NCBI GenBank assembly: GCA_025937815.1
Contig: JAICQP010000001.1
Coordinates: forward strand, 3,891-67,890
Origin: Gemmatimonadota bacterium
GTDB taxonomy: Bacteria; Gemmatimonadota; Gemmatimonadetes; JACCXV01; JAHWKZ01
Direction of reading: 5' to 3'
Length of the DNA: 64,000 nucleotides
In this document: one piece after another, positions 1 through 64,000 of the stretch
How positions within the stretch are numbered: the first letter of the stretch is position 1
Layout of the letters: every line of letters begins with the position of its first letter
Notes under the pieces: generated by a model
What the model was told of the DNA's origin: nothing
What the model saw: only the letters and a program-made list of their open reading frames with translations
The model's database searches: none
Translations under genes and position numbers: made by a program

Positions 1-120
1 CTCGGCCTGACGGCGGCCCAGTGGATCTCGATCGGGCTGGCGCTGGTCGGCATCGCGGGGATGGCGATAGCCGCGCGGGAGAGCGCGGCGACGCCGGCGC
101 TCAGAAGATCTGCAGGTTGA
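1..120 (+). CDS. possible 3' end of a membrane protein gene (partial, runs off window start)
   Basis: Open frame from position 1 ending TGA at 118-120; translation ...LGLTAAQWISIGLALVGIAGMAIAARESAATPALRRSAG is hydrophobic-helix-like; no start visible. Confidence 0.2.
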   Translation, partial: LGLTAAQWISIGLALVGIAGMAIAARESAATPALRRSAG

Positions 121-1117
121 TGTACTTCCTGGGATTCTGCTGGATGTCCGCCAGCAGCGCCTGAGACTCCACCACGAATCGGTTCAACCGCTCGTACAGA
201 GCGGGGTCGTTGACGAGCCGGGCGATCGTGCCGTCGCCGCCTCCCATCTCCGCCAGGAGCTGCTGGCCCTCGCGCATGGTCTGCACCATCTCGGTGTATA
301 GCTCCGGGTCGCGCACGAGCTTGCCCATCGTTCCCTCACCCTCCCGGATCTGGGAGGTGAGCTGCTGGAGGTCGTCGGTCGTCCGGACGAGCTGCTCGTA
401 CAGCTCCTGGTCGTTGATGAGCGCCGGCAAGGTCCCGTCTCCGGATTCCATCGATGTCAGCAGATTGCTCCCGCGCTCGGTGAGCTGAACCCACGAGTTG
501 TAGAGGGCCGGGTCGTTGATCATCTTCCCCAGAGTGCCCTCGCCGTTGTTGATCCGCGCCACCAGCACTCGCGTTCCCTCCAGTGAGCCCACGAGCTCCT
601 CCACGCCTTCGGCCGCCCGGGCGATCAGCCCTTCGTAGTCGATCGGTGCCTCGTTGAGCACGATGTCTCCGGACTGGAGGGGGGCCTCGCGGGGATCGCC
701 GACCTCCAGATCGAGGTACTTGTCTCCCAGCAGGCCCACGGTGCCGATCTTGGCTCGCGACGCCCGCGTCACCTTTTCCTGGACGTCCTCCTCGACGGTG
801 AAGCGGATCAGGAGGGCGCGTGCGCCCAGGGAGTCCCCGTAGGCCTGGGAAAATCTCTCCTCGATCGAATCGCGCTCCCCAGCGGATATGAACTTCACCT
901 CGTCCACCGTGCCGACGTCTACCCCGGCGAGACGCACCGGAGCGCCCGGCTGCAGGCCCGAGACGCTCGGCATGTACGTGTAGAGGGGATACTTCTCGCT
1001 GAAGACGCCGAGCCGACCGCCGAGTGTCATGACGGCCAGAACCAGAATGGCCAGCGCGGCTACCACCAGGATGCCGACGCGTAGCTCGGCCCAGGTCACG
1101 AACGTCGACTGCTTCAT
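101..1117 (-). CDS. mlaD: MCE/MlaD-family substrate-binding protein of ABC lipid transporter
   Basis: N-terminal TM anchor then Mce-domain-like sequence (GAPVRLAGVDVGTVDEV...), long helical repeat tail; ATGA overlap with upstream ATPase gene. Confidence 0.75.
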   Translation of the reverse strand: MKQSTFVTWAELRVGILVVAALAILVLAVMTLGGRLGVFSEKYPLYTYMPSVSGLQPGAPVRLAGVDVGTVDEVKFISAGERDSIEERFSQAYGDSLGARALLIRFTVEEDVQEKVTRASRAKIGTVGLLGDKYLDLEVGDPREAPLQSGDIVLNEAPIDYEGLIARAAEGVEELVGSLEGTRVLVARINNGEGTLGKMINDPALYNSWVQLTERGSNLLTSMESGDGTLPALINDQELYEQLVRTTDDLQQLTSQIREGEGTMGKLVRDPELYTEMVQTMREGQQLLAEMGGGDGTIARLVNDPALYERLNRFVVESQALLADIQQNPRKYINLQIF

Positions 1118-1968
1118 GTCGTGCTCATCCGCGCGTCGATGAAGGTGCGCATGTACTCGTCGTCGGTGGTGCGGACCGCATGGGCGTCTCCTTCGAAGGT
1201 GATGTGCCCGTCCTTCAGCATCGCGAACCGGTTCCCGACCGTCAATGCTGAGCCGATGTCGTGGGTCACCACGATGCTGGCCACGTTCTGCTGATCCCGA
1301 AGCTTGTTGATGAGTTCGTTGATCGTCTCCGAGGTGATCGGATCGAGCCCGGTGGTCGGCTCGTCGTAGAGGACGATCCGCGGGCTACCCATGACGGCGC
1401 GGGCGATGGCGACCCGCTTGCGCATCCCGCCTGACAGCTCCGCCGGCATGAGATTCTTGACTCGGGGCTCGAGATCCACGAAGGAGAGCTTCTCCTCGAC
1501 CAGGCGCTCGATCTCCTCATCGGAGTGCTCGCCCGTCTCGTGCAGCCGGAAGGAGAGGTTCTCCCCCACGGTGAGGGAGTCGAAGAGCGCGCCGCCCTGG
1601 AACACCATGCCCATCTGACCCCGGACCTCGTCCAGCACTTCCTGATTCGCGTGGACGATGTTGACACCGTGGACGTAGACGCGGCCGGCGTCGGGCTCGA
1701 GGAGCCCCAGGATGATGCGCAGGATCGTGCTCTTCCCGGTGCCCGAACCGCCCATCACCACCAGCGTCTCGCCCCGGTCTACCTCCAGCCAGATGCCGTC
1801 GAGGATGACCTTCTCCCCGAACGCGAGGTGCACGTCCTCGAGGTCGATCATCCTGTTCTCGGGGTCCGGCTCGCGATCGCGTCCGGGCACCGCGCGGGGC
1901 GCCCATTGGGGATCCGGATGCAGATCCGGATGCCCGATCGCCTTGCGCTTCCTGCGGCTACGGAACAT
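1114..1968 (-). CDS. mlaF: ABC transporter ATP-binding protein (MlaF-like)
   Basis: Walker A GGSGTGKST, signature LSGGMRKRVAIARA, Walker B LYDEPT; ATG at 1968, alternative in-frame ATG at 1851 (MIDLEDVHLAF) may be true start. Confidence 0.8.
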   Translation of the reverse strand: MFRSRRKRKAIGHPDLHPDPQWAPRAVPGRDREPDPENRMIDLEDVHLAFGEKVILDGIWLEVDRGETLVVMGGSGTGKSTILRIILGLLEPDAGRVYVHGVNIVHANQEVLDEVRGQMGMVFQGGALFDSLTVGENLSFRLHETGEHSDEEIERLVEEKLSFVDLEPRVKNLMPAELSGGMRKRVAIARAVMGSPRIVLYDEPTTGLDPITSETINELINKLRDQQNVASIVVTHDIGSALTVGNRFAMLKDGHITFEGDAHAVRTTDDEYMRTFIDARMSTT

Positions 1969-2028
1969 GGACCCTCAATCTATCCTCTCGTTCCAGGCTC
2001 TGCCCCGGGGTCAGCGGTCCTCGCGTCG

Positions 2029-2808
2029 TCAATGACCGAAGACCTCGATGAACAGCTTGGTCATGAAGAAGTCGGTCGCCAGCACGAGAACGGAGGAGAG
2101 CACCACGGCCTGGGTGGTCGATCGGCCGACCCCCTCCGTTCCGCCGGTGGTCGTCAGCCCCCGGTAACACGCGACCATCGTGATCACGAAGCCGAACACC
2201 ACGGGCTTGGCGAGTCCCGTGAAGATATCGCTCAGGTAAAGGCCGCTCCAGACGGCGTTCCAGTACGTCGAGGAGCTCTGGTGGAGCATGAGCCAGGAGA
2301 TGAGCTGTCCGCCGATGATGGCGATGAAGTCGGTGGCGATCGTGAGGATCGGCAGCATGATGATGCCCGCCAGCACGCGCGGCTTGACGAGCTTCTTGAC
2401 AGGATCGGTGCCCATGGCCTCGAGCGCGTCGATCTGCTCGTTGACGCGCATCGATCCGATCTCGGCGGCGATCCCCGAGCCCACCCGGCCGGAGACCATG
2501 AGCGCCGTCAGAACCGGGCCCAGCTCGCGCACTACGGAGGCTCCCACCAGCTGACCCACGAACAGCGAGGCGCCGAACTTGGACAGCTGGACGGCAGATT
2601 GGAGGGCCAGCACCATGCCCGTGAAGATGCCCGTCAGCGTGACGATTACGAGGGACTGGACGCCCAGGACGTCCATCTGCACGAACGTGTCCCGCCAGTA
2701 GAGCGGCGGCCGCACCATCGCAACGGCCGTGCGCCCGACGAGGATGGACATGTTCTGAACGCCGAGGAGGGCGGATTTCACCGGGCGGCTCAACGTCGCT
2801 GTCGTCAT
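2029..2808 (-). CDS. mlaE: ABC transporter permease (MlaE-like)
   Basis: Polytopic membrane protein; conserved MlaE-like stretch ...[33 protein letters not shown]...; start ATG at 2806-2808 (MTTATLSRP); six-frame ORF extends further upstream as shadow. Confidence 0.8.
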
Positions 2809-2875
2809 CGGCGAGGACACGATACCCGCCGGGCGCGGCAAGCCGCAAGAGTCGGCGGGGCATAGATTGCGGGCC

Positions 2876-3625
2876 ATGGTGCAGGGACAGCAAGCCGGCG
2901 TCGAAGCTCCCCGCTCGGACGGCCGCGGTCCGGCCGAGCTCCGCTCGACCACGATCGAGCGCGGGGTCCTGCAGCACCCCGAGGGATCGTGCCTCATCGG
3001 GGTCGGCCTGACGAAAGTCCTCTGCACCGCCTCGGTCGAGGAGGGCGTGCCGCCCTGGATGCGGGGGAAGGGGAGGGGCTGGGTGACGGCGGAGTACCGG
3101 ATGCTCCCGCGCGCCACGCACACCCGCACCGCCCGCGAGTCGAGTCGGGGCCGGGTCGGCGGCCGCACGCACGAGATCCAGCGCCTGATCGGGAGGAGCC
3201 TGCGCAGCGTGGTCGACATGGGGGGCCTGGGGGAGCGCACCGTGTGGCTCGACTGCGACGTGCTCCAGGCCGATGGGGGGACGCGGACGGCCGCGATCAC
3301 GGGCGCGATGGTCGCGCTCCACGACGCCCTGGGTCGGATCGCGGGCGAGGGGCGGATTCCCGCCATCCCGATCCGGGAGTTCGTGGCCGCGACCTCGGTC
3401 GGGATCGTGGGGTCGTTCCCCGTGCTGGACCTCTGCTACGGCGAGGACTCGGCCGCCGTCGTGGACATGAACCTCGTCATGACGCAGAGCGGCCGGTTCG
3501 TCGAAGTCCAGGGGACGGCCGAGGGCGAGCCCTTCGACCGCCGTGCGCTCGATACGTTGCTCGAGCTGGGCGCCATCGGGATCCGCCAGCTGATCGGACT
3601 CCAGCGCGCCGCGCTCGGCCTCTGA
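2876..3625 (+). CDS. rph: ribonuclease PH
   Basis: Strong similarity pattern to RNase PH (DGRGPAELR..., [20 protein letters not shown]); TTG at 2867 / ATG at 2876 candidate starts. Confidence 0.9.
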
Positions 3626-3632
3626 ACGCGCC

Positions 3633-4262
3633 CTGACCCGACTCGTCCTCGCCACGGCGAACCCGCACAAGGTCGAGGAGATCGCCCCCCTTCTGGCCGG
3701 GACCGGAGTCGAACTCGTCCCGGTCACGGACCTCGCCGAGGGCTGGGAGGTCGAGGAGACGGGCGCGACGCTCGAGGAGAACGCCTCGCTCAAGGCCCTC
3801 GCCGCGGTCGAGGCCACCGGCATGGCGGCGATCGCGGACGACACAGGTCTGTTCGTGGACGCGCTGGGTGGGGCGCCAGGCGTCCGCTCCTCCAGGTACG
3901 CGGGCCCTGGCTGCACCTACGCGGACAACGTGCAGAAGCTCTTGTCGGCGCTCTCGAGCGTCTCCGCGGAGACGCGCCGGGCGCGCTTCCGTTCGCTCGT
4001 CGTCCTCGCCTGCCCGGACGGGAGCCGGCGTACGTTCGAGGGTGTCCTCGAGGGATCGATTGCCGAGGAGCCACGTGGGACGGGGGGATTCGGATACGAC
4101 CCGGTGTTCGTGTTGCCGGACGGCTCGACCCTGGCCGAGCTTCCTCTGGGCGAGAAGAACCGCGTCAGCCACCGCGGCGCGGCGTTCAGCGCCTTTGCGG
4201 AATGGGTCGCGGCTCGCGGCGAGCGCGGCATTTGCCCGTGCGGCCCGGGCGTTCGATACTGA
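3633..4262 (+). CDS. rdgB: dITP/XTP pyrophosphatase (RdgB/Ham1 family)
   Basis: Frame-0 translation LVLATANPHKVEEIAPLL...GFGYDPVFVLPDGSTLAEL...KNRVSHRGAAF is canonical Ham1; no ATG/GTG/TTG between upstream in-frame stop (3591) and conserved N-terminus; only CTG at 3633; first ATG at 3822 would truncate the fold. Confidence 0.7.
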   Translation: MTRLVLATANPHKVEEIAPLLAGTGVELVPVTDLAEGWEVEETGATLEENASLKALAAVEATGMAAIADDTGLFVDALGGAPGVRSSRYAGPGCTYADNVQKLLSALSSVSAETRRARFRSLVVLACPDGSRRTFEGVLEGSIAEEPRGTGGFGYDPVFVLPDGSTLAELPLGEKNRVSHRGAAFSAFAEWVAARGERGICPCGPGVRY

Positions 4263-4294
4263 ACACGGTGGCCGCTCCAGCCCGAGGAGGCAGC

Positions 4295-4732
4295 ATGAAC
4301 GTCCAGGACATCCTTGATCGGAAGGGATCGACCGCGGTGCGGACGATCGCCCCGGACCGGACCATCGCGGAGGCGGTAGCGCAGCTCGTCGAGCACAACA
4401 TCGGCTCGCTGGTCGTGCTCGAGGGCGAACGCCCCGTCGGCATCGTGACCGAGCGCGACATCCTCCGCTGCTGCGCGGACGACATGGGCAAAGCCGCGTC
4501 GACGCGGGTCGCCGACGTCATGACCCGCGACCTCATCATCGGCGAGGCCGAGGACACCGTGGACTACGTGATGGGCATCATGACGCGGAACCGAATCCGC
4601 CACCTGCCGATCATGGGGCCGGGACAGGGAATGCTGGGAATGGTGTCGATTGGGGACGTGGTCCAGTCTCAGCTCCGGGAGACCCGGTACGAGAACCGGC
4701 ACCTCAAGGAGTATATTTCCGGCAGCTACTGA
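4295..4732 (+). CDS. CBS-domain pair protein
   Basis: MNVQDILDRKGSTAVRTIAPDRTIAEAV...GIVTERDILR...RHLPIM pattern of tandem CBS domains; GAGGAGG RBS 5 nt upstream of ATG 4295. Confidence 0.75.
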   Translation: MNVQDILDRKGSTAVRTIAPDRTIAEAVAQLVEHNIGSLVVLEGERPVGIVTERDILRCCADDMGKAASTRVADVMTRDLIIGEAEDTVDYVMGIMTRNRIRHLPIMGPGQGMLGMVSIGDVVQSQLRETRYENRHLKEYISGSY

Positions 4733-4763
4733 TCCATCCGCCGCCGCTCCCCGCGGCGGCCGT

Positions 4764-4840
<77 letters not shown>

Positions 4841-5063
4841 CCTTCAGTGCCGAGCTCGCAAAACGATAGAACTCGGCAACCAGAGCCGGAAGGGGATGAG
4901 TGTGCCAGGGCGCGATTCACCTCCAGCTGCCAGCGGTTGCGGTTTACGATAGCGCTTGATATGAATTACCAATGATTGGCGTACCCTGGAGTACGATCGT
5001 ACCGACCGCTCATGCTAACGTTCGGTTCGCGGGGTGGAAGCACCCGTAACAGCGGAGGAGTGA

Positions 5064-6299
5064 ATGATCGCCGAGATGATGCACACTGCGGCTCGCGCGC
5101 TTGACAAGCGTATCGGTATTGCTCCATTGGCGATCATCGCCATGGCCGCGGGAACCGCACTGGTTGGGTGCGAGGAGCGGGACTCCCAGGAAACCGAGCC
5201 CGCGCCGCCAGACACCGTAACGGCGGAGGAGACAACGCCTGAGCTCCTCGCCGAAGGCCAGCGCATCTTCCGCTTCGACACGTTCGGTGACGAGAAATTC
5301 TGGACCGACACGCTCCACATGCATGAAGTCGTCGAGCAGAACGTAGATCCGACGACGGCGCTGGCGGTCGGACTCAAGGTGGACGCGGATGTCCTGCCTC
5401 CGGGAATCCTCGAGCAGGTCGACCTCACGAGCCCGGCCACGACGGTTGCACTGCTCAAGATGAACGCCGTTGTGGGCATCCAAGCCACCGTCGACGAGAA
5501 TAACCACATCACACGGCTGGGCGTCACCTGCGCGCTTTGTCACTCTACCGTCGACAACTCTGTCATGCCCGGCATCGGGCGTCGCATGGACGGCTGGCCT
5601 AACCGGGACCTCAACGTCGGGGCCATCATCGCGCTCTCGCCGGCCGTTACCGCGGAGCAGAAGGCGGTCTACGAGTCGTGGGGGCCCGGCAAGTACGACC
5701 CGCGCTTCAACATGGACGGAGAGAGCACCCCGCTCGTTCTCCCACCCGCCTACGGCTTGGCTGAGGTCGAGAACGAAACGTACACGGCGGAGGGGCCGAT
5801 CTCGTATTGGAACGCCTACGTCGCCGTCACCCAGATGCATGGCCAAGGCAATTTCTCCGACGAACGACTCGGGATCGATGTCCAGCAGTCGCCGGACCTG
5901 GTCACCTCCAAGCTTCCCGCGTTGCGAGCTTACCAACACAGCTTGCCTGCTCCGTCACCACCAGCCGGAAGCTTCGACACCGCTGCCGCCGAGCGCGGCC
6001 GCGCGCTGTTCGACCGGACATGCGCCACCTGCCACGTGGGCGGCACGGGGACCGACAACAACAGCGGCACGCTGCACGCGCCGGCCGAAACCGGCGTCGA
6101 TGGAGCCTACGCTGCGCGCACAGCAAACAGGGCGTACCGCACAACCCCTTTGCGAGGGCTGTGGCAGCACCCGCCGTACTTCCACGACGGCAGTGGGGCC
6201 ACTCTCACGGACGTCGTGGCGCACTACACGCGCGTGCTCACCCTGGGACTGACGACCGAGGAGCAGCAGGATCTCGTCGAGTTTTTGAAGTCGCTCTGA
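5064..6299 (+). CDS. dihaem cytochrome c peroxidase (CCP/MauG) family lipoprotein
   Basis: Lipobox LVGC; two CXXCH motifs (CALCH, CATCH) and C-terminal hallmark WQHPPYFHDGSGATL typical of CCP/MauG second domain. Confidence 0.6.
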   Translation: MIAEMMHTAARALDKRIGIAPLAIIAMAAGTALVGCEERDSQETEPAPPDTVTAEETTPELLAEGQRIFRFDTFGDEKFWTDTLHMHEVVEQNVDPTTALAVGLKVDADVLPPGILEQVDLTSPATTVALLKMNAVVGIQATVDENNHITRLGVTCALCHSTVDNSVMPGIGRRMDGWPNRDLNVGAIIALSPAVTAEQKAVYESWGPGKYDPRFNMDGESTPLVLPPAYGLAEVENETYTAEGPISYWNAYVAVTQMHGQGNFSDERLGIDVQQSPDLVTSKLPALRAYQHSLPAPSPPAGSFDTAAAERGRALFDRTCATCHVGGTGTDNNSGTLHAPAETGVDGAYAARTANRAYRTTPLRGLWQHPPYFHDGSGATLTDVVAHYTRVLTLGLTTEEQQDLVEFLKSL

Positions 6300-6335
6300 T
6301 CCTGAGGGTATTCACACCGCCACGTGCGGTTTTCC

Positions 6336-7349
6336 TCAGGACTCGCGAAACTTCTCGAGATAGTCGAGATCAAGAGCTTCGCGTACCAGCGACATCGTGA
6401 TCTGGGCCGTCTTTCGGGCGCGCTCCGAGCCGAGCGCCAATGCGTCGCGCACCAGGGCCATATCAGCCGCGAAATGAGCACGACGCTCCCGGATCGGATC
6501 GAGGAACCGATTGAGAGCCGCGGCGAGCTTCTCCTTGACTTCCACATCGCCGACGGCGCCGCGGCGATATCTCTCCTCGAGGTCGGCTACTTCCTGCCGG
6601 TCAGAGTTGAACAGCTCGTGGTACAGGAAGACGGGGTTCCCCTCGACGTGGCCCGGATCAGTGGCCCGAAGCCGTGTCGGATCCGTGTACATCGAGCGGA
6701 CCTTCTCGTTCACGACGGCCGGCGTATCTTTCAGGTAGATCGCGTTGTCCAGCGATTTGCTCATCTTGGCCTGGCCGTCGATCCCCACCAGTCGCGGCAC
6801 CCGTCCGACCAGGCCCTTGGGTTCGGGGAAGACCTCCTTGAAATGCCGATTGAAGCGACGCGCCACCTCCCGGGCAAGCTCGATGTGGGGAAGCTGATCC
6901 TCGCCGACCGGGACGAGCTGGGCTCGGTGCAGGAGAATGTCGGCCACCTGCATGATCGGGTACGTGAAGAATGCCACTGGCACGGATCTTCGGCCGAAGT
7001 CCTTCATCTCCGCCTTCAGCGTCGGATTCCGTTGGAGCCTACCGATCGACACGAGCCAGCTCAGCCACAGAGTCAGTTCAGCATGTTCCGGAATGACACT
7101 TTCGACAACGAAGGAGCTGCGCTCCGGATCGAGCCCTACCGCCAGCCAGTCCAGCGTCACTTCCCACACCGCTTCCCGCACCCGGGCCAGGTCGTCGGCA
7201 TGGTCGGAGACCTGATAATCAGCGATCAGGAAGTAGCAGTCGTAGTCCGATTGCAGTCCGATCCAGGTCTCGAGCGCGCCCACATAGTGGCCGAGATGCA
7301 AGGGACCGGTGGGCCGGATCCCCGTCAGTACCCGCTCCCTGTCTTCCAC
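6336..7349 (-). CDS. trpS: tryptophan--tRNA ligase
   Basis: Class I aaRS HIGH-like GHYVG and KMSKS motifs; overall TrpRS pattern. Confidence 0.9.
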   Translation of the reverse strand: MEDRERVLTGIRPTGPLHLGHYVGALETWIGLQSDYDCYFLIADYQVSDHADDLARVREAVWEVTLDWLAVGLDPERSSFVVESVIPEHAELTLWLSWLVSIGRLQRNPTLKAEMKDFGRRSVPVAFFTYPIMQVADILLHRAQLVPVGEDQLPHIELAREVARRFNRHFKEVFPEPKGLVGRVPRLVGIDGQAKMSKSLDNAIYLKDTPAVVNEKVRSMYTDPTRLRATDPGHVEGNPVFLYHELFNSDRQEVADLEERYRRGAVGDVEVKEKLAAALNRFLDPIRERRAHFAADMALVRDALALGSERARKTAQITMSLVREALDLDYLEKFRES

Positions 7350-7384
7350 CGTGGTGATTCTCCGCCTCGGGCCGGGTAAGACGG

Positions 7385-7750
7385 TTACTTCGCGTCGCCG
7401 GTCATCGCCTGAAGGGCGATCAGCGAATGTGCAAAGGAACCGCCGGCCCGCATCTCCGCAGCGACCCAGATCGCTTCCATGATTTCCTGATCAGTCGCCT
7501 CTTCTCGACGAGCAGCCTTGGTGTGGCCTCGAATGCAGTAGGGGCACTGGGTGACGTGAGCCACCGCAACGGCGATGAGCTGCTTCGTCTTGGCGTCCAA
7601 AGCGCCAGCCGCGAATACCTGACGGCCGAACTCGTGAAACGCTCGCTCGATCCCGGGGGCGAGCTCGCGTCGCTTCTGGGCGAGCTGCGCGCTCGGCGTT
7701 GGGTACATGTGGCCATGCTCCTCCATCCTTTGGCTCCTTTCGGCGTGCAA
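7385..7750 (-). CDS. carboxymuconolactone decarboxylase (AhpD-like) family protein
   Basis: CMD-family helix with CPYC motif (HVTQCPYCIRGH); start uncertain (several in-frame Met). Confidence 0.6.
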   Translation of the reverse strand: MHAERSQRMEEHGHMYPTPSAQLAQKRRELAPGIERAFHEFGRQVFAAGALDAKTKQLIAVAVAHVTQCPYCIRGHTKAARREEATDQEIMEAIWVAAEMRAGGSFAHSLIALQAMTGDAK

Positions 7751-7752
7751 CC

Positions 7753-8676
7753 TTACAGGGGGATGACCGGCGCACGCCGCTCAAAAATCGCTGCCCATCT
7801 GCCGTAGCGCTGGGCGATTCGAAACGCAGCGTCCTCGCGAGTTGTCCGTTGCGCCACGTAGTCGGCCACGGGTTCCCAGAACGTAGTTCGTCCCACCGCG
7901 AAACCGATAAACCCCGGGACTGACGCGGCGGTCTCGAGCCAACCCGTTACCTTCTTCTCGTCGACACCGCGCCCCAGCACGATGCAACCGACTTCGTGCC
8001 GGCCTTCACGCCGCGCGGTTGCCACAACTCGCTCGCAATCATCGCGCGCGTCGAGTCCCTCGATTTTCCAGACATCCGGCTCCACTCCGGCATCCTGTAA
8101 CGTGCGGATGGCCTGGAGCATCAGTGCGGGTCTCACAGCGAGATCGTAGGTCGTTTCATCCTCCTGGACGCGATCCTTCTGCGCTTCCGTGGCAGGCACG
8201 AGCAACTCGAACATGAACAGCTGGTCCGCGCCCCGACAATAGTCGGAAAGCCGCTTGAGTCGGGTCGTCTGCCGCTGATTGAGGGCCGGGTCTCCCTCGG
8301 GATTGTAGCGTACCAAGGCTTTCGCGAACGTAGGCCCGAACGCTTCGATATGGTCCACGAACGCCGCACCGTACTCGAACTCGAATTCGGCCGATCCACT
8401 CTTCTCGGTCGATAGCGCGGTCACATAGCCGTTCCTGGCCGCATCGCGCAGGATGCCGGCGCCGAATTCCTCGTCTACCAGGATTCCGGCCGAGGCAGCC
8501 GGCAGTCCGCGGGCCAGCGCCTTCCGGAATCCCTCATAGATCACCTGTTTGCTATCGGTTACCGCGTCGTGTTGATCCGCAGTCAGCGGAGGTGTGACAT
8601 GGAACATGCCGGTGAGGTAGGAGTGACGATGGTCGAACGGCAGCAGATAGAGGGGGCGGTTGTAGCCAGGATGCAT
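7753..8676 (-). CDS. DUF2090-family protein (aldolase-like TIM barrel; carbohydrate-catabolism associated)
   Basis: Pattern LYLLPFDHRHSY... resembles DUF2090 proteins found with inositol/sugar kinase genes; assignment from memory of family, not computed. Confidence 0.4.
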   Translation of the reverse strand: MHPGYNRPLYLLPFDHRHSYLTGMFHVTPPLTADQHDAVTDSKQVIYEGFRKALARGLPAASAGILVDEEFGAGILRDAARNGYVTALSTEKSGSAEFEFEYGAAFVDHIEAFGPTFAKALVRYNPEGDPALNQRQTTRLKRLSDYCRGADQLFMFELLVPATEAQKDRVQEDETTYDLAVRPALMLQAIRTLQDAGVEPDVWKIEGLDARDDCERVVATARREGRHEVGCIVLGRGVDEKKVTGWLETAASVPGFIGFAVGRTTFWEPVADYVAQRTTREDAAFRIAQRYGRWAAIFERRAPVIPL

Positions 8677-8903
8677 GAATGGGACGATAGTGAAGAGTGG
8701 ATGACTATGCCCGCTCCCCGGCGAGGGGCAAACGCGAGGGGCATCATTTTGGCTGTAATCAGGCCGGACCCATTACGGTTGACCGGGGCGCGCCCCGGGC
8801 GGGACAAAACCCGCCCGGGAGTGTATATTACCTCGGCTGAGAGACCGCCGCGCCCCCGGCCAGGGGCGCTTCTTTTTGCCCATTTGAACGCAGCGCGAGA
8901 GAC

Positions 8904-10772
8904 ATGACGACGCCCGATTGCATCCGGAACTTGGCGATTATCGCCCACATCGACCACGGGAAGACCACGCTCATCGACGCGGTCTTCAAGGCGGCCCACG
9001 TCTTCCGGGACGGGGCCGAGGTGACCGAGCGCGTCATGGACTCGGGCGATCTCGAGCGCGAGCGGGGGATCACGATCCGCTCCAAGCACTGCACGGTGGA
9101 GTGGGAAGGGCACCGGATCAACATCGTGGATACTCCCGGCCACGCGGACTTCAGCGGGGAGGTCGAGCGGGTGCTCTCCATGGTCGACGGCGCGCTCCTC
9201 CTGGTGGACGCCAACGAGGGCCCGATGCCACAGACCCGCTACGTCCTCATGCGGGCGCTGAAGCGCGGCCTCAGGCCGATCGTGCTCCTCAACAAGGTCG
9301 ACCGGCCGAACGCCGATCCGGAGAAGGCCCTTCACGAGACCTTCGACCTGTTCCTCGAGCTCGGGGCGAGCGACGAGCAGGCGGATTTTCCGGTCCTCTA
9401 CGGTTCCGGTCTGGCGGGATGGTTCGTTCGCGACCTGGACAAGGACGCGCGCGACGGGATGGCGCCTCTGTTCGAGACGATCGTCCAGAGTGTCCCGGCC
9501 CCGGACGCCGTGATCGATGCCCCGTTCCGGATGCAGGTCTCGACCCTCGCCTGGAGCGATTACCTGGGCCGGATCGGCTGCGGTCGCGTGCTCCAGGGCG
9601 TGCACCGGCGGGGGGAGCAACTCATCCGCCGTACGTCACGCTGGATCGACCGGGAGGCGGGGTCATGGGAGATCACCGGGCGCGATCCCGCGACCTCCAG
9701 CCGTCTCTGGGTGACGCGCGGGATCGAGCGCGAAGAGGTCGACGAGGTCACGGCGGGCGACATCGTCTGGATTGCGGGCTTCGAGGAGCTGGGGGTCGGC
9801 GATACGATCGGGGCGCCAGATGCGCCGGACGAGGCCCTCCCGCCGCTCGAGATCGAGGAGCCGACGGTCTCGATGCTGTTCCTGGTGAACAGCGGTCCGT
9901 TCGCGGGTAGCGACGGGAAGGCTGTGACCCTGCGCCAGATCCGCGATCGGCTTGCGCGCGAGGAGCGCGTGAACGTGGCGCTCCGGGTCGAGGACATCGG
10001 GCGCTCTGACGGCGTCAAGGTGTCCGGACGCGGGGAGCTCCATCTCGCGATCCTGATCGAGGAGATGCGGCGCGAGGGGATGGAGCTCTGCGTCTCCCGA
10101 CCCGAGGTCATCCTTCACGAAGGGAAGGATGGCTCGGTCGAAGAGCCTCTGGAACAGCTCGTGATCCACGTGCCCGAGGAGCAGCAGGGCGCGGTATTCG
10201 AGAAGCTCGCCCGGCGGAAGGCGGAGCTCACCGCCGTGCACAACGCGGGCACGGGTCTCGTGCGCCTCGAGTACGTGATCCCGACCCGCGGACTGATCGG
10301 CTACCGGAGCGAGTTCCTGACCGACACTCGGGGACTCGGGATCATGACCTCGCGGGTCGTGGGATACGGTCCTTGGCGCGGCGAGGTCGAGCACCGCGAG
10401 CGGGGCGCCATGGTGAGCCTCGACATGGGTCCCGCGACCTCGTATGCGCTCGAGAACCTGCAGCAGCGGGGCACGCTGTTCGTGGGCCCGATGGAGCGCG
10501 TGTACGCGGGCATGATCGTGGGGGAGAGCGCTCGGCCCGGCGATCTGCCGTGCAATCCGACCAAGCGCAAGCAGGTGACGAATCACCGCTCTGCCACGCG
10601 CGAGGTCGACACCGGCCTCAAGGCCGCCCGGCGTCAGACCCTCGACGCCGCGCTCGAATGGATCGCCGAAGACGAGCTGGTCGAGGTGACGCCCGAGTCC
10701 GTGCGTGTACGGAAAGCCGTTCTCGACGCGACCGAGCGCAAGCGTATCGAGAGACGCCTGGCCGCGCTCTAA
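8904..10772 (+). CDS. typA: translational GTPase TypA/BipA
   Basis: N-terminus [30 protein letters not shown] GTPase motifs and TypA-like length (622 aa). Confidence 0.9.
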
Positions 10773-10788
10773 CGTATCTTTCCGGCGC

Positions 10789-10866
10789 GCCCCGGTAGCT
10801 CAGTTGGACTAGAGCAGCGGCCTTCTAAGCCGCGGGTCGGGGGTTCGAATCCTCCCCGGGGCGCCA
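10789..10866 (+). tRNA. tRNA-Arg (anticodon TCT)
   Basis: Acceptor GCCCCGG/CCGGGGC, D-arm GCTC-AGTTGGACTA-GAGC, anticodon loop CTTCTAA, T-loop TTCGAAT, CCA encoded. Confidence 0.8.
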
Positions 10867-10899
10867 TGCATGGCCGGGCGGTAGATTCGCATCTCACGT

Positions 10900-10977
10900 G
10901 GTGGGCGTAGCTCAGCTGGTTAGAGCACCAGGTTGTGGCCCTGGGGGTCGGGGGTTCGAGTCCCCTCGCTCACCCCA
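10900..10977 (+). tRNA. tRNA-His (anticodon GTG)
   Basis: Extra 5' G (G-1), anticodon loop TTGTGGC, T-loop TTCGAGT, CCA encoded. Confidence 0.8.
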
Positions 10978-11086
10978 CCTTCGCCAAGGCGGCCGGCGAG
11001 CCAGCCGGCCGCTTCGCGCGTTTGTGCCGGAGAACGCGCGCCGATATATTCCGCACGCCGCATCTCGCGGTCCCACCCCGGCTCGT

Positions 11087-11162
<76 letters not shown>

Positions 11163-11370
11163 GCTTCCAGGAACAGACGATTGCCACGGTCCGAAATGGA
11201 TTTGTGGTAAATGCCTGATCGGCTGTTGGCTGAATCAAGGTGGCAATACGGGGGCCAAAGAGTGGTAATGCGGTTCCAAAGAAATGCCCGCGGAGCTATT
11301 GAGGATGGATCCCCCGCCAGGGTAGAGTCTGACATCTGTAAAGAAGAGGACTTTCATGGAAGGAGGGTCT

Positions 11371-11526
11371 GTGGAGAAGAAGCCTTACGCACCTCCGAGG
11401 GTCTTTGATCTCGGCACGGTCAGAGATCTCACTCATTCCACTGCCGAGGAAGACAAGTGCAGCGGGAGCGGTGACATCCGCACCGTGCAACAGATCAGCC
11501 CGAACTACAGCTTCGACTGCCCGTAA
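11371..11526 (+). CDS. small Cys-containing peptide, paralog 1 (candidate RiPP precursor / secreted peptide)
   Basis: 51 codons from GTG 11371 (GGAAGGAGGG RBS); an in-frame ATG at 11356 would add 5 aa. Product (M)EKKPYAPPRVFDLGTVRDLTHSTAEEDKCSGSGDIRTVQQISPNYSFDCP; three near-identical paralogs nearby; terminator hairpin downstream. Confidence 0.65.
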   Translation: MEKKPYAPPRVFDLGTVRDLTHSTAEEDKCSGSGDIRTVQQISPNYSFDCP

Positions 11527-11560
11527 GGCAAGACGAACGGCGCTTTGGAAATGATGACAT

Positions 11561-11594
11561 GAGCCGGGGCGAAAGTCCCGGCTCAGTTATTTCC
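11561..11594 (+). terminator. rho-independent terminator after peptide paralog 1
   Basis: GAGCCGGGGC-GAAAGT-CCCGGCTC hairpin followed by AGTTATTTCC. Confidence 0.6.
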
Positions 11595-11741
11595 TGTCCT
11601 CACTGACGGCGCCCACCTGAGCGGCAATTTTTTAAACGTTCGAGTTAGCCACCTTACAAAGACATACGATTTTCATACCCGTAATCGCCCCCGATATATG
11701 GATGATTTCCTAGGGTATGGTACACTCAAGGAACTGAGGTA

Positions 11742-11781
11742 CCACGGCGTGGAAGCAGGCTTCCCACGGCGTGGAAGCAGG
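11742..11781 (+). promoter_or_regulatory. tandem 18-bp direct repeat, each with 11-bp palindrome CCACGGCGTGG (candidate operator), downstream of a TGgTACACT extended -10-like element
   Basis: CCACGGCGTGGAAGCAGG at 11742-11759 and 11764-11781 (22-bp register), ~40 nt upstream of paralog 2 start; -10-like ATGGTACACTC at ~11716-11726. Confidence 0.45.
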
Positions 11782-11822
11782 AGGACCGGTAAGCAAACCA
11801 TCAACTCGACGGAAGGCTGGCA

Positions 11823-11978
11823 ATGGAGAAGAAGCAGTACGTGACCCCCAAGGTTCTTGAACTTGGTACCGTGAAACAGCTCACCGAAACCACTCCGGAA
11901 GCCGACAAGTGTAGCGGCAGCGGCGACGTGCGAACCGTCCAGGAGCTGAGCCCCAACTACAGCACCGACTGCCCGTAA
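11823..11978 (+). CDS. small Cys-containing peptide, paralog 2
   Basis: ATG start with GGAAGG RBS; product MEKKQYVTPKVLELGTVKQLTETTPEADKCSGSGDVRTVQELSPNYSTDCP (51 aa). Confidence 0.65.
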   Translation: MEKKQYVTPKVLELGTVKQLTETTPEADKCSGSGDVRTVQELSPNYSTDCP

Positions 11979-12009
11979 TCCGGGCCGAACTCCCTATGTT
12001 GGATGGATG

Positions 12010-12043
12010 GAGCCGGAACGAAAGTTCCGGCTCTTCCATTTCC
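12010..12043 (+). terminator. rho-independent terminator after paralog 2
   Basis: GAGCCGGAAC-GAAA-GTTCCGGCTC hairpin then TTCCATTTCC. Confidence 0.6.
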
Positions 12044-12290
12044 AGGCCCCGTCCTTCTCCATGACGATCATGACCCACATGCTGCGGAAACTTCTACAAC
12101 CTTCAGGAAGCCATGGCATCTGTCTTGACGTAGGCGGAAGGCGGTCGCGAACGGCACCTCGCGGCTCTCGCGCGGCCGAATTCTCCACGAACTTCCGATG
12201 GGTGTTGGCCGCCTTTAGGTCTCTAGTGCATCATGATTCCGGTTCTTCGACGGCTGCGGCCATCCCCGTGGCAATCCGGCGATTGGTGAC

Positions 12291-12328
12291 TTGAAAGCGA
12301 AACGAGCCGGGAGATTTCTCCCGGCTCG
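12291..12328 (-). terminator. rho-independent terminator after paralog 3 (minus strand)
   Basis: CGAGCCGGG-AGAAATCT-CCCGGCTCG hairpin followed on minus strand by TTTCGCTTTCAA. Confidence 0.55.
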
Positions 12329-12359
12329 TTCGGATACCGTTCCTGTGTGCAGTGTCGGG

Positions 12360-12515
12360 CTACGGGCAGTCGGTGCTGTAGTTGGGGCTCAGCTCCTGAA
12401 CCGTCCGCACGTCTCCGCTGCCGCTGCACTTGTCGTTCTCCGGCGTCGTCTCGGTGAGCTCCTTGACGGAGCCCAGCTCCACGACCTTCGGGGTTTCGTA
12501 CGGCTTCCTGCTCAT
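12360..12515 (-). CDS. small Cys-containing peptide, paralog 3
   Basis: C-terminal 51 codons of six-frame ORF 12360..12668; ATG with GGAGGAG RBS; product MSRKPYETPKVVELGSVKELTETTPENDKCSGSGDVRTVQELSPNYSTDCP. Confidence 0.65.
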   Translation of the reverse strand: MSRKPYETPKVVELGSVKELTETTPENDKCSGSGDVRTVQELSPNYSTDCP

Positions 12516-12677
12516 CCGCTCCTCCTCACCTCGGGACCTCGCGTTACTTGCCGTGGAACCACTGTGCCAGAGTGTACCATGAGCAGCGGACGCTCTCAAT
12601 GTCTCCGGGGCCGTTTCGGGTATGGAAATCGTCTGATTCGATGAGCGAATGCGAAACGCCGAGGCCAAAGTGAGGCG

Positions 12678-12713
12678 CCCGAAACGACGGAGCCGGGGCG
12701 TTGGCCCCGGCTC
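12678..12713 (-). terminator. rho-independent terminator after paralog 4 (minus strand)
   Basis: GAGCCGGGGC-CAACG-CCCCGGCTC hairpin followed on minus strand by CGTCGTTTCGGG. Confidence 0.5.
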
Positions 12714-12743
12714 AGGTCGTCATCCGGACTGCGTGCTCTTCGC

Positions 12744-12899
12744 CTACGGGCAGTCCGTGCTATAGTTCGGGCTTATCTGTTGCACGGTGCGGACGTCACC
12801 GCTGCCGCTGCACTTGTCTTCCTCGGCCGTCGTCCGGGTGAGCTCTCTCACCTTGCCGAGGTCGAATACCCTGGGAGCTACGTAAGGCTTCCTGCTCAT
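12744..12899 (-). CDS. small Cys-containing peptide, paralog 4
   Basis: Terminal 51 codons of long shadow ORF 12744..14093; ATG with GGGAGGGG RBS; product MSRKPYVAPRVFDLGKVRELTRTTAEEDKCSGSGDVRTVQQISPNYSTDCP. Confidence 0.65.
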   Translation of the reverse strand: MSRKPYVAPRVFDLGKVRELTRTTAEEDKCSGSGDVRTVQQISPNYSTDCP

Positions 12900-13103
12900 C
12901 ACCACCCCTCCCTTCTGGGATCTGGAGTATCGTCGGACCCCAGTGTACGGGACGCCGGTAGGGAACATCAATGGCATGGAGGTATGGAAAACTATTGAAG
13001 CTGGCGCGTTCCTTGTACGGCATGAGACAAATGACCGAAGATTGCCCGGCGATCGACCGCATGGAGTCGCAGTTGCACGCCAGCCCGCGTAGATTCGGCT
13101 CCG

Positions 13104-14087
13104 ATGAGCGAGGTGGGGGAGGCACGGTCGGGGCAGGTGGCGGGAGCGGAGGTCGCGACCCGGGCGGGATTCGTGGCGCTCGTGGGGCGGCCCAACGCGG
13201 GCAAGTCCACGCTCCTGAACGCCCTGGTTGGCGAGCATCTGGCAGCCGTCAGCCACAAGGCCCAGACGACACGGCACCGGATCCCCGGGTTCCTCACCGA
13301 CGACTCCACCCAGTACGTCTTCGTCGACACTCCCGGCTTTCTCGATCCCGCCTACCCGCTGCAGCAGAGCATGCTCGACACCGCCCTTTCCGCGCTGGAG
13401 GGGGTCGATGTCGTGTGCTGGCTGGTCGACCACGACGAGCCGTCCGAGCGTGAGGAGGAGCTGCTGCGCGACCTGGCGGGGCGCCGACTGAACGGCGGTC
13501 GCGCGTCCCGAAGCACGGCGGGAGATACTCTGCCGCTGATCCTGCTCCTGACGAAGAGCGACCAGGTGCCGGTCGCGAAGCTCGATGCTCGCGAGCGGAC
13601 GTGGGGAAAGCTGGATGTCTGGGCGGGCAGTTTCCGGCTGAGCGCCGTGACGAGAGAGGGGCTCCCGGAGCTCCTCGCCGGTCTGCGCGAGCGGCTCCCC
13701 GAGCAGCCGTTTTTCTACGACCCCGAGGACCTCACGGACCTGAACCTGCGCTTCATCGCGGGCGAGATGGTGCGGGAGGCTTGCTACGAAGAGCTGGGCG
13801 CCGAGCTTCCGTACAGCGTCCATGTCGAGGTAACGGACTGGCGTGAGGCCGCTGGCGAAGGGGACAAGACCCTGATCCGCGCAACCGTGTACGTGGAGCG
13901 CGAGAGCCAGAAGGGAATCGTGATCGGGGCGGGCGGAAAGAAGCTCTCGGATATCGGTCGCCGGTCCCGGGCCTCGATCGAGGCGCTCATCGGGGGGCCG
14001 GTGTTCCTCGAGCTTCGAGTCAAGGTCCGCCCGAAATGGTCGCGGCGCGACCGCGACCTCCAGCACTTTGGTTACAAACGCAAGTAA
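13104..14087 (+). CDS. era: GTPase Era
   Basis: GFVALVGRPNAGKSTLLNAL, DTPG, TKSD GTPase motifs plus C-terminal KH-domain region; start may be one of two nearby in-frame GTGs. Confidence 0.85.
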   Translation: MSEVGEARSGQVAGAEVATRAGFVALVGRPNAGKSTLLNALVGEHLAAVSHKAQTTRHRIPGFLTDDSTQYVFVDTPGFLDPAYPLQQSMLDTALSALEGVDVVCWLVDHDEPSEREEELLRDLAGRRLNGGRASRSTAGDTLPLILLLTKSDQVPVAKLDARERTWGKLDVWAGSFRLSAVTREGLPELLAGLRERLPEQPFFYDPEDLTDLNLRFIAGEMVREACYEELGAELPYSVHVEVTDWREAAGEGDKTLIRATVYVERESQKGIVIGAGGKKLSDIGRRSRASIEALIGGPVFLELRVKVRPKWSRRDRDLQHFGYKRK

Positions 14088-14111
14088 TGTCAACTACTAC
14101 AAGGAGTTAGC

Positions 14112-14279
14112 ATGGCTTTGGACAAGGAGCTTCTGGAGATACTGGCGTGCCCGAAGTGCAAGGGCGACCTGACCTACAAGGAGAAGGAGCAGGTGCTGGA
14201 ATGCCCGGCGTGTCGCCTCCGGTACCCCATCAAGGACGACATTCCGATCATGCTGATCGATGAGGCGGAATCGTTTTGA
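14112..14279 (+). CDS. Trm112-family small zinc-ribbon-like protein (UPF0434)
   Basis: 55-aa product MALDKELLEILACPKCKGDL...LECPACRLRYPIKDDIPIMLIDEAESF; AAGGAG RBS at 14101. Confidence 0.7.
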   Translation: MALDKELLEILACPKCKGDLTYKEKEQVLECPACRLRYPIKDDIPIMLIDEAESF

Positions 14280-16426
14280 GCCCGTCTCTCGAGGAGCGCA
14301 TTCTCGAATACCTGGCCCGGTCTCAGCGACCGCTCAAGCTCAAGGAGATCGCACGGGGTGTCGACGTCGGGGAGGAGGGATACCCCGATCTGAAGCAGGC
14401 CCTCGCCCGCCTGACCGAAGAGGGGAGGGTCTACCGGACCAAGCCCCAGCGCTATGCGCTGCCGGAGCAGATCAACCTGGTGGTGGGAACTCTCGACGCC
14501 ACGCGCAGAGGCGCGGGCTTCGTCGTACCCGAGAAGAAGAAGGTGGGGGATGCGGACACGTTCATTCCGCCCCACAAGCTGGGAGGCGCGGTCCATGGCG
14601 ACCGCGTGGTGGCACGGGTCGAAGGCCGGCGAGGCCGCGACAACCCGGAGGGAAGGATCATCCAGATACTGGAGCGCGCCCACACCCAGATCGTCGGCAC
14701 ACTCCAGCGCGGGAAGCGGTTCGGCTTCGTGGTCCCCGACAATACGCGCCTCGGCTTCGACGTCTACGTCCCCGAGGAGGACCTGAAGCAGGCGGAAGAA
14801 GGACAGAAGGTCGTGGTGTCGATCGAGGACTGGGGGGACGGCACCAAGAGCCCCGAAGGTCGCGTGGTCGAGGTTCTCGGAGACCCCGACGCGCCGGGTG
14901 TCGACATCCTGTCCATCATCCGGAGCCACGAGCTAGACCCCGAGTTCCCCCCGGACGTCGAGAAGAGCGCGCGCGCGATAGAAGCCGATTTCGAAGCCGA
15001 GGCCCGCCGACGGCTGGATCTTCGCGAGAAGCTCGTCTTCACGATCGACCCGCACGACGCCAAGGACTTCGACGACGCCCTCTCGATCGAGCGGAAGGGC
15101 GACGATCTGTTCGAGATCGGCATCCACATCGCCGACGTCAGTCATTACGTGAAGGAAGGTAGCCCGATCGACGAGGAGGCGTTCGAGCGCGGCACCTCGG
15201 TCTACCTCGTCGACCGGGTGATCCCCATGCTCCCGGAGCACCTGTCCAACGGCCTCTGCTCGCTGAAGCCCGACGAGGATCGGCTCACGTACTCGGTCAT
15301 CGCGACCATGGACAGCCAGGGCAACGTCCGGGAGAGCAGCTTCCACGAGAGCGTGATCAGGAGCCGCTACCGACTGACCTACCAGGAGGCCCAGGACCTG
15401 ATCGACAGCAAGCCTTCCAGAGACGAGCTCAAGCCCTTGCTGTCCCCCCTGCAGACGCTGCGTCGCCTGGCCAAGGTCCTGCGCCAGAAGCGCGCCGCCC
15501 GCGGCAGCCTCGACTTCGACCTGCCCGAGGCGCGGGTTGAGTTGGACGAGGAAGGGTTTCCGATCGACATCCAGGAGTCCGTGCGGCTGGACAGCATGCG
15601 CCTGATCGAGGAGTTCATGCTACTGGCCAACGAGACCGTGGCGCGGCACGCCACGCGCCTGAAGGTGCCCTTCATCTATCGGGTCCACGACCGCCCGGCC
15701 CCCGAGAAAATCGATCAGATCCGCGGTTTCGTGGCCGCGCTTGGCTACCAGCTTCCCAGGCCGAAGCAGGGGAAGATCGACCCGCGGGTGTTCGCCGAGA
15801 TCATCGATCAGGCGCGGGGCAAGCGCGAGGAGGAGTTGATCAACACCGTGATCCTCCGGTCCATGAAGCAGGCCCGGTATCAAGTGGACAACCTGGGGCA
15901 CTTCGGACTGGCCGCCAGCGACTACACGCATTTCACATCCCCGATCCGGCGGTATCCGGACCTCGAGGTCCATCGCCTTCTTAAGCGCATCCAGGCGGGC
16001 GAGCGCTGGAAGGACGATCGAGACGGGCAAACCGCGAGGCTGGAGCGGATCGCGGACCACTCCTCCGTGGAAGAGCGCAACGCGGTCGACGCCGAGCGAG
16101 ACTCGATCGACCTGAAGAAGGTGGAGTTCATGGAGCGCCACCTCGGCGACGAGTTCGACGGGACGATCAGCGGCGTCACATCCTTCGGCATGTTCGTGCG
16201 GCTGGACCGCTACTTCGTGGAGGGGCTGATCCACATGCATGACATGTCCGACGATTATTACGAGTTCCACGAAGACAAGTACGCGCTCCTCGGGCGCAAC
16301 ACGGGGCGGCGGTTCCGTCTGGCGGACCCGGTTCGCGTACGGGTCGAGTCGGTCGACAAGGAGCGGCGCCAGATCGACTTCGTCCTGATCGAGAAAGAGG
16401 CGAAGCGCGAGAAAGCGCGCGCGTAG
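14276..16426 (+). CDS. rnr: ribonuclease R
   Basis: N-terminal HTH/cold-shock-like region, RNB catalytic core pattern (TIDPHDAKDFDDALS...), C-terminal S1 domain; TTG start overlapping upstream stop. Confidence 0.85.
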   Translation: MSPSLEERILEYLARSQRPLKLKEIARGVDVGEEGYPDLKQALARLTEEGRVYRTKPQRYALPEQINLVVGTLDATRRGAGFVVPEKKKVGDADTFIPPHKLGGAVHGDRVVARVEGRRGRDNPEGRIIQILERAHTQIVGTLQRGKRFGFVVPDNTRLGFDVYVPEEDLKQAEEGQKVVVSIEDWGDGTKSPEGRVVEVLGDPDAPGVDILSIIRSHELDPEFPPDVEKSARAIEADFEAEARRRLDLREKLVFTIDPHDAKDFDDALSIERKGDDLFEIGIHIADVSHYVKEGSPIDEEAFERGTSVYLVDRVIPMLPEHLSNGLCSLKPDEDRLTYSVIATMDSQGNVRESSFHESVIRSRYRLTYQEAQDLIDSKPSRDELKPLLSPLQTLRRLAKVLRQKRAARGSLDFDLPEARVELDEEGFPIDIQESVRLDSMRLIEEFMLLANETVARHATRLKVPFIYRVHDRPAPEKIDQIRGFVAALGYQLPRPKQGKIDPRVFAEIIDQARGKREEELINTVILRSMKQARYQVDNLGHFGLAASDYTHFTSPIRRYPDLEVHRLLKRIQAGERWKDDRDGQTARLERIADHSSVEERNAVDAERDSIDLKKVEFMERHLGDEFDGTISGVTSFGMFVRLDRYFVEGLIHMHDMSDDYYEFHEDKYALLGRNTGRRFRLADPVRVRVESVDKERRQIDFVLIEKEAKREKARA

Positions 16427-16515
16427 CTGGCCTCAGTGTATGGGGCCGGCTTGACTTCCCACGCGTGCCATGGTATGAGAAGGCGAACCGTACGGACCTC
16501 ACAAGGAGGGGGATC

Positions 16516-16716
16516 ATGGCGAACGGTCAAGGTGGTGGAGGTGGGAACGGGGGTGTGTACGCGATCCTGATCATCATCGTGATTCTCATCCTCGCGGCGG
16601 TGCTCTACATGAGCGGCGCATTCGGTGGAGGGGATGACGCGACGGACATCAACGCCGACGTGAACATCGAGAACCCGGTGGGCGACGGGGGTGGCGGAGG
16701 CGGCGGAAACGAGTAG
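16516..16716 (+). CDS. small Gly-rich single-pass membrane protein (hypothetical)
   Basis: AGGAGGGGG RBS then ATG; MANGQGGGGGNGGVYAILIIIVILILAAVLYMSGAFGGGDD...GDGGGGGGGNE: poly-Gly termini flanking one TM helix. Confidence 0.45.
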   Translation: MANGQGGGGGNGGVYAILIIIVILILAAVLYMSGAFGGGDDATDINADVNIENPVGDGGGGGGGNE

Positions 16717-16779
16717 CCGCGCCGGCAGGTCGAACGAAACGAGCGGCGGGGGGATGAAGATCCTCCCGCCGCTTCTGCT

Positions 16780-18213
16780 TCAGGCGACTGGCGCTTCGAC
16801 CGGCGAATGCACGCGCAGCTCGGGGGTCTCGAATGCGGTCTTCTCTTCGATGCCCGGCTCGAGCGGCACGCGGTAGTTCCCGCTCATGCACGCGTCGCAG
16901 TGGTGCTCCCGCGCTCCGACAGCCCGGTACAGCCCGTCGAAGGACAGGTATCCCAGGGAATCGGCGCCGACGAACGCGGCGATCTCGGGCACCGTCATGT
17001 TCGCGGCGATCAGCTCGTCCCGGCTGGGGATGTCGATCCCGTAGTAGCACGGGTGGCGGAGTGGGGGAGAAGCGACGCGGAGGTGGACTTCGGCAGCGCC
17101 GGCGTCACGCACGAGGCCGACCAGCGCCTTGGATGTCGTGCCACGGACGATCGAGTCGTCGACGACCACCACGCGTTTCCCGCGGATCACGCTCGAGACG
17201 GGGTTGTACTTGATCTTGACCCGAAAGTCGCGGACCGCCTGTCCGGGCTGGATGAAGGTCCGTCCTATGTAGTGATTGCGGATCAGCCCGAGCTCGAAGG
17301 GGAGCCCGCTGAACTCCGCGTATCCGAGAGCCGCGGAGTTGCTGGAGTCGGGGACCGCGAACACACAGTCGGCGTCCGCGGGATGCTCGCGGGCGAGCTC
17401 GCGGCCCAGGCGCCGGCGGGCCTCGTCGACGCTCATGCCGTAGAGAGTCGAGTCGGGTCGCGCGAAGTAGATCTGCTCGAAGACACACAGGCATTCAGCG
17501 TCGGCCGGCGAGGCGCGCAGGGTCTCGTAGCTTCCGTCGAGACCGACCTTGAGGACCTCGCCGGGGCCGAGCTCGCGCTCGAGCTCGACGTCCAGGAGAT
17601 CCAGCGCGCAGCTCTCCGACGCCACCACGACAGCCCCGTCGCGGCGACCGAGGGCAAGCGGCCGGAAGCCATGCGGATCTCGCGCGGCGTAGAGTCCGTC
17701 CGGCGTCAGGATGAGGAGCGAGTAGGCGCCGGTGAGACGATCGAGCGCGTTGAGGAGCGCGCGGTCACGCGAGGCGTCGCGCTCGGCCGCGATCAGGTGG
17801 ACGACGACCTCGGTGTCCATCGTCGACTGGAAGATCGAGCCTGACCGCTCGAGCCTTCGCCTGAGCGTGCGCGCGTTGGTCAGGTTCCCGTTGTGCGCGA
17901 CGGCGAGGAAGCCGTCCCGATAGTTGACGAGGATCGGCTGCGCGTTGGCCAGCGTGGGGCTGCCGGTGGTCGAGTAGCGGTTGTGGCCGACGGCGGCGGT
18001 TCCCGGAAGCGATGCCAGCGCGTTCTCGTCGAAGGCGTCGGCCACGAGTCCCATAGCGCGATGCGCATAGGCCCGGACGCCGTCGCTCGAGACGATGCCG
18101 GACGACTCCTGGCCGCGATGCTGGAGCGCGTACAGGCCGAGGCAGGCCCACTCGGCCGCCCGTTCGGGGCCGATTACCGCGACGATTCCGCATTCTTCCC
18201 GGGGTCCGCTCAA
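16780..18213 (-). CDS. purF: amidophosphoribosyltransferase
   Basis: Short propeptide then catalytic CGIVAV, Ntn-amidotransferase plus PRTase pattern; TTG start overlapping purL stop (TTGA). Confidence 0.85.
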
Positions 18214-20459
18214 CGCTCGTCCTCCATGGTCTCCATGCGGTCAGAAATTGCATTCCGCCAGCGCCGTTCCAGCTCCTCGCGCGGACGCTCGCCCACGTCG
18301 CGGAAGCGAATCCGTCCGTCGCTCGTCACGCGCCCGGCCTCGCGCCACGGCACTGCCCCCGAGTCGAGGCGCTGCCTGGCGAGGTCCCGCCGCTCGGCGG
18401 GCACGACGAGCAGGTAGCGCGCTCCATCCTCGCCGAACATGGCCCCGTGCGGGCCGCCTTCGGCCTCCGGCAGCTCGATCTCGATTCCGCAGGCAGCCGG
18501 GAGCCCGAAGCACGTCTCGGCCGCGGTGACCGCCAGCCCGCCGTCCGACACGTCCTGGGCGGAGACCGCCACGCCCCCGCGGACGAGTTCGCGAACGATC
18601 TCGGCGTGCCGGCGTTCGGCATCCAGGTCGACCGCGGGCGCCCGGCCGGCGACGATCCCCAGCACCTCGGCCAGGAGCGATCCGGCCCCGAGGTGCGCGC
18701 CGTCGCGTCCGATCAGGATCAGCGAGTCTCCCGGCGAGCCACCACCCCTCGGCCGGGCCTCGACGTCCTCGAGGAGTCCCACCATCCCGATCGTCGGCGT
18801 CGGGTAGATGGCCCCCTTGGGGGACTCGTTGTAGAAGGAGACGTTCCCGCTGACGACGGGCGCGTCGAACGCCCGGCAGGCCTCCGCGATCCCGCGCACG
18901 GCTTCGGCGAACTGGAAATATACCGCGTCCTTCTCGGGATTGCCGAAGTTCAGGCAGTCGGTCACGCCGAGCGGCCGAGCTCCGACGGTGGCCAGGTTGC
19001 GGGCCGCCTCGGCGACGGCGAGCGCGCCGCCCCGCCGCGGGTCGCAGTAGACGTAGCGGCCGTTGCCGTCGGTCGAGACCCCGAGCGCGCCGGGCGTCCC
19101 CTTGATCGAGAGGAGCGCCGCACCGGCGGGGCCAGGCCCGAGGATCGTGTTCGTCTGGACGTGGTGGTCGTACTGCTCCCAGACCCAGCGCTTGCTCGCG
19201 ATCGTGGGCGCGGAGAGGAGCCCCTCAAGCGCGGCCAGCGGGTCGATCCTGGCGATCTCGTCGGGATCCGGCATGCTGCCGTGCACTTCCGCGAGATACG
19301 ACGGCTCTTGGACTTCCCGGACGTAGCGCGGCACCTCGTCCACGAGGGCCGCGACCGGGATCCGGCACACCTCCTCGCCGTCCTCCAGCACCCGCCACAG
19401 ATCGTCGTCCGTGACGATGCCGATGCGGGTGCACGGCAGGTCCCACTTCTCGGCGATCGCCATGAGCGCCGGCTCCTGGTCGGGCCGGGCGACCACGAGC
19501 ATGCGCTCCTGCGACTCCGAGAGCAGGACCTCGTACGGCGTCATGCCGGGCTCCCGCCGCGGCACGAGCGCGACGTCGATCTCGATGCCCGTCCCGGCGC
19601 GCGCGGCCATCTCGCTGCTCGAGGAGGTAAGCCCCGCGGCACCCATGTCCTGCACGCCGACCGCAGCGCCCGACTCGATCAGCTCGAGCGTCGCTTCCAG
19701 CAGGAGCTTCTCGGTGAACGGGTCGCCGATCTGGACGGTGGGGCGGCTCTCTACGGTATCGGCGGAGAGCTCGGTGGACGCCAGCTTGCTCGCGCCGTGG
19801 ATTCCGTCGCGGCCGGTCGAAGCCCCGAGCACGTAGACAGCGTTCCCCGGCCCCGCCGCGCTCGCCCGCATGAGGTCTTCGTGGCGGATCAGCCCCAGGC
19901 ACATCGCGTTCACGAGGGGATTGCCGGCGTACGCGTCGTCGAAGACGATCTCGCCCCCGACGGTCGGCACCCCCACGCAGTTCCCGTAGTCTCCTACGCC
20001 GCGAACGACGTGGCGGAAGAGATATCGGACGTGCGGGTCGTCGAGCGCGCCGAACCGCAGGCTGTCGAGCATGGCGATCGGGCGCGCGCCCATCGTGAAC
20101 ACGTCGCGGAGGATCCCGCCCACGCCAGTCGCCGCTCCCTGGTACGGCTCGACCGCGGACGGGTGGTTGTGGGACTCCATCTTGAATACGACCGCGAAGC
20201 CGTGGCCGACGTCGACGGCGCCCGCGTTCTCGCCAGGCCCCTGCACGACCTGGGGTCCGGTGGACGGAAACTCCGACAGCAGCGCGCGGCTGTACTTGTA
20301 GCCGCAGTGCTCGCTCCACATGAGGCTGAATACGCCGAGCTCGGTGAAGTTGGGCTCCCGGCCCAGGAGCTCGACGATGCGATCGTACTCGTCGGCCCGG
20401 ATCCCGTGGGCGGCGACGACGTCAGGGGTGACCGGCGTGTCGCGGAGGGCGACGGTCAC
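18210..20459 (-). CDS. purL: phosphoribosylformylglycinamidine synthase subunit PurL
   Basis: PurL pattern from [20 protein letters not shown]...; GTG start at 20457-20459 with GGAGG RBS; upstream 200 codons of six-frame ORF are overlap with purQ in another frame. Confidence 0.85.
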
Positions 20460-21154
20460 GCCGCCGCCTCCAGGAGCCCGCGGAAGACCTCGCGACCATC
20501 CTGCGAGCCGACCAGGAGGCTCATGGCCCGATCGGGATGGGGCATGAGCCCGACGACGTTGCCCCTCTCGTCCGCGATCCCGGCGATGTTCCGCGCGGAG
20601 CCGTTGGGGTTGGCGAGCGGAGTCGCCTCGCCGGCTTCGTCGACGTAGCGGAAGACGACTCGGCCCTCGCCCTCCAGGCGATCGAGCGTCTCGTCGTCGG
20701 CGACGTAGTTCCCCTCGCCATGAGCGACCGGGAAGCGGACGAGCTGCCGCGGCCGGAAATGGCGAGTGAACGGGGTGTCGGTGCTGTCGACCCGCAGCCA
20801 TTGCTCGCGGCAGACGAAGGAGAGGCCCGCGTTCCGCATCAGGGCGCCCGGCAGGAGCCCGGCCTCGGTCAGGATCTGGAAGCCGTTGCAGATCCCGAGC
20901 ACGGGACCGCCGGACCGGGCGAAGGCGATCACGCGATCCATGATCGGGCTGAAGCGCGCGATGGCCCCGGCGCGCAGGTAGTCGCCGTAGGCGAAGCCGC
21001 CGGCGAGCACGATCCCGCGGACGCCGCCCAGCGCGGTCTCTTTGTGCCAGAGCCACACCGGGCGCGCGCCGTCGATCGCGGCGACCGCGTCGAACACGTC
21101 CTGGTCGCAGTTCGTTCCGGGGAAGCGCACGATTCCGATCGGAACGCCGCTCAC
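20456..21154 (-). CDS. purQ: phosphoribosylformylglycinamidine synthase subunit PurQ (glutaminase)
   Basis: Class I GATase pattern ([13 protein letters not shown]..., [15 protein letters not shown]); GTG start overlapping purS stop. Confidence 0.85.
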
Positions 21155-21408
21155 TCTCCGTCCTCCAGGAGCTTGTAGGTGAACCGCTCGATCACGGTGT
21201 TCGCGAGAAGCCGGCGGCACATCTCGTCGACCCTCCCGGCGATCTCCTCCCGGCACCCGCCCTCTACCGCGAACGTGATCCACTTGCCGACGCGCACGTT
21301 CTCGACTCCCGAGTATCCCAGGGCCTCCAGGGCGTGCTCGAGCGTCTTGCCCTGCGGGTCGAGCATGCCGTCCTTGAGCTGGACGAAGACTTCGACGCGG
21401 GCCGTCAT
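21151..21408 (-). CDS. purS: phosphoribosylformylglycinamidine synthase subunit PurS
   Basis: 85-aa [27 protein letters not shown]...; GGAGG RBS; ATGA overlap with purC. Confidence 0.8.
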
Positions 21409-22337
21409 CCCGCCTCCGACAGGGTGCGCCCGACGATCCGGAAGTACGCCTCGCGGTAGCGCTCGGATGTCGCCTCGATCGCGCTCTCGGCCAGAGGCGG
21501 GAGAGGGGGCTCGCCGTTCCAGCGCCCGGCTTCGCGCTCGGCTTCCAGGAAGTCGCGCACCGGCTGCTTGTCGAACGACACCTGCGCTCCACCCGGTCTC
21601 CACTCTTCGGCGTCCCAGAAACGGGAGGAGTCGGGGGTCAGCACCTCGTCGATCAGGAGCAGCTCGTCGGCGGCTCCCCAGCCGAACTCGAACTTGGTGT
21701 CGGCGAGAATGAGGCCGCGCTCTCTCGCGTGCTCGCTCCCTTCCGCGTATATGGCCAGCGCCCGGTCACGGAGTCGCGCGGCCAGCTCGCGGCCTACCCG
21801 ATTCTCGAGCTCGGCGTAGGAGATGTTCACGTCGTGCCCTTCGCTCGACTTCGTGGCGGGCGTGAAGATCGGCTCCGGCAGCCGGTCGCCGCGCCTCAGT
21901 CCCGGCGGTAGCTCGATGCCGGTGACGGCTCCCGTCTCGCGGTATTCGCGCCAGCCCGAGCCCTCGAGGTAGCCGCGCACGACGCATTCGATCGGGATCA
22001 CGCGCGCCCGCACGCACAGCATCGCCCGGCCGTCGAGATCTCCCCGGTGGGGAGCGAGCGCGGGCGCCGCCGCGACGATCTCGTCGACGTCGGAGGAGAT
22101 CCGGTGATGGGGCACGGCCGCGTCGAGTCGATCCAGCCAGAAGTCGGACAGCCCGGTCAGCACGCGCCCCTTGTCGGGGATCCCCTCGCGAAAGACGATG
22201 TCGAACGCCGAGAGGCGATCGGTCGCCACGAGCAGGAGGTCGTCTCCGAGGGCGAACATCTCGCGGACCTTCCCGCGGCTGACGTGGGGAAGGGGCAGCG
22301 CCAAATCTGTGATCGCGCGGGTCGAGCTCGTCGTCAT
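21405..22337 (-). CDS. purC: phosphoribosylaminoimidazole-succinocarboxamide synthase
   Basis: SAICAR synthetase pattern (RGKVREMF..., LVATDRLSAFD, ADTKFEFG); start at internal ATG (MTTSSTRAIT) preferred over 22361. Confidence 0.8.
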   Translation of the reverse strand: MTTSSTRAITDLALPLPHVSRGKVREMFALGDDLLLVATDRLSAFDIVFREGIPDKGRVLTGLSDFWLDRLDAAVPHHRISSDVDEIVAAAPALAPHRGDLDGRAMLCVRARVIPIECVVRGYLEGSGWREYRETGAVTGIELPPGLRRGDRLPEPIFTPATKSSEGHDVNISYAELENRVGRELAARLRDRALAIYAEGSEHARERGLILADTKFEFGWGAADELLLIDEVLTPDSSRFWDAEEWRPGGAQVSFDKQPVRDFLEAEREAGRWNGEPPLPPLAESAIEATSERYREAYFRIVGRTLSEAG

Positions 22338-22368
22338 AGGCTCCTCGTTGTGCGGGAACACGGTTTCC

Positions 22369-23796
22369 TCAGCGGATGTCTACGCGGCCCATCTGGCCGT
22401 CGCGCTCCACGAACAGGGTGCCGCGCTGCCCCGAGCGCAGGAAGTCGATGAGCGTCTGGGCGTCGTCGGCTCCGTCGAGCCGCGTCGATCCGAGCGACAC
22501 CAGGACGTCGCCTTCCCTAAGGCCAAGGCGCCGGAAGCCCGAATCGGCGTCCACGGCCTCGAGGTACAGGCCGGTCTGCGACGTGATTCCGAGATGGGAG
22601 GCCAGCGTCGGCGTCAGCAGCACCATGCTGGCGCCGAACGGCGTTTCGATGCGGGCCGCCCGGCGAAGCGGATCGTCCTCGGGGGTCAGCGTGCGCTCGA
22701 ACCGATCGCCTTCACGCTCGAGAACCAAGGTCAGGTCCGTCCCGCTCGGCAGATCGAGCAGCCTGCCTTCCCACTCGATGGGCGATTGCACGCCACGGCC
22801 CCCCGCCTCGATGATCACGTCCCCCGGCTGAATCCCCGCGCGCTCACCCGGACTTCCCGGGTCGACTCCGACCACCCGGGCGCCGGCGGGGACGCGGCCG
22901 TCGTCGCTGGGGAGCGGGGCCAGGTGCAGGCCCAGCCACGGCCGCCGAATCGTTCCGTACTGGACGATGTCCTGCAGCACGCGCCGCGCGCGGTTGATCG
23001 GGATGGCGAAGCCGAGACCGATCGAGCCACCGCCGCCGCCGGAGAAGATGAACGCGTTGACGCCGATCACCTCGCCTGCCGCGTTGACGAGCGGGCCTCC
23101 GGAATTGCCGGGGTTGATGGCGGCGTCGGTCTGGATCATCCCCGACCACACCTGGGTGCGGCCTTCGCCCGGCTCTGGGCGCACGTCCCGCCCGATCGCG
23201 CTGATGACGCCCACGGTGACGGAGGGGTTCCGATCGGCCAGCAGGTAGCCGAACGGGTTGCCGATCGCGATCGCCCATTCGCCGATCAGGATGTCGTCCG
23301 AGTTGCCCAGCGGCGCCGTGGGGAGGTCCGTGGCCTCGACCTTGAGCACGGCGAGATCCGTCACCTCGTCGGCCTGGACCAGCTCGGCCGGAAGCTGGCG
23401 GCCGTCCATGAGCGTGACGACGATCTCGGTGGCGCCGGCCACGACGTGCTGGTTCGTGAGGATATAGCCGTCCGGAGACACGATGAAGCCCGAGCCCAGA
23501 CCCTGGACATGCCGCAGCCGCTCGCGCGGGGGGAACAGACCGCGGAAGAACGGGTCCATGAAGGGGTCGTCGAAGAACGACCGCTCGCGCACGACCTGTG
23601 TGGCGACGACGTTGACCGACACGACCGCCGGCCCGATCTCCTGCGCCGCGGTCACGATCGCGTTCCTGCGCGAGATGTCGATCGACTCCGACGTGCCCTG
23701 CGCGATCGCGGCGGAGAGCGCGGCGGTGGGCACGGGCGGCCGGGCGACGGCCCACCACGCCGCCCCGACTCCCAACGCCGCCGCCACCGCGGCCAC
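22369..23796 (-). CDS. degP: Do/DegP/HtrA-family serine endoprotease with two PDZ domains
   Basis: Trypsin-like HD...GNSGGPL triad context plus two C-terminal PDZ-like regions; N-terminal TM anchor. ATG at 23913 would overlap truA by ~95 nt, so GTG at 23794-23796 is preferred. Confidence 0.75.
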   Translation of the reverse strand: MAAVAAALGVGAAWWAVARPPVPTAALSAAIAQGTSESIDISRRNAIVTAAQEIGPAVVSVNVVATQVVRERSFFDDPFMDPFFRGLFPPRERLRHVQGLGSGFIVSPDGYILTNQHVVAGATEIVVTLMDGRQLPAELVQADEVTDLAVLKVEATDLPTAPLGNSDDILIGEWAIAIGNPFGYLLADRNPSVTVGVISAIGRDVRPEPGEGRTQVWSGMIQTDAAINPGNSGGPLVNAAGEVIGVNAFIFSGGGGGSIGLGFAIPINRARRVLQDIVQYGTIRRPWLGLHLAPLPSDDGRVPAGARVVGVDPGSPGERAGIQPGDVIIEAGGRGVQSPIEWEGRLLDLPSGTDLTLVLEREGDRFERTLTPEDDPLRRAARIETPFGASMVLLTPTLASHLGITSQTGLYLEAVDADSGFRRLGLREGDVLVSLGSTRLDGADDAQTLIDFLRSGQRGTLFVERDGQMGRVDIR

Positions 23797-23818
23797 GATC
23801 AGGATGTCCTTGCGGATC

Positions 23819-24574
23819 CTAATACTCGACCTCCCAGAGAAAGAGACCCTGGGCCGGAGCGTAGGTCGCTCGCGGCCGTGCCCCACCGGGCGTGAGCGCG
23901 GCGCGGACCTCATCGACGTCGATCCGGCCCAGCCCGACCGCCACTACCGACCCCACGAGGGCCCGAACCATGTGCCGCAGGAACCGGTCGGCTGTGATCT
24001 CCAGCGCGCGCCCGTGTCGCGAGCGGAGCCAGCGCGCCGCGCGGACCGCGCACCGGCCCGGCTCCCGTCCGACGGCCGTCCGGTGATCGCCCGATCCCTT
24101 GGCGAAGCGCCGAAAGTCGTGCTCCCCGATAAGGGCCTCGGTGGCGCGGGTCATCGCGTCCCAGTCGAGCGGCCGCCGTATCGGCCACGAGTACCGCCGC
24201 ACGAACGGGGATTCCGCCATCCCGCCGAGTGCCAGCTGATAGCGGTACGTCCGGGCGACGGCATCGTGGCGAGCGTGGAAGTCCGGCCGGGCGCGCGCCA
24301 GCCGCGCCACCCAGATCGCGTTCGGCAGGTGCGCGTTCCACGCGCGCCTGAGGTCTCGCGCGGACATGCCGCCGCCGTGATCGAAGTGGACGACCTGACC
24401 CCGGGCATGGACGCCCGTGTCGGTGCGGCCGGCCGCGACCACGGCGGTCTTCCCGACGATCCGCTCCAGGGCCTCCTCGCACGCCGCCTGGACCGTGCTC
24501 GCGTCCGCCTGGCGCTGCCAGCCGCGAAAGGAGGTACCATCGTACTGGAGGACGGCCCGGGCGCGCACACGCAT
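23819..24574 (-). CDS. truA: tRNA pseudouridine(38-40) synthase
   Basis: TruA pattern (YDGTSFRGWQRQ..., AAGRTDTGVHA, RFLRHMVR). Confidence 0.85.
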   Translation of the reverse strand: MRVRARAVLQYDGTSFRGWQRQADASTVQAACEEALERIVGKTAVVAAGRTDTGVHARGQVVHFDHGGGMSARDLRRAWNAHLPNAIWVARLARARPDFHARHDAVARTYRYQLALGGMAESPFVRRYSWPIRRPLDWDAMTRATEALIGEHDFRRFAKGSGDHRTAVGREPGRCAVRAARWLRSRHGRALEITADRFLRHMVRALVGSVVAVGLGRIDVDEVRAALTPGGARPRATYAPAQGLFLWEVEY

Positions 24575-24760
24575 GCAATCTCGCGGGGAATCGGTCCGCG
24601 GTCACGTTTGCTGGACCGCGCACCCACCGGCTACGTTGGCCGGCCGTCCGATGGAGCCCATCGCCCTTCACACCTTGCTCGTGTACCCCACGGCGATCAG
24701 CCGGTTCGGACCCGCTGCAGGGTTCGATCGGCTCGCGTGGCGCCAGCGGGTGGCCCGCCC

Positions 24761-25816
24761 GTGAAGCGGGATGCAGGGATCGGCGCGGGCGACCCGCCGG
24801 CGAGCCTCCGGGCGATCGTCGCGGGCGTCGACCTCCGCGCCGCGGAGTCCGAGGCGCTGTTCGCGCGGATCATGGACGGGGACGTCCCGCCGTCCATGGT
24901 GGGCGCGCTTCTCGCCGCTCTGGCGACCAAAGGCGAGACGTCCGCGGAGATCGCGGGAGCCGCGCGGGTCATGCGGGCGCGGGTGACGCGCGTGCCCACG
25001 ATCCGGGAGCCCCTCGTCGACACCTGCGGGACCGGCGGCGACCACTCCGGGAGCTTCAACGTGTCCACCGGCGCCGCGCTCGTGGTGGCCGCGGCGGGCG
25101 TCCCGGTGGCCAAGCACGGCAACCGCGCGGCATCCTCCCGCTGCGGATCGGCCGACGTGCTCGAGGCCCTCGGCGTGGCGATCGATCTCGATCCGGCGAG
25201 CGTGGGGCGCTCGATCGACGAGCTCGGTATCGGGTTCCTGTACGCGCCCCGCTTCCATCCGGCCATGCGACATGCCGCCCAGGCGCGTCGCGAGATCGGG
25301 ATCCGGACGATCTTCAACCTGCTCGGTCCGCTCACGAATCCGGCCGGAGCGCGGCGGCAGCTGATCGGGGTCCCGGCCGCCGACGCGGTAGGACGGATCG
25401 CGGGCGTGCTTCGCGAGCTCGGCGCCGAAGCGGCCGTCGTCGTGCACGGCATGGAGGGTCTGGACGAGATCTCCGTGTGCGGACCGACGCGGATCGCGTA
25501 CGTCGACGGTGGAGAGTTGGAGGAGTCGGTGATCGAACCCGCCGACCTCGGCTTGCCGACGTTCGAGATCCACGAGATGGCGGGCGGCGACGCGGCCGAG
25601 AACGCGGCCATCCTCCGCGGCGTGCTCGAGGGGCGGGGAAGCGACGCCCAGCGGGCGGTGGTCGCGGCCAACGCGGGCGCCGGGATCTGGATCGGCGGAG
25701 GGGCGGTGACCCTGCGCGCCGGAGTCGACCAGGCGCGTGAGACGATCGCGTCCGGGCGGGCGGCGGAGCTCCTGGACCGCCTCGTGGACCTGACCGCGCG
25801 GCTCGCGAGGGGTTAG
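24761..25816 (+). CDS. trpD: anthranilate phosphoribosyltransferase
   Basis: TrpD pattern (DTCGTGGDHSGSFNVSTGAA, KHGNRA); GTG start 24761; the long upstream six-frame ORF is antisense shadow of truA/htrA. Confidence 0.85.
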   Translation: MKRDAGIGAGDPPASLRAIVAGVDLRAAESEALFARIMDGDVPPSMVGALLAALATKGETSAEIAGAARVMRARVTRVPTIREPLVDTCGTGGDHSGSFNVSTGAALVVAAAGVPVAKHGNRAASSRCGSADVLEALGVAIDLDPASVGRSIDELGIGFLYAPRFHPAMRHAAQARREIGIRTIFNLLGPLTNPAGARRQLIGVPAADAVGRIAGVLRELGAEAAVVVHGMEGLDEISVCGPTRIAYVDGGELEESVIEPADLGLPTFEIHEMAGGDAAENAAILRGVLEGRGSDAQRAVVAANAGAGIWIGGGAVTLRAGVDQARETIASGRAAELLDRLVDLTARLARG

Positions 25817-26427
25817 CGGTACTTCCGCAGGACCCCGATCGCGACGCCCTGAATCCGGACCCGTGCGGCGTCGTAGTAGAGCGGCGTCAACCGCTCGTTG
25901 GCGGGCTGCAGCCGGATGCGGCCATCAGGCTCGCGGAAGAACGTCTTCAGGGTCGCGTTCTCGCCGTCGATGAGCGCGACCACCCGCTCGCCGCTACGCG
26001 CCGTGTCGCGGCGCTCGACGATCACGTAGTCGCCGTCCTCGATGTGCTCGTCGATCATCGAGTCGCCGGCCACCCGCAGGACGAACGTCTCGCCGCGGCC
26101 CAGCATCGATTCCGGAACCGCGATCGCCTCGTCATCGGTGATAGCCTCGAGCGGCTGCCCGGCCGCCACGCGGCCGAGGAGGGGGAGGAGAACCGCGGAC
26201 TCGCGCGAGCGGCCGCTCCCGTCGGTCAGCTCGATCGCCCGGCTCCGGTGGGGATCGCGCCGGAGCGCTCCCTTCTCGGCCAGGTTCTCGAGATGCTCGT
26301 GCACGGTCGCCACCGAGCTGAGCCCGAAGCGGGCCGCGATCTCCTCGAGGCTCGGCGCATAGCCGTTGTCTTCGATGAATTCGGCGAGGTAGTCGTAGAT
26401 TTCGCGCTGTCGCCTGGTTAGCTTCAT
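25813..26427 (-). CDS. lexA: LexA repressor (S24 peptidase)
   Basis: 204 aa; N-terminal HTH (LTRRQREIYDYL...), Ala-Gly cleavage-site region (VAAGQP), Ser/Lys dyad pattern (GDSM...KTF). Confidence 0.85.
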   Translation of the reverse strand: MKLTRRQREIYDYLAEFIEDNGYAPSLEEIAARFGLSSVATVHEHLENLAEKGALRRDPHRSRAIELTDGSGRSRESAVLLPLLGRVAAGQPLEAITDDEAIAVPESMLGRGETFVLRVAGDSMIDEHIEDGDYVIVERRDTARSGERVVALIDGENATLKTFFREPDGRIRLQPANERLTPLYYDAARVRIQGVAIGVLRKYR

Positions 26428-26457
26428 CTCTCCGCTCTCCTCGTGGACTAGCTCGGC

Positions 26458-27339
26458 GTGCGCCGGCCGCACGCGGCGCCATCCGGTGGACGTCCAACAT
26501 TGACCGAACAAAGGCCGAAAGTCAACCCCCCCTCGGGTTTCCTCGCGGGCGCTCTGGCGCGAAAGCGGGCCGAGGTGGATCTCGCCCGGCGTAGACGGCC
26601 ACGCGCGGAGCTCGAGCGGCTCGTCGCCGCCCGACCCGCGGTCCGGTCGCTCGCGGACGCCCTCCGGGGAGAAGGCGCGTCGGTGATCGCCGAGGTGAAG
26701 CGGGGGAGCCCGAGCGCGGGAGTCCTCGACGCCGGCATCGATGCGCCGGCGCGCGCCCGCCTCTTCGAAGAGCGGGGAGCCGCGGCGGTCAGCGTCCTCA
26801 CCGACGCGGAGTTCGACGGCCGGCTCGCGGATCTCGAGGCGGTCGCCGCGGCCGTGTCGGTTCCCGTGGTCCGCAAGGACTTCCTCGTCGACCCGTGGCA
26901 GGTCTGGGAGAGTCGCGCCGCGGGGGCGGACGCGGCCCTCGTGATCGTCGCCGCGCTCGGCCCGCGGGAACTCGGAGCTCTGGTGGCGGAGAGCGCGGCC
27001 GCGCGTCTCGGCCTTCTGTTCGAGATCCACGACAGGGCGGAGGCCGGGGCGGCGATCGACGCCGGCGCCTCCGTCATCGGCGTCAACGCGCGCGACCTGT
27101 CGTCCCTCGAGGTCGACCTGGACTCGGCTCTATCCACGGTCGCATGGCTGCGCCGCGAGGTCCCCGATGCGGTGATCGTCGCCGAGAGCGGCGTCGGGGG
27201 CGAGGAGGGAGTTCGGCGCGCACGCGACGCCGGGGCCGACGCGGTCCTGGTCGGGGAGCACCTCTCGCGCGCGGTGGATCCGGGGAGCGCGCTGGAACGG
27301 CTGGTGGCCGCCGGCAGGCGCGCGGTCGGCTCCGCGTGA
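26458..27339 (+). CDS. trpC: indole-3-glycerol phosphate synthase
   Basis: IGPS pattern (SVIAEVKRGSPSAG, VLTD, NARDL); GTG 26458 or in-frame TTG 26503 as start. Confidence 0.8.
   Translation: MRRPHAAPSGGRPTLTEQRPKVNPPSGFLAGALARKRAEVDLARRRRPRAELERLVAARPAVRSLADALRGEGASVIAEVKRGSPSAGVLDAGIDAPARARLFEERGAAAVSVLTDAEFDGRLADLEAVAAAVSVPVVRKDFLVDPWQVWESRAAGADAALVIVAALGPRELGALVAESAAARLGLLFEIHDRAEAGAAIDAGASVIGVNARDLSSLEVDLDSALSTVAWLRREVPDAVIVAESGVGGEEGVRRARDAGADAVLVGEHLSRAVDPGSALERLVAAGRRAVGSA
26495..26509 (+). promoter_or_regulatory. candidate LexA operator (GTTC-N7-GTTG on minus strand)
   Basis: Minus-strand GTTCGGTCAATGTTG ~70 nt upstream of lexA start, resembling GTTC-N7-GTTC direct-repeat SOS boxes. 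Confidence 0.35.
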
Positions 27340-27387
27340 CCGCGCGGGGACGCGGCGGAAGTCCCGAAAGCTAGTACTTTTCTCCAC

Positions 27388-28041
27388 GTGTCCTTCTCCT
27401 TCCGGATCAAGATCTGCGGCATCACTTCGGAGGAGGCGGCGCGCACGGCCTTCGAAGCAGGTGTCGATCACCTGGGGCTGGTCTTCTGCCCGTCGCCGCG
27501 ACGCGTCTCCGAAGAGCGCGCGTCCGCGCTGACGCATGCCGTGCCGGCCGCCTGGGTCGGCGTGTTCGCGCACCAATCTCCGCGGGAGGTGGCCCGGACG
27601 GCGCGCGCGCTCGACCTGGCCGCGATCCAGCTCCACGGGAGGGAATCGCCGGCGGAGTGCCGCGCGGTTCGGGAGCTGGCTGGGATCCCGGTGTGGAAGG
27701 CCATTTTCGCCGAGGAAGAAGCGGAGGAAGCCGGCTACGAGGCCGCCGTCGACGCCCTCCTCCTCGACGCGGGCGAGGGCGGCTCCGGACGGGCGCTCGA
27801 CTGGGCGGCCGTCGGAGAGCGCTTCCCCGCATCGCGGCGGATCGTGCCGCTCCTGCTGGCGGGAGGGCTGAGCCCGGACAACGTGGCGCGGGCGATCGAA
27901 GCGGCGCGGCCCGACGGCGTCGATGCGAGCAGCCGGCTCGAGACGAGCCCGGGCGTGAAGGACCCGCGGCTCGTGACGGAGTTCGTGCGGCGCGCCAGGA
28001 ACGCCCGCCGGGCGCAGGTCGCCGGGTCGGCGGCGCCATGA
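27388..28041 (+). CDS. trpF: phosphoribosylanthranilate isomerase
   Basis: IKICGIT N-terminus and TrpF barrel pattern; ATGA overlap with trpB. Confidence 0.8.
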
Positions 28042-29237
28042 GCGCGATGGCCCCGGCGAGCGGGCGACCGGGGTACTTCGGCGCGTTCGGCGGCCGCTAC
28101 GTGCCCGAGACCCTCGTGTTCGCGCTGGACGAGCTGGAGCGCGCGTGGGCCGCGGCCTGGTCCGATCCGGAGTTTCACGCCGAGCTCGACGCGCTCCTCG
28201 CCGATTACGTCGGCCGGCCGTCCCCGCTGACCCACGCTCCCCGGCTCTCGGCCGAAGCGGGAGTCGACATCTGGCTCAAGCGCGAAGACCTCAACCACAC
28301 CGGGGCGCACAAGATCAACAACACGCTGGGACAGGTCCTGCTCGCCCTGCGGATGGGGAAGCGGCGGATCATCGCCGAGACGGGCGCCGGCCAGCACGGC
28401 GTGGCGACGGCGACGGCGTGCGCGCGCTTCGGGCTGGAGTGCGTGGTCTTCATGGGAACGGAGGACACGCGGAGGCAGGCGCTCAACGTGTACCGGATGC
28501 GGCTGCTGGGAGCGGAGGTGGTGGAGGTCGACTCCGGGACCCGCACGCTCAAGGACGCCACCAACGAGGCGATCCGGGACTGGGTCACTCGTGTCGAGAC
28601 GACCCACTACGTGATCGGCTCGGTCGTGGGACCCCACCCGTACCCGACCATCGTCCGCGAGCTGCAGTCGGTGATCGGCCGGGAGGCGCGCGCGCAGTCG
28701 CTCGAGCGGTGGAACGATCTTCCCGACGCCGCGATCGCGTGCGTCGGCGGAGGCTCGAACGCGATCGGTCTGTTCCATTCCTTTCTCGACGATCCCGTCG
28801 AGCTGTACGGGGTCGAGGCGGCGGGCGAGGGGCTCGATCGCCGGCATGCGGCGACGCTCTCCCGGGGCCGGCCCGGGGTCCTGCACGGCGCTCGGAGCTA
28901 TCTGCTCCAGGACGAGCACGGCCAGGTGAGGGGAGCGCACTCGATCGCGGCGGGCCTGGATTATCCCGGTGTGGGTCCCGAGCACTCGGCGCTCAAGGAC
29001 AGCGGCCGCGTGACCTATCTGGCCGTGGACGACGCCGAAGCGCTCGACGCGTTCCATCGCACGAGCGAGCTCGAGGGGATCATCCCCGCGGTGGAGAGCG
29101 CGCATGCGATCGCCGCGCTCCTGCGCCGCCCCCCGCTCCTTCCCGAGGGTGCCCGGACGATCGTCTGCCTGTCCGGACGAGGAGACAAGGACGTGCAATC
29201 CGTCGCCGCGCTGGAAGGCGCTTCCGAAGCACGGTGA
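28038..29237 (+). CDS. trpB: tryptophan synthase beta chain
   Basis: PLP-enzyme pattern [23 protein letters not shown]; ATG 28038. Confidence 0.9.
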
Positions 29238-30901
29238 GCGTTTCCGATCCACAGACCACAGCCGCGGCCGCCACCGAGCTCGTGCAGGAGCTCGTCCGCG
29301 TGTTCAAGGTGCGCCGGCTCTACGGGCCGCGGCACCCGCAGCGGATCGACGTCGAGTCGGTGGCGGCGCGTCGAATCGCGTCCCTCCTCAAAGAAGAGTC
29401 CAGCGTCGAGCTCGAGATACGCGAGACGTCCCTGCTGGCCGGCGGGGAGGCGGTCTATGAGCACGCGCCGGGGCCGGAGTCGCTGGCCAACGTTCTGTTC
29501 CGCGAGGGGCTGCGGCAGATGGTGTTCCACGACGGGCTGAGCGCGGAGGAACTTGGCGGTTTCCTGGACGAGGTCTGGACGGCTTCGCAGCAGCGGGCCG
29601 ACGACGAGTTCGATCTCGTCGCCCGGCTGTGGGAGAAGCGCTTCGTTCACATCCGGTATCTGTTCGTCGAGACGCTCTCGGACGAGGAGTGGGAGCCGCC
29701 GGCCGAGAAGCGGCTCAGCGAAACCGAGCGCGAGGCGCTGCAGGTCTCGCTCACGGAGGAGGACCTGACGGCGCTCTCCCGTCCGCCGACCGTGCTGCTG
29801 GCCGACCCCACGCTGTACTTCCTCGACGACGAAGACATGGCCGAGCTCCAGGGAGGGCTCGAGGACGAGAAGGGGCGGGCGCTCTTCTCCGAGGTGCTGA
29901 CGTGCGTTCGCGAGCTGCTCATGGAGCCGGTCGTGGACGACCTGTCGCCGGCGCTCGAGATGATCGAGGAGATCCATTCCGAGTACATGCGCGATCAGAT
30001 CTTCCGCCGCGTGATCGAGCTGGAGGAGATCTTTCAGCCCTACCTCACGAGCCCCGCCGCGACGGAGGAAGCGCGCGCCGCCTTCGCGCGCATGAAGGAA
30101 AGCGCGCTGAGCGAGTCGAACCTGAATCGCCTCGGCGCGCGCCTTCTGGCGGGCGAGCTCGATGAAGCCGAAGCCGGGCGCTTCGTGCGCGCCTTCGGGG
30201 GAGGCCAGTTGCGAGCGCTCCTGGCCGGCCTGCCGGAGATAAAGCGGATCTGCCAGTTCCCCGCCATGGGAGCGGCCTTCGTCGAGATCGCCTCCACGGA
30301 TCCGGCGGGGCTCCGCCAGGCACTCACCGGAGACGACCCGCAGGTGGCGGGCGCCGCCGCGTTCATCGTCGGGATGACCGGCGACAGCCGATTCCTCGAT
30401 GCGCTGGGAACCGCCCTTTCGTCGGGTGATCCGGAGGTCAGGCGAGAGGCGCTCCTCGCCCTCAAGAGCTTCGGTGGAGGACAGGCGCTGGAGTTCGTGA
30501 GCCGCGCGGTCGACGACGGGGATCCGTCCATTCGTCTCTACGCACTCCGGCACCTGGTCAGCCACCGCTACGCGCCGGCCTTGCCGAAGATCTCGAACCG
30601 GATGACGAGAGTGGACGCCGAGCGCTCGCTGACCGAGCAGCGGCTGCTCTACGAGGCCTACGGTGCGCTGGGCGGAGACCAGGTCGTGGACGACCTGATC
30701 TCGCGCTTCCGGCGCCGTAAGGGGCTGTTCCGCAAGCGGGATCCCGAGGAAGCGGCGTGCGTGCTGATCGCCCTGGGCGCGACGGGGGCGGCGGCCGCCA
30801 GGGAAGTCGTCGAGCAGGCCAGCGCGGACCGCCATCCGCTCATCGCTCGTGTCGCCGGACAGGTGCTCCAGTCGTGGGGCGCCGTGAGGGCCGAGGCGTG
30901 A
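29234..30901 (+). CDS. HEAT/armadillo-like repeat protein (unknown function)
   Basis: GTG start overlapping trpB stop (GTGA); 555 aa largely helical with HEAT-like repeats near C-terminus ([28 protein letters not shown]); no catalytic motifs. Confidence 0.55.
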
Positions 30902-32340
30902 GCCACGTCGCCGCGACCGTTCCGATCCAGGGCCTCGGGCGGGAGCTCGTGCAGAACCTGTTCGTCGCCCTCCGCTCCGCCCAGCTCTACGACGCCCGGA
31001 ACGACACGCTACGCGCGGCGGCGGAACGATTCGCGCGGACGCTCGAGGAGCTCCAGCTCGTCGACCGCAGCGCGCGCCTCGAGGTCGGCGGCGACCTCAT
31101 CCTCGTCAACGACGTCCGCATCCGCAGCGAGCTTCGGAGCTACAGCGTGCACGCGAATCTGCTGCGGTTCTTCCGGGAGATGGGAATCGGCGGGTTCGAG
31201 TGGGAGACGGCCCCGGACGTTGGCGAGGCGGCGCGGTTCGTCAGCGTGGTCGGGCGCATGGAGCTGGAGGACGAGGACGACGATCCGGTCTTCCGACTCC
31301 GCCAGCGGCTCGTCGACGAAGGTCTGGGCGGCACGCGGGTGCTCGAGCCGCGCGAGGAGGAGGCCGACACCCTTCTCGACGACCCCGACAAGCGGCGCCG
31401 AGCGGAAAAGACGTACCGGCACACGGTGGCCGTGACGCGCCAGCTCATGGAGAGCCTGCGCGCGGGCCACACGCTGCGGCTGACGCGCGTGCGCCGCGCG
31501 GTACAGTCGATCGTCGATCAGGTGTTCGACGACGAGAGCCTCCTCGTGGGGCTCACCAACCTGCGCGACTACGACGAGCCGACGTTCACGCACAGCGTCA
31601 ACGTGTGCATCTTCGCGGTCTCACTGGGCCAGCGGATCGGGCTCTCGCGACTCGAGCTCTACGAGCTCGGCATGTGCGGGCTGCTCCACGATCTGGGGAA
31701 GGTCGACGTGCCGCGCGAGGTGCTACTCAAGAGCGAGGCGCTGACCGACGATGAGTGGGAGGCGATGCAGCGTCACCCGGCGTACGGCGTGTGGCGGATC
31801 ATGGCGGGCCGTACCAAGGGGCGCGTGCCGGCCAGGGAGATGCTGGCCGCGTTCGAGCACCACCTGAACGTCGACCTGTCGGGATACCCGGCGATTCGCC
31901 ATCCGCGCCGGCTGTCCCTCTATTCGCGGATCGTCGCGATCTGCGATTCCTTCGATGCGGGGACGACCCCGCGCGTCTACAAGACCGACCCGATCACGCC
32001 CGCGGAGATGCTGCAGGCCCTCGAGCGCTGGAAGGGCGTCCGCTACGACCCGATCCTGATCAAGGCCTTCGTGAGCCTGCTCGGGATCTACCCGCCGGGT
32101 TGCGTGGCGCTCCTGGACACCCAGGAGATCGGCGTGGTGCTGGCCGTCGACCCCGATCCGCGCAACATCAACCGCCCGCGCGTCAAGATCGTGGTCGACT
32201 CGGACGGGCTCCACATCGACGGACCGATCGTCAGTCTCGCCGAGCGGACGCCGGACGGGGACTTCGCGCGCACGGTGATCAAGGTGCTGGAGCCCGAGCG
32301 CTACGGCATCGACTCGGCCCGCTATTTCCTGGCCGGATGA
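30898..32340 (+). CDS. HD-GYP domain protein (putative c-di-GMP phosphodiesterase) with N-terminal domain of unknown function
   Basis: GTGA overlap with upstream gene; HD motif LLHDLGK, HHLNVDLSGYP (HHExxDGxGYP-like) motif. Confidence 0.65.
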   Translation: MSHVAATVPIQGLGRELVQNLFVALRSAQLYDARNDTLRAAAERFARTLEELQLVDRSARLEVGGDLILVNDVRIRSELRSYSVHANLLRFFREMGIGGFEWETAPDVGEAARFVSVVGRMELEDEDDDPVFRLRQRLVDEGLGGTRVLEPREEEADTLLDDPDKRRRAEKTYRHTVAVTRQLMESLRAGHTLRLTRVRRAVQSIVDQVFDDESLLVGLTNLRDYDEPTFTHSVNVCIFAVSLGQRIGLSRLELYELGMCGLLHDLGKVDVPREVLLKSEALTDDEWEAMQRHPAYGVWRIMAGRTKGRVPAREMLAAFEHHLNVDLSGYPAIRHPRRLSLYSRIVAICDSFDAGTTPRVYKTDPITPAEMLQALERWKGVRYDPILIKAFVSLLGIYPPGCVALLDTQEIGVVLAVDPDPRNINRPRVKIVVDSDGLHIDGPIVSLAERTPDGDFARTVIKVLEPERYGIDSARYFLAG

Positions 32341-33155
32341 GCCACGCGGCGTCGTCGCGTGGGAACCTGCGGCGACTGATGGACGCGCGCGCGGGGGGGC
32401 GCAAGCTCCTCGTCCCATTCCTGACGGCGGGCTACCCGGATCGGAAGACGTGCGCCGAGGCCCTGGCGGGGCTCGCCGACGCGGGCGCCGACGCGATCGA
32501 GCTGGGCGTGCCGTTCAGCGATCCGCTGGCCGACGGCCCGGTCATCGCCGCCGCCTCCGAGCTGGCCATCGCGGGCGGCACCTCGATCGAGGACGCCTTC
32601 GACCTGGCGGCCGGGTACGTTCGCGCCGGCGCGGATCGGCCGCCGCTCGTCCTCTTCACGTACCTGAATCCGGCGGCCTCGCTGGGTCCCGATCGGCTGG
32701 CGGAGGCCTGCGCCGACGCGGGCTTTGCCGCGGCGCTCGTCGCCGACCTGCCGTACGACGAAGACCCCGCGGTCGCGGCGGCGCTCGCGCGGCGCGGGCT
32801 GCCGCTCATCCGCCTCGCGGCGCCGACTACCCCGGCCGAGCGCCTGGCGGAACTCGCCCGGGGCGCCGAGGGCTTCGTCTACCTGATCGCGCGCACGGGG
32901 ACGACGGGCGCGGGAGCCGGAACGGACGCGCGCGTCGCCGAGCAGGTGGCGGTCATCCGCGCGAACACGGACCTGCCCGTGGTCGTCGGTTTCGGAATCG
33001 GCGACACCGAATCCGCGCGGCGCGCCGCGCGGCTCGCCGACGGCGTCGTGGTGGGGAGCGCGTTCGTCGAGCGGCTGGGGCGCGACGGACCGGCGGCGGC
33101 CGTGGGATGGATGCGGACGCTGCGCGACGCGCTCGATCGACCGGTGTCCGTTTGA
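32337..33155 (+). CDS. trpA: tryptophan synthase alpha chain
   Basis: TrpA pattern (LVPFLTAGYPD, ELGVPFSDPLADGP, GFG); ATGA overlap with upstream gene. Confidence 0.85.
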   Translation: MSHAASSRGNLRRLMDARAGGRKLLVPFLTAGYPDRKTCAEALAGLADAGADAIELGVPFSDPLADGPVIAAASELAIAGGTSIEDAFDLAAGYVRAGADRPPLVLFTYLNPAASLGPDRLAEACADAGFAAALVADLPYDEDPAVAAALARRGLPLIRLAAPTTPAERLAELARGAEGFVYLIARTGTTGAGAGTDARVAEQVAVIRANTDLPVVVGFGIGDTESARRAARLADGVVVGSAFVERLGRDGPAAAVGWMRTLRDALDRPVSV

Positions 33156-33276
33156 CGCCCTTTCCGCCCCGATCCTAGATTCCGGCGCTCACCTGCATCT
33201 TCTCCACACTTCCCTGGATGGCGATCGCGGGGATGATCGCGATTCATCGCGGCCGCGGGCCGCACGAGGTCAGGCA

Positions 33277-34074
33277 GTGGCCCAGCGCTTCGCTCTCAGC
33301 ACGAGCTTCGCCGACGTCGGCAGGCACCTCGACGTGCTCGAAGAAAAGGGACTCGGCGTCGAGGTGTCGCTATACGACACCGAGTGGCTGCTGGCGATCG
33401 ACCGCACGACCACGGTCCGGAAGCTCGGGGACGAGATCGCGGCCCGCGGGATCGAGGTCACCGTCCACGCGCCGATCTTCGACCTCAATCCCGGGAGCCT
33501 GGACCCCGTCATCCGCAAGCACACGCGCCGCTGCTGGGAGCGCGCCGTGGGAGTCGCCGGCGCGCTGCGCGCGCGCATGATCAACTTCCACACCTGCTTC
33601 CACCCCCTTCTTCCCGAGTCCACGTTTCCCGGGTGGCTCGCGCTTTCGCTCGAGATCTGGGAGCGGATCGAGGAGCTGACGGTCGACGCGGGGATGACGC
33701 TCCTCCTCGAGAACATGTTCGAGCCGACGCCCCAGGTGCAGCTCGACCTCCTCGCGCAGCTCGAGTCGCGGCATGCGGCCTTCACGCTGGACGTGGCGCA
33801 CGCCCATATCTACGGCGCCGTGTCGATCGACGCATGGTGGAGCCAGCTCGGCCCGGCGGTCGCCGAGGTCCATCTCCACGACACGGACGGCTTCTCGGAC
33901 GATCATCTACCGATCGGCGACGGCGCGCTCGACTGGCAGCGGGTCTTCGAGGACGTGTTCCGCAACGCCCCCGACGCGGTCAAGGTGATCGAGATGCCGC
34001 TGGAGGCCGGACTGGCGAGCTTGAAGCGGATCAAGTCGGCCGGGTACTCGGACCTGCAGCTGGAGCTCCTGTGA
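33277..34074 (+). CDS. sugar phosphate isomerase/epimerase (xylose-isomerase-like TIM barrel)
   Basis: TIM-barrel AP-endonuclease-2/XylA-like pattern (HAPIFDLN, LLENM, LHDTDG); start uncertain. Confidence 0.55.
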   Translation: MAQRFALSTSFADVGRHLDVLEEKGLGVEVSLYDTEWLLAIDRTTTVRKLGDEIAARGIEVTVHAPIFDLNPGSLDPVIRKHTRRCWERAVGVAGALRARMINFHTCFHPLLPESTFPGWLALSLEIWERIEELTVDAGMTLLLENMFEPTPQVQLDLLAQLESRHAAFTLDVAHAHIYGAVSIDAWWSQLGPAVAEVHLHDTDGFSDDHLPIGDGALDWQRVFEDVFRNAPDAVKVIEMPLEAGLASLKRIKSAGYSDLQLELL

Positions 34075-37000
34075 AGCGCGTGAACGGCAGAGGAAATCGG
34101 CGGCCGCTCTTCGGACGGCTCCGCGGAGCCGTACTCGCGGTCGCGCCCGCGGCGCTTCTCGTCGTCGGCCCGCCTCCGGATGGCGTGTCCATCCCGCCGC
34201 CAGGCGCCTCCTCGCCACGGCCGGACGCCTCCGCCGTGGCGCAGGGCGCGCCGACGCGTGTGATCATCCAGCTCGCCGACGCCGCCTCGCGTGCGCGGCT
34301 CCTGCGCGAATCGGTCACGCTCCCGCTGCCTCTGGATGCGCGCCACGAGCGTGTGATTCGCGGGCTCAAGGCGATCCACTCCGCATCGCTGTCCGAGGCG
34401 CGCGACGTGCTCGAGGAGGCGCGGCGGGCGGGCGCGCTGACGGAGGTCGACCGGCTCTGGTCGGTGAACGCCGTCGTCGCGATCGTCGATTCGGAGTGGA
34501 TTCAGCGGCTCGAGGCCGACCCCGCGATCGCGCGCGTCGTGGCCGATCGCCGGTTGAAGCTCGGATCCGCGTCTGCCGCCAGCCCCGCAGACGCGCGGCC
34601 CGCCGGCGCAGCGGCATCCGACGCGCTCGTCCCGACGCCCGAGCTCGAGCAGATCGGCGTGCCGGCCGTGTGGGCGGACGGGGTCACCGGCAAGGGCGTG
34701 ATCGTCGCCAACGTCGACACGGGCGTCCACGGCGACGACGACACGATGGAGGACAACTGGCGAGGGCTTTTCGCGGGGAGCGACGCCAGCTGGTACGCGC
34801 CGGTCGCATTGACGGTCTTTCCCGAGGACGACGGAGCCGGCGTTGGCCACGGTACCCCCGTGATGGGCATCCTCGCGGGCGGGGAAGAGACCTTCGGCGT
34901 CGCCTTCGACGCGACCTGGATCGCCGGGGACCTGTTCGAGCAAGACGAGGGTTTCGTCTCGACGGCGATCAAGATATTCGAGTGGCTCTCGGACCCTGAC
35001 GGAGACCCCGCCACCACCACCGATGTGCCCGACGTCGTGAACAACTCCTGGGGAATCGATACGAACCGGGATCAGCAGGGGCGACTGCAGTGCGATCCCA
35101 TCTTCAACGAGGCGATCGACGCGATGGAAGCGGCAGGCTCCATCGTTATCAATACCGCGGGTAATGAGGGGACGAACGGGGTAACCGCGCCGGCGAGCCG
35201 GGCCGACACAGAGGTCAACGCGTTCGCGGTCGGCGCCGTGGACGATCAGAACGAGATCCTCGACTTCAGCGGCAGAGGTCCCTCGGCGTGCGGGGGTTCC
35301 TTCTCGACGAAGCCCGAGGTCGTGGCGCCAGGCTTCCTCATGACGAGCCGCTCGAAATTCAACGCCACGATCGGGACCTTCACGGGCACGTCCTTCGCCA
35401 CGCCCGTCATCGCCGGCGTGGCGGCCCTCATGCGGTCGAAGGACCCGACGATCACGCCGGAGGAGGCGAAGACGATCCTCATCGAGACCGCGGCAGACCT
35501 GGGCCCAGGTGGCGACGACAACACATTCGGCTACGGCCTCGTCGACGCGGACGCCGCGCTCGCGCGGGTGGATCGACCCACGCAGCCTTTTGCGCGGCTG
35601 GTGGGCTACCGACCTGTGGGAGCGGTGCCGGCAGGGAAGCTGGGACCGGCTGCGATCGAGGACGCGCTCGTCCTGAGGCCAGGGCAGGCCGCGGATCTCT
35701 TTCCGCTACTGTCCAACCACGGCCCCGCGCTGCCCGCGACCACCGGCGTGCTGTCGAGCTCGACCCCGGGCGTGACCGTCACGCGCTCGACCGTCCCGCT
35801 CACCGCCGCAGCCACGGGCGAGTTCTTCGGACCCGCGGCGGGCGAATCGTTCGGCGTCGAGATCGGATCCGCGGTGGCGCCGGGCAGTGACATCTCGCTG
35901 ACGCTTACCGTGAACGGGGCGTCCGTCGGACCCTTCCGCATGATCATCAAGGCCGGAGACCCGGTCGAGGGCAGCTTCGCCACGCACGACGCCGGTCGCG
36001 TGCGCCTCAGCGTGACGAACTTCGGCGGGCTCGGGTACTACACGGGCATCCACGGCTTCGACTTCGTCCTCCGCGGCGAGGGGTTCCGGTTCCCGCCGAC
36101 GAGTCCCAACTGGCTCTTCCACGGCGGGTTCCTGGCGGGCACGGGGCCGACGCGGCTTTCGGACGACATTCCGTACGGCGAGGACACGGAGGCCTCGACC
36201 GACTGGATCCCCCTATTCGGCGCCCCGATCGAGGTCGGCGAAGCGGCGGGCGGACAGGTGATCGAGGCGGCCTACGACGACCGCCGCGCGCTCTCGCCGC
36301 TCGGGCTGGAGGTCGTCCAGCGATCGTTCGCGTTCGACGACGCCGGCGACGACGCCTTCGTCCTGCTTCAATACGTGATCAGAAACACGTCGGCCCAGTC
36401 GTTGACCGGGCTCCGACTCGGCCTGTTCGCCGATTGGGATCTGCCGGGATCGGGCGGCGACCCACAGGAGACTGCCGGCTGGGACCCCTCGCGCAGGTTG
36501 GGGTTCGTCGCGGGCGAGATCGCGGGTCAACCCGCGCTGGGCGTCGTCTTGCTCGACGACGTCGCGCTCGGCCAGGTGACGTACGCGGTGCTCCGCCGCG
36601 AGGACGTGATCGAGAGCTCGGTGGGGAATCCGCCCGCGCCCGGGAACCGCGCGCCGGCCGTGGCCCAGGCGCCCGACATCGGGGAGTTCTCGGACACGGA
36701 GAAGTGGAACGCGCTCTCCAGCGGGCAGACGAACACGTCGGAATCGAATCCCCAGGATCTCTATCAGATCATCGGCGTGGGGCCGCTGGCGCTCGCGGCG
36801 GGCGCCAGCGACACCGTCGCGGTCGCCCTGGTCGCGGGCGAAAACCAGGCCGCGCTCCAGGCCAACGCGGAGGCGGCGCGCGAGGCGTACTTCGTCCGCG
36901 TGCTGGGTACCGAGCCGCCCCCGCCGCCGCCGCCGCCCACCGAGCTGGCGCTGGAGCAGAACTTCCCGAACCCGTTCCGGCTGGGCGAGCAGACCACGAT

Positions 37001-37235
37001 CCGCTTCGCCGTTCCGGAGCCGGCTTCCGGACCGGCGCGAGCGTCGCTCGTCGTCTACGACGTTCTCGGTCGCCGCGTCCGGACGCTCGTCGACGGCGAC
37101 GTGATCGCCGGGGAGCAGGCCGTCACGTGGGACGGGGCCTCCGACGCCGGCGCAACCGTGCCGAGCGGCGTCTATCTCGCGCGGCTCGAGTCGGCCGGGA
37201 GCGAGAAAATGGTGCGCATCCTGTTCGTCCGCTGA
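34071..37235 (+). CDS. S8 subtilisin-family serine peptidase with T9SS C-terminal sorting domain
   Basis: GTGA overlap with upstream gene; signal peptide; catalytic D (VANVDTGV), H (GHGTPV), S (GTSFATP) motifs; C-terminal LEQNFPNPF...VVYDVLGRRV...AVTWDG...SGVYLARL matches Por/T9SS type-A sorting domain; poly-Pro linker. Confidence 0.8.
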   Translation: MKRVNGRGNRRPLFGRLRGAVLAVAPAALLVVGPPPDGVSIPPPGASSPRPDASAVAQGAPTRVIIQLADAASRARLLRESVTLPLPLDARHERVIRGLKAIHSASLSEARDVLEEARRAGALTEVDRLWSVNAVVAIVDSEWIQRLEADPAIARVVADRRLKLGSASAASPADARPAGAAASDALVPTPELEQIGVPAVWADGVTGKGVIVANVDTGVHGDDDTMEDNWRGLFAGSDASWYAPVALTVFPEDDGAGVGHGTPVMGILAGGEETFGVAFDATWIAGDLFEQDEGFVSTAIKIFEWLSDPDGDPATTTDVPDVVNNSWGIDTNRDQQGRLQCDPIFNEAIDAMEAAGSIVINTAGNEGTNGVTAPASRADTEVNAFAVGAVDDQNEILDFSGRGPSACGGSFSTKPEVVAPGFLMTSRSKFNATIGTFTGTSFATPVIAGVAALMRSKDPTITPEEAKTILIETAADLGPGGDDNTFGYGLVDADAALARVDRPTQPFARLVGYRPVGAVPAGKLGPAAIEDALVLRPGQAADLFPLLSNHGPALPATTGVLSSSTPGVTVTRSTVPLTAAATGEFFGPAAGESFGVEIGSAVAPGSDISLTLTVNGASVGPFRMIIKAGDPVEGSFATHDAGRVRLSVTNFGGLGYYTGIHGFDFVLRGEGFRFPPTSPNWLFHGGFLAGTGPTRLSDDIPYGEDTEASTDWIPLFGAPIEVGEAAGGQVIEAAYDDRRALSPLGLEVVQRSFAFDDAGDDAFVLLQYVIRNTSAQSLTGLRLGLFADWDLPGSGGDPQETAGWDPSRRLGFVAGEIAGQPALGVVLLDDVALGQVTYAVLRREDVIESSVGNPPAPGNRAPAVAQAPDIGEFSDTEKWNALSSGQTNTSESNPQDLYQIIGVGPLALAAGASDTVAVALVAGENQAALQANAEAAREAYFVRVLGTEPPPPPPPPTELALEQNFPNPFRLGEQTTIRFAVPEPASGPARASLVVYDVLGRRVRTLVDGDVIAGEQAVTWDGASDAGATVPSGVYLARLESAGSEKMVRILFVR

Positions 37236-37247
37236 GAAGGTGATCGC

Positions 37248-37613
37248 GTGTCTGACACGATCACGCTGGAAGGACTCGAGTTCTTCACCCTGATCGGCGA
37301 CCTGCCGCACGAGCGCACGACGCCGCAGCCCCTCGAGCTGGACGTCGAGGTGCGGGCCGACCTCGCGCCGGCGGGGCGGTCGGACCGCCTCGACGACTCG
37401 CTCGACTATCGGCTCCTCTACCGGGCGGTGGCCGAGGCCGTGGAGGACCGGGCCGAAGGCGCGCCGCACCTGCTCGAGGCGATCGCCGAGCGGGTCGCCG
37501 GGAGGCTCCTCGCGCTGAAGGGCGTCGAGGGCGTGCGGGTCCGCTGCCGGAAGCCCAAGGCGGTCCTGCCGGGGCCGGTGGCCAAGGTCGAGATCGAGAT
37601 CGAACGGCCGTGA
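37248..37613 (+). CDS. folB: dihydroneopterin aldolase
   Basis: 121 aa with FolB pattern (ITLEGLEFFTLIG..., ERTTPQPLELDVEV). Confidence 0.75.
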   Translation: MSDTITLEGLEFFTLIGDLPHERTTPQPLELDVEVRADLAPAGRSDRLDDSLDYRLLYRAVAEAVEDRAEGAPHLLEAIAERVAGRLLALKGVEGVRVRCRKPKAVLPGPVAKVEIEIERP

Positions 37614-38053
37614 TGCGACGCGCCTTCCTCAGCCTGGGATCCAACCTCGGGGACAGGGTCGAGATGCTGGGCGCGGCGCGCTCCGCCCTGATCGCGCGCG
37701 GTGGCATCCGCCTGGCTGCTTTTTCCCCCGTGATCGAGACCGATCCGGTCGACGTCACCGACCAACCGCAATTCCTCAACCAGGTGCTGAGCGTCGACAC
37801 GCATCTCTCACCGCATGGGCTGCTGGACGCTTGCCTCGGCGTCGAGCGCGCAATGGGCCGCGACCGTTCCGCGGGGCCGCGGCGAGGCCCGCGCACGATC
37901 GATGTCGACATCCTCCTGTACGCCGGGCTCTCGATCGACGAGCCGGGCCTGACCGTTCCGCACCCGCGTCTCGCCGCGCGGCCGTTCTTCGTCGAGCTCT
38001 GCCGGGCGGCCGGAGCGCCCGAGACGTGGCTCCCGGCGCCGGTGGCCGCATGA
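37610..38053 (+). CDS. folK: 2-amino-4-hydroxy-6-hydroxymethyldihydropteridine diphosphokinase
   Basis: HPPK pattern (AFLSLGSNLGDR, RTIDVDILLY, PHPR); ATGA overlaps on both sides. Confidence 0.8.
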   Translation: MMRRAFLSLGSNLGDRVEMLGAARSALIARGGIRLAAFSPVIETDPVDVTDQPQFLNQVLSVDTHLSPHGLLDACLGVERAMGRDRSAGPRRGPRTIDVDILLYAGLSIDEPGLTVPHPRLAARPFFVELCRAAGAPETWLPAPVAA

Positions 38054-38853
38054 GCAAGCCTGTCACGACGCGGACGTTTCGCCGCATGAAGGCCGAAGGG
38101 CGGAAGATCGTCGTACTGACGGCCTACGACTGGATGCTGGCGCGCTACCTCGACGAGGCCGGGATCGACGCGATCCTGGTGGGGGATTCCGCGGGCCAGG
38201 TGTTCGCCGGCCACCGGACGACGCTCCCCGTGACGCTCGACGACATGATCTACCACGCGCGCGCGGTCCGCCGGGGGGCACCCGACCGGTTCCTGATCGT
38301 CGACATGCCGTTTCTCAGCTTCCAGGTGAGCCCCGAGGACACGCTGAGGAACGCGGGCCGCGTGATGAAGGAGACCGACGCCCAGGCCGTGAAGGTCGAG
38401 GGCGGCGCGGCACTGGCCGAGACGATCGAGCGCCTCGTGGGATGCGGGATCCCCGTCATGGGCCACCTCGGCCTCACGCCCCAGTCCGTGCACGCCTTCG
38501 GCGGCTACGGCCTGCGCGCGTCCGAAGCCGGCGAAGCCGATCGCCTGCGGTCGGACGCCCGCGCGCTCGAGCGGGCGGGCTGCTTCTCGCTCGTCCTCGA
38601 GAAGATCCCGCGTGCGCTGGCGGCCGAGGTGAGCGCGGAGCTCGAGATCCCGACGATCGGGATCGGCGCCGGGCCTGGCACGGACGGCCAGGTGCTGGTC
38701 ACGCCGGACCTCCTCGGACTCACCCCCGACTTCCGGCCGCGCTTCGTGCGGCGCTACGCGGACCTCGACCGGATCGTCCGCGACGCCCTCACGCGTTTCG
38801 CCGCTGAGGTGCGGGACGGATCGTTTCCCGGCGAGGAGGAGTCCTACCCGTGA
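38050..38853 (+). CDS. panB: 3-methyl-2-oxobutanoate hydroxymethyltransferase
   Basis: PanB pattern (LTAYD, VGDSAGQV, VKVEGG, GHLGLTPQS). Confidence 0.85.
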   Translation: MSKPVTTRTFRRMKAEGRKIVVLTAYDWMLARYLDEAGIDAILVGDSAGQVFAGHRTTLPVTLDDMIYHARAVRRGAPDRFLIVDMPFLSFQVSPEDTLRNAGRVMKETDAQAVKVEGGAALAETIERLVGCGIPVMGHLGLTPQSVHAFGGYGLRASEAGEADRLRSDARALERAGCFSLVLEKIPRALAAEVSAELEIPTIGIGAGPGTDGQVLVTPDLLGLTPDFRPRFVRRYADLDRIVRDALTRFAAEVRDGSFPGEEESYP

Positions 38854-38866
38854 GAGATCCTAGAGG

Positions 38867-39772
38867 GTGCACCCACGAACACGCTTGCCGGCGCCCATTC
38901 GCAGCGCCGCACCCGTGAGCGTCCTCGTCGCGACCACGATGGAGGAGTGCCGGGGCGCCATCGGACGGCTCCGGCCGGGCCGGCGGGTCGCGCTCGTCCC
39001 CACCATGGGCGCCTTGCACGAAGGGCATCTCTCGCTGGTGGATCTGGCGCGGGAGCGCGCCGAGGTGGTGACCGTCTCGGTCTTCGTGAACCCGACCCAG
39101 TTCGGACCAGGCGAGGATTTTGACCGCTATCCGCGCGACCTGGAGCGGGACGTGCGGCTGCTAGCGGGCCGCGGCGCGGCGATCGTCTTCGCGCCGGACA
39201 CCCGGACCATGTACCCGGAGCCGCTCCTGACCACGGTCACGATGCGCGGGATCACCGATGACTTCGAGGGCGCGCACAGGCCCGGCCACTTCGACGGTGT
39301 GCTGACGATCGTGGCCAAGCTCTTCCACGTGGTCGAGCCCGACGTCGCAGTCTTCGGCCAGAAGGACGCGCAGCAGGCCGCCGCGATCCGGCGCATGGTC
39401 GCCGACCTCGACTTCCCGATCGAGATCGTCGTGGGCCCCACCGTGCGCGAGCCGGACGGGCTCGCGCTCTCGAGCAGGAACGCGTTCCTGAGCGCCGCCG
39501 ACCGGCGCGAGGCGCTGGCGCTCCACGCCGCGCTCGACCGGGCGGACTCGCTCGCCAGGGACGGGGTCGACGATGCCGACCGCCTGCTGGACGCGATGCG
39601 GGAGGAGCTCTCGCGGCATCCGGCGATCGCCGTCGACTACGTGGCGATCGTCGAGCGCGACTCGTTCCGCCCGCTTCGGCGAATCTCGGGTCCCGCCGTG
39701 GCCGCCGTCGCTGCGCGGGTGGGCGGGACGCGGCTCATCGACAACGTCGTCCTGGAGCCCCATGAGCGCTGA
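38867..39772 (+). CDS. panC: pantoate--beta-alanine ligase
   Basis: PanC pattern (VPTMGALHEGHLSLV, HFDGV, QKDAQQ); start may be downstream GTG (VSVLVATT...). Confidence 0.8.
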   Translation: MHPRTRLPAPIRSAAPVSVLVATTMEECRGAIGRLRPGRRVALVPTMGALHEGHLSLVDLARERAEVVTVSVFVNPTQFGPGEDFDRYPRDLERDVRLLAGRGAAIVFAPDTRTMYPEPLLTTVTMRGITDDFEGAHRPGHFDGVLTIVAKLFHVVEPDVAVFGQKDAQQAAAIRRMVADLDFPIEIVVGPTVREPDGLALSSRNAFLSAADRREALALHAALDRADSLARDGVDDADRLLDAMREELSRHPAIAVDYVAIVERDSFRPLRRISGPAVAAVAARVGGTRLIDNVVLEPHER

Positions 39773-40793
39773 GCGAACGGCGCCCCTCGCCGCGGTGATC
39801 CTGGCGGCGGGGCAGGGGACGCGGATGAAGTCCGCGCTCATCAAGATCCTCCACCCCCTGGCCGGCCGGCAGATGATCCGCCACGTGCTCCTCGCCGTGC
39901 AGGAGGTCGGGGCCGATCGGGTCGTGTGCGTCGTCGGCTTTCAGCGGGAGCAAGTCAAAGACGCCCTCAGCGGCCTGCCGGCGATCGAGTTCGCCGTGCA
40001 GGAGGACCAGCGGGGAACCGGGCACGCGCTCCAGTGCGCATCGGCGGCGCTCGAGGGGTTCGACGGCGACGTGCTCGTCGTATGCGCCGACACGCCGCTC
40101 CTCACGCGGGAGACGCTCCACGAGGTGGTCAAGGTCCACCGCGAGCATGAGGCGAGTGCCACGCTCCTCGTGGCCGAGCTACCCGACCCCACCGGCTACG
40201 GGCGCGTGGTGCTCGACGCCGAGGGCGGGGTGCTGCGGATCGTCGAGCAGAAGGACGCCGACGAGCCGACGCGGCGGATCCGCCTGATCAACACCGGCGT
40301 CTACTGCTTCGCGTGGCGCACGGTGGGTGCGCTCCTCGATCGGCTCTCGGCCGACAACGCGCAGGGCGAGCTGTACCTGACCGACGTCATGGAGATGCTG
40401 GCCGAGGCGGGGACCCCGGCGCGCTCGGTGCTCCTGGCCGACCCTCAGGAGCTCATGGGCGTCAACGATCGGGCCCAGCTCGCCGAGGCGGAGGCGGTGC
40501 TGCGCGACCGGATCCGCCGCCGGCTCATGCGGGAGGGTGTCACCTTCGTTTCCCCCGACACTACGCTGATCGACGCCGACGTCCAGATCGGTCCCGACAC
40601 GGTGATCTACCCCGGGGTCATCATCGAAGGCGTCTCGAGCGTGGGGCGCGAGTCGGTGATCGGCCCCTTCACGCGGATCGCGAACGCGCATCTCGGCCGG
40701 GGCGTGGAGCTCAAGGGATGGAACCTGATCGCGCACACGACGATCCCGCACGGCTCGATCGTGCAGCCGTACGTGCGGCAGGGAGCGGACTGA
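39762..40793 (+). CDS. GlmU-like sugar-1-phosphate nucleotidyltransferase with C-terminal left-handed beta-helix (shorter than canonical GlmU)
   Basis: N-terminal VILAAGQGTRMKS nucleotidyltransferase motif; C-terminal hexapeptide repeats; 343 aa vs ~450 for GlmU. Confidence 0.6.
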   Translation: MSAERTAPLAAVILAAGQGTRMKSALIKILHPLAGRQMIRHVLLAVQEVGADRVVCVVGFQREQVKDALSGLPAIEFAVQEDQRGTGHALQCASAALEGFDGDVLVVCADTPLLTRETLHEVVKVHREHEASATLLVAELPDPTGYGRVVLDAEGGVLRIVEQKDADEPTRRIRLINTGVYCFAWRTVGALLDRLSADNAQGELYLTDVMEMLAEAGTPARSVLLADPQELMGVNDRAQLAEAEAVLRDRIRRRLMREGVTFVSPDTTLIDADVQIGPDTVIYPGVIIEGVSSVGRESVIGPFTRIANAHLGRGVELKGWNLIAHTTIPHGSIVQPYVRQGAD

Positions 40794-40813
40794 CGCCGGA
40801 CGCGCTACGGGCC

Positions 40814-41386
40814 GTGGTCGCGCCGCGACTCACCGCCCGGCGCATGGCCCATGTGGAGTCCGTGGCCGGCGCCATCGGGAAGATCGCGGGCGCCTGGACA
40901 CCGGACAGGCGCGCGGCGGCGCGAAGGGCCGCGTGGCTCCACGATGCCTGGCGGAACGCGACCGTCGAGCAATCCGTGGCCGTCATCCGGTCGGCGGGAG
41001 AGGAGCCCGATCCGTGGGCGTTCCGCCACGCGCCGGTGCTCCTCCACGCGCAGGCGGCCGCCGCATGGGCTCCGACGGCGACGGGCGAGGCCGACCCCGA
41101 GGTCCTGCTCGCGGTGCGGCATCATCCGACGGGACATCCCGACTGGGGCGCGGTGGGACGCGCCCTGTACGTGGCCGACTTCTGCGAGCCGACGCGGGCG
41201 TTCGCCGCAGCCCTCCAGACGGACCGCCTGTTGGAGCGAGCCGCTTCCGGCTCCGAATCCCTCGCCGCCGTGGCGTTCGAGGTGCTCGCCCTCCGGCTCC
41301 GGCGCGCGATCGACGGGAATCGACCGATCCACCCGGATTCGATCCGCACGTGGAACGCGTGGGTGGAGAGGCCGGAGCGGGAGTGA
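40814..41386 (+). CDS. HD-domain hydrolase, YqeK-like (bis(5'-nucleosyl)-tetraphosphatase family)
   Basis: WLHD...LLHA...RHHPTGHPDW...YVADFCEPTR matches YqeK HD pattern; GTG 40814 chosen; conserved helix begins earlier with only CTG 40790 available. Confidence 0.6.
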   Translation: MVAPRLTARRMAHVESVAGAIGKIAGAWTPDRRAAARRAAWLHDAWRNATVEQSVAVIRSAGEEPDPWAFRHAPVLLHAQAAAAWAPTATGEADPEVLLAVRHHPTGHPDWGAVGRALYVADFCEPTRAFAAALQTDRLLERAASGSESLAAVAFEVLALRLRRAIDGNRPIHPDSIRTWNAWVERPERE

Positions 41387-41940
41387 CGGCGCGCAAGGCC
41401 TCCACGCGCGGCCGCGGCTCGCGGACCGGTTGCCTCGAGACCGGGGCGATCGTCGTCTTCGCGCTCGTCCTCGGGGCCTTCGCCGCCTCGACATGGATGC
41501 GCCACGTCGGTGGCAACGACGCAGAGAGGAGAGCGCCGGTGGCGGAGCCCGCCGACTCGGTGTCTCGACCCTCGCTCGAGCGCGCCAGGATCCGGGTCCA
41601 GGTGCGGAACGGCTCGGGGATCCCGGGGGCCGCCGCCCAGGTCACCGAGTACCTGCGCGATGCGGGGTTCGACGTGGTCGACTTCGGCAACGCCGAGGTG
41701 TCCGACGAGCCGCGCACGGTGGTGATCGACCGCGTCGGTGCGCGCGAGCGGGCGCTCGAGGTGGCGGCCGCCCTGCGCGGAGTCCCGGTCCGCTCGGAGG
41801 TCGACACCTCGCTCTACCTCGACGTGACCGTCCTCGTGGGGAGGGATGCCGCGGCGATCATGGAGGGTGGGTCGGCGGGAAGCCGCGACACGCCGGGCTG
41901 GCGCCGCTGGCTCACGCGGCTGAGGACCCTGCTGCCGTAG
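41383..41940 (+). CDS. LytR_C (LytR/CpsA/Psr C-terminal) domain membrane-anchored protein
   Basis: GTGA overlap; N-terminal TM then IRVQVRNGSGIPGAAAQVTEYLRDAGFDVVDFGNA... LytR_C pattern. Confidence 0.6.
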   Translation: MTARKASTRGRGSRTGCLETGAIVVFALVLGAFAASTWMRHVGGNDAERRAPVAEPADSVSRPSLERARIRVQVRNGSGIPGAAAQVTEYLRDAGFDVVDFGNAEVSDEPRTVVIDRVGARERALEVAAALRGVPVRSEVDTSLYLDVTVLVGRDAAAIMEGGSAGSRDTPGWRRWLTRLRTLLP

Positions 41941-41993
41941 TCCCCCGGCTCTGGGGCCGGATGCCACGCGCGTCTCCTTGCGGCACCCGATAG

Positions 41994-42023
41994 CTGCCGC
42001 TATCATAGCGGCCCCGTTTTTCC
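41994..42023 (+). terminator. rho-independent terminator
   Basis: GCCGCTAT-c-ATAGCGGC hairpin followed by CCCGTTTTTCC. Confidence 0.5.
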
Positions 42024-42048
42024 ACCTTTCTCCACCCGGGAGTCGGAC

Positions 42049-42711
42049 ATGGCGCAGAAGAAGAAGGGCTCCGGAGCGTCCCGGAAGTCGACCAAGGCCG
42101 CCAGGAAGGGCTCTCGGAAGAAAGCCGCCGCGAAGTCCGCGAAGAAGTCGGCTCGAAAGAAGGCCTCGGGCAAGAAGAAGGCCCCCGGCAAGAAGGCGGC
42201 CCGCGGAAAGGCGCCCGTCAGGAAGGCCGCTCGCGGTGCCGCGCGCAAGCCGGCGGGGAAGAAGAAGGCTGCCGCGAAGCGGACGCCGGCCCGCAAGAGC
42301 GCGAAGACGACGGCCCGCCGGGCGACCCGCAGCGCCGCGATCCGGCCGGCCAAGGCGAGGGCGACCAAGCGCGCGCCGGGCAGGGACGCCGCCTTCTTCG
42401 ACCACTTCCGCCAGAAGCTCCTCGATCAGCGCCAGCAGATAACACGCCGGCTGGACGAGCTGCGCGACGAGCTGCGGGGACTCGAGGAGACCCCCCGCGA
42501 GCTCGAGGAGTGGGCGCAGGAGGAGAAGGACCGCGACATCCTGATCCGGCTCGAGGACCGCGAGACCGAGGAGCTGAGGAAGATCCAGGCGGCCCTGGGC
42601 CTCATCGATCAGAAGGAATACGGGTACTGCCAGGTGTGCGGGAAGCCGATCCCGCGCGCGCGACTGGAGGAGCTGCCGACCGCCTTCCGGTGCGTGGACT
42701 GCACTCCCTGA
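42049..42711 (+). CDS. DksA/TraR-family C4 zinc-finger protein with ~115-aa Lys/Ala-rich histone-H1-like N-terminal extension
   Basis: C-terminus CQVCGKPIPRARLEELPTAFRCVDC (C4 finger) preceded by coiled-coil; N-terminus KKAAAKSAKKSARKKASGKKKAPGKKAARGKA... Confidence 0.7.
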   Translation: MAQKKKGSGASRKSTKAARKGSRKKAAAKSAKKSARKKASGKKKAPGKKAARGKAPVRKAARGAARKPAGKKKAAAKRTPARKSAKTTARRATRSAAIRPAKARATKRAPGRDAAFFDHFRQKLLDQRQQITRRLDELRDELRGLEETPRELEEWAQEEKDRDILIRLEDRETEELRKIQAALGLIDQKEYGYCQVCGKPIPRARLEELPTAFRCVDCTP

Positions 42712-42730
42712 GCGGGCGACCCGCCGTGCC

Positions 42731-43699
42731 TTGATCACGGTCACGCGATTCGATCCGGGCTCCCCGGCTCGAGGCCATCCGGACCTGGCGGCTTCCGGCT
42801 GGACCCGCGACTCCGCGGCCACCCTCTGGATCGACCTGGAGGCGCCGACCGCAGACGAGCTCCGGCTCCTCGAGGACCCGTTCGCCTTCCATCCGCTGGC
42901 CATCGAGGACTGCCTCACGCCCGAGCACCAGCCGAAGATCGAAGACTTCGGGCCGTACCTGTTCCTCATCTTTCGCGGCGTGGATCTCGACCCTCCTGGC
43001 GAGCGCTTCGAGACGATCAAGCTGGCCGCGTTTCTGGGCCCCAACTACCTGATCACGTACCACCGCCGGCCGATGCGCAGCGTGGCGGCCGTGCTGACCA
43101 AGTACGCCCACGACGAAAAGGGCGATCTCTTCCGCGGCGTGGACTATCTGCTGTACGAGATCCTGGACCATCTGATCGAGTTCTACTTCCCGGTGCTCGA
43201 GAGGATCGAGCAGGAAATCGAAGTCGTCGAAGAACAGATCTTCACCGCCGACGACGAAAACACCCTGGACGCGATCCTGGGCCTCAAGCGCAGGGTGATG
43301 GAGATCAAGCGAGCGCTGACTCCGCACCGCGAGCTCTTCGGCCGGATCGCGCGCAACGAGTTCGAGGAGATCACTCCTCAGACCGTCGTGTTCTACCGCG
43401 ACCTCTACGACTCGACCTATCGGCTGGCCGAGGTGGCCGACTCGTATCGTGACGTCCTCAGCGGCACGCTGGACGCCCACATATCGATGATCAGCCACCG
43501 GTTGAACGAGGTCATGAAGGTGCTGACGATATTCGCGACCATCATCCTGCCATTGACCTTCATCGTGGGCGTGTACGGGATGAACTTCGACTACATGCCC
43601 GAGCTCCACTGGCGCTACGGCTATTTCATCCTCTGGGGGATCATGCTGGCGGTCACCGGAGGCATGCTGATCTACTTCCGCAGGCGGAGGTGGATATGA
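42731..43699 (+). CDS. corA: magnesium/cobalt transporter CorA
   Basis: YGMNF (GMN) motif before final TM helices; CorA-like cytoplasmic domain. Confidence 0.85.
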   Translation: MITVTRFDPGSPARGHPDLAASGWTRDSAATLWIDLEAPTADELRLLEDPFAFHPLAIEDCLTPEHQPKIEDFGPYLFLIFRGVDLDPPGERFETIKLAAFLGPNYLITYHRRPMRSVAAVLTKYAHDEKGDLFRGVDYLLYEILDHLIEFYFPVLERIEQEIEVVEEQIFTADDENTLDAILGLKRRVMEIKRALTPHRELFGRIARNEFEEITPQTVVFYRDLYDSTYRLAEVADSYRDVLSGTLDAHISMISHRLNEVMKVLTIFATIILPLTFIVGVYGMNFDYMPELHWRYGYFILWGIMLAVTGGMLIYFRRRRWI

Positions 43700-43715
43700 G
43701 TCCGTCGCCGCGGCC

Positions 43716-46352
43716 TTGCGCGTAGGGCTCGTGACGCCGCGGCCCGTCCTCCTGGGCTGCGGCGCGCTCCTCTCGGCGGCCGGCGTCCTCGGCGCGCAGG
43801 AGCCGTTCGTTCCGGGTCCGGGACCGTACGCTCCGGAGGTGCCCACGGTCGCCGAGTCGCGGGGGTTCGAGACCGGCACGGCATTCTCGCTTCACGCCGA
43901 GGTCGAGGGCGTTCTTCGGAGACTCGACACCGCCTCGGAGCGGGTCCGGCTGGAGAGCTACGGGCGATCCGTCGAGGGGCGGGATCTCTGGCTCGCCTGG
44001 ATCTCCGCGCCGGACAACCTCGCGCGTCTCGACTCCCTTCGGTCGGCGAACCGCGGGGCCGTCGAAGGAGCCCCGGCCCCCCTGGCAGGAAGGCCGATCT
44101 TCGTCTGGCTCTCGTTCGGGGTCCACGGCGACGAGGCGTCGTCGACGGAGGCCGCGCTCGAGCTCGTCTACCACCTGGCGGCGTCGCGGGACGCGGAGGT
44201 CGCCGGATGGCTCGAGCGGGCGGTGGTGATCGTCGACCCGCTGCTCAACCCGGACGGTCACGAGCGCTTCGCCGCGTGGTTCCGGTCGGTCGCCGGGCCG
44301 GTCCCCGATCCCGACCCCGAAGCTCGCGAGCATCGCCCGCCGTGGCCGTCGGGTCGCACCAACCACTGGTATGCGGACCTGAACCGCGACTGGGCGTGGG
44401 GAGTGCAGCCCGAGACCCGCGCGCGTCTCGCCGCCTACCTCGCTACGATGCCGCACGTGCACGTCGACTTCCATGAGATGGACGCGGGGTCGACCTACTT
44501 CTTCTTTCCGGCCGCGCCGCCCATCCACGGGTACTACCCGGCCAGCACGGGGGAGTGGGCGCGGATCTTCGGCGAGGCCAACGCGGCGGCGTTCGACGCG
44601 CGTGGCTGGGCGTACTTCACCGGCGAGGACTTCGATCTCTACTACCCCGGGTACGGCGACTCGTGGCCGAGCTTTCTCGGCGCCACGGGGATGACGTACG
44701 AACAGGCGGGCGGCGGGGAGGCGGGGGTCGTACTGGAGCGCCCAGGCGATCGCATGCTGACGCTCACCGACCGCGTGTCGCGCCACCTCACCGCGGCGCT
44801 GGTGACGATCGCCACCGCCGTCGAAAACCGGGAGCGGCGCCTCGCCGACTTCGACGCCTTCTGGCGCTCGCCCGACCGCGTGGCGCCGGGCGCGCCGGCG
44901 GCATGGGCCGTCTCCGGACCCGACGGAGCCGAGGCCGCGCTGGCCGAGCTCCTCGTCCGCCAGGGAATCCGGGTCGACACGCTGGCGGCCACCGCGCGCG
45001 GGCTCGCGCTCGAGCCGTTCGCGGGGACCGCGCCAGCCGACTCGCTCGCGGCAGGGGCGCTCCTGATCGCCGCGGACCAGCCCCTGGGGCGCTACGCCGC
45101 GGCCCTGCTGGAGCCGACGGCGGCGCTTCCCGACACTTCGCTGTTCTACGACATCACCGGGTGGTCGATCCCGTTTCTCTACGACGTCGACGCCTGGCGC
45201 GTCGCTGCCATGCCCGAGGCCCGCCGCGACTCGTGGGTCGCCTCCGGGCCCGGCGTGTCGCAGCCGGTCCCGCCGGAGGCGGTCGCGCTGGCATGGCCCT
45301 ACGAGGAGCTGGCCGACGTCGTGGCCGCCGGGAGGTTGGCGGCCAGCGGCGTGCGTGTCCGCGTGGCGGAACGCCCGTTCACGGCGGAAGGCAGGCGCTT
45401 TCCCCGGGGATCGTTCGTGGTGGCGGCGGAGCCGCGACCCGGAGCTCAGGCGGAGGATCTCGCGTCGCTGGCGGCCCGGATCTCCGAATCCGGCGCACGC
45501 CCCATCCCTTTACGCTCGTTCGAAAGCGAGGAGGGGATCGACCTGGGGTCCGATCGAGCCCGCCCCCTCGTCGAGCCCCGCATCGCGATCGCGGCGGGGC
45601 CCGGCACCCAGCCGGCGTCTGTGGGGAGCGCATGGCAGCTCTTCGGCGCCGAGGCGGAACTTCCCATGGACATCGTGCGGCTCGGCGACCTCGCGTCCGC
45701 CGCCGGCGGCGACACGGACTCCCTGGCCGGGCTCGGGCGTGCACCGATCGATCTGTCGCTCTACAGCGCGATCCTGCTTCCGGACGCCGAGGGGCCGGCG
45801 TCCTACGACGCGGCCCTGGGCCCGGAGGGCGCGCGGCGCCTGGAGCGATGGGTCCGGGAAGGCGGCACGCTCGTCGCGATCGGCGCGGCCGCTGCGTGGC
45901 TCGCCGATTCGGCCATCGGAATGGGGGGGCTCGAGCTCGCGCCGGACCCTGCGCCGCCGGACGATGCCGACCGCCGGGCGCCGCAGGCGGCGCGCGAGAG
46001 GGACCGGCTCCGCTCGCGGATCCCGGGCACCCTGCTGGCTGCGGCGGTGGACACGACCGCGGCTCTGGGCTACGGATACGCCGACGGGCGTGCTACCGTG
46101 CTCGCGATCGAGCCCCTCGAGCTCGCGCTCGCCGAGGAGGGAAACGCCTGGGTGTTCGCGGACGAGCCGCCGCGCGCGGGATACATGCCCGAAGATGCGC
46201 GGGAGCGGCTCGGAGGCCGGCCCTATGCGGTGGCGCTCGAGCTGGGCGACGGAACCGTCGTCGCCTTCGCCAACGATCCGGCGTTCCGCGGCATCACGTA
46301 CGGGCTCAAGAAGCTGTACCTGAACGCGGTCCTGCTCCTGGGCGGGCGGTGA
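43716..46352 (+). CDS. secreted M14-family zinc carboxypeptidase (large, multidomain)
   Basis: Signal peptide; M14 zinc-binding context (VWLSFGVHGDEASSTEAALEL, NPDGHER, HVHVDFHE). Confidence 0.65.
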   Translation: MRVGLVTPRPVLLGCGALLSAAGVLGAQEPFVPGPGPYAPEVPTVAESRGFETGTAFSLHAEVEGVLRRLDTASERVRLESYGRSVEGRDLWLAWISAPDNLARLDSLRSANRGAVEGAPAPLAGRPIFVWLSFGVHGDEASSTEAALELVYHLAASRDAEVAGWLERAVVIVDPLLNPDGHERFAAWFRSVAGPVPDPDPEAREHRPPWPSGRTNHWYADLNRDWAWGVQPETRARLAAYLATMPHVHVDFHEMDAGSTYFFFPAAPPIHGYYPASTGEWARIFGEANAAAFDARGWAYFTGEDFDLYYPGYGDSWPSFLGATGMTYEQAGGGEAGVVLERPGDRMLTLTDRVSRHLTAALVTIATAVENRERRLADFDAFWRSPDRVAPGAPAAWAVSGPDGAEAALAELLVRQGIRVDTLAATARGLALEPFAGTAPADSLAAGALLIAADQPLGRYAAALLEPTAALPDTSLFYDITGWSIPFLYDVDAWRVAAMPEARRDSWVASGPGVSQPVPPEAVALAWPYEELADVVAAGRLAASGVRVRVAERPFTAEGRRFPRGSFVVAAEPRPGAQAEDLASLAARISESGARPIPLRSFESEEGIDLGSDRARPLVEPRIAIAAGPGTQPASVGSAWQLFGAEAELPMDIVRLGDLASAAGGDTDSLAGLGRAPIDLSLYSAILLPDAEGPASYDAALGPEGARRLERWVREGGTLVAIGAAAAWLADSAIGMGGLELAPDPAPPDDADRRAPQAARERDRLRSRIPGTLLAAAVDTTAALGYGYADGRATVLAIEPLELALAEEGNAWVFADEPPRAGYMPEDARERLGGRPYAVALELGDGTVVAFANDPAFRGITYGLKKLYLNAVLLLGGR

Positions 46353-47059
46353 GCTCGCGGCTTCCCTTCTTGGCGCGCGTCATCGCCATCGACGGCCCGG
46401 CGGGGACGGGAAAGTCGACCACCGCGCGCGAGGTCGCCCGCCGCCTCGGCTGGCGCTACGTGGACAGCGGCGCGTTCTACCGGGTCGCCGCTCTCCTGGC
46501 CCTCCGCCTCGCGCTCGACCTCGCGGACGAGGCGGACCGTGCCCGGTTGCGGCAAGCTCTGGAACGCGCCGCCATCGAGCAGGAGATCGTGGGAGGGACG
46601 CCGCGCATCCGCCTCGGGGGCGAGGACGTATCGGTAGAGATCCGGACTCCCGCCGTGACGTCCATCGTGTCGCGCGTGGCGGACGATCCGGCTCTCCGGG
46701 AGATCGTGAATGCCGGTCTCCGGGTTCAGGTGGGGGAAGGAACCGCGGTGATCGATGGGCGGGACATCGGAACGGTGGTCTTTCCGGACGCGTTCCTCAA
46801 GGTGTTCCTCGACGCGTCGCTCGAGGAGCGCGCCCGGCGCCGGGTGGCGGAGGCCGAGCCCGCCCGGGCGGCCGATCCGGTGGCGCTGGCGAGCTACGCC
46901 CAAAGTCTCGCCGAGCGGGACCGCCGCGACCGGGAACGCTCCGTGGCTCCTCTCCGGGCGGCCGAGGACGCGCTGCACATCGACACGAGCGGGCTCGACT
47001 TCGACAGCCAGGTGGCCCGGGTAGTGCGCGCGGCCCAGGATCGGATCGGTCGCACTTGA
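46349..47059 (+). CDS. cmk: cytidylate kinase
   Basis: IAIDGPAGTGKST P-loop and CMP-kinase pattern; GTG overlapping upstream stop or TTG 46370. Confidence 0.8.
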   Translation: MSSRLPFLARVIAIDGPAGTGKSTTAREVARRLGWRYVDSGAFYRVAALLALRLALDLADEADRARLRQALERAAIEQEIVGGTPRIRLGGEDVSVEIRTPAVTSIVSRVADDPALREIVNAGLRVQVGEGTAVIDGRDIGTVVFPDAFLKVFLDASLEERARRRVAEAEPARAADPVALASYAQSLAERDRRDRERSVAPLRAAEDALHIDTSGLDFDSQVARVVRAAQDRIGRT

Positions 47060-47176
47060 CACTATCTGCCTGTCCCGAGTAGGTTTAGAGTTCTCGATAT
47101 ACTCCGTGAGGTCGCCAGCCGCGCCGCATGCGGCCGAGGCCTCCTTTTGGCCTGCAACCTATTGGACCCCAACTAG

Positions 47177-49057
47177 ATGACCGACGACAAGATTACCGCC
47201 CCGACCCCGGCGGAGACCGAGGCGGAGGCGACCCCCACGCTTCAGAAACGATCCCCGAACAACCAAGGCCGAAACAACCTCCGTCCCGACCTCTTCGACG
47301 AGGACGAGTATTCGATCGACGAATACGAGGAGCTCCTCGGCATGTACGAGGAGTCCATCCAGGACATCCAGGAAGGCCAGATCGTCACGGGGCACATCCT
47401 GCGCGTGGACGAGAACGTCGTCGTGCTCGACGTGGGCTTCAAGAGCGAGGGCGCCGTCCCGCTCGACGAATTCAAGCCCACGGATTCGCTGGAGGTCGGC
47501 GCCGAGGTCGACGTGTTCCTCGAGAACCTCGAGGACGCCGAGGGGCGGGTCGTCCTGTCCAAGAAGAAGGCCGACTTCTTCAAGGTCTGGGACAAGATCC
47601 GGATCGCTTACGACAACGGGACGATCGTCCAGGGGAGACTGGCGCGGAAGATCAAGGGCGGCGTGATCGTCGACCTGTTCGGCGTGGACGCCTTCCTGCC
47701 GGGCTCCCAGATCGCACTGCGGCGCGTACCCGACATCGACGCGTTGATCGGCCAGACGATGGAGTTCAAGATCATCAAGCTCAACAAGCGCCGGCGGAAC
47801 ATCGTGGTCAGCCGCCGGATGATCCTCGAGCAGATCCGCGAGCAGAAGCGGGGCAAGCTCCTCGAGGAGATCGCCGTGGGACAGGTCCGCAAGGGAGTCG
47901 TCAAGAACATCACCGACTTCGGCGCGTTCATCGATCTGGGCGGCGCCGACGGGCTCTTGCACATCACCGACATGTCGTGGGGCCGGGTCGGCCATCCCTC
48001 CGAGCTCGTGACGATCGGCGACGAGCTGGAGATCAAGATCCTCGACCTCGACCTGCAGAACAACCGCATATCGCTCGGCCTGAAGCAGCTCCAGCCCTAC
48101 CCGTGGGAAGACGTATCCCAGAAGTTCCCGGTGGGGTCCCGGATCCAGGGGAAGGTCGTCTCGATCACCAACTACGGCGCGTTCGTCGAGCTGGAGAAGG
48201 GCGTCGAGGGGCTGGTCCACATCTCCGAGATGTCGTGGACGCGGCACATCAAGCACCCCTCCAAGGTCGTCTCCATCGGCGACATCATCGAAGCGGTCGT
48301 CCTCAACGTGAACGAAGAGGAGGAGAAGATCTCCCTCGGCATGAAGCAGATCGAGGAAGATCCCTGGGACGGCCTGGCCGAGAAGTATCCGCCGGGCACC
48401 GTCATCGCCGGGAAGGTGAGGAACCTGACGTCGTTCGGCGCCTTCGTGGAGATCGAAGAGGGGATCGACGGCCTCGTGCACATCAGCGACATGTCGTGGA
48501 CGCGCCGCATACACCACCCGTCGGAAGTAGTGCGCAAGGGCGAGACCGTTAAGGTCCAGGTCCTCAACATCGACACGGAGAACAAGCGGATCTCGCTATC
48601 GATCAAGGACCTCCAGGAGAACCCGTGGCAGGACCTGGGGCAGAAGTACTCGGTCGGCGTGGAGTCCGAAGGCAAAGTCGTGCGGCTCCTGGACAAGGGC
48701 GTGGTCGTAGATCTGGGCGGCGACGTCGAAGGGTTCGTGCCGATCTCGCAGCTCGGGTACCGCAACCTCGAGAATCCCGCCGACAAGTTCCGCGAAGGAG
48801 ACCTGCTGGTCCTCAAGGTCATCGAGTCGGACCCCGACAGCCGGCGAATCGTGCTCTCCGTGATCGACATTCCGAGCCACCGCGAGCGCGGAGAGGAAGA
48901 GCCGATCGAGCCCGCGGAGTCCATGGATGGCGACGTTGCGCGGGAAGAGCAGCCGACCCAGATGGCCGACGCGATGGCGGAGGCGCAGGTCGAAGTCGGC
49001 GCCGGCAAGTCCAGCGAGGCCGCGGAGGAAGCGGCAGACCGCGAATCCGCAGAGTAG
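47177..49057 (+). CDS. rpsA: 30S ribosomal protein S1
   Basis: Six tandem S1 domains, acidic termini; cmk-rpsA synteny. Confidence 0.9.
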   Translation: MTDDKITAPTPAETEAEATPTLQKRSPNNQGRNNLRPDLFDEDEYSIDEYEELLGMYEESIQDIQEGQIVTGHILRVDENVVVLDVGFKSEGAVPLDEFKPTDSLEVGAEVDVFLENLEDAEGRVVLSKKKADFFKVWDKIRIAYDNGTIVQGRLARKIKGGVIVDLFGVDAFLPGSQIALRRVPDIDALIGQTMEFKIIKLNKRRRNIVVSRRMILEQIREQKRGKLLEEIAVGQVRKGVVKNITDFGAFIDLGGADGLLHITDMSWGRVGHPSELVTIGDELEIKILDLDLQNNRISLGLKQLQPYPWEDVSQKFPVGSRIQGKVVSITNYGAFVELEKGVEGLVHISEMSWTRHIKHPSKVVSIGDIIEAVVLNVNEEEEKISLGMKQIEEDPWDGLAEKYPPGTVIAGKVRNLTSFGAFVEIEEGIDGLVHISDMSWTRRIHHPSEVVRKGETVKVQVLNIDTENKRISLSIKDLQENPWQDLGQKYSVGVESEGKVVRLLDKGVVVDLGGDVEGFVPISQLGYRNLENPADKFREGDLLVLKVIESDPDSRRIVLSVIDIPSHRERGEEEPIEPAESMDGDVAREEQPTQMADAMAEAQVEVGAGKSSEAAEEAADRESAE

Positions 49058-49111
49058 GGCGGCGCCGCGATCCGGCCGGCGCGTGATGCTTCTCCCACCT
49101 GTACCACCCCG

Positions 49112-50824
49112 GTGCGAAGTCTCCTAACCGCTATCCTGTGCGCGGCGCTGTCGCTGGCGGCGTGCGCAACCGCCGAGAGGCTTCCGCCCCCGCTCGGCCG
49201 CGAGTCCATCAGCCGCGCCGATCAGGCGACCGCCCTGGCGGCCTACGAGCGCGGGCTCGCGCTCTTCCAGCAAGGGACCTACGAAGGGGCGCTCTCCGAG
49301 TTCACGGTCGTCGTCGAGCGCTACCCGTCGAGCCGCTACGCCGGCCTCGCCCTGTACTGGCGGGGGCGTGCCGCCTATCAGCTGGGGCGGGACGAGGAGG
49401 CGGCGGCCGCGCTCGATCGCTACCTGCGGCTGGCGTCCGACGTCCCGCATGCCGAGCACGCGACCCTGCTTTTGGCGAACTCCCTCTACAACCAGACACG
49501 CTACGAGGCCGCGCTCCAGGCGGCGCTCGAGAGGCGGAGCGTCTCCGGCGAGCTCCTGGACGATTATCTGGCGCTCTTCCGGGACCTGCTGAACCGGCTG
49601 CCGCGGGCGGAGATCGAGGCCGCGGCGGGCCGTACTCCTACGCGCAACTTCGTGGCCCCGTTCTACCTGCAGTCCGCGCGCTGGGCGCACGCGGCCGGAG
49701 ACGCGGCGCGGGCCAGCGACATCGCCTCGCGCGTCACCGAGTTTCCCGAGCTTCCGCCGTCCATCATCGCCGAGGCGCGTGTGCTCATCGGCCCCGGCGG
49801 CCAGGCGGCGGCGATCGCCCCGAGCCTGGGCCTCATCGCGCCCACCGAGGGGCGCTTCGCGGAAGTCGCCGAGCAGATCCGGCGTGGAGTCGAACTGGCG
49901 CTCGAGGACGTGAACCGGACGGGGCAGACGCCGGTCGCGCTCGTGACGCGCTCGGCCGAGAACGATCCCGACTCGACGGCCGCGGTGATCCGCACGCTGG
50001 CTCGGAACGAGCACGTGGCTGCGATCCTGGGTCCGCTTACCAGCGAGTACGCGCTGCCGGCCGCCCGGCTCGCGGTGGAGGAGGGGGTGCCGCTCGTCAG
50101 CCCGACCGCCACCGACGCGCGCCTCCTGGAAATCGATCCGCGCGTGTACACCGTCAACGCGCTGGACGGCGCGATCGGCCACACGATCGGGACATACGCG
50201 GCAACCAACCTGGAACGGCGCCGCTTCGCGATCCTGGCCGTGGACGACGCCTACGGACGGATCCAGGCGGACGCGTTCGCCGCCGCAGTCCAATCCTCCG
50301 GCGCGCGCGTGGTCTACCGCTTCCAGTACGAGCGCGGCTCGACCCAGTATACCGACCAGCTGGGGGCGATCGTCCGCTCCGGAGCCGACGCGCTCTTCAT
50401 CGCCACCAAGAGCCCGAGCGAGGCCCTCAGGATCCTGAATCAGATGGCGTTCTACGAGCTCGGCGGCATCCTGCCGCTGGGAACGGACGCGTGGAACGAC
50501 GCCGAGTTCTACCGGCAGGGCCGGCGCTTCGTGCGCGGCTACTTCGCCGACACCTACAGCCGCGACCCACGGATCACCGAATGGGACTCCTTCGCCGAGC
50601 GCTACCAGGCGCGCTTCGGCGAGGCGCCGGCCAGCCTGATCCCCGGCTGGGGCTATGACGCGGCGCGCATCGCGCTCGAGCGCCTGCGGCCGTCGAGCGC
50701 GCCTCAGGAGAGCGGCGAGTACCACGGAGTGACCGGGCTGTTCCGCTTCGGCCCGCAGGGCATCCGGCGCGCGGTCATCGTGCACCGGGTCGAGCGCGGC
50801 GAGCCGGTAGCGGTGGACTGGTAG
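49112..50824 (+). CDS. lipoprotein with N-terminal TPR-like region and type-I periplasmic binding-protein fold (LpoA-like)
   Basis: Lipobox LAAC; TPR-like helices; C-terminal LivK/PBP1-like pattern. Confidence 0.5.
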
Positions 50825-50829
50825 GGCCC

Positions 50830-52371
50830 GTGGACAGGCTCGAGGAGCTGCGCGCGCGCGAAGCGAAAGCGCGCGAGGGCGGCGGAGCCGCCCGGCTCGC
50901 CGCCCAGCACGCCAAGGGAAAGCTCGGCGCGCGCGAACGACTCGAGCTCCTGCTCGACCCGGGCTCGTTCTTCGAGCTCGACATGTTCGTCACCCACCGC
51001 ACCGAAGAATTCGGGCTGTCCTCGCAGAGAATCCCCGGCGACGGGGTCGTCACCGGCCACGGCACCATCGACGGCCGGCGGGTGTGGGTCTTCAGCCAGG
51101 ACTTCACCGTGTTCGGCGGATCGCTCTCGGAGGCGCATGCCGAGAAGATCTGCAAGGTCCTCGATCTGGCGCTGAAGACGGGGCACCCGGTGATCGGCCT
51201 GAACGACTCCGGGGGCGCGCGCATCCAGGAGGGAGTCGCCTCACTGGGTGGATACGCGGAGATCTTCCTGAGGAACACGCTCGCCAGCGGAGTCGTGCCG
51301 CAGATAAGCGCCGTCCTGGGACCGTGCGCGGGCGGGGCCGTGTACTCGCCCGCCATCACCGATTTCGTCTGCATGGTCGAGGGGGTCTCGTACATGTTCG
51401 TGACCGGGCCGAACGTGGTGAAGACGGTCACGCACGAGGAGGTGTCGTTCGAGGAGCTGGGCGGCGCGGCGGTGCACGGCGGCAAGAGCGGCGTGAGCCA
51501 TCTCACGTTCCCCGACGAGCCCGCCTGCTTCGCCGGCATCCGCACGCTGATCGGCTACCTGCCGGCGAACAATCAGGAGGACCCCCCGCTCGTCGAATCC
51601 ACCGACGACCCGCAGCGCCGGTCGCCGGGCCTCCGTGACGTCGTCCCCGAGAACCCGAACAAGCCGTACGACGTCCACGAGATCGTCGCCGAGGTGGTTG
51701 ACCGCGGATCGTTCTTCGAGGTCCAACCCGATTACGCGGCGAATATCGTGGTCGGGTTCGCGCGTCTCGACGGCCGCACCGCGGGGATTCTCGCCAACCA
51801 GCCCGCCGTCCTCGCGGGGGTCCTGGACATCGACGCCAGCTTGAAGGCGGCCCGGTTCGTCCGCTTCTGCGACGCGTTCAACATCCCGCTGGTCACGTTC
51901 GTGGACGTGCCGGGCTTCATGCCCGGGACGGAGCAGGAGTGGGGAGGGATCATCAAGCACGGCGCCAAGCTCCTGTACGCGTACTGCGAGGCGACCGTCC
52001 CCAAGCTGACCGTGATCCTGCGAAAGGCGTACGGCGGCGCATACGACGTGATGTCGTCGAAGCACATCCGGGGGGATCTGAACCTCGCGTGGCCCTCGGC
52101 CGAGATCGCCGTCATGGGGCCGAAGGGCGCCGTCGAGATCCTGTGGAAGCGCGAGATCGAGACCGCCCAGGATCCCGTCACTCTCCTCGAGCAGCGGACC
52201 GAGGAGTTCCGCGAGCGGTTCGCCAACCCGTACGTCGCGGCGGAGCGCGGCTACGTCGACGCCGTCGTCGATCCCGCGGACACGCGCGCGCTGCTGATCG
52301 CGGGGCTGTCCGCGCTGGCGTCCAAGCGGGACGCGAACCCGCTGCGGAAGCACGGCAACATCCCCCTTTGA
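50830..52371 (+). CDS. pccB: acyl-CoA carboxylase carboxyltransferase subunit (propionyl-CoA carboxylase beta / methylmalonyl-CoA carboxyltransferase family)
   Basis: Carboxyltransferase pattern ([41 protein letters not shown]-like). Confidence 0.8.
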
Positions 52372-52411
52372 TCCCTTTGCAGGGCAATAGGATAGTTCGA
52401 CTCGTATCAGG

Positions 52412-53935
52412 TTGCGTGTCAACGTGAGGTCGCTGGGCCGCGTCCTGGTCGCGAACCGGGGGGAGATCGCGGTCCGTGTCCTGCGGGCCTGTCGGGAGGC
52501 GGGATTGCCGACCGCGGCCGTCTACTCGACCGCCGATGCCGACGCGTGCCACGTGCGGGCGGCCGACCGCGCCCTGGAGATCGGTCCGGGACCGGCCCGC
52601 GAATCGTATCTGGCAGCCGATCGCATCCTGGACGCGGCACGCCGTCTGGACGCGGGCTCGGTGCATCCGGGGTACGGGTTCCTCGCCGAGAACGCGGGCT
52701 TCGCCGAGGCGGTCGAGCGCGCCGGGCTCGTCTGGATCGGGCCGCCGCCGGCGGCGATCCGCGCGATGGGCGAGAAGACCGCGGCCCGGCGGACCATGCA
52801 GGCCGCCGGTGTGCCCGTCGTGCCGGGTACCGTGGAGCCGGTGAGCGAGCCGGCGGCCGCCCTCGAGGCGGCCGCGGAGACCGGCTTCCCCGTCCTTCTC
52901 AAGGCGGCCGCGGGCGGCGGGGGAAAGGGTATGCGCGTGGTGCGCGAGCCCGCGGAGTTCGAGGGGGCCTTCGCCGCAGCGACGCGGGAGGCGCAGGGCG
53001 CGTTCGGCGATCCGTCGCTCTACCTCGAGCGGTACATCCTCGAGGCGCGGCACGTCGAGATCCAGATTCTCGCCGACGAGTCCGGCCGCGCGATCCACCT
53101 CGGCGAGCGGGAGTGCTCGCTCCAGCGCAGGCACCAGAAGGTGCTCGAGGAGTGTCCCGCGCCCGGCCTCGTTGCCGAGACACGGGAGCGGATGGGGGCG
53201 GTCGCCGTCCGCGCCGCGGAGGCCGTCGGGTACGTCGGCGCGGGCACGGTCGAGTTTCTGCTGGCGCCCGACGATTCCTTCTGGTTCCTGGAGATGAACA
53301 CCCGGCTCCAGGTGGAGCATCCCGTCACCGAGATGGTGACGGGTCTCGACCTCGTGCGGGCCCAGCTCGCCATCGCGGCCGGGGGCGGCCTGCCGGTCGA
53401 GCAGGACGAAGTTCGGCTCTCCGGCCACGCGATCGAATGCCGGATCGCGGCCGAGGATCCCGCGCGGGGGTTCGTTCCGTCGACGGGCAGGATCCGCGCG
53501 TGCGCCGAGCCGGCGGGACCGGGAATCCGGGTCGACAGCGGGGTCGCGGCCGGCAGCGAGGTGACGCAGCACTACGACCCCCTCCTGCTCAAGGTCGTCG
53601 CCCACGGCCGCGACCGCGCGGAGGCGCTGGCGAGGATGGCGCGCGCTCTGGCCGAGCTGGACATCGGAGGGATCCGGACGAACGTCGGCTTCCAGCGCGC
53701 GCTCGTCGCGAATCCGGCCGTGCGCGATGGCCGGGTCCACACGCGCTGGCTCGAGGAGCACGCGAGCGAGGTGCTCGAGGCCGAGAGCGCCATGCGCCGG
53801 GAGTCGGAGCCGCTGGCCGCCGCGCTGGCCGCCTGGCTCGAGGCGGAGCGCCCGCCGGGGGTCGCGCTACAGGCTCGGGAGGGGGACGGCGGCGTGGCGC
53901 GCTGGCGCGCGGCGGCCCGCTGGATCGGGCTATAG
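52412..53935 (+). CDS. accC: biotin carboxylase (acetyl/propionyl-CoA carboxylase alpha-subunit BC domain; no fused BCCP)
   Basis: ILVANRGEIA, ATP-grasp GGGGKGMRVV, ELNTRLQVEHPVTE; ends before any biotinyl domain. Confidence 0.85.
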   Translation: MRVNVRSLGRVLVANRGEIAVRVLRACREAGLPTAAVYSTADADACHVRAADRALEIGPGPARESYLAADRILDAARRLDAGSVHPGYGFLAENAGFAEAVERAGLVWIGPPPAAIRAMGEKTAARRTMQAAGVPVVPGTVEPVSEPAAALEAAAETGFPVLLKAAAGGGGKGMRVVREPAEFEGAFAAATREAQGAFGDPSLYLERYILEARHVEIQILADESGRAIHLGERECSLQRRHQKVLEECPAPGLVAETRERMGAVAVRAAEAVGYVGAGTVEFLLAPDDSFWFLEMNTRLQVEHPVTEMVTGLDLVRAQLAIAAGGGLPVEQDEVRLSGHAIECRIAAEDPARGFVPSTGRIRACAEPAGPGIRVDSGVAAGSEVTQHYDPLLLKVVAHGRDRAEALARMARALAELDIGGIRTNVGFQRALVANPAVRDGRVHTRWLEEHASEVLEAESAMRRESEPLAAALAAWLEAERPPGVALQAREGDGGVARWRAAARWIGL

Positions 53936-55269
53936 TGAGCGAACAGTTGGCTGGTCCCGTAGCGGGCGACGCGGTCGAGCTCGAGGTCGAGCGGATCGCT
54001 TACGGTGGCGACGGCGTGGGCCGGGCGGACGGCCTGGTCGGGTGCGTTCCGTGGACCGCGCCCGGCGAGCGGGTCCGCGCGCGGATCGTCGAGCGGCATC
54101 CCCGGTACGCCCGCGCTCGTCTCGAGGGAGTCCTGGCCGCCGGCGACGCCAGGGTCGAGCCGGGCTGCCCGGTGTTCGGGATCTGCGGTGGCTGCCAGCT
54201 GCAGCATCTCGATCGCGACGCACAGCTCGCGTCCAAGGCCCGGGCGGTCGCCGATGCCTTCGAGAGGATCGCGGGGAAGCCGCTCGCGGAGCCGCTGGCC
54301 TGCGAGCCGGCGGCCGAACCGTGGCACTACCGGCGCCGGGCGACGTTCACGTGGCGGCGATCGGAAGGCACGACCGTGCTCGGATTCCATGCCGCCGACG
54401 ACCCGGGCGGGATCGTCGACGTAGAGGCGTGTCCGATCTTCGCGGAGCGCGGGAACGCGGCCCTCGCCGGCCTGAGAGAGGCGCTCGCGAATGCACCCCC
54501 GGCAGACGGGGACGCGCCGGAGGAGGCGCGCATCGCCGTGCGCGCGCTCCCTGGCCAGGACGCCCAGGCGGGAGTCTTCTGCGATTCCGCGGAGCGCGCG
54601 CGTGAGCTCGCCGCTCACTGCGCGGAGCGCGCGGGGATCGCGACGACCTGGGGGGCCCGGGCAGGTACGGCGGCGCCGTTCGCGCTTGCAGCCGGTGCGC
54701 CGCGGCTCGTATCGCGGATGGAGTTCGGCGGGTTGAGGCTCCGGGTGGGCTTCGATAGCTTCCTGCAGGCCGATCCGGTGGCCGCCGCGCAGCTCTACGA
54801 CGGCGTCGAGAACGCGCTGGCCGCACGTCCGGGGGATCGAGTGATCGACGGGTATGCGGGGATCGGCGTGCTGACGTGCCGTCTCGCGCGGGCCGGCGTG
54901 CGGGTCACCGCGGTCGAAGCCCATGGCGGCGCCGCCTCCGATCTGCGCGCGAACGCGGCTGCGGCGAGTGGCGAGCCCGTGCACGTGCTCGAGCTGCCGG
55001 CCGAGCGCGTGGACTGGCGCCGGCCGCGGCCGGACCGCGTCGTGCTCAACCCGCCGCGATCGGGATGCGCGCCAGCGGTGCTCGACTCGATCTCCCGCTC
55101 CAGCGCGCGGCGCCTGGTGTACGTGTCGTGCGACCCGACCACCCTGGCGCGGGACGTCCGCCGGCTGGGAAGCGCGTGGCGGCTGGAGTCGATCCGCGCC
55201 TTCGACCTCTTCCCGCAAACCGCGCACGTAGAGACGCTGGCCTCGCTCTCCCGGGAGAACAGCCCGTGA
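53935..55269 (+). CDS. rlmD: 23S rRNA (uracil-C5)-methyltransferase RlmD/RumA family
   Basis: TRAM-like N-terminus, Fe-S motif [14 protein letters not shown], class I SAM MTase C-terminus; GTG start 1-nt overlap with accC stop. Confidence 0.7.
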
Positions 55270-55793
55270 CCGGCGGGCGCCTGTTCTGGGTGACACCCGG
55301 CGACGGCGGTCCCTACCGTGTGGTCCTGCGCTCGGTTCGCGGCGGTTGGGAGGCCGCGGTCGAGCGCGGCGGGGAGCGATGGACGTTCCCGATCGTGGCC
55401 GGCGCGGATCCGGGGCTCGCGTGGTCGGGTGCGCGGCCGGTCCGCTACCGGTGGGAGCCGGATCTGGGGGGGCTCTCGGTGGACGGCTGGACGCACGAGC
55501 TGCGCATCGAGAGCGATGCGGCCCATCGGGCCTCCGAGCTCGTACTCGCGTCCGCGGGTGCCGAGACGGCGGCCAGCGTGCGCGCTCCGATGCCGGGGCT
55601 CGTGCTGGTGCTCGAAGTGGCGGAGGGCGATCCGGTCGAGAAGGGTCAGGGGATCCTGATCATCGAGGCGATGAAGATGGAAAACGAGATACGCGCGCCG
55701 ATCGCCGGCGTCGTCCGGCGCCTGGCGGTCTCGGCGGGAGACGCGGTGGAGCGGGATGCCCTGCTGTGCGTGGTGGATCCGGAGGGCTCGTGA
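55266..55793 (+). CDS. biotin carboxyl carrier protein with atypical N-terminal extension
   Basis: C-terminal biotinyl domain [36 protein letters not shown]; GTGA overlap on both sides; shorter internal starts possible. Confidence 0.65.
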
Positions 55794-57445
55794 CCGAGTC
55801 GCCCGACAAAGCCGCCTGGAAGCGTCGCACGCTGGAGCCCCATCTCGCGCGAAACCCCGAGCGCGACACGAGGTTCGAGACCTCGAGCGGTCTCGGGATC
55901 GAGCCGGCGTACGGCTCCGGCGACGCGGATCCCGATGCCGCCGGTTGGCCGGGCGAGTTCCCGTACACTCGCGGCATCTATCCCAACATGTACCGCGGCC
56001 GCCTGTGGACTATGCGCCAGTACGCGGGGTTCGGCACCGCGGAGCAGACGAACGCACGCTTCCGGTTCCTCCTCGACCACGGCCAGACCGGCCTGTCGAC
56101 CGCGTTCGACCTGCCCACCCAGATGGGATACGACTCCGACAGCGAGCGTGCCGAGGGAGAGGTCGGGAGGACCGGCGTGGCGATCGACACGCTGGACGAC
56201 ATGCGCCGGCTGTTCGCCGGGATTCCGCTGGCCGACGTGTCGACGTCCATGACCATCAATGCCACGGCCACGACGCTCCTCTCGCTCTACACGCTGGTCG
56301 CGGAGGAGCAGGGGACGCCGCATCGCGCGCTCAGGGGGACGACTCAGAACGACATCCTCAAGGAATACGTCGCCCGCGGGACGTACATCTATCCGCCGGC
56401 GGGTAGCCTGCGGCTGGTCGTGGACTCGTTCGCGTGGTGCGCGCGCGAGATGCCGCGCTGGAACCCGATCTCGATCTCCGGCTACCACATCCGCGAGGCG
56501 GGCGCCACCGCCGCGCAGGAGGTCGCGTTCACGTTCGCGAATGCGATCTGCTACGTGGAGGCGGCGCTGTCGGCGGGTCTGGAGGCGAGCGAGTTCGTCG
56601 GTCGGCTGTCGTTCTTCTTCGGCGTCCACAACGATCTCTTCGAGGAGGTAGCGAAGTTCCGCGCCGCGCGGCGCATCTGGGCCGGCCTCGTGCGCGACCG
56701 GTTCGGCGTCGCCGATCCGGAAGCGGCGCGGCTGAGGTTCCACACCCAGACCGACGGCGCGACCCTCACGGCGCAGCAGCCCCTCAACAACGTCGTGCGG
56801 GTAACGCTACAGGCGCTGGCGGCGGTGCTCGGCGGGACCCAGAGCCTCCACACCAACGGGTACGACGAGGCGCTGGCGCTGCCGAGCGAGGAGTCGGCCG
56901 AGCTCGCCCTGAGGACGCAGCAGATCGTCGCCCACGAGAGCGGCGTGGCGGATACTGCCGACCCCCTCGGGGGCTCGTACTTTGTCGAGCGCCTTACGGA
57001 TGACCTCGAGGGACGCGTCCGCGACTACCTCGACCGTATCGCCGACATGGGCGGCGCGATCGCCGCCATCGAGCAGGGGTTCTTCCGCGCCGAGATCGAG
57101 CGCGAGGCCTACGCCCACCAGCGCCAGGTGGAGAGCGGCGAGGAGATCGTGGTTGGCGTGAACAGGTGGCAGAAGGCGGAGGACCTCGAGCCGCGGATCC
57201 CCCGCGTCGACACCGAGTCGCTCGCCGAGAGGCAGAAGGAGCGCCTCGCCGATTGGCGCGCGCGGCGCGATGCGGACCGGACCGACGCGTCGCTCGAGAG
57301 TCTGGCGGAGGCCGCCCGCGGCAGCGAGAACCTGCTCCCGCTCATTCGCGGCGCCTGTGCCGCCGGCGCCACCGTGGGCGAGATCGCCGACGTCCTGCGG
57401 GCGGAGTTCGGAACCTACAGCGATCCCGCCGGCATCGGCGGGTAG
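55790..57445 (+). CDS. methylmalonyl-CoA mutase family large (catalytic) subunit without B12-binding domain
   Basis: MCM catalytic-barrel pattern ([12 protein letters not shown]..., [43 protein letters not shown]); 551 aa. Confidence 0.8.
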
Positions 57446-57463
57446 CGCCGGAGGAATCGGCAG

Positions 57464-57811
57464 ATGCCGACGTACGTTTACCGCTGTCGCGATTGCGACC
57501 GGCAGTTCGAGCACTTCGAGAAGATGACGAGCCGCGTGAAGATGCGGAAATGCCCGACCTGCGGCGGCCGTGGCGAGCGCCAGATCTCGGGCGGGGCGGG
57601 GTTCCTGTTCAAGGGCGAGGGCTTCTACATCACCGACTACCGCAGCGAAGAGTACCGCTCGAAGCACAAGGCCGAGACAGAAAAGGCCGCTCCGCCGGGC
57701 GACGCCGCGGATGCCAAGCCGGCCGGTCCTGAGTCGGCGGCCGACAAGACGGCGGCCAAGCCGGTGGCGACGAAGAAGTCCCGCGGGGGATCGAAGAAGA
57801 AGAAGCGATGA
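57464..57811 (+). CDS. FmdB-family zinc-ribbon protein with Lys-rich tail
   Basis: MPTYVYRCRDCDRQFE...CPTCGG (CxxC...CxxC) pattern; basic C-terminus. Confidence 0.65.
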   Translation: MPTYVYRCRDCDRQFEHFEKMTSRVKMRKCPTCGGRGERQISGGAGFLFKGEGFYITDYRSEEYRSKHKAETEKAAPPGDAADAKPAGPESAADKTAAKPVATKKSRGGSKKKKR

Positions 57812-59460
57812 GGCCGCGGGACGAGCTTCGCTCGCGGCTGACGGCCCTTTGCGTGCAGCGGGGCTGGCCCGCCGAGGAGGTAGCGGTCGAGCGCCCCAAC
57901 GACCGCGCCCGCGGCGACTGGGCGAGTCCCGTGGCGCTCGCCCTCGCCCGTCCGCTCCGGCGCGCGCCGCGGGAGATCGCCTCCGAGCTCGCCGACGCGC
58001 TCTCGCTCGATTCGACGCGGTGGGAGGAGCCCGAGGTCGCCGGGGCGGGATTCCTCAACTTTCGCCTAGCTCGCCCCTACCTCCAGGACGTCGTCCGGCG
58101 GCTGATCGAAGAGCCGGACGGCCACATGCGCTCCGACCGCCTCGCGGGCCGCCGGATCAACGTCGAGTTCGTGAGCTCGAATCCGACCGGCCCGCTCCAC
58201 GTCGGCCACGCGCGGAACGCGGCGCTCGGGGACGGGATCGCGGCGCTTTTCGCCAGCCAGGGCGCGGACGTCACCCGCGAGTACTACTTCAACGACGCGG
58301 GTCGCCAGATGGACATCCTGGGCGCGTCCGTCCACGCGCGCTACCGGCAGATGACGGAGCCGGACTTCCCGTTCCCCGACGAGGGATACCAGGGCGAGTA
58401 TATCGCCGATCTGGCGCGGGAGTTCGCAGTCGAGCACGGGGACGCATTCCGGGACGTCCCGCTCGAGGAATGCCTGGCGGAGTTCCGATCGTTCGCCGGC
58501 GAGCGGATCAGCGCCGGGATCCGCGCCGATCTGGAGCGCTTCCGCGTCTCCTTCGACGTCTGGTTCAACGAGTCCACCCTGTATCGTGACGGCCGAACGG
58601 AGCAGACGCTCGAGGAGCTCAAGGCTCTGGGGGCGGCCTACGAGAAGGACGGCGCGACGTGGCTCCGCGCGACGGACTACGGCGACACCGAGGACCGCGT
58701 GCTGGTCAAGAGCACGGGTCACCCGACGTACCTGCTCCCCGACCTCGCGTACCACCGCGACAAGCACGAGCGCGGGTTCGATCAGGCGATCGACATATGG
58801 GGCGCGGACCATCATAGCTACGCCGTCCGCATGCAGGCGGGCCTCACGGCCCTCGGCTACCCGGCCGACTGGCTGCGCACGGTCATCTATCAGCAGATCA
58901 GCCTGATCGAGGACGGGGAGGAGGTGCGGCTCTCGACCCGCAAGAACCGCATGGTCACGCTGCGCGAGCTCCTCGATGACGTGGGCGTGGACGTCACCCG
59001 CTGGTTCCTGCTCATGCGGAAAGGCGACACGCACATGACGTTCGACCTCGATCTCGCCCGGCGGCAGTCGGACGAGAACCCCGTCTACTACGTCCAGTAC
59101 GCGCACGCGCGGCTGGCCGGCGTGTTCACGAGGAACGAGCGCCCCGAGTGGGACCCCGCGCTGGCGGGCGTTCCCGGCTCGCTCGACCGGCTGAATGCCG
59201 AGCGCGAGATCGACCTTCTCCGGGCGCTCGACGATCTTCCCGACGTCGTCGCCGACGCCGCCGACGCCCTCGAGCCGCACCGCGTGACCGACGCGCTGGA
59301 GGAACTCGCGCGGCGGACCCATCTTTGGTACCACGACCATCGGATCCTGGTGGACGACGAGCACCTGGCGCGCGCACGGTTGGCGCTCGCTCGCGCGTGC
59401 GCGAACGCGCTTCGCGAGGGGCTCGCCCTGCTGGGAGTCGAAGCCCCCGAGACGATGTAG
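57808..59460 (+). CDS. argS: arginine--tRNA ligase
   Basis: Class I pattern SSNPTGPLHVGHARNA (HIGH) and ArgRS anticodon-binding C-terminus; ATGA overlap with upstream gene. Confidence 0.9.
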   Translation: MRPRDELRSRLTALCVQRGWPAEEVAVERPNDRARGDWASPVALALARPLRRAPREIASELADALSLDSTRWEEPEVAGAGFLNFRLARPYLQDVVRRLIEEPDGHMRSDRLAGRRINVEFVSSNPTGPLHVGHARNAALGDGIAALFASQGADVTREYYFNDAGRQMDILGASVHARYRQMTEPDFPFPDEGYQGEYIADLAREFAVEHGDAFRDVPLEECLAEFRSFAGERISAGIRADLERFRVSFDVWFNESTLYRDGRTEQTLEELKALGAAYEKDGATWLRATDYGDTEDRVLVKSTGHPTYLLPDLAYHRDKHERGFDQAIDIWGADHHSYAVRMQAGLTALGYPADWLRTVIYQQISLIEDGEEVRLSTRKNRMVTLRELLDDVGVDVTRWFLLMRKGDTHMTFDLDLARRQSDENPVYYVQYAHARLAGVFTRNERPEWDPALAGVPGSLDRLNAEREIDLLRALDDLPDVVADAADALEPHRVTDALEELARRTHLWYHDHRILVDDEHLARARLALARACANALREGLALLGVEAPETM

Positions 59461-59471
59461 GAGGACGGATC

Positions 59472-60398
59472 ATGCCCATCCTGGTAGTCGGATCGGTCGC
59501 CCTCGACGACGTGGAGACGCCCTTCGGGCAGCGAAAAGGGGCACTCGGAGGCGCGGCTGTGTACTTCGGCCTCGCGGCTTCCTACTTCACCGAAGTGCAG
59601 CTCGTGGGGGTGGTGGGTCGGGACTTTCCGGCCGGCCACCTCGAGCTGCTGTCCTCGCGTGGCATCGACCTCGCGGGGCTCCAGGTCGTCGACGGCGAGA
59701 CGTTTCGCTGGGGCGGCAAGTACGGGTACGACTTCAACGCCCGCGAGACGACGTTCACCCACCTCGGCGCGTTCGCGGGCTTCCAGCCGCAGATCCCGGA
59801 GCGCTTCCGGCAGACCCCCAACGTGTTCCTGGCCAATATCCATCCGCGCCTTCAGCTCGACGTTCTCGGCCAGGTGGAGCGGCCCCAGATGACGGCGCTG
59901 GACACGATGAACTACTGGATCGAGCGGACGCCCGAGGAGCTGCGGGAGGTGCTGGCCCGGGTCGATGCCCTGCTCATCAACGATTCCGAGGCGCGGCAGC
60001 TCGCGAGCGAGCCTGTCCTCCGCAAGGCGGCGGCCCGGATCCTGGAGCTGGGACCGGAGATGCTGGTCGTCAAGAAGGGCGAGGACGGCGCGGTCACGTT
60101 CTCGCGGGAGGGGATCTTCGCGGTGCCCGGCCTGCCGCTCGACTCGATCATCGATCCGACGGGTGCGGGAGATTCCTTCGCCGGCGGTTTCCTCGGATAC
60201 CTCGCCGCGAGCGGCGATCGCTCGCCGGAGGCCCTGCGGCGCGCCACGATCTACGGGTCGACGATGGGGTCGCTGTGCTGTGAGGCGTTCTCGACCGAGA
60301 AGCTCGTGGATCTCGACCCGCACGAGATCGAGGACCGGTTCCAGGAGTACAAGCGGCTCACCCATTTCGAGCACGCGCCGATCCTGCTGAATGCCTGA
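59472..60398 (+). CDS. PfkB-family carbohydrate/nucleoside kinase
   Basis: Ribokinase-like pattern with DPTGAGDSFAGGFL anion hole; RBS GAGGA. Confidence 0.7.
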   Translation: MPILVVGSVALDDVETPFGQRKGALGGAAVYFGLAASYFTEVQLVGVVGRDFPAGHLELLSSRGIDLAGLQVVDGETFRWGGKYGYDFNARETTFTHLGAFAGFQPQIPERFRQTPNVFLANIHPRLQLDVLGQVERPQMTALDTMNYWIERTPEELREVLARVDALLINDSEARQLASEPVLRKAAARILELGPEMLVVKKGEDGAVTFSREGIFAVPGLPLDSIIDPTGAGDSFAGGFLGYLAASGDRSPEALRRATIYGSTMGSLCCEAFSTEKLVDLDPHEIEDRFQEYKRLTHFEHAPILLNA

Positions 60399-61434
60399 GA
60401 CACGCGATCCGGCGTCCGCCTACCGCGCCGCCGGCGTGGACCTCGATGCCGCCGATCGCTTCAAGGAGAAGCTGAAGCGGATCGTCGGGGCGACCCCTTC
60501 CGACGGGGTGGTCGGGGGCGTGGGCGGGTTCGGCGGCTGCTTCGCGCTGGCCGGCGTTCGCGAGTCCGATCCGGTGCTGGTGGCGTCCACCGACGGGGTC
60601 GGGACGAAGGTGCTGGTCGCCCGCGCGGCGGGCCGGCACGACACGCTGGGGCGCGACCTCGTGAACCACTGCGTCGACGACTTGCTGGCGCAGGGCGCGC
60701 GCCCGCTCTTCTTCCTCGACTACATCGCGTCGGGGCGCCTCGACGAGGCGGTCGCGCTCGCGCTCGTCGAAGGCTTCGCCGCCGGCTGCCGCGAGAACGG
60801 CATCCCGCTCCTCGGCGGGGAGACCGCGGAGATGCCGGACGTCTACGAGGCCGACGGCTATGACCTGGCGGGGTTCATCGTGGGCGTGGCGCCGCGCGCC
60901 CGGCTCGATCGTCTGGGCGCGACCGTCGGGCCCGGCGACGTGGTCCTCGGCCTGCCCTCGAGCGGCCTCCACACCAACGGGTACACGCTGGCGCGGAAGG
61001 TCATTCTCGCCGGAGGGCGATCGATCACCGATTCCGTCCCGTGGGGGGCGGGCACCTGGGCCGACGCGCTGCTCGCCGTACACCGCTCGTATCTGGCGGC
61101 CGTGCTGCCGCTATTGGACGACCCCGCGCTTCACGGCTGCGCGCACGTGACCGGCGGCGGGTTCGAGGGGAACCTGGCGCGGCCCCTGACGCCGGGCGTC
61201 GGCGTGCGCCTGCGCCGTGACGCGTGGGTCCCGCCGCCGTTGTTCGAGTTTCTCGAACGCGAAGGGAACATCGCGCCCGACGAGATGGTTCGAGTCTTCA
61301 ACATGGGGATCGGCTTCTGCCTGTACGTCGATCGGCGCGAAGCGCCTCGTATCGCACACGCCTGCGCCGATGCCGGCGCGCCCGCGGTCGAGATCGGGGA
61401 GGCGGTGACGGGGGAGGGAGTGAGATGGGATTGA
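60391..61434 (+). CDS. purM: phosphoribosylformylglycinamidine cyclo-ligase
   Basis: AIR synthetase pattern (YRAAGVDLDAAD, GGFGG, STDGVGTK). Confidence 0.85.
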   Translation: MPETRDPASAYRAAGVDLDAADRFKEKLKRIVGATPSDGVVGGVGGFGGCFALAGVRESDPVLVASTDGVGTKVLVARAAGRHDTLGRDLVNHCVDDLLAQGARPLFFLDYIASGRLDEAVALALVEGFAAGCRENGIPLLGGETAEMPDVYEADGYDLAGFIVGVAPRARLDRLGATVGPGDVVLGLPSSGLHTNGYTLARKVILAGGRSITDSVPWGAGTWADALLAVHRSYLAAVLPLLDDPALHGCAHVTGGGFEGNLARPLTPGVGVRLRRDAWVPPPLFEFLEREGNIAPDEMVRVFNMGIGFCLYVDRREAPRIAHACADAGAPAVEIGEAVTGEGVRWD

Positions 61435-62258
61435 GGTCGCTGACCCTGCTCGCTGCGTGGATCGTCTCGCTGGCCGGCGTCGCGAGCGGGCAGGAGATCT
61501 CCGAGCAGCGCGTCCGCGCCGCCGTCGAGGACGCGGCGCGGGGCCTCGGCCAGTCCGTGGCCGGAGGGAGCCCGATGACCGCGCCGGCCGCCACGACCGG
61601 CGGCCTCGGCCCCTTCCTGGCCTCGCTCGGCATCGGGGTCACACGCATCGACATCGAGGATCCGCAGCGGGAATCCGGCACGGTCGAGTTCCTGCTGCCG
61701 ACGGCGGGCGCGCGGTTCGCGGTGGGCCTGACGTCGGGCCTGGCATCGGATGGGCCGATCGGTGGCGCGGGCTCGATCGACCTCCTCGGGCGGGTGGGCA
61801 TCCTGACCGCGCGCGACGAGATCGAGGACGCGTCGAAGCTCTACGGGATCGGCGTGCGAGTCGCGGTCCTCGGGGAGACGCCGCTGACGCCGGCCTTGAG
61901 CGTCGCGCTCGAGCAGGCGTGGACCGAAGAGATCGTCTACGGCGAGCCCGACGAGGTGTCGTTCCGCGGCGACGTGGCCGTGACGTCCCTGCGCGCGGAC
62001 ATCTCCAAGGACCTCGTGCTCCTCTCGCCGTACGCCGGAGCGGGGATCGACCGCACGCGGATCGACGCCTCGTACGTGATCCCGGCCGGGCTCTCGACCT
62101 TGGGAACCGAGATCCGCGGCTCGATCGATCCGGCCAGCACGCACCACGTGTTCTACCTCGGGACCGATCTCTCGCTCCTCCTTCTGACCGCCTCGATCGA
62201 GGGCGGTGTCTACGACGGCGGGGCGTTCGCCACCTTCGCGATCCGCGCCGGCCTTTGA
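61425..62258 (+). CDS. hypothetical secreted protein
   Basis: Signal peptide MGLRSLTLLAAWIVSLAGVASGQ; Gly/Ala/Ser-rich, alternating pattern compatible with beta-rich fold; overlaps purM end by 10 nt and ribD start (TTGA). Confidence 0.45.
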   Translation: MGLRSLTLLAAWIVSLAGVASGQEISEQRVRAAVEDAARGLGQSVAGGSPMTAPAATTGGLGPFLASLGIGVTRIDIEDPQRESGTVEFLLPTAGARFAVGLTSGLASDGPIGGAGSIDLLGRVGILTARDEIEDASKLYGIGVRVAVLGETPLTPALSVALEQAWTEEIVYGEPDEVSFRGDVAVTSLRADISKDLVLLSPYAGAGIDRTRIDASYVIPAGLSTLGTEIRGSIDPASTHHVFYLGTDLSLLLLTASIEGGVYDGGAFATFAIRAGL

Positions 62259-63388
62259 TCGACGACGCGCTGCTGGAGCCGCTCATGGACCGCGCGGTCG
62301 GGCTGGCGGAGCGCGGCGGGGGCGCTACGGCGCCCAATCCCATGGTCGGATGCGTGATCGCCGCGCCGGACGGCCGCGTCCTCGGCGAGGGCTTCCATCT
62401 ACGGGCCGGTGAGAACCACGCGGAGGTCGAGGCGCTCGCCGCGGTCCGCGCCGCGGGCCGCGACCCGCGCGGGACGGTCGCCGTCGTCACCCTCGAGCCG
62501 TGCGCGCGGCAGGGACGGACGCCACCCTGCGTCGACGCGCTCGTCGCGGCGGGCATCCGAGAAGTCGTCTTCGGCGTCGAGGACCCCCACACCGGGAAGG
62601 GGGGAGCCCAGCGGCTCCGGGAAGCGGGGATCGAGGTTCGCGGCGGCGTGCGGGAGCGCGCGATCCGGCTCCTGATCGAGCCGTGGCTCCACTTCGTCCG
62701 GACGGGCAGGCCGCTCATGCATCTCAAGAGCGCGGTCACGCTGAACGGCCGGCTGACACGCGGCTGGGGAGGGCCGCGCTGGATCACCGGAGAAGATGCG
62801 CGACGCGCCGTCCATCGCCTCCGCCGGCGCCACACCGCGGTCGTGATCGGAATCGGCACCGCGCTCGCCGACGACCCGCTCCTCACCGTCCGCGACTGGC
62901 CGCCCCCTCGAGCGCTTGGGGGTGACGCAGATCCTCCGTGGCCGCGGATCCAGCCGCTGCGGGTGGTCCTGGACACCGAGCTGCGGCTGCCTGTCGGATC
63001 CCGCCTCGCGACGTCGGTGGCCGAAGGTCCCGTCCTCGTACTCTGCGCGGAGCGCGCCGACCGGGAAAGGGAAGGGGCCCTGGCGTCGCAAGGCGTCGAG
63101 GTCGAGCGGGTGGGCTCGCCCGCCGGCCGGCTGGACCTCGGCGAAGTGGCGGCGGCGCTCGCCCGCCGCGGGGTGACCGGCGCCCTCGTCGAGCCCGGAC
63201 CGGCGCTCGCGGCGGGCCTCATCGCCGCCGGACTGGCGGATCGCTGGACCGTCTTCGTCGCGCCGGTGTGGGAGCCGTCGGACGACGCGCTCCCGCTGGT
63301 GCTCGCCAACGGCACGCCGGTCGAGCTCGAAGACCCCGTCTGGGAGAGCCACGGCTCCGATGCCTCGGTGAGCGGCCGCGTCCGCTGA
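62255..63388 (+). CDS. ribD: bifunctional riboflavin biosynthesis protein RibD (deaminase/reductase)
   Basis: CMP/dCMP deaminase zinc motifs (HAEVEAL, TLEPCARQGRTPPC) plus RibD reductase domain; TTG start. Confidence 0.8.
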   Translation: MIDDALLEPLMDRAVGLAERGGGATAPNPMVGCVIAAPDGRVLGEGFHLRAGENHAEVEALAAVRAAGRDPRGTVAVVTLEPCARQGRTPPCVDALVAAGIREVVFGVEDPHTGKGGAQRLREAGIEVRGGVRERAIRLLIEPWLHFVRTGRPLMHLKSAVTLNGRLTRGWGGPRWITGEDARRAVHRLRRRHTAVVIGIGTALADDPLLTVRDWPPPRALGGDADPPWPRIQPLRVVLDTELRLPVGSRLATSVAEGPVLVLCAERADREREGALASQGVEVERVGSPAGRLDLGEVAAALARRGVTGALVEPGPALAAGLIAAGLADRWTVFVAPVWEPSDDALPLVLANGTPVELEDPVWESHGSDASVSGRVR

Positions 63389-63425
63389 ATCGCGGACCCC
63401 AGCGGGGATCGCTAGCTTCCGGTCA

Positions 63426-64000
63426 ATGTTCACCGGGATCATCGATACGATCGGGACCGTCGCAGGGGTGGAGCCGCTGGGCGAAGGCCGGCGGCTCACT
63501 TTGTCCGCGCCGTGGGGGGGATCGCTGGCTCAGGGCGAGTCGGTGGCCGTCGACGGTGTCTGCCTGACGGTCGTCGAGGCGGGCGCGGAGTCGTTCGCGG
63601 TGGAGGCCGTGCGGGAGACGTTGGCCCTCACCACGCTCGGCTCCTGGGCTCCGGGGAGGCGCGTCCACCTCGAACGTGCGCTGGCAGTCGGAGACCGGCT
63701 CGGAGGCCACCTCGTGCAGGGCCACGTGGACTGCGTGGGAACCGTGCAAGCGATGGAACGACAAGGGGAAAACCGGTACATTGCCGTGACTCTGCCGAGC
63801 GGCCGCGAGCTCGCGGCGCCGCGCGGCTCGATCGCGGTGAACGGCGTCAGCCTGACGGTATTCCGGCTCGCGCACGATGGGGTCGAGCTCTCGATCGTGC
63901 CCCACACGTGGCGGGCCACGACCTTCCCCGATCTCGCTCCGGGTGCCGGGGTGAATATCGAGTACGACTTGATAGCTCGATATGTAAAGCATTTAATGGA
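63426..64000 (+). CDS. ribE: riboflavin synthase (partial, runs off window end)
   Basis: MFTGIIDTIGTVAGVE... canonical lumazine-binding repeat N-terminus; no stop before window end. Confidence 0.75.
   Translation, partial: MFTGIIDTIGTVAGVEPLGEGRRLTLSAPWGGSLAQGESVAVDGVCLTVVEAGAESFAVEAVRETLALTTLGSWAPGRRVHLERALAVGDRLGGHLVQGHVDCVGTVQAMERQGENRYIAVTLPSGRELAAPRGSIAVNGVSLTVFRLAHDGVELSIVPHTWRATTFPDLAPGAGVNIEYDLIARYVKHLM

Follow-up and report, generated by a model that had tools for sequence, protein, structure and literature searches.

A DksA-like protein of Gemmatimonadota with a disordered polycationic N-terminal tail, a candidate nucleoid-tethered secondary-channel regulator

Introduction

DksA is a small regulator whose coiled-coil hairpin enters the secondary channel of RNA polymerase (RNAP) and brings an acidic tip near the active site. 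In a 64-kb stretch of Gemmatimonadota DNA (64,000 nucleotides, here called the window), one open reading frame appeared to place a DksA-like module behind a long N-terminus rich in lysine and alanine. The locus raises the question whether such a tail is a genuine part of the protein, whether the module behind it is DksA or some other zinc-ribbon protein, and what a secondary-channel regulator joined to a polycation could be doing. A first-pass annotation had proposed that the tail might tether a modulator of transcription initiation to DNA. We analyzed the gene, its product and its homologs with that proposal in mind.

Results

A single start codon joins tail and core

The gene and the elements 5' of it are as follows.

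42049–42711, + strand: tailed DksA-like protein, complete coding sequence, 220 aa plus stop (ORF list and sequence).
42038–42042, + strand: Shine-Dalgarno-like GGGAG, 6 nt 5' of the ATG (sequence reading).
41996–42022, + strand: terminator-like GC hairpin with T-run, between the LytR_C gene and the tailed dksA gene (consensus scan).

The position, strand and length of the reading frame were exactly those annotated at first, and gene calls on three independent metagenome contigs gave a protein identical to its product. Between an in-frame upstream stop at 41938 and codon 196, the ATG at 42049 is the sole ATG, GTG or TTG; as the only possible start, it makes the core inseparable from the tail in translation. 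In a genome of ~72% GC, GC3 of the annotated frame was 0.92 for the tail half and likewise for the core half; the two remaining frames gave 0.57 and 0.70. The concern that the tail is an artefact of a wrong start codon or frame, in high-GC DNA in which all frames are open (the same region is also open for 154 aa on the + strand and for 121 and 640 aa on the − strand), is scarcely credible and already effectively refuted, as the high GC3 is confined to the annotated frame, no alternative start precedes codon 196, the Shine-Dalgarno-like motif lies at −6, and the tail ORF with its basic MAxKKK start is kept in dozens of homologs from independent assemblies.

A promoter scan gave no sigma-70 consensus site for the gene, and an Rfam scan of the window returned four tRNAs only, with nothing close to the tailed dksA gene. 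The hairpin may be the terminator of the upstream LytR_C gene, whose stop is at 41940, or an element of the 5' leader; the assignment is uncertain. No second DksA copy was found in the window by tblastn.

The tail is a disordered polycation

The tail and the DNA repeats within it are as follows.

42049–42381, + strand: N-terminal polycationic disordered tail, residues 1–111 (composition and AF2).
42157–42236, + strand: imperfect tandem DNA repeats, three of 18 bp and two of 30 bp, with 82–83% matches (Tandem Repeats Finder).

Residues 1–111 comprise 29 Lys, 32 Ala and 16 Arg (26, 29 and 14%, respectively) and carry a net charge of +45. Counted to residue 115, there are 34 Ala, 29 Lys and 17 Arg, with Asp113 as the sole acidic residue. 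This composition is far above background because Lys makes up 1.9% of the remaining long ORFs of the window and never exceeds 13 in any 111-residue segment. AF2 predicted the tail without secondary structure, at a pLDDT of ~50, both with and without a multiple sequence alignment (MSA). A tail of such charge would be expected to bind RNA or polyphosphate too, and its sequence does not single out one polyanion as the partner.

The highly basic, low-complexity N-terminus of the first-pass annotation thus proved genuine, and it is conserved. The 'repeats' of KKAAAKSAKK type that had been described there were borne out as short, imperfect tandem repeats in the DNA but not as a regular array in the protein, which is simply of low complexity. 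The DNA repeats are in agreement with growth and change of the tail by slippage, and the tails of some homologs contain near-perfect peptide repeats such as KKKATRKKKAT and AKKPA.

The proposed likeness to histone H1 or AlgP held for composition but not for family membership, in that no H1, Hc2 or AlgP model was significant. Pfam gave no match to the tail, HC2 (PF07382) included. The best histone-like model was hist_H1_lk_Burk of NCBIfam, at 14.3 bits (E = 0.037) for a cut-off of 80; only a few homologs carry a precomputed Pfam HC2 match. Low complexity rich in Lys, Ala and Pro is common to the tail and to AlgP of Pseudomonas, Hc2 of Chlamydia and the BpH1-type proteins of Burkholderiales, and this likeness is compositional and no evidence of common descent. 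We also considered K-rich tails as a lineage-wide habit and rejected this, as the window has just one other, weak case, the C-terminus of an FmdB-type zinc ribbon.

The core has the DksA fold

The hairpin and the zinc ribbon of the core are as follows.

42388–42609, + strand: antiparallel coiled-coil hairpin, with helix 114–147, loop 148–151 and helix 152–187, equivalent to E. coli DksA 34–107 (AF2 and Foldseek).
42616–42708, + strand: C4 zinc ribbon, C194, C197, C215 and C218, of the form CxxC-x17-CxxC (Pfam PF01258).

Residues 112–220 consist of a DksA-type coiled-coil hairpin and a C4 zinc ribbon, which upholds the initial assignment of the C-terminal half to the DksA/TraR module with a finger of the form C194-x2-C197...C215-x2-C218. 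Pfam zf-dskA_traR (PF01258) matched residues 190–218 with 39.6 bits (cut-off 24.9; E = 5e-10), and the family alignment has Cys at columns 194, 197 and 215 without exception. A phmmer search of the PDB gave E. coli DksA (1tjl, E = 8e-12) and Pseudomonas aeruginosa DksA2 (4ijj, E = 1.4e-11). Foldseek superposed the AF2 model on DksA2 (4ijj_A) at 1.1 Å, on free DksA (1tjl_A) at 1.3 Å and on RNAP-bound DksA (5vsw_M) at 1.1 Å over 105–106 columns; the model used was the one built with a 54-sequence MSA, with pLDDT 83–98 in the coiled coil and lower values at the tip, single-sequence AF2 having given the coiled coil as one continuous helix. Origin of the finger in another zinc-ribbon family was rejected, since Pfam, NCBIfam, PDB and fold matches were all to DksA/TraR. 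Pfam DksA_N scored 26.6 bits on the core, just below its cut-off of 27, and scores for the NCBIfam DksA equivalog models stayed under their cut-offs (81.4 of 115.5 bits for TIGR02420, 59.4 of 105 for NF033459 and 45.6 of 289 for NF008045).

Alignment of the core to E. coli DksA 32–140, at an offset of +80, needs no gaps and ends at E. coli residue 139–140 of 151. [quoted passage not shown] As the coiled coil equals that of E. coli DksA in length, its tip could go equally deep into the channel.

The tip carries glutamates, and the C-terminal helix is missing

The tip of the coiled coil is as follows.

42490–42516, + strand: coiled-coil tip T148-P-R-E151-L-E-E154-W-A156, ExxExA where DksA has D71xxD74xA76 (gapless alignments).

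The register of the tip was taken from gapless alignments with proteobacterial DksAs and P. aeruginosa DksA2. The DxxDxA motif for which the first-pass annotation had recommended a check by alignment to DksA was absent as such; the alanine is kept and both aspartates are replaced by glutamate. The ExxExA tip (E151, E154, A156) is invariant in 101 Gemmatimonadota homologs. In the same homologs the block R150–E169, which takes in the tip and the N-terminal half of helix 2, shows an invariance of 98% or more except at K160 (90–98%), and this conservation would reflect selection on the part that is predicted to insert into the channel. The functional meaning of a Glu tip is ambiguous, as D74E abolishes the function of E. 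coli DksA and the equivalent D80E is tolerated in Rhodobacter sphaeroides DksA (PMC4010833).

The core is also without the C-terminal helix of DksA (E. coli residues 135–151), ending at P220, two residues past C218 (E. coli C138). The SI1 (i4) insertion of the RNAP beta lobe is lineage-specific. In E. coli, the C-terminal helix of DksA contacts the beta lobe/i4 (SI1) insertion, and deleting the helix disrupts DksA-RNAP binding (10.1101/188680). When the ppGpp site-2 residues R91, K94, L95, K98, R129 and K139 (10.1101/188680) were mapped with the +80 offset, two of the six were kept (R91 as R171 and K98 as K178) and four were lost (K94 to E174, L95 to E175, R129 to L209 and K139 to T219). The lack of the helix and of these four residues suggests that there is probably no DksA-ppGpp synergy of the E. 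coli type. Neither the missing helix nor the site-2 losses figured in the first-pass annotation.

The tail is widespread in the phylum

A total of 326 homologs were found, and all source-named proteins among the ~105 closest were labelled Gemmatimonadota or Gemmatimonadetes. With a tail defined by a length of 50 aa or more and a Lys plus Arg content of 30% or more, 81 of the 98 full-length phylum homologs (83%) had one. Across all 98, the median tail length was 98 aa and the median net charge +43; lengths varied from 12 to 163 aa. Identity to the homologs was ~43% in the tail and 83% in the core, and cores were 68–97% identical across the 80 homologs compared. The MAxKKK N-terminus was conserved among homologs, and some relatives had A/R/P-rich or mixed K/E tails instead. 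Such variation in sequence, with composition held, is what marks a disordered region under constraint for charge. One ortholog with a matching gene neighbourhood, P0067, was truly tail-less, and the tail is therefore not essential for core function. Taken together, the lone start, the MAxKKK terminus, the presence in 81/98 homologs, and a Lys content of 26% held against a background of 1.9% at ~72% GC indicate that the tail is real and, apparently, selected.

The gene lies in a housekeeping context, with the conserved order folB-folK-panB-panC-NTP_transferase-HD-LytR_C-dksA-(corA-M14)-cmk-rpsA. A degenerate-pattern scan of genome contigs gave at least six Gemmatimonadota loci, with a pattern that also matched canonical gammaproteobacterial DksA.

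Discussion

The evidence tilts, modestly, towards the view that this protein is the Gemmatimonadota version of DksA, a nucleoid-tethered secondary-channel regulator fused to a 111-residue disordered polycation. The closest experimental analog is DdbA (SCO2075), the 'Dks-like DNA-binding protein' of Streptomyces coelicolor, in which an H1-like N-domain precedes a DksA-like domain; in EMSA the N-domain binds DNA, supercoiled as well as linear, and it also condenses DNA, the DksA-like C-domain does not bind, and the full-length protein behaves genetically like DksA, its overexpression suppressing a relA phenotype (Aldridge et al. 2013, NAR; PMC3643593). The tail of the Gemmatimonadota protein would, like the DdbA N-domain, bind the DNA phosphate backbone non-specifically, as its charge and disorder predict, and would thereby hold the regulator at high local concentration at the nucleoid and at RNAP-DNA complexes. 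The core would modulate initiation, and possibly elongation, via the secondary channel, with E151, E154 and A156 near the active site; indirect support for the predicted RNAP binding comes from the DksA fold and from how extremely the tip is conserved. Activity would probably be independent of ppGpp, and the tail may make up for binding energy that in proteobacteria comes from the elements missing here. The tethering of a DksA module to DNA, as first proposed, is accordingly plausible by analogy, being in agreement with the DdbA experiments (PMC3643593). The points against this overall reading are the Glu-Glu tip, the absent C-terminal helix, the likeness to the R. sphaeroides protein RSP0166, the equivalog scores, the tail-less P0067 and the binding to RNA or polyphosphate that is to be expected of such a polycation.

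The tail could instead have polyphosphate (polyP), or RNA and ribosomes, as its partner. In response to polyP granules or to the RNA load, the tail would then sequester, position or control the DksA module, much as in AlgP; this seems rather unlikely. In its favor, Gemmatimonas was isolated as a polyphosphate accumulator, and the tailed dksA gene lies just 5' of cmk-rpsA. In AlgP, the lysine-rich C-terminal domain associates with polyP granules, and its coacervation with polyP has been proposed (PMC9239181); polyP accumulation in E. coli is under DksA control (Gray 2019; bioRxiv 10.1101/2020.03.11.988303). Against it, the experimental data for the tailed architecture, which come from DdbA only, are of DNA binding and condensation, no polyP genes adjoin the tailed dksA gene, and the sequence itself holds nothing to discriminate among polyanions.

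It is likewise fairly improbable that the core is no functional equivalent of DksA, the protein being mainly a basic nucleoid-associated or nucleic-acid-binding protein on a zinc-ribbon/coiled-coil scaffold. The models for this would be the short DksA/TraR relatives RSP0166 and Atu0905, and like these the core would not regulate RNAP by way of the secondary channel. RSP0166 has a C4 finger, Glu in the tip and no C-terminal helix, three traits that the Gemmatimonadota core shares, and it shows no complementation and lacks DksA activity (PMC4010833). The replacement of both tip aspartates, the missing helix, the retention of only two of six ppGpp site-2 residues and the scores under the NCBIfam equivalog cut-offs all point the same way. 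However, the core superposes tightly on DksA and DksA2 and its coiled coil is of full length, whereas Atu0905 (PDB 2KQ9) fits poorly, with an rmsd of 10.9 Å; in sequence, too, the core is closer to DksA and DksA2 (E ~1e-11; 8e-12 for DksA) than to 2KQ9 (1.4e-7). RSP0166 and Atu0905 are without a basic tail. Conservation within the protein peaks at the tip block, as expected of a working end, and a Glu at the D80 position is functional in R. sphaeroides DksA. The helix that the core lacks touches, in E. coli, a beta-lobe insertion that is itself lineage-specific, and its loss speaks less strongly against a DksA role on that account.

That the tail is largely a neutral product of slippage, with no specific ligand and at most a generic role in offsetting the acidic core or in solubility or stability, is quite unlikely. 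Its sequence and length vary widely, tandem repeats occur in the gene and peptide repeats in homologs, the syntenic P0067 does without a tail, and some relatives have tails of other composition, all of which would suit neutral expansion. Yet the tail is kept in 83% of homologs, with cores down to 68% identity, and its composition is held tightly, with a median net charge of +43; its lysine content is upheld against a strong GC bias; basic DksA tails occur independently in Actinobacteria, Gammaproteobacteria and Gemmatimonadota; and activity of the DdbA tail has been demonstrated (PMC3643593).

If the tailed protein is indeed the DksA of the phylum, then a secondary-channel regulator would be at work there that bears Glu, Glu and Ala at its tip, does without the C-terminal helix and probably also lacks ppGpp site 2, and is permanently joined to a strong polycation. 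A more general reading, which we regard as a long shot, is that basic N-tails are an unrecognised and repeatedly evolved coupling of a secondary-channel regulator to a cellular polyanion, the tail standing in for the C-terminal helix and ppGpp site 2 in Gemmatimonadota. Its scope would take in most sampled Gemmatimonadota, several gammaproteobacterial lineages including Alcanivorax, and Streptomyces. Were it true, RNAP occupancy by the regulator would be set by nucleoid state or by polyphosphate or RNA levels rather than by ppGpp, giving a ppGpp-independent, polyanion-gated form of stringent-like control. These possibilities bear on research into the stringent response, nucleoid-associated proteins and disordered polycationic tails.

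Comparison with other tailed DksA proteins

The tailed DksA architecture has precedent, and the Gemmatimonadota case is only moderately novel. DdbA was reported to be streptomycete-specific (PMC3643593). Like the Gemmatimonadota protein, it has a Lys/Ala-rich, low-complexity N-terminus followed by a DksA-like coiled coil and C4 finger, and the length of the tail varies among the orthologs of both. In comparisons for which close Streptomyces relatives, retrieved at 91% identity to the query, stood in for SCO2075, DdbA-type cores were only 28% identical to the Gemmatimonadota core and differed from it by an 8-residue indel in the region of the tip; BLAST of the full-length proteins aligned the finger region alone. 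The DdbA tip is DxxD, with both aspartates, and a short C-terminal extension, KQKQERR, is present, whereas the Gemmatimonadota protein has ExxExA and ends after the finger. Tail net charge has a median of +43 in Gemmatimonadota and is about 0 to +15 in 120 sampled Streptomyces relatives. DdbA is encoded near ftsZ, unlike the Gemmatimonadota gene with its LytR_C/corA/cmk-rpsA context. Orthology with DdbA was rejected on the basis of core identity, the gaps at the tip and the differing neighbourhoods, and the low core identity implies that the fusion arose independently. A query with P0176, an actinobacterial-looking protein, led to Acidimicrobiia proteins whose extensions are mostly weakly charged.

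Among 139 unrelated and unbiased DksA cluster representatives, 19 also carried basic N-tails, and so, outside that set, did the DksA of the isolate Alcanivorax sp. 1008 (L011, 3425–4579). In the gammaproteobacterial proteins (Alcanivorax sp. 1008 and the metagenomic P0144–P0239), a long, basic, low-complexity tail abuts a canonical DksA core with the globular segment PYxxxxxEEYMN, a DPxDRA tip and the C-terminal helix. Identity of these DksAs to the Gemmatimonadota protein is only 31–38%, which implies a separate gain of their tails. We found no description of gammaproteobacterial DksAs with Lys/Ala-rich tails in the literature searched. The first-pass view of the fusion as 'not a standard architecture' was overstated, given DdbA in 2013, the 81/98 phylum homologs, the 19/139 representatives and the Alcanivorax isolate. 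The tailed Gemmatimonadota protein opens no new category of system; together with DdbA and the gammaproteobacterial tailed DksAs, it suggests that tethering to nucleoid or polyanion is common and overlooked rather than a Streptomyces oddity.

Reading frame and genomic neighbourhood

The 220-residue ORF of the first-pass annotation was found as described. The gene, a repeat tract within it and its downstream neighbour are as follows.

42049–42711, plus strand: tailed DksA-like coding sequence, ORF of 220 aa
42157–42236: imperfect tandem DNA repeats (18 bp x3 and 30 bp x2) within the tail-coding region
42731–43699, plus strand: corA Mg2+-transporter gene, next after the dksA-like gene

Several frames stay open over the gene because the region is ~72% GC; the coding-like signal is confined to the annotated frame, with a GC3 of 0.92 in the tail half and core half alike (the other two frames give 0.57 and 0.70). 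The ATG, with a GGGAG motif 6 nt upstream, is the sole ATG, GTG or TTG from the in-frame upstream stop (41938) to codon 196, so that the tail cannot be skipped by internal initiation. Between the LytR_C gene and this start lies a terminator-like hairpin, GCCGCTATCATAGCGGC then CCCGTTTTTC (41996–42022, plus strand), overlapped by a weak promoter-like TTGCGG-N17-TATCAT (41978–42006) that was spotted by eye and is under the scanning tool's threshold.

Three independent metagenome contigs encode the identical protein, and relatives conserve the order folB-folK-panB-panC-NTP_transferase-(HD/hypothetical)-LytR_C-dksA-corA-M14 peptidase-cmk-rpsA; in one, corA is absent and cmk-rpsA directly follows dksA. 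In 4/5 neighbourhoods examined corA starts 14–28 nt past the dksA-like gene, and co-transcription of the two is possible. This housekeeping setting suggests that the protein is the phylum's main DksA. A genome scan for dksA-like loci gave at least six Gemmatimonadota loci among the matches listed; a second DksA copy was sought within the 64-kb window and none was found. The window's sole Rfam matches at the gathering threshold were four plus-strand tRNA genes (4764–4837, 10789–10863, 10901–10974 and 11087–11159), three of them clustered.

A DksA-fold core with an altered tip

Sequence and predicted fold agree in assigning the C-terminal half to the DksA fold, bearing out the coiled coil and C4 finger recognized at first pass. 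Pfam zf-dskA_traR scored 39.6 bits (cut-off 24.9) and DksA_N 26.6 bits, below its cut-off of 27; the top NCBIfam models were all DksA, none reaching its equivalog cut-off (TIGR02420, 81 bits vs 115.5). Among PDB sequences E. coli DksA matched best (E=8e-12), followed by the DksA2 of P. aeruginosa (1.4e-11). The AF2 model, built on a 54-sequence alignment, has helices at 114–147 and 152–187 joined by a loop (148–151) and followed by a zinc ribbon, with core pLDDT 83–98, lower at the tip; Foldseek superposed it over 105–106 columns on DksA2 (rmsd 1.1 Å), free DksA (1.3 Å) and RNAP-bound DksA (5vsw_M, 1.1 Å). Proteobacterial DksA aligns to the core gaplessly with an offset of +80, placing E. coli C114/117/135/138 at C194/197/215/218. 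This finger is of the C4 form, unlike that of 34/105 Gemmatimonadota homologs (P0034–P0094), which have a Cys3His variant (C-x2-C-x17-C-x2-H, e.g., ...FRCIEHSG) with His as fourth zinc ligand.

In the gapless register the canonical DxxDxA tip (D71, D74, A76) becomes E151-L-E-E154-W-A156; of the tip residues that the first-pass annotation proposed to check, the Ala is present and both Asp are replaced by Glu. When the protein is aligned pairwise with E. coli DksA alone, by HMMER or by MAFFT, the tip falls one residue off; the ExxExA register is backed by both the family and DksA2 alignments, and the A156 column is invariant. Residues R150–E169, at least 98% invariant among 101 Gemmatimonadota homologs except for K160 (90–98%), are the protein's most conserved part. 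The chain ends two residues past the last Cys and therefore lacks the DksA C-terminal helix (E. coli 135–151). Of the residues forming E. coli ppGpp site 2 (R91, K94, L95, K98, R129, K139; bioRxiv 10.1101/188680), only R91 (R171) and K98 (K178) are kept.

A basic tail conserved in composition

Lys makes up 26%, Ala 29% and Arg 14% of residues 1–111, which carry a net charge of +45; K averages 1.9% in the window's other long ORFs, which reach at most 13 K per 111 residues. The tail is thus basic and of low complexity as first annotated, but the repeats noted then amount to short, imperfect tandem ones, and the tail-coding DNA has no regular repeat array. Residues 1–110 are predicted to be disordered (pLDDT ~50 in the same AF2 model). 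The sole further K-rich segment in the window is the short end, …KKSRGGSKKKKR, of a 115-aa FmdB-type CxxC...CxxC zinc-ribbon ORF just 5' of argS (57464–57811, plus strand).

The closest ~105 homologs are Gemmatimonadota in every case where the source names the organism. The tail census covered the 98 of these that start with Met, from a search that favoured tailed proteins, since the tail gave words to the query. In 81 of them the tail is 50 aa or longer and at least 30% K+R; over all 98, the tail has a median length of 98 aa and a median net charge of +43. Mean identity to the subject protein is 43% in the tail and 83% in the core, and by these alignments the phylum conserves tail composition, not tail sequence. 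An N-terminal MA[QRTK]KKK is widespread among homologs. In the nearest subclade the first ~10 residues (MA[QR]KKKGSG) are more conserved than the remaining tail; a constraint on translation initiation, or a short motif with a function of its own, could account for this.

A tail absent from orthologs would have counted against the first-pass annotation; most homologs are tailed, and P0067 (130 aa) is a true tail-less ortholog with the same HD-LytR_C-dksA-corA order and just 76 nt between the genes. This makes the tail an accessory module. In a sister subfamily (HELEEWAQEEK..., P0095–P0105 and P0123) the extensions are A/R/P-rich or poorer in lysine. The gene call for P0123 (480 aa) spans both LytR_C and the DksA-like gene by read-through, showing that the two adjoin in this subfamily too, with an R/A/S/G-rich, not K-rich, linker or tail. 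Some Gemmatimonadota homologs (e.g., P0071, P0089, P0093) carry mixed-charge K/E/R-rich extensions, not purely basic, on the same conserved core.

Proposed mode of action

The evidence best supports a model in which the protein, like DdbA (S. coelicolor SCO2075), is a regulator tethered to the nucleoid and acting through the secondary channel. The coiled coil of the core, with its conserved acidic tip, would enter RNAP, and the tail, a disordered polycation, would bind DNA without sequence specificity; tail–DNA contact would raise the regulator's local concentration on RNAP–DNA complexes. The tail may also make up for the absent C-terminal helix. At site 2, synergy with ppGpp is unlikely, and we infer ppGpp independence.

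Four alternatives were considered, in rough order of weight. The first is that the tail's partner is polyP or RNA rather than DNA, as analogy with AlgP (PMC9239181) might suggest. For DdbA, EMSA showed binding of the N-domain to DNA, both supercoiled and linear, and AFM showed that this domain condenses DNA; the C-domain does not bind DNA (PMC3643593). The second is that the core belongs to a relative not acting like DksA, and here published evidence on the tip, helix and site-2 differences points both ways. D74E inactivates E. coli DksA, R. sphaeroides DksA tolerates D80E, and the short relative RSP0166, with Glu in its tip and no C-terminal helix, has no DksA-like action (PMC4010833); deleting the helix impairs RNAP binding by E. 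coli DksA (bioRxiv 10.1101/188680). The third, a near-neutral low-complexity expansion, has on its side near-perfect peptide repeats in some homolog tails (e.g., KKKATRKKKAT or AKKPA), which fit evolution by slippage, and has to be set beside the tail's phylum-wide basic composition. The last, a wrong-start artefact, is effectively excluded by the single available start, the uniform GC3 and the tails of relatives. The tailed DksA-like protein is real, and its first description accurate.

Relation to DdbA and other tailed DksA proteins

The architecture had been called non-standard, which is an overstatement, as it is already known and recurs. DdbA couples a 93-residue histone-H1-like Lys-rich N-domain to a DksA-like C-domain, and its full-length overexpression suppresses a relA antibiotic-production defect; its authors reported orthologs in streptomycetes only (Aldridge et al. 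2013, PMC3643593). A core-only search, exhaustive over 1.84 billion representatives and free of tail bias, gave 8896 relatives; of the 139 best-scoring representatives of clusters outside the Gemmatimonadota clade, 19 are extended at the N-terminus by 50 aa or more with a net charge of at least +15, most being otherwise canonical DksAs (DPxDRA tip and C-terminal helix). A cultured example, Alcanivorax sp. 1008 (3425–4579 of its locus on NZ_JAFMPS010000015.1), encodes a 384-aa ORF, its start possibly overextended, with an AlgP-like A/K/P-rich tail of ~250 aa on an otherwise canonical DksA (DPNDRA tip, C4 finger, C-terminal helix).

What stands out in the Gemmatimonadota protein is the invariant ExxExA tip, the missing C-terminal helix, the absence of most residues of ppGpp site 2 and a tail kept phylum-wide. 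Streptomyces DdbA-type cores share 28% identity with its core, have an indel at the tip and retain DxxD, and the fusion in Gemmatimonadota thus has an origin of its own, separate from DdbA: a known design, a DksA-like module with an H1-like basic tail, here evolved separately.

Follow-up and report, generated by a model that had tools for sequence, protein, structure and literature searches.

The locus described here raises the question of why a gene for an RNA methyltransferase should lie within a cluster of carboxylase and mutase genes. The whole stretch of DNA that was analysed, 64 kb in length and referred to as the window, derives from an uncultured Gemmatimonadota bacterium. Analyses indicated that the cluster consists of ordinary propionate-to-succinate enzymes and that the nested, intact rlmD-like gene is its sole unusual feature. 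The reading that we favour, with a probability of roughly three in four, is that of a split propionyl-CoA carboxylase (PCC) and a split methylmalonyl-CoA mutase (MCM) cluster carrying an inherited rlmD insertion without functional link.

Gene order and junctions

Domain searches confirmed the gene order given in the original prediction, pccB - accC - rlmD-like - BCCP-like - mutase, all on the plus strand (Table 1), and gene order together with the TIGR00479 match established that the carboxylase/mutase cluster does contain an RNA methyltransferase gene. The span first claimed, 52412-57445, begins at the start of accC, and pccB starts further upstream, at 50830. The gene for a TPR + Peripla_BP_6 protein, a context gene, is separated from pccB by 5 nt and possibly belongs to the same transcription unit; a PF13458 gene or a homolog of this protein was found directly 5' of pccB in loci L001, L002, L003, L005, L056 and L088. 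Downstream of the mutase gene lie fmdB and then argS, and the position of fmdB between the two is kept in L001-L003, L005, L007, L008, L031, L056, L087 and L088.

Table 1. Features of the carboxylase/mutase cluster and its flanks (window coordinates).
Feature	Position	Strand	Evidence
TPR + Peripla_BP_6 protein	49112..50824	+	PF13458 5.6e-38 + TPR families
pccB, carboxyltransferase (beta) subunit, 513 aa	50830..52371	+	PF01039 3.4e-198
accC, biotin carboxylase + C-terminal tail	52412..53935	+	Biotin_carb_N, CPSase_L_D2, Biotin_carb_C
rlmD-like, RumA/RlmD-family RNA m5U methyltransferase, 444 aa	53935..55269	+	TIGR00479, PF01938 TRAM, PF05958
BT-barrel + BCCP subunit, 175 aa	55266..55793	+	profile alignment, AlphaFold2 model, Foldseek
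Split-type mutase large subunit, 551 aa	55790..57445	+	PF01642, TIGR00641
FmdB-family CxxC zinc-ribbon protein, 115 aa	57464..57811	+	PF09723 1.1e-12, TIGR02605 57.3 bits

Direct reading of the sequence verified the three overlapping start/stop junctions that had been claimed. The accC/rlmD junction reads taGTG, one base of the GTG being common to the TAG stop (53933-53935), and the rlmD/BCCP (55266-55269) and BCCP/mutase (55790-55793) junctions both read GTGA. The overlaps are real but not unusual, since related loci show them too in their gene calls and since the four-base start/stop is the commonest overlap type in bacterial operons. The genes of the cluster are presumably co-transcribed.

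The carboxylase and its split alpha subunit

The accC product had been described as a biotin carboxylase only, and the BCCP as carrying a non-canonical N-terminal region of about 100 aa; neither description held. The biotin carboxylase domain of AccC comprises residues ~9-450 and is followed by a 55-aa C-terminal tail (window ~53753-53932) that aligns to the PCC-alpha segment before the BT barrel, the tail profile (A2, positions 2-98) matching residues 415-511 of PCC alpha 3n6r_A and 401-499 of MCC alpha 3u9s_A. The Trp-Arg pair W498-R499 of AccC (W101/R102 in the tail alignment) is invariant in six aligned Gemmatimonadota tails, and the tail is assigned by homology as the putative BT helix and hook, Trp-Arg included. 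The N-terminal region of the 175-aa subunit corresponds to the eight-stranded BT-domain beta-barrel of canonical PCC alpha: after the barrel (~5-83) come a helix (84-96) and then the biotinyl domain (~103-172) with the biotin-accepting Lys137 within EAMKMEN (window 55665-55685), AMKM being invariant.

The BT-BCCP family profile (A1, positions 5-168) aligned to residues 513-681 of 3n6r_A with an E value of 4e-31, and PF18140 PCC_BT was matched by 8 of the 42 family members. The AlphaFold2 model of the 175-aa subunit (mean pLDDT 88.7) contained eight strands with a barrel pLDDT of ~90, and its top Foldseek matches were PCC alpha chains (175 columns, E 2e-10, probability 1.0). Alignment also showed that concatenated AccC and BT-BCCP are collinear with the naturally fused PccA of L032, L041, L059 and L085. 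As judged from these alignments, AccC and the 175-aa protein together tile the canonical PCC alpha, cut just before the BT barrel.

In characterized carboxylases the BT domain is a helix inside an eight-stranded barrel, with a hook whose conserved Trp is buried in the beta subunit (PMC4673880), and it acts as the hub tying BC and BCCP to CT (bioRxiv 10.1101/2024.04.30.591959). The enzyme of the present locus would be a three-subunit carboxylase made of PccB (CT), AccC (BC and the pre-barrel segment) and the 175-aa BT-barrel and biotinyl carrier protein. The AccC tail may pack into the small subunit's barrel, so that the BT domain would be reassembled non-covalently, and the Trp-bearing end of the tail may dock on PccB, rebuilding the BC/BCCP/CT hub. 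Since AlphaFold gave the tail a pLDDT of only ~45-63 in a tail-plus-barrel chimera, this reassembly is proposed from homology.

Compared with the PCC alpha6beta6 holoenzyme (Ruegeria/Roseobacter chimera 3N6R; human 7YBU/8XL3; Methylorubrum extorquens 6YBP), the CT is a close PccB homolog (E ~1e-212) and the BC, BT and BCCP modules, the AMKM biotin site included, follow one another in the same order, while the alpha chain is encoded here as two polypeptides, cut at about residue 512 of 3n6r_A, whose genes are parted in Gemmatimonadota by the unrelated rlmD. The separate genes for BC, BCCP-bearing and CT subunits resemble those of the acetyl-/propionyl-CoA carboxylase (AccC/AccB/PccB) of Metallosphaera sedula and Acidianus brierleyi, whose subunits are of similar size, ~500, 170 and 515 aa. 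This three-subunit bifunctional archaeal enzyme was reportedly described by Hugler and by Chuakrut in 2003 (both in the reference list of PMC3199775). The likeness is drawn at the level of architecture, and the present enzyme differs in its bacterial lineage and in that no role in autotrophy is indicated.

That architecture leaves room for an enzyme not dedicated to propionyl-CoA, either a promiscuous acetyl-/propionyl-/acyl-CoA carboxylase or part of a methylmalonyl-CoA decarboxylase or transcarboxylase. Among NCBIfam models the CT subunit indeed fits TIGR01117 mmdA best, but the score of 802 bits is below the cutoff of 998.8, and the best solved relatives of PccB are all PCC beta chains (1vrg, 3n6r_B, 6ybp_A and human PCCB; E ~1e-212 to 1e-202). 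Although decarboxylase gamma chains such as 2d5d are also among the matches of the BCCP domain, the best match of the small subunit as a whole is the BT-BCCP part of PCC alpha, and the ATP-grasp biotin carboxylase would be superfluous for a decarboxylase or transcarboxylase. The MCM catalytic-subunit gene is, moreover, translationally coupled downstream, and the GGAYD motif of PccB (residues 402-406) carries an Asp which, in work on Streptomyces PccB, reportedly favours propionyl-CoA. These alternatives are considered unlikely, and a PCC is the preferred assignment.

The mutase large subunit

The 551-aa mutase matched PF01642 over the complete profile (positions 1-512 of 512, 4e-213), this being the only domain in the protein, and scored 713 bits against TIGR00641 acid_CoA_mut_N (cutoff 303.8). 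Alignments to HcmA (4r3u) and human MCM showed that Tyr78 (RQYAGF), Ala105, Arg196 and Tyr232-His233 match MCM. Among solved relatives the HcmA large subunit 4r3u scores highest, with 554 bits against 487 bits for human MCM, which would suit another acyl-CoA mutase acting on 2-hydroxyisobutyryl-, isobutyryl- or ethylmalonyl-CoA. Against such an assignment, which appears highly improbable, HcmA carries Ile, Asp and Gln where the mutase and human MCM share Tyr78, Ala105 and Arg196, presumably the specificity positions, and the mutase gene directly follows a PCC. The higher score of HcmA probably reflects the shared split architecture without a B12 domain. On the strength of its residues the 551-aa protein is predicted to be the catalytic, substrate-binding large subunit of a split adenosylcobalamin-dependent MCM, and the cluster would encode most of the route from propionyl-CoA to succinyl-CoA.

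The cobalamin-binding domain is absent from this protein, as originally predicted; the absence is no oddity, being a known split architecture (TIGR00641), and homodimeric, heterodimeric and heterotetrameric forms of MCM are all known (PMC6759758, where Han et al. 2012 is cited for Msed_0638/Msed_2055). As in the split heterotetrameric MCM of M. sedula (Msed_0638 + Msed_2055) and in HcmAB (4R3U), the large subunit is limited to the substrate-binding barrel, here with MCM-type Tyr/Arg/His residues, and the B12 domain would form a polypeptide of its own, with its gene at a distance from that of the large subunit. Unlike in M. sedula, neither the partner B12 subunit nor MeaB was located in the 64-kb window: the gene just beyond the mutase gene is fmdB, not one for a B12 subunit, and no B12 domain, MeaB or epimerase was found in the window, nor, in any related locus, a B12 domain within ~7 kb on either side of the gene for the mutase. 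Given their absence from the window, genes for the cobalamin-binding subunit, the epimerase and the MeaB chaperone probably lie elsewhere in the genome.

The rlmD-like gene product

The RlmD-like protein scored 252.6 bits against TIGR00479 (cutoff 183.55). Alignment to E. coli RumA (1uwv) placed the cluster ligands at Cys78/84/87/166, the catalytic base at Glu433 and the nucleophile at Cys399, the RumA catalytic Cys whose conservation had been in question. All of these, cluster ligands included, together with the SAM motif D305-Y-G309-G311 and NPPR372-375, show no variation among 17 homologs. The protein shares with E. coli RumA/RlmD (1UWV, 2BH2), the 23S rRNA m5U1939 methyltransferase, the TRAM domain, the four-Cys [4Fe-4S] site, the SAM fold and the catalytic Cys and Glu, two HMMER-aligned segments covering ~345 of the 444 residues; it differs in that its gene sits inside a split pccA. 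Other members of the RumA/RlmD family methylate U1939, U747 or tRNA U54. RlmCD methylates both U1939 and U747 (PMC6235398). The gene is not a degenerate one-off pseudogene; it is intact, its position is held in 18 loci, and its product is predicted from these motifs to be a normal, functional RumA/RlmD-family m5U methyltransferase with an RNA target.

Position of rlmD in related loci and its origin

The rlmD gene lies between accC and BT-BCCP in L001-L003, L005-L009, L021, L023, L031, L054, L073, L083, L087 and L088 and adjoins BCCP in L020 and L052, which gives the total of 18 Gemmatimonadota-type loci. These comprise nearly all related Gemmatimonadota loci examined and cover both classes of the phylum (labels include Longimicrobiales, class Longimicrobiia, for L007, Gemmatimonadales for L031 and L073, and Gemmatimonadaceae for L020, L054 and L083). 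In L005 four opposite-strand genes part rlmD from BCCP. Palauibacter (L056) has pccB-accC-BCCP-mcm-fmdB-argS without rlmD, and the gene is also absent from the accC/BT-BCCP position in one rearranged MAG. The same separate-gene carboxylase split occurs in many bacterial phyla, and in the other split loci examined rlmD is not between the alpha-subunit genes: 22 loci labelled as other taxa carry the accC-BCCP module without it, and examples of the split without rlmD come from Ignavibacteriales, Bacteroidota, Anaerolineales, Zixibacteria, Rokubacteria, Bacteriovoracaceae and Palauibacter.

We asked whether selection, not inertia, holds rlmD in place, the protein being functionally tied to the carboxylase or mutase; it could serve as a regulator or assembly factor, as a redox-sensing Fe-S partner, or in a ribosome modification coupled to propionate/branched-chain amino-acid catabolism. 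The conservation of the position in both classes and the overlaps on both sides of rlmD, which imply obligatory co-expression, speak for such a tie, as does the finding that, of nine RlmD homologs inspected (36-72% identity), eight sit in the same context. Yet all m5U-methylation residues and the TRAM RNA-binding domain are conserved, as expected of a housekeeping rRNA/tRNA enzyme, Palauibacter and the 22 other-taxon loci keep their genes without rlmD, and the arrangement in L005 separates it from BCCP. The surroundings, a co-directional array of 37 kb (window 27-64 kb), contain many unrelated housekeeping genes, and neither an rlmD inside a split pccA nor a link to carboxylase or mutase was found in the literature searched. 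The chance of a functional tie is judged to be slim.

Most probably, rlmD was inserted here long ago, has been passed on vertically and is co-expressed with its neighbours, for which a functional link is not needed. The gene would have entered the genome of an early ancestor of the Gemmatimonadota between pccA halves that were split beforehand, would have been inherited at that site ever since, and would be expressed via read-through and translational coupling at the three junctions; a biochemical link to the carboxylase or mutase would be unnecessary, and functional coupling is probably absent. On the other hand, a position kept at such depth, with RlmD identity down to 33-36% across loci, exceeds what neutral drift usually preserves and leaves room for a selected link, which may be, for example, shared regulation or a spacing need.

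Gene organization of the cluster

Genes of the window were fixed by domain content, since many long spurious ORFs occur at its high GC (about 70%). The genes from cmk to argS are listed in the table together with other features. The three junctions described in the original prediction were read from the sequence and agreed exactly, being taGTG at accC/rlmD and GTGA at both rlmD/BT-BCCP and BT-BCCP/mutase. The position from which that prediction had started the cluster, 52412, is the start of accC, and pccB lies just upstream.

Coordinates of the features analyzed in the window
Feature	Position (nt)	Strand
ORF weakly similar to lasso-RiPP leader	11823-11978	+
Paralogous 51-aa ORF, first copy	12360-12515	-
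Paralogous 51-aa ORF, second copy	12744-12899	-
LexA-like protein	25813-27030	-
Co-directional array, ~37 kb	about 27400-64000	+
cmk	ends at 47059	+
rpsA	47177-49057	+
TPR + Peripla_BP_6 protein	49112-50824	+
pccB-type carboxyltransferase	50830-52371	+
accC biotin carboxylase	52412-53935	+
RlmD/RumA-family methyltransferase	53935-55269	+
Biotinyl protein, 175 aa (BT-BCCP)	55266-55793	+
MM_CoA_mutase protein, 551 aa	55790-57445	+
FmdB zinc ribbon	57464-57811	+
argS	57808-59460	+

The ~37-kb array is an unbroken same-strand run of unrelated housekeeping genes with many tiny or overlapping junctions (trpF/B/A, folB/folK, panB/panC, dksA, corA, an M14 peptidase gene, cmk and rpsA), and it also holds the genes of the propionyl-CoA carboxylase (PCC), rlmD, the methylmalonyl-CoA mutase (MCM) gene, argS, pfkB, purM and ribD. 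A scan of 46-64 kb gave zero sigma-70-like promoter sites, with little power here, and terminator-like sites near chance level and within genes, which are uninformative; no promoter or terminator subdividing the PCC/rlmD/MCM cluster was found in this low-power scan.

The TPR + Peripla_BP_6 protein (LivJ-like) has a lipoprotein-like N-terminus (LSLAAC) and its gene ends 5 nt before pccB. The slot before pccB is occupied by a homolog of this gene or by a Peripla_BP_6 gene in L001-L003, L005, L056 and L088, which are loci of other genomes used for comparison, and this neighbour may represent a link between amino-acid binding and the propionyl-CoA module. Downstream, between argS and the gene of the mutase large subunit, Gemmatimonadota loci keep a gene coding for an FmdB-family CxxC zinc ribbon (the window, L001-L003, L005, L007, L008, L031, L056, L087 and L088), and it is present also in Palauibacter, which is without rlmD.

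Elsewhere in the window, two paralogous 51-aa ORFs (MSRKPY..P.V..LG.V.ELT...DKCSGSGDVRTVQ..SPNYSTDCP) passed the cutoff of the lasso-RiPP leader model NF033521 (19 bits) with scores of 26.8 and 20.6, and a third ORF was weaker (13.6 bits). The stretch that holds these ORFs, between a tRNA cluster and era, is lower in GC (about 0.63) and has no long gene called with confidence; no lasso cyclase or peptidase was found near them. The LexA-like protein, called at 405 aa, carries the LexA DNA-binding domain from residue 203 and the S24 peptidase from residue 283; either it has an N-terminal extension of roughly 200 aa or the start call is too long at high GC.

The carboxylase is a probable split PCC

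The CT subunit encoded by pccB matched PF01039 (3.4e-198), and its top PDB matches were PCC beta chains (E 9e-214 to 4e-202). The BC module encoded by accC contained the domains Biotin_carb_N, CPSase_L_D2 and Biotin_carb_C and passed the NF006367 cutoff (622 bits, cutoff 597), while the biotinyl protein carried a BCCP domain (PF00364, 2.4e-18) whose biotin site, E134-A-M-K137-M-E-N, was invariant in 42 sequences of the BT-BCCP family. The alpha subunit is not the single BC-BT-BCCP polypeptide of PCC; it is encoded by two genes with rlmD between them.

Residues 1-105 of BT-BCCP alone gave zero Pfam matches even at E 10, and the complete window protein alone remained below Pfam significance for PCC_BT; the BT barrel was recognized only with the profile of the whole family and by structure modelling. 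Positions 5-168 of the profile built from 42 BT-BCCP homologs (A1) aligned end to end with residues 513-681 of 3n6r_A, a PCC alpha subunit structure (E 4e-31), and the PCC alpha subunits of human and Methylorubrum gave the same kind of alignment; PF18140 (PCC_BT) was matched by 8 of the 42 family members. The AlphaFold2 model (mean pLDDT 88.7) revealed eight strands (residues 5-83) forming a barrel at a pLDDT of about 90, then a helix and then the biotinyl domain, and the best Foldseek matches were PCC alpha chains with all 175 columns aligned. Profile, model and Foldseek matches identify the N-terminus, on account of which the BCCP had been called atypical, as the BT barrel, and the protein is canonical for a split PCC.

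In the BT domain a long helix lies within an eight-stranded antiparallel barrel, and the loop from helix to barrel, the hook, has a conserved Trp that is buried in the beta subunit (PMC4673880); the domain is the hub that attaches BC and BCCP to CT (bioRxiv 10.1101/2024.04.30.591959). Beyond its BC domain the accC product has a tail of 55 aa ending in Trp-Arg, invariant in six Gemmatimonadota sequences, and the profile of this tail (A2) aligned with residues 415-511 of 3n6r_A and residues 401-499 of MCC alpha. Since the tail matches 3n6r_A 415-511 and BT-BCCP matches 513-681, the two genes tile PccA. By these alignments PccA is cut at about residue 512 of 3n6r_A, directly before the first barrel strand, and concatenated accC and BT-BCCP aligned collinearly with the naturally fused PccA of four other loci. 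The BT domain of PCC, comprising helix, hook and eight-stranded barrel, is present and spread over two chains, and the accC helix would re-enter the BT-BCCP barrel non-covalently. In an AlphaFold chimera of the window tail and barrel, with alignment depth on the BCCP side only, the accC tail reached a pLDDT of 45-63; the chimera is uninformative on helix-in-barrel packing because the accC tail had no alignment depth.

The enzyme is predicted to work like PCC with a three-subunit architecture. The GGAYD motif, which we take as a pointer to propionyl-CoA preference, is present in the product of pccB, and the gene adjoins MCM. A preference for propionyl-CoA is predicted circumstantially from this motif, the MCM adjacency and the PCC-beta chains as nearest solved relatives.

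The same split without rlmD was found in Ignavibacteriales, Bacteroidota, Anaerolineales, Caldilineaceae, Zixibacteria, Rokubacteria and Bacteriovoracaceae, and fused alpha forms were found in Alphaproteobacteria, Gaiellaceae and Marinilabiliales. Three-subunit enzymes of such kind in archaea appear among the references of PMC3199775.

The mutase is a probable split MCM

The mutase matched PF01642 over its full length (4e-213) and, again at full length, scored 713 bits against TIGR00641, the N-terminal-domain subfamily (cutoff 303.8). Its best solved relative by score was HcmA, the large subunit of the split 2-hydroxyisobutyryl-CoA mutase. The MCM-type residues checked were the Tyr in RQYAGF, the Arg in xRxTYI and the Tyr-His pair. 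Alignment revealed that Tyr78 (RQYAGF), Ala105 and Arg196 are as in human MCM while HcmA carries Ile, Asp and Gln at these three positions, and the Tyr232-His233 pair also matches human MCM. An HCM or ICM identity was rejected on these active-site residues.

Neither the mutase nor any of the six frames of the window contained the cobalamin-binding domain (DxHxxG), as determined by tblastn and a DxHxxG scan. The tblastn query was later validated on fused mutases, finding the fused B12 domains of L026, L049, L072 and L078, loci of other phyla, at 59-68% identity; with the same query no Gemmatimonadota locus showed a B12 domain within about 7 kb of its mutase gene. The ORF following the mutase gene was rejected as a B12 subunit, as it encodes the FmdB zinc ribbon. 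A Pfam scan of roughly 50 predicted proteins, each about 85 aa or longer and together covering the window apart from two terminal genes and a few short ORFs, gave no match to MeaB/ArgK or the epimerase.

MCM is known as homodimer, heterodimer or heterotetramer, and in the heterotetrameric form the B12 domain belongs to a second polypeptide whose gene is far from that of the large subunit (PMC6759758, citing Han et al. 2012). The residues and domain content point to an ordinary split MCM, the B12 and other MCM partners of which would be encoded outside the window. The absence of the B12 domain stated in the original prediction was borne out by the six-frame search, while its oddity was not, this being the standard split form.

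The rlmD-like methyltransferase

The product of rlmD passed the equivalog model TIGR00479 (252.6 bits, cutoff 183.55) and failed NF009639 (219 bits, cutoff 458), and a TRAM domain was found at its N-terminus (PF01938, 7.5e-07). Alignment to RumA, the RlmD of E. coli, showed that Cys78, 84, 87 and 166 correspond to the cluster cysteines of the [4Fe-4S] site, that the SAM motif D305-x-Y-x-G-x-G and NPPR372-375 are in place, and that the nucleophile Cys399 (in VSCDP) and the base Glu433 (in HVE) are present. None of these residues varied among 17 homologs, the most distant at 37% identity. A pseudogene, for which degenerate motifs had been proposed as the sign, is ruled out, since every functional residue, including the catalytic Cys399, is in place and invariant.

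RNA targets differ among members of the family, being U1939, U747, both, or tRNA U54 (PMC6235398), and several relatives of the rlmD product carried a PabTrmU54 TRAM-domain Pfam tag. The conserved motifs place the product in the RlmD/RumA family, with U1939 of 23S rRNA as one candidate target.

Distribution and proposed origin of the nested rlmD

The closest homologs of the methyltransferase were all from uncultured Gemmatimonadota. The context pccB-accC-rlmD-BCCP-mutase-fmdB-argS was shared by 8 of the 9 homologs looked up (36-72% identity; including L001, L002, L003, L005, L006, L087 and L088), the only exception being L004, a metagenome contig without taxonomic label. The BCCP family profile, with one genome per species, yielded 80 loci, which were annotated by tblastn with the window proteins. 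Of these loci, L007-L009, L021, L023, L031, L054, L073 and L083 have rlmD between accC and the BCCP gene, and in L020 and L052, where the contig ends, it adjoins BCCP. By label the nested loci included Longimicrobiales of the class Longimicrobiia (L007), Gemmatimonadales (L031, L073) and Gemmatimonadaceae (L020, L054, L083). No rlmD was found in the 22 other-taxon loci with accC before BCCP (0/22, one of them labelled only 'bacterium').

Candidatus Palauibacter (L056, class Gemmatimonadia) showed the order rpsA-PBP-pccB-accC-BCCP-mcm-fmdB-argS without rlmD, which looks like a clean secondary loss, or a relocation, of rlmD within this class. The split accC and BT-BCCP genes of Ca. Palauibacter rhopaloidicola directly adjoin (L056, 5320-8880). 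Locus L040 was rearranged upstream of BCCP. In L005 (CP070823.1, 9300-13542), rlmD and BCCP are separated by four opposite-strand genes, coding for a PBP-like protein, a porin O/P, a histidine kinase and a response regulator, while L006 (1740-2470 and 6036-10320) has a DinB gene and a hypothetical gene between BCCP and the mutase gene and is flanked by toxin-antitoxin-like pairs (MazE/PIN, HEPN/NTase). The nested arrangement tolerates insertions, as in L005 and L006.

The distribution over these loci indicates that the nesting is not peculiar to the genome of the window, and it is apparently old and specific to Gemmatimonadota, where it has occasionally been lost or disrupted secondarily. No earlier account of rlmD inside a PCC cluster was found in the literature searched.

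The simplest account would begin with an ancestral FCB-type operon, pccB-accC-(BT-BCCP)-mcmL, in which the alpha subunit was already split. An early ancestor of the Gemmatimonadota would have acquired rlmD by insertion between accC and BT-BCCP; the gene would then have become translationally coupled on both sides, and may since have been carried along in the long co-directional housekeeping array. That rlmD is instead kept between the halves of PCC alpha as its presence matters for the carboxylase seems to us very improbable: the position has been held very long, which would fit such a tie, but Palauibacter and all loci of other phyla do without rlmD. In one version of this reading, translational coupling would govern when, or in what ratio, AccC and BT-BCCP are made, and so allow the split BT domain to assemble correctly; in a second, the Fe-S/TRAM protein would have an additional role as partner or regulator of PCC-MCM, and in Gemmatimonadota the modification of ribosomes would be tied to the breakdown of propionate and branched-chain amino acids.

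The cluster as first described is real and tidy, and mostly ordinary; the nested rlmD would matter more only with a functional link shown. Two apparent anomalies are gone, as the "strange" BCCP and the "B12-less" mutase are standard split PCC and MCM forms, and this helps the annotation of many MAG proteins labelled only "biotin/lipoyl-containing protein". With the fission point of PccA pinned before the BT barrel, the enzyme offers a natural system for the study of two-chain BT reassembly. In the nested rlmD, a gene appears to have been inserted between neighbours that jointly encode one enzyme subunit, and the nesting provides a clean phylum-wide gene-order marker for Gemmatimonadota.
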